A stretch of 24,000 nucleotides of DNA from Pelotomaculum sp. (GCA_050950345.1 JBMNHK010000002.1:284698-308697), one strand, 5' to 3'; shown: positions 1-24,000, numbered from the stretch's first letter. Program-made: numbers and translations. The notes: generated by a model from the letters alone, not told the origin.

Positions 1-1
1 A

Positions 2-214
2 AGCCCGACCTGCCACTACTGTCATGCGGCGAAGGATTATTTTGCGAAAAATAACATTCCCTATGTGGAAAAAGATATCAGCTCTGACTCGCAGGCCCGT
101 GCTGAGTTGCTCCAGCTGAAAGCCAGGGGTGTGCCGACTTTTGTTATCGGTGACGAGGTTATTGTTGGTTTTGACCAGAAAAGGCTCATGGAGCTGATCG
201 AACAGAACCGGTAG
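2..214 (+). CDS. Glutaredoxin-like protein (YruB/NrdH-like), 5'-truncated by the window edge
   Basis: The frame starting at position 2 reads SPTCHYCHAAKDYFAKNNIPYVEKDISSDSQARAELLQLKARGVPTFVIGDEVIVGFDQKRLMELIEQNR and stops at TAG 212-214. It has a CxxC redox motif (CHYC) and the GVPT..G.....GF pattern typical of small glutaredoxins. Confidence 0.8.
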   Translation, partial: SPTCHYCHAAKDYFAKNNIPYVEKDISSDSQARAELLQLKARGVPTFVIGDEVIVGFDQKRLMELIEQNR

Positions 215-252
215 CATGCCCTAGATTATCACATCAAACTACGAGTGCTCAC

Positions 253-282
253 GGGGCAAGGCGAAGTAAGGTTACTTGCCCC
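253..282 (+). other. GC-rich hairpin downstream of the glutaredoxin-like gene (possible terminator lacking a U-tract)
   Basis: ggggcaag (253-260) pairs perfectly with cttgcccc (275-282) around a 14-nt loop. It is followed by aaatg, not a T-run, so terminator function is uncertain. Confidence 0.3.
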
Positions 283-319
283 AAATGTAAACATGATTTC
301 GCTTATAAACAACCTTATG

Positions 320-348
320 TTGACCTAAAGGGTAAGATGATTTATAAT
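320..348 (+). promoter_or_regulatory. Sigma-A type promoter for tRNA-Val
   Basis: TTGACC (320-325), a 17-nt spacer, then TATAAT (343-348). The promoter ends about 30 nt upstream of the tRNA 5' end. Confidence 0.6.
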
Positions 349-377
349 ATTGTATACACTGAAACGATAGGTGCCAT

Positions 378-452
378 GGGGGTGTAGCTCAGCGGGAGAG
401 CGCTTGACTCACATTCAAGAGGCCACTGGTTCGAAACCAGTCATCCCCACCA
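378..452 (+). tRNA. tRNA-Val, anticodon CAC, with encoded CCA
   Basis: Manual cloverleaf. Acceptor gggggtg (378-384) pairs with catcccc (442-448), including one G-U. D stem is gctc/gagc. Anticodon stem is cttga (403-407)/tcaag (415-419) with loop ctCACat, anticodon 410-412. Variable loop is 5 nt. T arm is actgg-ttcgaaa-ccagt. Discriminator is A449 and CCA is 450-452. Confidence 0.9.
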
Positions 453-460
453 GTGATACC

Positions 461-498
461 AAGGGCTCCAGGGTTTGACCTGGGGCCTTATTGTTTTA
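461..498 (+). terminator. Rho-independent terminator after tRNA-Val
   Basis: A roughly 12-bp stem pairs 461-472 with 479-490 (aagggctccagg / cctggggcctt, including G-U pairs) around the loop gtttga. It is followed by attgtttt. Confidence 0.65.
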
Positions 499-527
499 GG
501 AAAGAATGCAGTTGATAATATTGTCGG

Positions 528-556
528 TTGATTGCATAGCATAAAAACACTATAAT
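528..556 (+). promoter_or_regulatory. Sigma-A type promoter of the toxin-antitoxin operon
   Basis: TTGATT (528-533), a 17-nt spacer, then TATAAT (551-556). A second TATAAT (562-567) and TATAAG lie just downstream. An imperfect palindrome GATAATATTGTC (514-525) lies upstream and is a possible autoregulatory operator. Confidence 0.55.
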
Positions 557-589
557 ATGGTTATAATGTTGCTATAAGGAGATGATCCC

Positions 590-880
590 ATGCACATTAA
601 ACCCTCCGCAAGCATCCGACAGAATTACAATGAAATTGCGGCTTTGTGCAAGTCCACCGGAGAACCTGTTTATCTCACCAAGAACGGCGAGGGTGATCTC
701 GTGGTCATGGATATAGAGGCTTTTACCCGTCGGGAAAAAATGCTTAAACTAAGGGAAGAGCTGTTGGCTGTTGAGGAAGATCGTATGGCCGGACGTATGG
801 GAAGCACACCAGATGAACTGGACAGATACCTGGAAAGCATTATAGACGGGGTGGAACATGGAAAAGAAGCCTCGGTATAA
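590..880 (+). CDS. Type II antitoxin, Phd/YefM family
   Basis: 96 aa. The N-terminus IRQNYNEIAALCKSTGEPVYLTKNGEGDLVVMDIEAFTRRE matches the Phd/YefM fold signature as recalled. RBS AGGAG lies 8 nt upstream. The gene overlaps the downstream toxin gene by 23 nt. Confidence 0.8.
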   Translation: MHIKPSASIRQNYNEIAALCKSTGEPVYLTKNGEGDLVVMDIEAFTRREKMLKLREELLAVEEDRMAGRMGSTPDELDRYLESIIDGVEHGKEASV

Positions 881-1175
881 AATTTTTGTTTCTGATCGTG
901 CCCGTCAAATGTTGGCGGGCCATGTTCGGTTTCTGGCTCAGAAAAGCCCTGCTGCTGCCCGCAAAACAAAAAATGACCTGATGAACGCTATCCGTTCCCT
1001 ATATCAAATGCCGGAGCGTTTTTCGTTTCTGGAAGCTGATTTTGTTCCGCCTAATAAATATCACAAGATGTTCGTAGAAAAATGGTATCTGATTTTGTAT
1101 CAGATCAAGGATCAATCAGTATATGTTGACTTTATTGTGGATTGCAGGCAGGAATATAGATGGTTGATAAAATAA
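858..1175 (+). CDS. Type II toxin, RelE/ParE family
   Basis: 105 aa in the toxin position behind a Phd/YefM gene. The C-terminal pattern YLILYQIKDQSVYVDFIVDCRQ resembles the RelE/ParE beta-sheet core (Y.i.Y.i....v.i..i). Confidence 0.7.
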   Translation: MEKKPRYKIFVSDRARQMLAGHVRFLAQKSPAAARKTKNDLMNAIRSLYQMPERFSFLEADFVPPNKYHKMFVEKWYLILYQIKDQSVYVDFIVDCRQEYRWLIK

Positions 1176-1232
1176 AATGCTGCAATGATGCGGACAGGCT
1201 TTATAAAGCTCATTTTAGGTGCAGGAAAGATT

Positions 1233-1258
1233 ACCGCCCGGCATTTAGGCCGGGCGGT
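1233..1258. terminator. Bidirectional GC-rich terminator hairpin between convergent genes
   Basis: accgcccggc (1233-1242) pairs perfectly with gccgggcggt (1249-1258) around a 6-nt loop. It sits between the toxin stop (1175) and the DUF1015 stop (1270). T-rich tracts flank it on both strands but are weak. Confidence 0.6.
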
Positions 1259-1269
1259 TGGTTGTATAT

Positions 1270-2610
1270 TTAGAGCGGGTTGATAACCAGGCCGGTGATG
1301 AATTTAGGGTAGAAGAAAGTGCTTTTCTGAGGCATCTTCTCACCATGGCTGGCTACTTCGGTTACTTCCTCCACCAGGGTGGGGTTAAGGAAAAATGCCA
1401 GCTGGTATTCCTCGTTATCGACTGCAACCAGAGCTCCTTCTTCTTCCTGGGTGTAAGTGATATGGTCGGCCCGTGCCCGCAGTTCGCCGCAGATACCTAA
1501 ATATTCTTCGATCACCAGTGTATGCAGCACGGCAACATCAAGTTTTTGCCAGGATTGGGGCTTGTCCCTGGGCATGAGTTTGGGTAACTCCCCGGCGTCA
1601 CGCAATGTAAGCATGTAAAGCCGGTTGTCTCCAATGTAAAGCCCGAAAACGTTTTTCTTGTTGTGATTGGAGTCCGGTTGGCCATTTTTGCCTAAAAGCT
1701 GCAAAAAGTCCTGGAAGTTGCTTTTGTCCGCTTTGAGGGGGTATTCTTCCACTAAAAAGTTTTCATGTAATCGTTTAATCAATAAATCACGGTCAAAACC
1801 GGCCACGTTTTTAATCAATCGATGAGTAGGTAGAATCACGAGTCCAGGGTCATAGAGATTAACCAGCGTCATCATCACATAATTATAGGGTTCACCGGAA
1901 CTGTTAGAACAGGCGTTAGCCTCCCGTTCTTTTTTATAATTCAAAGCTGTTTCGTAGCGATGGTGACCGTCGGCGATAAAGAAACGCTTATCTGCCATGG
2001 TCGCCTTGACCTTTTCGATAACGGCGGGATCCGTAATGACCCACAAACGGTGTGTTTCACCGTTATCATCAGTAAAATCAATGTCCGGCTCGCGACCCGC
2101 AGCAGCTTGCTGCAAAGTGCTGTCCACTGCATTTTCCGGGTCGGCATATAAACTGAAGACAGGGCTAAAATTGGCCCGGCAAGCCCGCATCAGCTCCAGC
2201 CGGTCAGCCTTATGCTTGGCTATGGTCTCTTCATGGGGCAGCACAATGCCTTTTTCATAAGGTTCCAATTGCACCCCGCAGATACAACAGCTGCGCACAA
2301 TCCTTTTACCGTTCAGGCTGAATTCTTGCTCGTAATAATACAGGGCGGGGGCTGTTTCCGGAAGCAGTACCCCTTCTTTCAGCCACTCCTCCAGAGTCCG
2401 GGATGCCCTGGTGTAACGGTTGTTGGTTGCGTCGTCGGTCTGTAGTATTTTGCCATATTCCAGGCGTATGATATTGTAGGGGTGCCGCTGGTAGAAGCCC
2501 TCCTGGGCAGCCGCGTCAATAACATCATAGGGTGGTGTGATCACTTCTTTCAGTTGTGCTGCTTTAGCAGGGTTGTAGCGTAAGCCACGGATCGGTACAA
2601 TTGTAGCCAT
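1270..2610 (-). CDS. DUF1015 family protein (conserved, function unknown)
   Basis: 446 aa. N-terminus MATIVPIRGLRYNP....ITPPYDVI and the internal FIADGHHRYETAL motif are characteristic of DUF1015 as recalled. Confidence 0.8.
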   Translation of the reverse strand: MATIVPIRGLRYNPAKAAQLKEVITPPYDVIDAAAQEGFYQRHPYNIIRLEYGKILQTDDATNNRYTRASRTLEEWLKEGVLLPETAPALYYYEQEFSLNGKRIVRSCCICGVQLEPYEKGIVLPHEETIAKHKADRLELMRACRANFSPVFSLYADPENAVDSTLQQAAAGREPDIDFTDDNGETHRLWVITDPAVIEKVKATMADKRFFIADGHHRYETALNYKKEREANACSNSSGEPYNYVMMTLVNLYDPGLVILPTHRLIKNVAGFDRDLLIKRLHENFLVEEYPLKADKSNFQDFLQLLGKNGQPDSNHNKKNVFGLYIGDNRLYMLTLRDAGELPKLMPRDKPQSWQKLDVAVLHTLVIEEYLGICGELRARADHITYTQEEEGALVAVDNEEYQLAFFLNPTLVEEVTEVASHGEKMPQKSTFFYPKFITGLVINPL

Positions 2611-2628
2611 TATGTATTTCCTCCATTG

Positions 2629-2952
2629 TTACCGGTATTCTTTTGGGGTCCACCTGTGGCTGTCACGCTCCCTGTATTTGGCCATAACCCTTTTGAAAGC
2701 ATCTTCCAGATCTATGTTAAGGGAGTTGGCATAGCAGAGCAGGACAAACAGGATATCACCCAATTCCAAAGCCAGATCGTTTTCTTCGGAACCCGCTTTT
2801 TTGCGTTTTTCCCCATACAAATGGTTGATCTCCCGCGCTAGTTCTCCCACTTCTTCAGTCAAACTAGCCAGCATTGCCATTGGGCTCCAATATCCTTCAG
2901 CAAACTGGCTGACCCAATTGTCCACGTCAGCCTGCATCTCTTTAAGCTCCAA
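2629..2952 (-). CDS. MazG-like nucleotide pyrophosphohydrolase (small single-domain type)
   Basis: 107 aa. It carries the EEVGELARE...E..D.L...L motif typical of the MazG/all-alpha NTP-PPase fold. The start is TTG at 2952, preceded on the minus strand by GGAGG plus 7 nt. It lies 18 nt upstream of DUF1015, so it is probably co-transcribed. Confidence 0.75.
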   Translation of the reverse strand: MELKEMQADVDNWVSQFAEGYWSPMAMLASLTEEVGELAREINHLYGEKRKKAGSEENDLALELGDILFVLLCYANSLNIDLEDAFKRVMAKYRERDSHRWTPKEYR

Positions 2953-2994
2953 AACGATTCCTCCAATATGCCTGCTAAGGACAGTTACGCCTAA

Positions 2995-3023
2995 ATTTTA
3001 CTCTGTTTCTTACTCGAGTGCAA
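2995..3023 (-). promoter_or_regulatory. Candidate sigma-A promoter for the MazG-like/DUF1015 operon
   Basis: On the minus strand: TTGCAC (plus-strand coordinates 3018-3023), a 17-nt spacer, then TAAAAT (2995-3000). Confidence 0.45.
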
Positions 3024-3132
3024 GGCTAGGATAGATTATGATAGTTTATGCTTGCCAGAAAAGCCTGTCATATTTTTATCCTGCACTCAGTAAAATAAGA
3101 CAGGTTATAAATTAGCACATGGGAAATGAGGG

Positions 3133-3870
3133 ATGGCTTTGCTGCGCCCGCGTTGGCTGATCCTTAACAAAAAAAGTATACTGCAAAAAGGGATACTGCC
3201 GGTACTGGTTTTGCTACTGGTCTTACTGGTGGTCTTTTGGGCCGCCGGGCAGTTGAAGAACCGCGGTGCCGGAAAAATTCCTGCCGATGAAATGCTGAGT
3301 ATTGGTTTGGAGAGGACTAGAGCAAGTGCCAGCTATCGCTATCAAGCTGAAACCAAACTGATTGCAGAGGGCCAGGACAATACGGTGTTCTTCAGCCAGG
3401 TTACGGGGGAGATCGTTGCGCCGGCTGATATTCATATGGTGGGCACGATGATGAACACGCCAATCGAATTTATCCAGGCCGGCGACAATTCATATTTTAA
3501 AGATCAGTCCAGCGGCAAGTGGATCCCCCTGCCGGGAAACAAGCTGGCTGATTCGGAACTTTTTTATGCCGAACTTAACCCCATGGCTTACTTTAATTTT
3601 AAGGATGTTACCGGATTAAAGCATACCGGCACAGAAAAAGTAAACGGAGAAGAGTTATTAGTGCTGGAACTGCGCCCCAACTTAATAGATCCGTTTTTAG
3701 AGCTGCGCCTTACTGATTATCGTTATAAGCTGTGGCTGGATCCCAGGGACTATCGTCTGCGGCAAGCCGCCTTAAAGGCTAAAGACAAGCAAACTCCGGG
3801 CGGCGAGGTCGATATTAACCTGCGTCTTTGGGATTATGATCAAGTTCCCCCGATTAACCCGCCGTCATAA
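3133..3870 (+). CDS. Hypothetical membrane-anchored or exported protein
   Basis: 245 aa. It has an N-terminal basic stretch followed by a hydrophobic helix (GILPVLVLLLVLLVVFWAA); the rest is soluble and looks beta-rich. No catalytic motif was recognised. A LolA/DUF-type lipoprotein-carrier-like fold is only a guess. Confidence 0.5.
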   Translation: MALLRPRWLILNKKSILQKGILPVLVLLLVLLVVFWAAGQLKNRGAGKIPADEMLSIGLERTRASASYRYQAETKLIAEGQDNTVFFSQVTGEIVAPADIHMVGTMMNTPIEFIQAGDNSYFKDQSSGKWIPLPGNKLADSELFYAELNPMAYFNFKDVTGLKHTGTEKVNGEELLVLELRPNLIDPFLELRLTDYRYKLWLDPRDYRLRQAALKAKDKQTPGGEVDINLRLWDYDQVPPINPPS

Positions 3871-3885
3871 AGAGTAAGCCATATA

Positions 3886-3908
3886 GCCGCCCGAAATGGC
3901 GGTTTTCT
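3886..3908 (+). terminator. Rho-independent terminator
   Basis: gccgcc (3886-3891) pairs with ggcggt (3898-3903) around the loop cgaaat, followed by tttct. Confidence 0.55.
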
Positions 3909-3919
3909 CATGTTATTAA

Positions 3920-3951
3920 TTGACATAAACTCAGTATAGTTGTTATATAAT
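3920..3951 (+). promoter_or_regulatory. Candidate sigma-A promoter for hpt-guaA
   Basis: TTGACA (3920-3925), then TGt-TATATA (3941-3949, extended -10, 18-nt spacer). TTATAT with a 17-nt spacer is an alternative reading. Confidence 0.5.
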
Positions 3952-3999
3952 AGATATATTCTGCAATGATGCGACTTATATTAACGGGGGTCTTATTTA

Positions 4000-4551
4000 A
4001 TGCATCAGGATTTTGAAAGCGTACTTTTCACGGAGGAACAGATCCAGCAAAGGGTCAGGGAGCTTGCGGAGCGAATATCCCATGACTATATGGGAAAGGA
4101 ACTTTTAGTGATCGGGATTCTTAAAGGATCCGTGTTTTTTTTGAGCGACCTGGTGCGCAATATGAACATTCCTGCATGTATCGACTTTATGGCTGTATCC
4201 AGCTATGGAGCATCATCCAGGTCCTCCGGGGTCGTCAGAATTTTAAAGGATCTGGAGCAGGGGATTGAGGGCAGACATGTGTTGATCGTGGAGGATATTA
4301 TCGATACGGGCCTTACCTTAAGCTATCTATTGGATAACCTTGCCACACGCGGACCAGCCAGCCTTAAGATTTGTACGCTGCTGGACAAGCCATCCAGGCG
4401 CCTTGCCAATATAGAAGTAGACTACAATGGTTTTAAAATAAAGGACCACTTTGTGGTTGGTTACGGTTTGGATTATAACGAGCAATACCGCAACCACCCC
4501 TGTATCATGATTTTAAGCCCAAAAGTATATAAAGGGGGAGAAGAAGTATGA
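4000..4551 (+). CDS. hpt: Hypoxanthine(-guanine) phosphoribosyltransferase
   Basis: 183 aa. PRPP-binding motif [14 protein letters not shown]. Flanking patterns GILKGS.F and DF...SSYG are typical of Hpt. Confidence 0.92.
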
Positions 4552-6089
4552 ACCTGCCTGAGCAGGAATTGGTTATTGTCCTTGATTTCGGTGGCCAGTA
4601 CAGCCATTTAATTGCCAGGCGCATCCGCGAACTGAAGGTTTTTTGCGAGATGCTGCCTTTTTCTACACCAGTGGCTGAGATATTAGCAAAAAAGCCGAAA
4701 GGTATTCTCTTTTCCGGCGGGCCATCCAGCGTATATCAGGACAAAGCGCCTGTCTGTGACCCGGCCATATATGATTCCGGGATCCCAATCCTGGGCATCT
4801 GCTATGGTATGCAGCTGATGACCCAGCAGTTAGGCGGCGTGGTAGCAAGAGCGCCCCAAAGGGAATATGGCAAGACAGGCCTTGAGGTCCTGGCACGGGA
4901 CGGGCTGTTGTGTTGCATGGAACCGGAGGAACAATGCTGGATGAGCCACGGGGATCGCGTTGAACAGCCACCTCCCGGCTTTAGTGTAATCGCGCGTACG
5001 GATAACGCGCCGGTTGCGGCTATGGCTTACCCGGAACGAGGGCTTTACGCTGTCCAGTTTCACCCCGAAGTGGTCCATACCCCCAGGGGGCAGGATGTAT
5101 TGAAAACCTTCCTTTACGATATCTGTGGTTGCAGCGGCAACTGGAACATGGGTTCATTTTTGGAGCGGGCCATAGCCGAAGTGAAGCAGCAGGTAGGGGA
5201 CAAAAAAGTCATCTGCGCTCTAAGCGGCGGGGTGGATTCCTCAGTTGCCGCCGTACTGGTGCAGCGTGCTGTGGGTGAACAGCTAACTTGCGTGTTTGTC
5301 AATCATGGCCTGCTGCGCAAAGAGGAAGAGAAACAAGTACACAGGACTTTTGAAGAGAAGTTTAAAATCAAACTGGTGTATGTTGATGCCAGGGAGAGAT
5401 TTTTGGCCAGGCTGGCCGGTGTTACCGATCCGGAACAAAAGAGGAAGATTATCGGAGAGGAGTTTATCCGCGTTTTTGAGGAAGAAGCCGCAAAAATAGG
5501 CGATATAGATTTCCTTGTCCAGGGCACCCTGTATCCGGATGTGGTGGAGAGCGGTACGGCTACGGCGGCGGTGATCAAGAGCCACCATAACGTAGGCGGT
5601 CTCCCCGAGAATATGAAATTTGAACTGGTGGAACCCCTGTACTGGCTGTTTAAAGATGAAGTGAGGGTCCTGGGTCAGGAAATGGGGCTACCTGAAGAGG
5701 TGATCTGGCGTCAGCCTTTCCCCGGGCCTGGTATGGCTGTGCGGGTGTTGGGAGAAGTTACGGCAGAAAAGGTGAGACTGGTGCAGGAAGCAGATGCCAT
5801 CGTGGAAGAGGAAATCCGCAAAGCCGGGCTTTACCGGCAGATCTGGCAGTCCTTTGCCATTTTGCCCAATTTAAGAAGCGTGGGAGTAATGGGTGACGAG
5901 CGTACCTATTCCCATACGGTGGCTATTCGCGCTGTTAACAGCGACGATGCTATGACAGCCGACTGGGTGAGGCTGCCTTACGAGGTGCTGGAAGCCATTT
6001 CCTCCCGCATTGTCAGCGAGGTAAAGGGTGTCAACCGTGTGGTCTACGACATCACCTCCAAGCCTCCGGCGACCATTGAATGGGAGTAG
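4548..6089 (+). CDS. guaA: GMP synthase (glutamine-hydrolysing)
   Basis: 513 aa. It has an N-terminal class I glutamine amidotransferase domain (GICYGMQ, HPEV), an ATP-PPase P-loop SGGVDSSV, and the C-terminal end KPPATIEWE. Its start overlaps the hpt stop (ATGA). Confidence 0.95.
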
Positions 6090-6181
6090 AAGATAACACA
6101 CCGGGGATATTTGACGGTCTTGGATTAAGAAGCAGGTGCGGCAGGCAGTGGTCGGGGCATTGGGAAAAAATCTAAATTTGC

Positions 6182-6210
6182 TTGACAACTGCTGGATAGG
6201 GTGGTACAGT
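6182..6210 (+). promoter_or_regulatory. Candidate sigma-A promoter of the T-box leader
   Basis: TTGACA (6182-6187), a 17-nt spacer ending in TGg (extended -10), then TACAGT (6205-6210). Confidence 0.55.
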
Positions 6211-6220
6211 AGTAAAATCA

Positions 6221-6506
6221 AAGGCTATGACGGAGAGAAAAACGCATTTAATGCCGGAAAGCCGCTGGTACAGCGGTGCAGAGATTCTGCGGTTGGTGCG
6301 AGCAGGACCCGTAACAATGCGTATAAATACACTTCTGAGCCGGTATGTTGAACTGAGTAGGCATACCCGGGCGCCTCCGTTACAGGGCTAGGGTTGATGG
6401 ACCCGAACAGAGTGACAGCCGTATTTCCCGGTTGTAATAAGGGTGGTACCACGGAAGTGATATGCTTTCGTCCCTTGGGCGTTTTGCCCGGGACGAAAGC
6501 TTTTTT
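6221..6506 (+). promoter_or_regulatory. T-box riboswitch leader with predicted specifier codon UAC (Tyr)
   Basis: Stem I base ggc/gcc has a K-turn (uaugac / uga) and helix ggag (6232-6235)/cuuc (6332-6335). Helix acgcauu (6242-6248)/aaugcgu (6316-6322) follows. The 3' side of the specifier loop is AUAAA-UAC-A (codon 6328-6330, purine 6331). Other elements: AG bulge AGAGA (6280-6284); distal loop GGUUGGUGCGA (6291-6301); Stem II ggtatg/catacc with AGUA; F-box CCGUUA (6377-6382); T-box core AAUAAGGGUGGUACCACGG (6436-6454) with bulge UGGU. Confidence 0.88.
6464..6506 (+). terminator. Intrinsic terminator of the T-box leader (attenuator)
   Basis: gctttcgtccc (6464-6474) pairs perfectly with gggacgaaagc (6490-6500). 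An inner gggc/gccc helix extends the stem, and it is followed by TTTTTT (6501-6506). The 5' arm segment CCCUU (6472-6476) can instead pair with AAGGG (6439-6443) of the T-box to form the antiterminator. Confidence 0.9.
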
Positions 6507-6555
6507 GTTCCCGGGAAAAATGCTTCTCCATCAAATAAAGTTTTGGAGGGTTATC

Positions 6556-8016
6556 ATGGCAACCAGTCAACAAGTAGTACAGTTTTTTTCGGGGGAAAAC
6601 ATTCCCCTGGAGATGCACAAAGCCCGCATGGTACAGCGCCTAAACCTGCTCCCTGTTGGCGAAAGGCTCAGGGCAATCCAGGAGGCCGGAAGCAATACGT
6701 TTCTTCTGCGCAACCGCGATGTTTACCTGGATATGCTTACTGACAGCGGCGTTAACGCAATGAGCGATGCCCAGTATGCGGCGATGATGCGCGCCGACGA
6801 CAGTTATGCCGGTTCAGAGACATTCTACCGTGTCACTGACGCATTAAAGGAGCTTTTTGGGACAGAGTACTTTCTCCCGGCTCATCAGGGAAGAGCCTGT
6901 GAAAATATTTTGGCTAACGTCTTTGTGCGTCCTGGCAGCACCGCGATTATGAACTACCATTTTACCACTACCAAGGCCCATATCACCCGGTTGGGCGGTA
7001 AGGTGGCGGAGGTTGTGAGCGATAAAGGGCTGGAGACAGTATCCGATGAACCTTTTAAAGGGGATCTGGATATGGACAAGCTGAGTGCTGTCGTGGAGCA
7101 AGTCGGTGTGGAAAATGTCTCATTTGTGCGTATTGAAGCGGGGACAAATTTAATTGGCGGGCAGCCGGTTTCCCTGCAGAATATGAGAGAAGTTTCTGCT
7201 TTCTGCAGACAGCATGGACTTTTGCTGGTGTTTGACGCCAGCCTTCTGGCTGACAACCTGTTCTTCATTTGTACACGGGAAGAAAGCTGCAAAGACCGCC
7301 CGTTAGGCGATATCGTGCTGGAGATCGCCTCTCTGATGGATATCATCTACTTTTCCGCCCGCAAGCTGGGGTGCGCGCGTGGTGGCGGGATTGCCACCAA
7401 TAACGAGGAACTCTTCCTCAAGATGCGGGATCTGGTTCCACTGTATGAGGGCTTCTTGACCTACGGGGGCATGTCGGTGCGGGAAATGGAAGCTATGGCT
7501 GTTGGTCTTCTCGAAACATTGGATTTCCATGTCATCAGCCAGACCCCCATATTTGTGGAGGCCCTGGGTAATGAGCTGATGCAACATGGAGTGCCCGTTG
7601 TAACGCCCCTGGGTGGGTTGGGCTGTCACCTCGATGCCAAACGGTTCGTCGAGCATATTCCTCAGGAGCAGTACCCTGCTGCAGCCCTCAACGCAGCTGT
7701 TTATATCGCCAGCGGCATCCGCGGCATGGAGCGGGGAACCATGTCGGAACAGCGCAACGAAGACGGTACCGAGCATTTAGCTGAAATGGAGTTGGTACGC
7801 CTTGCCGTGCCGAAGCGGGTATTCTCATTATCCCAGATCAAATTTGCAGCCGACAGGATTGCGTGGCTATATAATAACCGGCATCTAATTGGCGGTATGG
7901 AATTTTCGGAAGAGCCGCCGACACTTCGCTTTTTCCTTGGCCGCCTGCGCCCGATGGGGGGCTGGCAGGAGAAGCTGGCAAGCAAGTTCCTGGCCGATAT
8001 GCCATCGGGATTATAA
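6556..8016 (+). CDS. PLP-dependent beta-eliminating lyase, tyrosine phenol-lyase/tryptophanase family (TPL-like)
   Basis: 486 aa counted from ATG 6556, which has RBS GGAGGG at 6545-6550; the ORF-track start at 6394 lies inside the T-box leader. Collinear similarity to TPL/TnaA as recalled: LLTDSG.NAMSD, SYAGS, HQGR, FTTT, NL.GGQPVS, FDAS, a SARK PLP-lysine region, YGG, MERG, VRL..P.R and LRFF. Confidence 0.85.
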   Translation: MATSQQVVQFFSGENIPLEMHKARMVQRLNLLPVGERLRAIQEAGSNTFLLRNRDVYLDMLTDSGVNAMSDAQYAAMMRADDSYAGSETFYRVTDALKELFGTEYFLPAHQGRACENILANVFVRPGSTAIMNYHFTTTKAHITRLGGKVAEVVSDKGLETVSDEPFKGDLDMDKLSAVVEQVGVENVSFVRIEAGTNLIGGQPVSLQNMREVSAFCRQHGLLLVFDASLLADNLFFICTREESCKDRPLGDIVLEIASLMDIIYFSARKLGCARGGGIATNNEELFLKMRDLVPLYEGFLTYGGMSVREMEAMAVGLLETLDFHVISQTPIFVEALGNELMQHGVPVVTPLGGLGCHLDAKRFVEHIPQEQYPAAALNAAVYIASGIRGMERGTMSEQRNEDGTEHLAEMELVRLAVPKRVFSLSQIKFAADRIAWLYNNRHLIGGMEFSEEPPTLRFFLGRLRPMGGWQEKLASKFLADMPSGL

Positions 8017-8074
8017 TGGTATAATTGCCGGCAGTTCAACCTAGCAATTATTCAATTATTTTTTTCCTTTAGCC

Positions 8075-8122
8075 AAGGTGGTTATGATTCGCCTGTTTTT
8101 AGGCCATCATAACCACCTTTTT
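8075..8122 (+). terminator. Rho-independent terminator after the lyase gene
   Basis: A perfect 14-bp inverted repeat, aaggtggttatgat (8075-8088) / atcataaccacctt (8106-8119), has an inner gcct/aggc helix. A T-run spans 8118-8122. Confidence 0.8.
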
Positions 8123-8176
8123 ATGATCGACTAACCTATCTTTTTGATGCTTTTGCCCAAAAAGATTGTTTTTTGG

Positions 8177-8225
8177 TTGAAATTATTCAAAAAACTTGTT
8201 AAATTCTATGCGCCGGGCTTATACT
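8177..8225 (+). promoter_or_regulatory. Candidate promoter region for the pur cluster (two overlapping possibilities)
   Basis: Option 1: TTGAAA (8177-8182), 17 nt, then TGt-TAAATT (8197-8205). Option 2: TTGTTA (8196-8201), 18 nt, then TATACT (8220-8225). I cannot choose between them from sequence alone. Confidence 0.35.
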
Positions 8226-8263
8226 TCTTAGTAAGTATTTATTACCAGAGGGAGAGATAATAA

Positions 8264-8785
8264 ATGTCAAACGCACTTGTGGGCATAGTTATGGGTAGCG
8301 ATTCGGATCTGCCGGTGATGAGGGCGGCGGCTGATGTTCTCGGTGAACTGGGCATAGCCTGCGAAGTGGTCATATCCTCAGCCCACAGGGTGCCGGAGAA
8401 AACAGCGGAATACGCCAGAACCGCTGTGGAGCGGGGATTGGCTGTGATTATCGCCGGGGCCGGTCAGGCGGCACATCTGGCCGGGGTTATGGCGGCCCAC
8501 ACGCCCCTGCCGGTGATCGGCGTACCCCTGCAATCGGGACCGCTGAACGGTGTTGACGCCCTGTATGCCACAGTCCAGATGCCTTCCGGCGTACCGGTGG
8601 CCACCGTAGGGATCAACGGCGCTAAGAATGCGGGGCTCCTGGCCGCGCAAATTATCGGCGCTGCTGATCCGGTTGTCAGGGCAAGGGTCTCCGAGTATAA
8701 GGCCAAGCTGGCCGACCAGGTGGCGGCGAAGAACACCCGGCTACAAGAACTTGGTATCGACGGTTACCTGGGCCTTATCAGGTAA
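8264..8785 (+). CDS. purE: N5-carboxyaminoimidazole ribonucleotide mutase (class I PurE)
   Basis: 173 aa. It carries GSDSDLPVM, SAHR.P and the AGAGQAAHLAG motif, which is typical of class I rather than class II PurE. Confidence 0.92.
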   Translation: MSNALVGIVMGSDSDLPVMRAAADVLGELGIACEVVISSAHRVPEKTAEYARTAVERGLAVIIAGAGQAAHLAGVMAAHTPLPVIGVPLQSGPLNGVDALYATVQMPSGVPVATVGINGAKNAGLLAAQIIGAADPVVRARVSEYKAKLADQVAAKNTRLQELGIDGYLGLIR

Positions 8786-8855
8786 GTTAAAAACGTAAGC
8801 TTAAGTTAAAGATAAGACTTTAACATTAAAGTGTGAGTTTGCCGGGAGGTTTAAC

Positions 8856-10151
8856 ATGATCGACAGATATACGCTGCCTGAAATGAAGGCGATTTGGTCA
8901 GAGGAAAATAAGTTCCGCAAGTGGCTGGACGTGGAGATCTATGCCTGTGAAGCCCTTACAGAGCTGGGACAGATACCAATGGAGGCCCTGGCTGAAATCA
9001 AGGCCAAAGCTAATTTTAACGTGGAGCGCATTAAGGAAATAGAAGCGGTGATCGACCATGATGTCATTGCTTTTACCACCAACGTAGGTGAGTATGTAGG
9101 TGATGCCGCCAAGTATATTCACCTGGGGCTCACCTCTTCTGATGTTTTAGATACGTCCATGGCGGCTTTGATGAAAGAAGCAGGTTCCCACCTGTTGAGC
9201 AAGCTGGCTAAACTGCGTGAGGCCTTGCTGGACAAGGCCGTGGAGCACCGCAACACCGTGATGATGGGGCGCACCCATGGCATTCACGCTGAACCAATCA
9301 CCTTTGGGATCAAAATGCTGCTCTGGGTAGACGAGGTAGATCGCTGTATCCAGCGGATGGAGCGGGCTGTGGACATAATCAGCGTGGGGAAAATCTCCGG
9401 GGCGGTAGGCACCTATGCCAATATCGATCCCCGGGTGGAAGCCCATGTTTGTGCCAGGATGGGGCTCAAACCGGCCAGAGTAAGCACCCAGGTGCTGCAG
9501 CGGGATCGTCATGCCGAGTTTATCACCACGCTTGCAGTTATCGGCAGCTCTCTGGACAAGTTTGCCACCGAACTGCGCACCCTGCAGCGCACAGATATCC
9601 GTGAGGTGGAGGAATATTTTAAGAAAGGGCAAAAGGGGTCTTCGGCCATGCCCCATAAGCGCAATCCCATCACCGGTGAACGCATATCCGGTTTAGCACG
9701 CCTGCTGCGGGGTAATGCGGTGGCGGCGATGGAAAATGTGGCCCTGTGGAACGAGCGGGATATCTCCCATTCTTCCGTGGAGCGGGTGATCGTACCGGAT
9801 AGCACCATCACCCTGGATTACATGCTGCACAAGCTGATCAGCATCATTACCAATCTGCTGGTCTACCCCGAAAACATGCTGAAAAATCTGGAGCGCACCC
9901 ATGGCCTGATTTTCTCCCAAAGGGTGCTGCTGGCGCTGGTGGAGGAAAAAGGCTTGAGTCGTGAGCGGGCTTATGAAGTGGTGCAGCGCAATGCCATGCA
10001 GTCCTGGAAAACCGGCGCGAGCTTCCGTGAGCTGCTGCTTTTGGACAAGGAGGTAACTGAACTCCTGACTGAGCAGGAAGTAAACGAGCTCTTTGACTAT
10101 AACTATCATCTCAAGCACATAGATGAGATATATAAAAGGTTTGGTCTCTAA
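8856..10151 (+). CDS. purB: Adenylosuccinate lyase
   Basis: 431 aa. N-terminus MIDRYTLPEM..IWSEENKF. It has the fumarate-lyase signature GSSAMPHKRNP and the expected length. Confidence 0.95.
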   Translation: MIDRYTLPEMKAIWSEENKFRKWLDVEIYACEALTELGQIPMEALAEIKAKANFNVERIKEIEAVIDHDVIAFTTNVGEYVGDAAKYIHLGLTSSDVLDTSMAALMKEAGSHLLSKLAKLREALLDKAVEHRNTVMMGRTHGIHAEPITFGIKMLLWVDEVDRCIQRMERAVDIISVGKISGAVGTYANIDPRVEAHVCARMGLKPARVSTQVLQRDRHAEFITTLAVIGSSLDKFATELRTLQRTDIREVEEYFKKGQKGSSAMPHKRNPITGERISGLARLLRGNAVAAMENVALWNERDISHSSVERVIVPDSTITLDYMLHKLISIITNLLVYPENMLKNLERTHGLIFSQRVLLALVEEKGLSRERAYEVVQRNAMQSWKTGASFRELLLLDKEVTELLTEQEVNELFDYNYHLKHIDEIYKRFGL

Positions 10152-10189
10152 GTTGAGTTGTCGATTGTCAAAATATATGGGAGGTTGAC

Positions 10190-11233
10190 ATGACCGAAAA
10201 GAAAAAGGGGCTGACTTATGCCGACGCGGGGGTGGATATTGATGCCGGCAACAAGGCCGTCCACCTGATTAAAGACACGGTGCGCAGTACTTTCAGGCCT
10301 GAGGTTTTGACCGGAATCGGTGGTTTCGGCGGCCTGTTTGCTCTCAATAAGGACAAGTACCGGGAGCCGGTGCTGGTAAGCGGCACTGATGGAGTGGGGA
10401 CCAAGCTGCGGGTGGCGATGTTGACCGGCAAGCATGATACGGTGGGGATCGACGCCGTAGCCATGTGTGTTAATGACATCCTGGTTCAGGGGGCGGAGCC
10501 GCTGTTTTTCCTGGACTATCTTGCCGTGGGGCGGTTGGTGCCGGAACGGGTAGCCGCGATTGTCAGCGGTGTGGCTGAAGGTTGCCGCCAGGCCGGTTGT
10601 GCTTTGATTGGCGGAGAAACTGCGGAGATGCCCGGGTTTTATGGGCCTGAGGAATACGATATTGCCGGTTTTGCTGTGGGTATAGTGGAGCGGGACAAAA
10701 TCATTGACGGGGGAAGTATTATTCCCGGGGATGTGCTCATCGGCCTGCCTTCCAGCGGCCTGCACAGCAACGGTTATTCCCTGGCCCGCAAGGTTTTATT
10801 AGAGTTGGCCGGTTTTGGCGCCGATACATATATAGAGGAGCTGGGGCAGACGGTAGGGGAGGCCATGCTGCAACCTACCAGGATTTATGTCCGGGCCGTG
10901 CTTCCTTTATTGGAGCGGTTTGAAATAAAAGGTTTGGCCCATATTACAGGCGGCGGGCTGACGGAAAACGTGCCGCGCATACTTCCGGCCGGCACAAGGG
11001 CTGAAATCCGCCTGGGATCCTGGCCTGTACCCGCTGTGTTTGACCTGATCAAGGCCAGGGGCGCCGTGGCTGACAGTGAAATGCTGCGCACTTTTAATAT
11101 GGGCATAGGCATGGTGATCATTGTTTCAGCTGATCAGGCCGGTGCTATTGTGGCTGACCTGTCTGACAGAGGTGAACCCTGCTGTTTAATCGGTAAAGTA
11201 GTGGAAGGCCAACAAGGCGTTAGTTACGTTTAA
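10190..11233 (+). CDS. purM: Phosphoribosylformylglycinamidine cyclo-ligase (AIR synthetase)
   Basis: 347 aa. Motifs [29 protein letters not shown] and HITGGG. RBS GGGAGG. Confidence 0.95.
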
Positions 11234-11245
11234 GGAGAGGATAGA

Positions 11246-11860
11246 TTGAACAAGATACGCCTGGGGGTCCTGGTATCAGGCCGGGGCTCAAACCTCCAAA
11301 ACATCATTGACCAGGCCGAAGCCGGCAAGCTAATGGCGCAGGTTGCTGTGGTCATCAGTGACAAGAAAGAAGCCTATGCTTTGGAACGCGCCAGGCAGGC
11401 GGGGATCCCGGCGATACATGTTAGCCCGATGGACTTTCCCACCCGGGACGACTATGATAGCGCCGTGCTCGGCATTCTGCGGCAACACGGGGTGGAACTG
11501 GTCTGCCTGGCGGGTTATATGCGCATCGTAAGCCAGGTTATCCTTGAGGCCTTCCCCAACAGAGTCATAAATATTCATCCGTCTTTGCTGCCGTCCTTTC
11601 CCGGCCTGCGCGGTCAGGCCCAGGCACTGGCTTACGGGGTTAGATACAGCGGCTGCACCTTGCATTTTGTGGACGAGGGCATGGATACCGGCCCGATTAT
11701 CCTGCAGGCCGTGGTGCCGGTGTACGAGGAAGATACGGTGGAGAGTTTGTCGAAACGTATTTTAGAGCAGGAACACAGGCTTTATACCGAAGGGATCAAT
11801 CTATATGCCCAGGGACGGTTAAAAGTGGAGGGCAGAAAAGTTTATATCAAAAAGTTATAG
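11246..11860 (+). CDS. purN: Phosphoribosylglycinamide formyltransferase
   Basis: 204 aa with a TTG start after AAGGAGAGG. Motifs VLVSGRGSNLQ.II, NIHPSLLP and GCT.HFVDEG.DTGPII. Confidence 0.92.
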   Translation: MNKIRLGVLVSGRGSNLQNIIDQAEAGKLMAQVAVVISDKKEAYALERARQAGIPAIHVSPMDFPTRDDYDSAVLGILRQHGVELVCLAGYMRIVSQVILEAFPNRVINIHPSLLPSFPGLRGQAQALAYGVRYSGCTLHFVDEGMDTGPIILQAVVPVYEEDTVESLSKRILEQEHRLYTEGINLYAQGRLKVEGRKVYIKKL

Positions 11861-11872
11861 GGAGGTAGGAGC

Positions 11873-13414
11873 ATGATGACGAAGCGCGCTTTAATCAGTG
11901 TGTCTGACAAAACCGGCGTAGTTGAGTTTTCACGCGGCCTGGCAGAGCTGGGCGTGGAAATCGTTTCCACCGGGGGCACCTCTAAGGCTTTGCAGGAGGC
12001 GGGCGTGCCGGTAACTTATATTTCTGACGTCACTGGTTTCCCGGAAATACTGGACGGCCGGGTCAAAACACTGCATCCTAACGTGCACGGCGGGATCCTG
12101 GCTTTGAGAACCCCTGAGCACCTGGGGCAATTGTCCGAGCACAATATTACCCCTATCGACCTGGTAGTGGTTAACCTGTATCCTTTCCGGGAGACTATTG
12201 CCAAACCGGGCGTAACCCTGGCGGAAGCCATCGAAAACATCGATATCGGCGGTCCCACCATGGTGCGCTCGGCGGCTAAGAATTACCAGAATGTGCTGGT
12301 CGTAGTCAATCCAAAGCGCTACGGGGAGGTCCTGGAGGCCTTGCGCCGGGGCGAAGTCAGCCAGGAGCTGAGGATGTCTTTAGCCCGGGAAGCCTTTGCT
12401 CACACTGCCTCTTATGATGCAGCCATAACGGCTTATCTCACCGGGCTCAGCGAAGGTGAGGAATTATTTCCCCCGGCCCTGGAACTCTCCCTTGAACGGG
12501 CGCAAGTTTTGCGTTATGGCGAGAATCCCCACCAGCAAGCAGCTTTCTACAAAGATCCGGCGGTGACGGGGCCCTGTATCGGCCATGCTACCCAGCTGTG
12601 GGGCAAAGAATTGTCCTACAACAATATCCTGGACACCAACTCTGCTTTTGAGCTGTTGCGGGAATTTACCGAGCCTGCCGCAGTGATCGTTAAGCATAAT
12701 AACCCCTGCGGCTGTGCCCTTGGCGCCAACCTCACCGAGGCTTACTTAAAGGCTTTGGAGGGGGATCCGGTGTCAGCTTATGGCGGTATTATCGCCTTAA
12801 ACCGGACAGTGGACGCAGCTACCGCTCAGGAGATGGCCAAACTTTTCGTAGAAGTGATCATTGCGCCGGGTTACCAGGCGGAGGCACTGGAAATTTTAAA
12901 GAAAAAGGCGAACTTAAGGCTATTGGCAACCGGTGCCTTAACCGGCCAGACCAATGACCGTTTTGATATGCGGCGGGTTAATGGCGGGCTCCTGGTGCAG
13001 GAGTTCGACCGTGAAGTGTTTAAGGAGCAGGATCTGAAAGTGGTCACCAGGCGTAAGCCGACCCAGGAGGAACTGGACGAGCTGATTTTTGCCATGACCG
13101 TAACCAAACATGTTAAATCCAATGCGATTGTGCTGACCAGAGACCGCCAGTTGGTGGGTGTAGGGGCCGGTCAAATGAATCGTGTCGGTTCGGCCAGGAT
13201 TGCCATCAACCAGGCCGGTGAAAAGGCGAAGGGTGCGGTGCTGGGCTCAGATGCATTCTTTCCTTTTAACGATACGGTGCTGGAGGCAGCTGCTGCCGGG
13301 GTTACCGCGATCATTCAACCAGGTGGTTCCATCCGCGATGAGGAATCGATTAAAGCATGTGATGAGGCCGGTATTGCCATGGTCTTTACCGGCATGAGAC
13401 ATTTTAAACACTAA
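11873..13414 (+). CDS. purH: Bifunctional AICAR formyltransferase / IMP cyclohydrolase
   Basis: 513 aa. Motifs [22 protein letters not shown] and the C-terminal end RHFKH. Confidence 0.95.
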
Positions 13415-13427
13415 TCTGGGGGTAATT

Positions 13428-14699
13428 ATGAAGGTTTTGGTAGTTGGCGGCGGTGGGCGTGAGCATGCTCTGGTCTGGAAGCTTAAACAAAGCCCCCGCG
13501 TAACTGAAGTTTACTGCGCGCCGGGCAATGCCGGCATTGCTAAAGATGCTACTTGCGTCAATATCAGCGTCGAAGACATCCAGGGTTTGCTGGCTTTTGC
13601 GCAACAGAACGGTATCGAACTCACGGTGGTGGGACCGGAAAAGCCCCTTAACGCCGGCATTGTAGATCTTTTTGAAGCTGCTGGCTTGAAGATCTTCGGA
13701 CCTTCCAAAGCCGCGGCGGAGATCGAAGGCAGCAAAGCCCTGGCCAAGGAGATCATGGCCAGGTACGGGATTCCCACCGCGGCTTTCCAGGTTTTTACCG
13801 ATCCGGACGAGGCCATTGGTTATATTAAACGCGTTGGGGTTCCCTGTGTGCTCAAGGCGGACGGCCTGGCCGAGGGCAAAGGTGTTATTGTAGCCATGGA
13901 TGAGCAGACTGCTCTCGCTGGGGTGCGCTCCATTATGGTGGACAGGAAATTTGGAGCCGCCGGTTCCCGCCTGGTCATTGAGGAATACCTGGCAGGGGAA
14001 GAGGTCAGCATCCTGGCTTTTACCGACGGTGTTAACGTGGTGCCCATGGTGCCTTCCCAGGATCACAAACGCGTTTACGACAACGATGAGGGGCCCAATA
14101 CCGGCGGCATGGGCGCCTATGCCCCGGCGCCGTTATATACGCCTGAGGTGCACAAACGGACGATGGAGGAAGTGTTGCTCCCAGTGATCCGGGGGATGGC
14201 CCAGGAGGGCAGGACTTACCGGGGGGTAATTTATGCCGGGCTGATGGTGGATGAGCAAGGGCCGAAAGTGCTGGAGTTCAATGCCCGCTTTGGTGACCCG
14301 GAAACACAGCCTGTGCTGACGCTGTTGGAGACGGATTTGGTGGAGATCATCGAAGCCGTCCTGGAGCAGCGCCTGGATCAAATAGAGCTCAAATGGAAGG
14401 ACGGCGCGGCTGTTTGTGTTGTCCTGGCCTCAGGGGGGTACCCGGGGGCTTATCAGAAAGGGAAAACCATCCATGGCCTGGAAAGAGCTATGGAGGATGC
14501 AGTTGTCTTCCATGCCGGTACAGCTATTGAGCAGGGGAAAATTGTCACAGACGGCGGCAGGGTTCTGGGTGTGACGGCAACCGGCGCTGATATTCCCGCG
14601 GCTATTAAACGGGCTTATGAGGCTGTAGCACAGATCCGCTTTGACGGCATGCATTACCGTCATGATGTGGGACGCAAGGCGTTGGACAGGGATAAATAG
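13428..14699 (+). CDS. purD: Phosphoribosylamine-glycine ligase
   Basis: 423 aa. Motifs MKVLVVGGGGREHAL.WKL, an ATP-grasp core, EFNARFGDPETQ and GGRVLGVTA. Confidence 0.95.
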   Translation: MKVLVVGGGGREHALVWKLKQSPRVTEVYCAPGNAGIAKDATCVNISVEDIQGLLAFAQQNGIELTVVGPEKPLNAGIVDLFEAAGLKIFGPSKAAAEIEGSKALAKEIMARYGIPTAAFQVFTDPDEAIGYIKRVGVPCVLKADGLAEGKGVIVAMDEQTALAGVRSIMVDRKFGAAGSRLVIEEYLAGEEVSILAFTDGVNVVPMVPSQDHKRVYDNDEGPNTGGMGAYAPAPLYTPEVHKRTMEEVLLPVIRGMAQEGRTYRGVIYAGLMVDEQGPKVLEFNARFGDPETQPVLTLLETDLVEIIEAVLEQRLDQIELKWKDGAAVCVVLASGGYPGAYQKGKTIHGLERAMEDAVVFHAGTAIEQGKIVTDGGRVLGVTATGADIPAAIKRAYEAVAQIRFDGMHYRHDVGRKALDRDK

Positions 14700-14734
14700 T
14701 ATTGATGTTTGCCCTTTGTACGAACATGATCAAA

Positions 14735-14793
14735 AGGCGCAGCTGGAGCTGGCGATAACATTTTCGTTAGTTAGCGGCAGCGCCTGTTTCTTT
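14735..14793 (+). terminator. Possible terminator after purD (long-loop hairpin plus T-rich tail)
   Basis: aggcgc (14735-14740) pairs with gcgcct (14780-14785), with further partial pairing, followed by gtttcttt. The large loop makes this assignment weak. Confidence 0.3.
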
Positions 14794-14796
14794 AGC

Positions 14797-14825
14797 TTGA
14801 CTTTTCTCCTTTAATATTTTAATAT
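14797..14825 (+). promoter_or_regulatory. Candidate sigma-A promoter of the yerC-like/his operon
   Basis: TTGACT (14797-14802), a 17-nt spacer, then TAATAT (14820-14825). It is overlapped by the imperfect palindrome ctttaa-N12-ttaaag (14809-14832). Confidence 0.5.
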
Positions 14826-14862
14826 GTTAAAGTAATGAATTATAAGCAGGGGTGGTGAATCT

Positions 14863-15180
14863 GTGTATACCGGGAAACTCAAAGATGAGTTGTTGGACAG
14901 GCTCTTTGAGGCCATACTGCTGCTAGAAAACACGGATGAATGCTACCGGTTTTTTGAAGATATTTGCACTGTTGCCGAAATCAGATCATTGGCTCAGCGT
15001 TTAGAAGTGGCTAAAATGCTGCAGGCCAACCATACATACGGTGATATAGCTGCCCGCACCGGAGCCAGCTCAGCTACGATCAGCCGGGTAAAAAGGTCTC
15101 TTAATTTCGGCGCGGATGGCTATAAGCTGGTCCTGAACAGGTTGCAGGCCGAAGAAGAAGGCAGTGAACTGGGAGGTTGA
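14863..15180 (+). CDS. YerC/YecD family TrpR-like DNA-binding protein (possible histidine regulon regulator)
   Basis: 105 aa with a GTG start. Motifs ECYRFFEDICT..E...LAQRL.VAK.L....Y..I...TGAS.ATISRV.R.L..G are characteristic of YerC/YecD TrpR-related proteins. The stop codon is 3 nt before the hisD start. Confidence 0.8.
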   Translation: MYTGKLKDELLDRLFEAILLLENTDECYRFFEDICTVAEIRSLAQRLEVAKMLQANHTYGDIAARTGASSATISRVKRSLNFGADGYKLVLNRLQAEEEGSELGG

Positions 15181-15183
15181 ACT

Positions 15184-16473
15184 TTGGAGCCATTGATCAG
15201 AATTGTTGAAGCGGGAGAACCTGTGCTGGAGAAGATATTGAATAGAAAAGCGGCAGACCAGCAAGAAAAAGCTGCTCTGGTGGCAGAAATACTGGCTGCT
15301 GTCAGGGCGGGGGGGGATGAGGCGGTCAGTTCGTACAATGCCCGTTTTGGCGGACCCAGCCTGCCCCCCGGCCGGCTGAAAGTCACCGCCGAAGAAATCA
15401 AGGCAGCCTATGGCCTGGTAGATGAGGAATATTTGTCTGCTTTACGGCTGGCTATTAAAAACATCGCGGCTTATCACCGTAAGCAGCTGAGCAATTCCTG
15501 GCTTATGACGGATGAACAGGGCGCTATGCTGGGACAGCTGATCCGGCCGCTGAACCGGGTGGGTATTTATGTGCCAGGTGGGAAAGCCGCCTATCCTTCC
15601 TCGGTTTTGATGAACGCCATACCGGCACAGGTAGCGGGTGTGCGGGAAATCGTGATGGCCACGCCTCCCGCTGCGGGCGGCGAGTTGAACCCTTACAGCC
15701 TGGTCGCGGCTGCCGAACTAGGCGTTGATGAGATTTATAAAGCCGGCGGGGCTCAGGGAATAGCAGCCCTGGCCTATGGCACGGAGACCTTGCGGCCGGT
15801 GGACAAAATTACGGGACCGGGCAATATTTATGTCACCCTGGCCAAGCAGCAGGTCTACGGCCAGGTGGATATTGACATGCTGGCCGGGCCCAGTGAGATA
15901 CTGATCATTGCGGATGAAACAGCCGCGCCGGAACTGATTGCCGCAGACCTGTTGTCCCAGGCGGAGCACGATGAAATGGCCTCCTCGATTCTGATCACCA
16001 ATTGCCGGGAACTGGCCGAGGGAGTTCAGGAGCAGGTAGCCAGGCAGACGGCTCAACTGGAACGCAGCGCGATCATCCGGCGCTCCCTGGCAGACTACGG
16101 GGCTATTGTGGTCACGGCGGATCTGAAGCAGGCTTTCGAGCTGGCTAACCTGGTTGCTCCGGAGCACCTGGAGTTAATGATTCACGAACCCTTCAGCTGG
16201 TTGGCCAGGGTGGAAAATGCCGGGGCGGTTTTCTTAGGCCCGTATTCCCCGGAACCAATTGGGGATTACCTGGCCGGGCCCAGCCATGTGCTGCCCACCG
16301 GTGGCACTGCCAGGTTTTACTCGCCCCTGGGGGTGGAGACCTTCTTAAAGAGGACCAGTTTGATTGCCTACAATGAACAGGCATTGGCCCAGGTGGGACA
16401 CAGTGTGATTAAGCTTGCCGAAGTGGAAGGGTTTGGCGCCCATGCCAACGCGGTGAAGCTCAGAATGAAATAA
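15184..16473 (+). CDS. hisD: Histidinol dehydrogenase
   Basis: 429 aa with a TTG start 8 nt after GGGAGG. Motifs [21 protein letters not shown] and SQAEHD are typical of HisD. Confidence 0.92.
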
Positions 16474-16504
16474 ACCGACAGCAGGAAAGAGGTTGCTTAT
16501 AAAA

Positions 16505-17584
16505 ATGACTAAAGAATTTAATGCCGCGGCCCTGGTGAGGGAGGAAATAAAAAGCCTGGCGCCCTATAGCGCGCCTTATTACCCATCGTTTTTGAAACTC
16601 GACGCCAATGAAAACCCCTACCCGTTTCCTCAGGAAGTCCTGGAACAGGTTTACCGGGAAATGGCAGCGGAGGGCTATAACCGTTACCCGGATCCGATGG
16701 CGGTTAAGCTGCGGGAAAGCCTGGCGGCTTATACCGGCGTGAGCCCTGACGGCATTATGGTGGGCAATGGTTCAGACGAGCTGATCCTGTACCTGATGCT
16801 GACTTTTGCTACCGGAGCGAAATTTGTCGTAGCTTCACCTTCCTTTGTCATGTATGAGCTCCAGGGTCGTATTGCCTCCGCGCAAAAGGTGGATGTACCG
16901 CGCAAAAGCGACTTCCATCTGGATCTGGCAGCCATGCAGGAGGCGGCGTCAGACCCGGCAGTGAAACTCGTCATCATCTGTACCCCCAATAACCCCACCG
17001 GCACACCCACACCGCGCAGCGAGATTGAGTCTATCTTGCAGAGTACCGGGGCACTGGTGGTGGTGGACGAAGCTTATGGTGAATTTGGCGGTGAAAGCTG
17101 TATACCCCTCTTAGATCGATACCCCAACCTGGTTGTATTGAAGACCCTGTCCAAAGCTTTTGGCCTGGCAGGATTGCGGGTGGGCTATGTCCTGGCCGGC
17201 GCCCCGGTCATCAATGAGCTGTTGCGGGTAAAACAACCCTTCAACGTCAATGTATTTTCCCAGACTGCCGCCCGGGTAATTATGTCTAATCTGCCTGTTT
17301 TCCAAAGCAGGATTGCAACCATCCTCAAGGAAAGAGACCGGTTATTCGCGGCCCTTACAGCAGTACCGGGGGTAGAGACTTTCCCCACGGCAGCTAATTT
17401 TATTCTGTTTAGGACTGCACTGCCTGCAGCTGCAGTGTATCAGGGGTTGCTTGAACGGCGGGTGCTGGTGCGCAGGGCTGATGGTGCCGGCTCGCCCCGG
17501 TGTTTGAGAGTAGCGGTAGGCACTCCCGAGGAGAACGATGCTTTTCTGGCAGCCCTGAAGGAAATTCTGGCTGATAAGGGGTGA
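16505..17584 (+). CDS. hisC: Histidinol-phosphate aminotransferase
   Basis: 359 aa from ATG 16505. The track's TTG at 16493 abuts the RBS with no spacing. Motifs [24 protein letters not shown] and the PLP-lysine region [14 protein letters not shown]. Confidence 0.9.
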
Positions 17585-17588
17585 TTCA

Positions 17589-18176
17589 ATGTCCGGAGTA
17601 CGTGCAGGTTCGGTTAAACGCAGGACAGGGGAAACGGAGATCAGTGTTTCTTTAAAGCTGGATGGGGAAGGAAGATATCTCGTCGACACAGGACTGCCGT
17701 TTTTCGACCATATGCTGCAGTTGTTCTGCAAACATGCTTCTTATGACCTGGAGCTAACCGCTCATGGCGATCTGCAGGTTGACGGGCACCATACGGTGGA
17801 AGACGCGGGTATCTGCCTGGGCTTGGCTCTTAAAGACGCTTTAGGCGATAAACAGGGGATCAATCGTTATGGTCATGCTTTTGTTCCCATGGATGAAGCT
17901 CTGGCCCTGGTCGCTGTTGATCTGTCAGGGCGGGGGTTTTTAGCCTTTGATGCCGGCCTGCCGGCCCAGCAGTTGGGGACTTTTGAAACGGAATTGGTGC
18001 AGGAATTTTTCAGAGCTCTGGCGCTCAGCGGCCAGTTAACCCTGCATATCCGCCTTTTAGCCGGCGTCAATACGCATCATATCATTGAGGCTATTTTTAA
18101 AGGCCTGGCTCGGGCCATGAAAGACGCTACGGCCTATGTGGGTGGTGGCATACCTTCAACCAAGGGCACCCTATAA
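17589..18176 (+). CDS. hisB: Imidazoleglycerol-phosphate dehydratase
   Basis: 195 aa. Motifs R.T.ETEI, TG..FFDHML and G.N.HH..E..FK.LARA. It is monofunctional, with no phosphatase domain. Confidence 0.93.
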   Translation: MSGVRAGSVKRRTGETEISVSLKLDGEGRYLVDTGLPFFDHMLQLFCKHASYDLELTAHGDLQVDGHHTVEDAGICLGLALKDALGDKQGINRYGHAFVPMDEALALVAVDLSGRGFLAFDAGLPAQQLGTFETELVQEFFRALALSGQLTLHIRLLAGVNTHHIIEAIFKGLARAMKDATAYVGGGIPSTKGTL

Positions 18177-18232
18177 ATGCCTGCGTGGCATGGGCTTGCA
18201 AATATCAGGTGATCTAGGGAGGATGATTTAAA

Positions 18233-18970
18233 ATGTTGCTGATCCCGGCGGTTGATCTGCGGGAGGGAAAGTGCGTCCGCCTGATTGAGGGACGGCTTGA
18301 CCAGGAAACCGTCTATTCCGACGAACCGGCTGCCATGGCCGCCCTTTGGCAGGAGCAGGGCGCCCGCATGCTGCACGTAGTAGATTTAGACGGTGCTTTT
18401 GCCGGAGCGCCAAAAAACCTTGATGTGATCAAGGAGATCCTGGCCAGGGTGGAAATTCCCGTCCAGGTTGGAGGGGGTATACGAAGGATGGAAACCATCG
18501 ATCTCCTGCTGGGAATGGGTGTCGCCCGGGTCGTTTTGGGCACCGCAGCCGCTCTGGAGCCTGAATTGGTGGCCAGAGCCTGCGAGAAGTACGGGGAGGC
18601 TATTGTGGCGGGTATTGACGGGCGCAACGGCAAGGTTGCTATCGAGGGCTGGGCGGTAACCGTTGAAAAAGGCACTACCGAGCTGGCTCTGGAGATGAAA
18701 GAGCTGGGCGTTAAGCGGGTGATCTTTACCGACATCCGGCGGGACGGAAAGTTGAGCGGGCCCAATCTGGAGGCAACCGGTGCCCTGGCCAAAGACACAG
18801 GTTTAAAGGTGATCGCTTCCGGCGGTGTCTCCTCCCTGGAAGATCTGCGGATCTTGAGGGATATGGAAAACGAGGGTGTTGAGGCAGTGATTATGGGCAA
18901 AGCTCTCTACTCCGGAGCTGTAGATTTGCGTGAGGCTCTGGCTGTGGCCGAGGGCAAGGAGGTTAGTTAA
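18233..18970 (+). CDS. hisA: ProFAR isomerase (1-(5-phosphoribosyl)-5-[(5-phosphoribosylamino)methylideneamino]imidazole-4-carboxamide isomerase)
   Basis: 245 aa. Motifs [20 protein letters not shown] and VQVGGGIR, with the C-terminal half typical of HisA. Confidence 0.92.
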
Positions 18971-18975
18971 AAACG

Positions 18976-19734
18976 ATGCCGGTAAAAAGGATTATCCCCT
19001 GCCTTGACGTTGCCGGCGGCAGGGTGGTCAAAGGCACTAATTTTATTAACTTAAAGGATGCCGGGGATCCGGTGGAGCTGGCTGCTCATTATGAGCGGGA
19101 GGGAGCTGACGAACTGGTCTTTCTCGATATTAACGCTTCCTCTGAAGGCCGCAAAACAACCCTGGATATGGTTTCCCGCACGGCCGGGGCAGTTTCTATC
19201 CCCTTTACCGTAGGTGGCGGCATAAGCACCCTTGAGGATATCCGGGCAGTCCTGGAAGCCGGCGCCGACAAGGTATCTATGAATACGGCAGCGTTAAACA
19301 ACCCGTCGGTTGTGGCCGAAGGGGCGCAACGCTTTGGCAGCCGGCGCATTGTCGTAGCCATCGATGCCCGGCAGACTGGTCCGGCAAGCTGGGAAGTATA
19401 CATAAAGGGCGGGCGTACGCCCACGGGTATTGACGCCGTTGACTGGGCACGGCAGGTGGAAACCCTTGGTGCCGGTGAAATCTTGCTGACCAGCATGGAT
19501 CGGGACGGCACCAAAGACGGTTATGACATCCCTCTGACCAGGGCTATTGCCGGAGCTGTCCATATCCCGGTTATTGCCTCAGGGGGGGTAGGCACCCTGG
19601 AGCATATGGCGGAGGGGTTAACCGCAGGAGGAGCCGATGCCGCCCTTGCTGCTTCGATATTTCACTTTGGCGAGTACAGCATCAGGGAGGCCAAGGAATA
19701 CCTCCGCTCACGCGGTATTCCCGTACGCCTTTGA
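18976..19734 (+). CDS. hisF: Imidazole glycerol phosphate synthase, cyclase subunit
   Basis: 252 aa. Motifs [38 protein letters not shown] and ASGG. Confidence 0.95.
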
Positions 19735-19816
19735 CACAGGGGGACGGTTCCTTTGTGTCAACACTGTGTCAATTATGTCAATTAGGAGGAGGATGAAATT
19801 TGTCATTTGATGTCAA
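19731..19816 (+). repeat. Cluster of TGTGTCAA-type octamer repeats (one inverted, five direct) spanning the hisF-hisI junction
   Basis: TTGACACA (19731-19738) is the exact reverse complement of TGTGTCAA (19754-19761). Further copies are TGTGTCAA (19765-19772), TATGTCAA (19774-19781), TTTGTCAT (19799-19806) and GATGTCAA (19809-19816). The first two form a roughly 12-bp hairpin right after the hisF stop. Confidence 0.7.
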
Positions 19817-20189
19817 TAGCTTGAAATTTGACCAGGCAGGTTTGTTGCCGGCCATAGTCCAGGATAAGGCCAGCGGGGAAGTAGTAATGCTGGCCTATAT
19901 GAACAAGACTGCGGTGGAGAAAACCCTGGCTACCAAAGAAACCTGGTTTTGGAGCCGGAGCAGGCAGGAACTCTGGCACAAGGGGGCAACCTCCGGCAAC
20001 GTCCAGAAAGTGCTGGAGGTATTATATGATTGCGACCGGGATACACTACTGGTAAAAGTGGTACAAAATGGCGCCGCATGCCATGAGGGTTATTTTTCGT
20101 GTTTCCACAACCGGATTGAAGAGGACGGCAGTGTCACGGTGGTGGGGGAAAAAATGTTTGACCCGGACGAGGTTTATAAAAAGAAGTAA
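19800..20189 (+). CDS. hisI: Phosphoribosyl-AMP cyclohydrolase (HisI domain only)
   Basis: 129 aa with a TTG start 7 nt after AGGAGGAGGA. Motifs [29 protein letters not shown] and DCD.D.LL..V...G.ACH. No C-terminal HisE (pyrophosphohydrolase) domain is present. Confidence 0.9.
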
Positions 20190-20232
20190 AGTTATAGCCA
20201 TGGCCAAAAGCTCACCGCGCATTATTGTCAAA

Positions 20233-20253
20233 GCCACCCTGACGGGTGGTTTT
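20233..20253 (+). terminator. Rho-independent terminator of the his operon
   Basis: ccaccc (20234-20239) pairs with gggtgg (20244-20249) around the loop tgac, followed by tttt (20250-20253). Confidence 0.65.
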
Positions 20254-20294
20254 GGCATAAAGCGACTTTTCCTGTTGTTGCCGGAAGGAAGGAA

Positions 20295-20323
20295 TTGCGC
20301 CCGGCTATGAGAATTATTATTAT
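20295..20323 (+). promoter_or_regulatory. Weak candidate promoter for pcrA
   Basis: TTGCGC (20295-20300), a 17-nt spacer, then TATTAT (20318-20323). Confidence 0.3.
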
Positions 20324-20361
20324 AGTAGACGTTAAGTTCAAACATAGCATACGGAGGAATT

Positions 20362-22530
20362 ATGGATTTATTAGCTCAACTCAACCCCGACCAGCTTAAG
20401 GCCGTGGTTTACGATGCAGGGCCATTATTGGTGATGGCCGGGGCAGGCAGCGGCAAGACCAGAGTGCTGACCAGCCGGGTGGCCTACCTGTTAGAGGAAA
20501 TGAGGGTGCCGCCACACCAAATACTGGCGATTACCTTTACCAATAAAGCCGCCAAAGAGATGAGGGACCGGATTGCGGCGCTGGCTCCGGCGGCGGCTCG
20601 TGAATTGTGGATTTGCACTTTTCATGCGGCCTGTTTGCGTATCTTAAGAAGGCAGGTTGAGTTTTACGGGCGTGACCGTAATTTTGTCATTTATGATACG
20701 GATGACCAATTGACCCTGGTTAAGGAATGTATGAAAGAGCTCGGTATAGATGACAAAGAGTACTCGCCCCGGTCGGTTGCCGGGGCCATATCACAGGCCA
20801 AGAACCAGTTATTAACCCCCGCCGGCTTTGAACGGCAGGCTTATGATCGGTTTAACCACACCGTAGCAAAGGTTTACCAGTTATATCAGGAAAAAATCAG
20901 CCGCAACAATGCTGTGGATTTTGACGACCTGATCTTTTTGACCGTGCGGCTGTTCAGGGAATATCCCCAGGTGCTGGCTTATTATCAGGATCGTTTTCGC
21001 CATATCCTGGTGGACGAGTACCAGGACACCAACCATGCCCAATATGTTCTGATCAATCTGCTGGCTGAGAAACACCGCAATCTGCTGGTGGTGGGCGATC
21101 CGGATCAGGGGATTTACAGCTGGCGCGGTGCGGACATTAATAATATCATGAGTTTTGAACGGGACTACCCGGAAGCCCGGGTGATTAAACTGGAGCAAAA
21201 CTACCGCTCTACCGGAGCCATCCTGGAGGCGGCCAACCAGCTGATCCGGAACAATGCCAACCGCAAGGACAAAAAGCTCTGGACGGAAGCCGGCACAGGG
21301 GCGCCTCTGGTCAACTACTTCGGCGAACACGAGCATGCTGAAGCGGACTATGTGGTGGGTAGTATAATCCGCTTAAAGAAAGAGGAAAACCGTCAGTACG
21401 GGGATTTCGCAGTCTTTTACCGCACTCATGCCCAGTCCCGGGTATTTGAAGATACCCTGGTCCGGGCCGGCATCCCCTATATTATCATCGGGGGCCAAAA
21501 ATTCTACGAACGCAAGGAAATCAAGGATATCCTGGCTTACCTGAGGCTCATCGTCAACCAGCATGACGCCGTCAGCCTGGCCAGGATAGTCAATGTAACC
21601 AAACGGGGTATCGGGCAGGTCTCCTTGAGCAGGATCATGGCTTTTGCTGCTGAACAGGGTATCAGCCCGGTGGAGGCCATGCTGCGGGCCTCAGAAATTG
21701 CCGGCTTGACCGGCAAGGCCAGAGGCGCCGCTATTGATCTGGGCAGGTTGATTCTGCGCCTGGCGGAGGAAGCGGAAGATTTGACAGTGACGGAACTGGC
21801 GCAAGCGGTCATGGACGAGACCGGCTACCGCCAGAGACTGGTCAATGAGAGGACAGTTGAAGCCCGCACCAGGCTGGAATATTTGGATGAGTTCCTGTCC
21901 GCAACGGGAGAATTTGACCGCCAGGCGGAGGAAAAAAATCTGGGGGCATTCCTTGAAAACATCGCTCTGGTCACGGATATGGATAAAATGGACGATGCCG
22001 GTGACCGGGTCTCCTTAATGACCTTGCACAGCGCCAAGGGGTTGGAATTTCCGGTAGTGTTTGTCACGGGACTGGAGGAAGGTGTTTTCCCGCACAGCCG
22101 TTCACTCTTGGAGCCCGCTGAGATGGAGGAAGAGCGCCGGCTTTGCTATGTGGGGTTAACCAGGGCCAGGGAAAGACTCTACTTAACCCACTGCTGGAAA
22201 AGGACCCTGTACGGAACGGAGCGGTTTAATAAGCCCTCTCGCTTCCTGGAAGAGATTCCTGCCCATCTAATGGAGAATGAAGACGCCCGGCCAAACGCTA
22301 TCAGAGCCAAATCCACCATGTCCATAAGGGCCAGGAGTGACCATGCAAGAGATCCTCAGACCCTGGAGGCTTTTGTGCTGGGTGATAAGGTCAGGCACAG
22401 CAAGTGGGGTGTCGGGGTAATCGTCGGCATTCAGGGCGAGGGTATCGACGCAGAGTTCAAAGTGGCTTTCCCGGAACAGGGCATCAAGCTTTTATTGGCC
22501 AAGTACGCCCCCCTGGAACGGGCTAATTAG
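20362..22530 (+). CDS. pcrA: ATP-dependent DNA helicase PcrA (UvrD/Rep superfamily 1)
   Basis: 722 aa. It has Walker A AGAGSGKT, motif II VDEYQDTN, plus YRS, LHSAKGLEF and VG.TRA. The C-terminal Tudor-like tail is H.KWG.G.I. Confidence 0.93.
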   Translation: MDLLAQLNPDQLKAVVYDAGPLLVMAGAGSGKTRVLTSRVAYLLEEMRVPPHQILAITFTNKAAKEMRDRIAALAPAAARELWICTFHAACLRILRRQVEFYGRDRNFVIYDTDDQLTLVKECMKELGIDDKEYSPRSVAGAISQAKNQLLTPAGFERQAYDRFNHTVAKVYQLYQEKISRNNAVDFDDLIFLTVRLFREYPQVLAYYQDRFRHILVDEYQDTNHAQYVLINLLAEKHRNLLVVGDPDQGIYSWRGADINNIMSFERDYPEARVIKLEQNYRSTGAILEAANQLIRNNANRKDKKLWTEAGTGAPLVNYFGEHEHAEADYVVGSIIRLKKEENRQYGDFAVFYRTHAQSRVFEDTLVRAGIPYIIIGGQKFYERKEIKDILAYLRLIVNQHDAVSLARIVNVTKRGIGQVSLSRIMAFAAEQGISPVEAMLRASEIAGLTGKARGAAIDLGRLILRLAEEAEDLTVTELAQAVMDETGYRQRLVNERTVEARTRLEYLDEFLSATGEFDRQAEEKNLGAFLENIALVTDMDKMDDAGDRVSLMTLHSAKGLEFPVVFVTGLEEGVFPHSRSLLEPAEMEEERRLCYVGLTRARERLYLTHCWKRTLYGTERFNKPSRFLEEIPAHLMENEDARPNAIRAKSTMSIRARSDHARDPQTLEAFVLGDKVRHSKWGVGVIVGIQGEGIDAEFKVAFPEQGIKLLLAKYAPLERAN

Positions 22531-22559
22531 GGCTATAATATCAATGCTGCGGAGGAATA

Positions 22560-23429
22560 ATGGAACGACTTCTGGTTGTTGCCGCACTAACGGCGCTTAT
22601 TCATTTTATAAATACACTTGTTTATGCGGTTCGCATATCGGGAGTGCGCACCCAGAGGTTGGCCACTGCTTTTTCGCTTTACAACGTCATCTTTTTGCTG
22701 GCCAGCACCGCTAACAGCGTTCAGGGCTTTTTATTGGCCTCAATTGTGGAAAGGGCCATAAAAGTTGCCCAAACAGATACAGGAATTTATGTTCTTGAAG
22801 AGCTTGTGGTCCAGGCGGCATATCAAGCTCAATTAACAATTATCGAGCAGGACATCCGGTTCGTAATCATCGCTGCTACAGCGGGTACGCTCCTGGGGGC
22901 GGCGTTGATCCCGGTATTTGTCAATGTTTTCAACAATGCCATATTTCTTTTTGAAAAAGTCGGTTCCGTGCCCAGGATGTTGGCCATAGCCCTGTTTTCA
23001 CCTCGCCGGGCTGGTGCGCTGATAAGTGATCTGCGCCTGCCCGCAAGGAATACCTTTAAACAATTAGGGAAAAGCCGGCGGGGTATCCCGAAATTGTTTT
23101 TAGTCTTAAATTTTTTTGTCACTGGAATTTATACAACGGGGGTTCTTTCCGCGCTCTTTGCCGGAGCCCTGTTTCCTGATTTCCGGACGGCTGCCGCAAC
23201 GCTATCAGCGGTAGTCAACGGTGTGGCCACGATCCTGGCAGCGACAGTGGTGGATCCTACTGCGGCCGCCATAACGGATCAGGCCTTGCGCGGGGAGCGC
23301 AGCGAAGCCGATATCAAGCAAATGGCGCTATATCTGTCCATCACGCGCCTTTTGGGCACTGTCTTTGCCCAGCTAATTTTTGTCCCTGCCGCTTATTTGG
23401 TAAAATATGTTGCCGCCCTTCTGGCTTAA
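22560..23429 (+). CDS. Polytopic membrane protein resembling the Amj/DUF2837 lipid II flippase family
   Basis: 289 aa with about 6-7 hydrophobic segments. The N-terminus LIHFINTLVYAVRISGVRTQRLATAFSLYNVIFL...AN resembles the Amj (YdaH) family as I recall it. The assignment rests on memory only. Confidence 0.5.
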   Translation: MERLLVVAALTALIHFINTLVYAVRISGVRTQRLATAFSLYNVIFLLASTANSVQGFLLASIVERAIKVAQTDTGIYVLEELVVQAAYQAQLTIIEQDIRFVIIAATAGTLLGAALIPVFVNVFNNAIFLFEKVGSVPRMLAIALFSPRRAGALISDLRLPARNTFKQLGKSRRGIPKLFLVLNFFVTGIYTTGVLSALFAGALFPDFRTAAATLSAVVNGVATILAATVVDPTAAAITDQALRGERSEADIKQMALYLSITRLLGTVFAQLIFVPAAYLVKYVAALLA

Positions 23430-23486
23430 GGCAAAGCTTATTAGTAAAGTAATAATAATAATAATTGATTTATGCAGCAAACATAG

Positions 23487-24000
<514 letters not shown>

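Follow-up and report, generated by a model that had tools for sequence, protein, structure and literature searches.

A tyrosine-specific T-box leader on a tyrosine phenol-lyase-like gene, and a putative route from phenol to tyrosine

T-boxes act by an established mechanism in which the charging of a tRNA is sensed, and the locus described here raises the question of why a T-box that reads tRNA-Tyr should precede a gene whose source annotations name it tryptophanase or tyrosine phenol-lyase (TPL). The gene lies in a window of 24,000 nucleotides from Pelotomaculum sp. (GCA_050950345.1 JBMNHK010000002.1:284698-308697), by which we mean the whole stretch of DNA that was analysed. A first-pass annotation of this window had described a complete T-box leader upstream of the lyase gene, and every leader element that it claimed was found. 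The features of the transcription unit, all on the plus strand, are as follows.

6182-6210, plus strand: sigma-70-type promoter, TTGACA at 6182-6187, 17-nt spacer and TG-extended TACAGT at 6205-6210 (10 of 12 matches, with TG before the -10)
6218-6478, plus strand: full-length T-box leader comprising Stem I, Stem II with S-turn, IIA/B, F-box, Stem III and antiterminator (Rfam RF00230)
6218-6343, plus strand: Stem I, with K-turn, specifier loop, AGAGA at 6280-6284 and distal loop GGUGCGA at 6295-6301 (model R1, 73.6 bits)
6328-6330, plus strand: specifier UAC, a Tyr codon, with A6331 next and then the lower-stem strand CUUC at 6332-6335 (register from the Rfam alignment)
6377-6382, plus strand: F-box CCGUUA (sequence and Rfam alignment)
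6440-6476, plus strand: antiterminator with T-box sequence, bulge UGGU at 6444-6447, partner of the tRNA 3' end ACCA (A73) (Rfam alignment)
6464-6506, plus strand: intrinsic terminator GCUUUCGUCCC..GGGACGAAAGC and U6, mutually exclusive with the antiterminator (folds)
6545-6549, plus strand: ribosome-binding site GGAGG, 6 nt before the ATG (sequence)
6556-8016, plus strand: PLP enzyme of 486 aa with the Beta_elim_lyase fold, from a distinct TPL-like clade (ATG at 6556, stop codon ending at 8016)
8075-8124, plus strand: intrinsic terminator closing the monocistronic unit, hairpin 8075-8119 and U5 (-27.9 kcal/mol, z = -7.7)

The leader at 6218-6478 is a full-length T-box, far above chance: a covariance search matched RF00230 end to end (model positions 1-219, plus strand) at 105.5 bits (E = 1e-22), against a gathering threshold of 93 bits, and placed UAC in the specifier position. 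Its T-box core, AGGGUGGUACCACG at 6440-6453, contains the UGGN bulge. The claimed exclusivity of antiterminator and terminator is borne out by a strand common to both, UUUCGUCCC, and by folding, in which the 5' arm of the terminator hairpin (6464-6500, followed by U6) is the 3' strand of the antiterminator; none of 200 shuffles folded as well as the terminator (z = -3.9 and -4.4). Bacterial tRNA-Tyr has A73 as its discriminator, and the proposed match between this base and the UGGU bulge stands as compatibility with tRNA-Tyr, but the match does not discriminate among tRNAs.

A strong terminator lies 3' of the lyase gene, which therefore forms a monocistronic unit, and upstream we found no terminator-like site between the guaA stop (6089) and the leader promoter, in line with the earlier reading. 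The only tRNA gene inside the window is a tRNA-Val(CAC). All-against-all BLASTP of 622 ORFs from 80 species-representative loci recovered no conserved neighbour gene near the orthologues; the only neighbours that recurred, in 3-7 loci, were of a general kind (an ABC exporter, subunits resembling those of [FeFe]-hydrogenase/NuoF, a small membrane protein and a kinase of the PfkB type), and across the clustered loci there was no conserved neighbour hinting at phenol or aromatic metabolism, such as a transporter, a phenol-generating decarboxylase or an aro/tyr gene. Without a conserved partner in the clustered loci, gene context therefore gives no clue to function, and the argument turns on the leaders and on the enzyme itself.

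A T-box, scoring 83-149 bits, also stands 5' of the orthologue in each of 13 species-representative genomes (GTDB), and with the leader of the window these make a set of 14 that covers Oscillospiraceae, Christensenellales, Tissierellaceae, Halanaerobiales and Bacilli. Further T-boxes precede orthologues in 55 metagenome contigs, 32 of whose leaders are distinct. The carriers include a cultured isolate, Anaeropeptidivorans aminofermentans, whose orthologue lies at 4001-5452 of locus L165 behind a T-box leader of 132.9 bits. The UAC specifier is invariant in 47 distinct orthologous leaders (alignments A2 and A3 among them) and stays fixed while the rest of Stem I has diverged to a mean column identity of about 51%, which upholds the Tyr assignment made from the window; five leaders (L026, L052, L015, L079 and L056) have the exact sequence GAA-UAC-A, and the bulge is UGGU in every orthologous leader except L147 (UGGA). 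RNAalifold applied to a MAFFT alignment of Stem I recovered the distal helix only, with insertions shifting the middle helices out of register, and a partial structure was therefore supplied by hand to build model R1. With this model, all 11 of the 11 modelled Stem I pairs covary and 98.3% of cells are paired across 32 independent leaders, a value reached by none of 500 shuffles and compared with 18-48% in slid controls; all five pairs of the distal helix are compensatory. No Tyr-sensing leader was recognisable in about 11 of the 26 Bacillota loci or in any locus outside Bacillota: Rfam searches in E-value mode found no T-box at the Actinobacterial loci L054, L070 and L073, and 14 further Bacillota loci had none at the gathering threshold.

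In Clostridia, T-boxes usually do the job of leader-peptide attenuators, and some orthologues of the lyase gene are preceded by such attenuators (loci L075, L085-L091, L080 and L102/L104/L108; the window itself has none), with 4-6 consecutive Tyr codons in the leader ORF. In L075 and the seven loci closest to it (protein identity 85-99%), the T-box is absent and a leader ORF followed by a terminator takes its place; the ORF is conserved as M..AEYYYYY(Y)..VAVLL and lies in a layout of promoter, RBS, a frame of 23-25 codons and 1:2, 2:3 and 3:4 alternative helices ending in the terminator. Across 7 leaders, pairing reaches about 95% in both the 2:3 and the 3:4 helix, as against 20-62% in slid controls, and masking a ribosome footprint over the L075 Tyr codons flips the fold from terminator to antiterminator. 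With an ORF, an RBS, a Tyr run and alternative helices, the L075-type leaders are transcription attenuators of the leader-peptide kind. They resemble the attenuators of the trp, his, phe, leu and thr operons of Proteobacteria in this order of ORF, codon run and alternative helices, but differ in the Tyr codon, the Clostridia hosts and the single lyase-like target, and in that on three contigs (L102, L104 and L108) a Tyr T-box stands in tandem with the Tyr leader-peptide attenuator. Locus L080 has MTNNRITKLNSYYYYGLR and a terminator, which persists under a simple ribosome-masking model. Runs of at least four Tyr codons are rare, with only 5 in 1.53 Mb of locus sequence, 2 of which are the leader-peptide runs, and the loci from Proteobacteria, Bacteroidota, Spirochaetes and Actinobacteria yielded no Tyr-rich leader peptide, only scattered YYY triplets outside any ORF/RBS/terminator layout.

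Two unrelated sensors of tRNA-Tyr charging are thus found on the same gene, which is therefore switched on by tyrosine starvation. That a Tyr T-box, on at low tyrosine, controls the TPL-like enzyme is in our judgement very nearly certain. Compared with known Tyr-class T-boxes (Bacillus subtilis tyrS; tyrosine biosynthesis genes and phhA of the B. cereus group), the leader shares the transcriptional architecture from K-turn to competing terminator, together with the AG bulge and distal loop, the Stem II S-turn, the F-box, Stem III and the UGGN bulge, here with UAC and UGGU. It differs in its target, a TPL-like lyase that is absent from the regulon surveys (Wels 2008, PMC2494555; Sun 2013, PMC3766115 and supplements), and in that some lineages have a Tyr leader-peptide attenuator in its place or in tandem with it. 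The first-pass annotation knew of no T-box on a TPL homologue, and in the literature searched we likewise found no description of T-box control in the tyrosine phenol-lyase/tryptophanase family.

What this leader controls is a 486-aa member of the Beta_elim_lyase family whose best PDB matches are TPLs (about 41% identity, E = 1e-117), and it shares its fold with TPL (EC 4.1.99.2; TIGR02618; Citrobacter freundii 2EZ1/1TPL) and with tryptophanase (TnaA; TIGR02617, NF053783), the commonest pipeline name for the window protein. It passes the cut-off of the NCBIfam subfamily PRK13238 "tryptophanase" but fails that of the TPL equivalog TIGR02618 (444.4 bits against 720.7) and those of the tryptophanase models (TIGR02617, 321 against 825.8 bits; NF053783, 374 against 750 bits), and it is longer than TPL by about 13 N-terminal and about 20 C-terminal residues. 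Numbered as in TPL, the PLP lysine K257 and Y71, F123, T124, N185, D214, M379, R381, R404 and F448/F449 are conserved in the window protein, and Y71, T124, R381, F448, F449, R404, K257, N185 and D214 are invariant in 161 orthologues. The triplet T124/R381/F448 separates TPL from tryptophanase representatives, which have D at 124, I, L or V at 381 and H at 448 where the present clade has T, R and F; the specifier, too, is Tyr and not Trp. The same 161 orthologues invariantly have E69D, T216S, R217L, K256R, M288F and H343L, and N262 is replaced in all of them (R in 154, K in 7). Because E69, R217, K256, N262 and H343, kept by the TPL-type representatives compared and by nearly all of the TnaA type, are replaced here, the chemistry may differ from that of TPL in ways beyond sequence prediction. 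Judged by these scores and residues, the earlier assignment to the TPL/tryptophanase family is sound and the phenol pocket is of the TPL type, but the protein is not a bona fide TPL, given the failed equivalog and the five lost residues. It belongs instead to a separate clade, a third lineage of the family that is compact and horizontally mobile, in which the catalytic and phenol-binding residues of TPL are kept and the PLP O3' contact and monovalent-cation site have been remodelled. The clade comprises thousands of proteins, with at least about 589 matches in species-representative genomes of many phyla, from rumen, termite gut, human gut, biogas reactors and sediments, and phototrophs too; many carriers are rumen and human-gut contigs.

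In Citrobacter and Erwinia, TyrR together with tyrosine activates classical tpl and so makes TPL tyrosine-inducible (PMC1173090), so that the regulatory sign is inverted in the lyase described here, which is wired to tyrosine starvation. Under the mechanism we propose, charged tRNA-Tyr would leave the terminator at 6464-6506 to form and transcription to stop. As uncharged tRNA-Tyr accumulates, its GUA anticodon would pair with the UAC specifier in Stem I and its free ACCA end with the UGGU bulge, stabilising the antiterminator and allowing the 486-aa enzyme to be made. Across the clade the gene would be induced by tyrosine shortage via T-boxes, Tyr-codon leader peptides or both, and given such induction the tyrosine-forming direction is therefore the most likely; we lean slightly towards the enzyme running in this putative direction. 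It could do so by reverse alpha,beta-elimination, joining environmental phenol, pyruvate and ammonium to tyrosine, or by beta-replacement, joining phenol to serine or cysteine, and by either route phenol would be salvaged into tyrosine in the anaerobic habitats of gut, rumen and digester. Taken as a whole, the locus is probably best explained as a Tyr T-box-induced TPL-like enzyme with a putative role in phenol salvage to tyrosine. We infer that role from the regulation, as did the first-pass annotation when it favoured tyrosine supply over catabolism, a view now strengthened by the Tyr-codon attenuators on other Clostridia orthologues, some in tandem with a T-box.

Tyrosine analogues are made from phenols with TPL, both in preparative work and inside cells, and the same net reaction as proposed here, from phenol and a three-carbon amino-acid donor to tyrosine, is that of an engineered "tyrosine synthase" (TyrS) derived from the tryptophan synthase beta-subunit (PMC13174591). 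The engineered enzyme is man-made, based on TrpB and of fold type II, whereas the present protein is natural and of fold type I, and its activity is putative. More tentatively, the clade as a whole could be a natural, phenol-assimilating "tyrosine synthase" that arose from TPL/tryptophanase stock with a remodelled cofactor and cation site, switched on under tyrosine starvation in gut, rumen, termite and digester anaerobes of many phyla and turning environmental phenol into tyrosine; we judge this wider proposal slightly less likely than not.

The regulation says "tyrosine supply" and no more, and the replacement of R217, H343, K256, E69 and N262 suggests an altered reaction, both of which would suit an enzyme supplying tyrosine by non-phenol chemistry, through racemisation of D-tyrosine or by release or conversion from another beta-substituted amino acid. 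We nevertheless consider this unlikely, because the residues T124, R381, F448/F449 and Y71, invariant in 161 sequences, are hard to explain without C-beta/C-gamma bond chemistry on a phenolic side chain. They are the residues with which TPL holds and activates the ring of phenol and protonates its ipso carbon.

About as improbable is a role in antimetabolite defence, in which the lyase would destroy tyrosine analogues of plant diets (such as L-DOPA and halogenated, nitro- and meta-tyrosines): an analogue competing at TyrRS would lower the charging of tRNA-Tyr, turning on the T-box or leader peptide and so the lyase that removes it. Both sensors report tRNA-Tyr charging and not the level of tyrosine, and an inhibitor of charging would induce both; the phenol pocket is kept, yet the substitution of F for M288 and further changes in the active site could alter which substrates are preferred; and rumen and termite habitats are plant-fed guts. 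To our knowledge, a detoxifying lyase under T-box control is without precedent. A TPL-type pocket, moreover, would probably cleave tyrosine too, which is counter-productive in starvation, and members of the clade come also from settings where no exposure to analogues is obvious, such as biogas reactors, sediments and phototrophs. Although TPL accepts ring-substituted substrates (PMC13174591), the T-box regulons so far described consist of supply genes, among them tyrS, tyrT, tyrA, aro genes and phhA in the surveys (PMC2494555, PMC3766115).

An ordinary catabolic TPL or tryptophanase standing behind a T-box by accident would fit the PDB matches, the PRK13238 score and the annotated names, but we regard it as very improbable. 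Induction of a tyrosine-degrading enzyme by uncharged tRNA-Tyr would be maladaptive and opposite in sign to classical tpl regulation (PMC1173090); a linkage that 47 distinct leaders preserve and that arose anew in the form of Tyr leader peptides is no accident; and the protein falls short of both the TPL (444 against 720.7 bits) and the TnaA (321 against 825.8 bits) equivalog cut-offs and lacks the tryptophanase signature residues. An ordinary catabolic TPL is accordingly disfavoured by the conserved Tyr-starvation wiring, the failed equivalogs and the opposite regulation.

Finally, a T-box that is not Tyr-specific, read in a shifted register as ACN (Thr) or AUA (Ile), can be rejected as having a negligible likelihood: in one subgroup, from human gut and rumen, UAC is followed by C or G and not by the usual purine (AAUUACC|GUCC), making a +1 register (ACC or ACG, then G) formally possible, but the first U of UAC is invariant in 47 of 47 distinct leaders while the fourth base varies among A, C and G, the five leaders with exact GAA-UAC-A before the helix have the canonical S-turn/codon/purine layout, the leader peptides of sister loci contain runs of Tyr codons and not of Thr or Ile codons, and the enzyme pocket is of the Tyr type.

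The reading we prefer, a tyrosine-starvation-induced enzyme that putatively salvages phenol, extends the Tyr T-box regulon past synthetases, the shikimate/tyrA pathway, phhA and transporters, and gives a testable physiological role to a large cross-phylum clade (at least about 589 species-representative matches) that is mislabelled tryptophanase or TPL. The locus family also shows, in a clear natural case, two sensors of tRNA-Tyr charging with unrelated mechanisms that replace each other and occur in tandem on one orthologue, of use for the study of how RNA regulators evolve; if this is true, the locus documents the exchange and stacking of T-box and leader peptide. Were the enzyme tuned for making tyrosine from phenols, it would be of interest for biocatalysis and genetic-code expansion, for which TPL and the engineered TyrS are being evolved (PMC13174591). 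Dozens of gut and rumen bacteria share this Tyr-starvation wiring, so the enzyme's probable role is to make tyrosine and not to degrade it. If so, metagenomic "tryptophanase" and "TPL" genes that are read as producers of indole or phenol would in part be phenol sinks, and should the enzyme consume phenol, proxies for uremic toxins that count such genes (e.g. PMC10571392) would misclassify the clade.

The Rfam T-box model RF00230 matches the forward strand at 6218-6478 over its whole length (105.5 bits, E 1e-22; gathering score 93), and the leader upstream of the lyase gene proved as complete as the first-pass annotation had claimed, each element it named being found in its place.

Features of the lyase transcription unit (window positions)
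6182-6187 and 6205-6210, + strand: TG-extended sigma-70 promoter, TTGACA and TACAGT with a 17-nt spacer (10/12 matches)
Stem I, + strand: K-turn and lower stem GGAG/CUUC (sequence, Rfam alignment)
6280-6284, + strand: AGAGA of Stem I
6295-6301, + strand: distal loop GGUGCGA of Stem I
Stem II, + strand: with S-turn (Rfam alignment)
6377-6382, + strand: F-box CCGUUA
6440-6453, + strand: T-box sequence AGGGUGGUACCACG with UGGU bulge
6464-6506, + strand: intrinsic terminator GCUUUCGUCCC..GGGACGAAAGC plus U6 (0/200 shuffles fold equally well)
6 nt 5' of the ATG at 6556, + strand: RBS GGAGG
6556-8016, + strand: lyase ORF
8075-8119, + strand: strong terminator after the lyase ORF, plus U5 (z -7.7)

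The 5' arm of the leader terminator is also the 3' strand of the antiterminator, so that the two structures are mutually exclusive; this anatomy, read with the established T-box model, gives the regulatory mechanism. The T-box is typical of its known family, and the lyase transcription unit, which sits between hpt-guaA and purE-purB-purM-purN-purH-purD, is monocistronic. No terminator-like site lies between guaA and the lyase promoter, in agreement with the earlier reading. Upstream of the purE operon (8017-8263) we found neither a purine riboswitch nor any further Rfam element, and promoter-like hexamers alone at 8177-8225. The window contains a tRNA-Val(CAC) gene (378-452) and no tRNA-Tyr gene. 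It also holds a PhdYeFM/ParE toxin-antitoxin pair (590-1175) and, directly 5' of hisD-hisC-hisB, a 105-aa TrpR-family (PF01371) ORF (14863-15180, +) resembling HisR, the histidine-gene regulator of Gram-positive bacteria, as outlined in PMC9413887.

Aligned to the Rfam model, the specifier loop has UAAA-UAC-A on its 3' side, followed by the helix strand CUUC. Scanning species-representative genomes with the lyase protein alignment yielded 80 loci; a T-box lies directly 5' of the orthologue in 13 of the roughly 26 from Bacillota (83-149 bits), with UAC in the specifier slot of all 13. The register is fixed by five of these leaders (L026, L052, L015, L079, L056), which have exactly GAA-UAC-A. 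When 14 Stem I sequences were aligned with MAFFT, columns averaged 51% identity, and TAC, AGAGA and distal-loop GGUG are among the very few invariant blocks. A Stem I covariance model built from these sequences, run on 80 metagenome contigs obtained with another query protein, recovered 55 further leaders (32 distinct), every one 5' of a lyase orthologue and all carrying UAC. Compensatory changes occur in them at 11/11 modelled Stem I pairs, and 98.3% of Stem I cells are paired, against 18-48% with slid partners. Two of the checks proposed at first pass, the Rfam covariance search and the alignment of orthologous leaders, thus came out in favour of its tyrosine (UAC) specifier. A shifted register, ACN for Thr, is excluded by the invariant U of UAC, by the frame that GAA-UAC-A fixes and by the Tyr leader peptides described below. 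The same T-box-lyase layout occurs in a cultured isolate, Anaeropeptidivorans aminofermentans M3/9 (132.9 bits, UAC-A and UGGU). One leader (L147, ~1152-1500), alone among the orthologous Tyr T-boxes, has a UGGA bulge, which would imply a U73 partner; its specifier is still UAC. A NiCo riboswitch directly 3' of the orthologue in L052 (6625-6731) and an FMN riboswitch near that in L058 (8747-8870) probably belong to unrelated neighbouring units.

Loci without a T-box were screened for runs of Tyr codons. In L075, from a rumen Clostridiales, a promoter, RBS and ORF MKQRINFTAEYYYYYYRDGVAVLL are followed by CUCCGCAGC..GCUGCGGAG with a U-tract and then by the RBS and ATG of the lyase gene; the Oscillospiraceae locus L080 carries MTNNRITKLNSYYYYGLR and a terminator. 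These two account for 2 of only 5 runs of at least four Tyr codons in 1.53 Mb of locus sequence (both strands). When metagenomes were scanned with the L075 protein, the leader M..AEYYYYY(Y)..VAVLL was conserved in 7/7 of the closest relatives (85-99% identity), and most relatives at 77-82% carried a Tyr T-box in its place. Two pairings are open to segment 2 of these leaders (AGCUGUUUUGCUG), one with segment 1, just 5' of the Tyr run, the other with the terminator 5' arm and loop; the 2:3 and 3:4 helices are each ~95% paired in the seven leaders, versus 20-62% in slid controls, although covariation support is weak because the leaders vary little. In L075, a ribosome footprint masked over the first Tyr codons makes the antiterminator replace the terminator in the minimum-energy fold, and placing the ribosome at the stop codon restores the terminator; this simple model did not reproduce the switch for L080. 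In three AT-rich contigs (L102, L104, L108) the two devices stand one behind the other: a leader ORF MIKSINIQFNYYYYVWKK.. and a terminator of its own come first, then a complete Tyr T-box and then the gene; in L104 the tandem spans 505-935 (Tyr-run ORF 518-598, terminator ~621-655, Stem I 690-798). The T-box antiterminator in this tandem is nested within a longer helix, GUUCAUAA../..UUAUGAAC plus U7, an unusual terminator geometry. No Tyr-sensing leader was recognised in ~11/26 Bacillota orthologues or in any orthologue outside Bacillota among the 80 loci. The lyase gene is thus under two mechanistically independent sensors of tRNA-Tyr charging, a strong comparative argument that its product is needed when tyrosine is scarce.

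The lyase itself is assigned by Pfam to Beta_elim_lyase, and the sole NCBIfam model it passes is the broad 'tryptophanase' subfamily; it scores 444 against the tyrosine phenol-lyase (TPL) equivalog cut-off of 720.7, and 321 and 374 against tryptophanase cut-offs of 825.8 and 750. Among relatives of solved structure TPLs come closest (E 1e-117, ~41% identity), with tryptophanases behind. An exhaustive search of 1.84 billion protein representatives gathered the clade into a single full-length cluster at 50% identity (62% to the query), with a sister group at 47-48% and canonical enzymes at 42% or below. Y71, F123, T124, N185, D214, K257, Y291, M379, R381, R404, F448 and F449 (C. freundii numbering) occur without exception in 161 orthologues, and T124/R381/F448 distinguishes TPL-type from tryptophanase-type representatives (D / I,L,V / H). 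The same 161 carry E69D, T216S, R217L, K256R, N262R(K), M288F and H343L, and E69, R217, K256, N262 and H343 are kept in nearly all canonical representatives of both types compared. In TPL the replaced residues contact PLP O3' and phosphate and form the monovalent-cation site; one might speculate that Arg262, opposite Asp69, stands in for the K+ ion. The family named at first pass holds, with the phenol pocket intact, but not TPL proper: judged by its sequence, the enzyme is TPL-like. A sister-lineage protein (P0127, 47% identity) has D69/S216/R256/R262/F288/L343/H346 as in the clade but Met at 217, and may lie at the root of the active-site remodelling. P0122-P0126, P0129, P0131, P0133 and P0136 are proteins of ~850-930 aa with two Beta_elim_lyase halves; such double-domain fusions match the query in two stretches at 33-38% identity.

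At least ~589 pattern-confirmed clade matches occur in species-representative genomes, those listed including Bacillota, Bacteroidota, Spirochaetota, Desulfobacterota and Verrucomicrobiota, as well as Acidobacteriota, Planctomycetota, Actinomycetota, purple bacteria and one archaeon. This wide spread, the 58-72% identity between phyla and the lack of any conserved neighbour gene across the 80 loci suggest a self-contained, horizontally mobile function. In two Logan contigs (L082 and L083, 6032-11226) the lyase protein is 100% identical and is accompanied by purE and a truncated purB, but the genomic backbone is a different one: hpt and guaA are not the same, an IS carrying an rve integrase separates guaA from the lyase gene, and purB is followed by a stray GMP_synt_C fragment. 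The segment looks like a recent horizontal transfer or recombination.

T-box targets so far, namely synthetases, biosynthesis, transport and phhA, are supply genes (PMC2494555, PMC3766115). TyrR turns classical tpl on when tyrosine is present (PMC1173090), whereas the lyase gene is predicted to be on under tyrosine starvation. TPL catalyses, and is exploited for, tyrosine formation from phenol, pyruvate and ammonium, or from phenol and serine or cysteine (PMC13174591). Given the intact phenol pocket and the induction by tyrosine starvation, the simplest reading is a tyrosine-forming enzyme, a function we consider somewhat probable; it would use the same substrates, phenol with pyruvate and ammonium or with serine or cysteine. 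That it yields tyrosine by a different reaction, which the regulation would equally suit, is improbable, and so is degradation of tyrosine antimetabolites. Phenol is available in the carriers' habitats: gut, rumen and digester. Phenol carbon reportedly entered tyrosine in a 1974 ruminal study. In its title, as cited in PMC5288341, phenol appears as a precursor in 'ruminal biosynthesis of aromatic amino acids'.

The literature searched and T-box regulon surveys, partial in coverage, contain no mention of the lyase T-box, the third lineage or the sensor exchange, in line with the first-pass impression that T-box control of a TPL homologue was undescribed. The lyase gene appears to be a new T-box target, and two further points appear equally new: the exchange and stacking of T-box and Tyr leader peptide on one gene, and the recognition of the clade as a third TPL/tryptophanase lineage with inverted regulatory logic.
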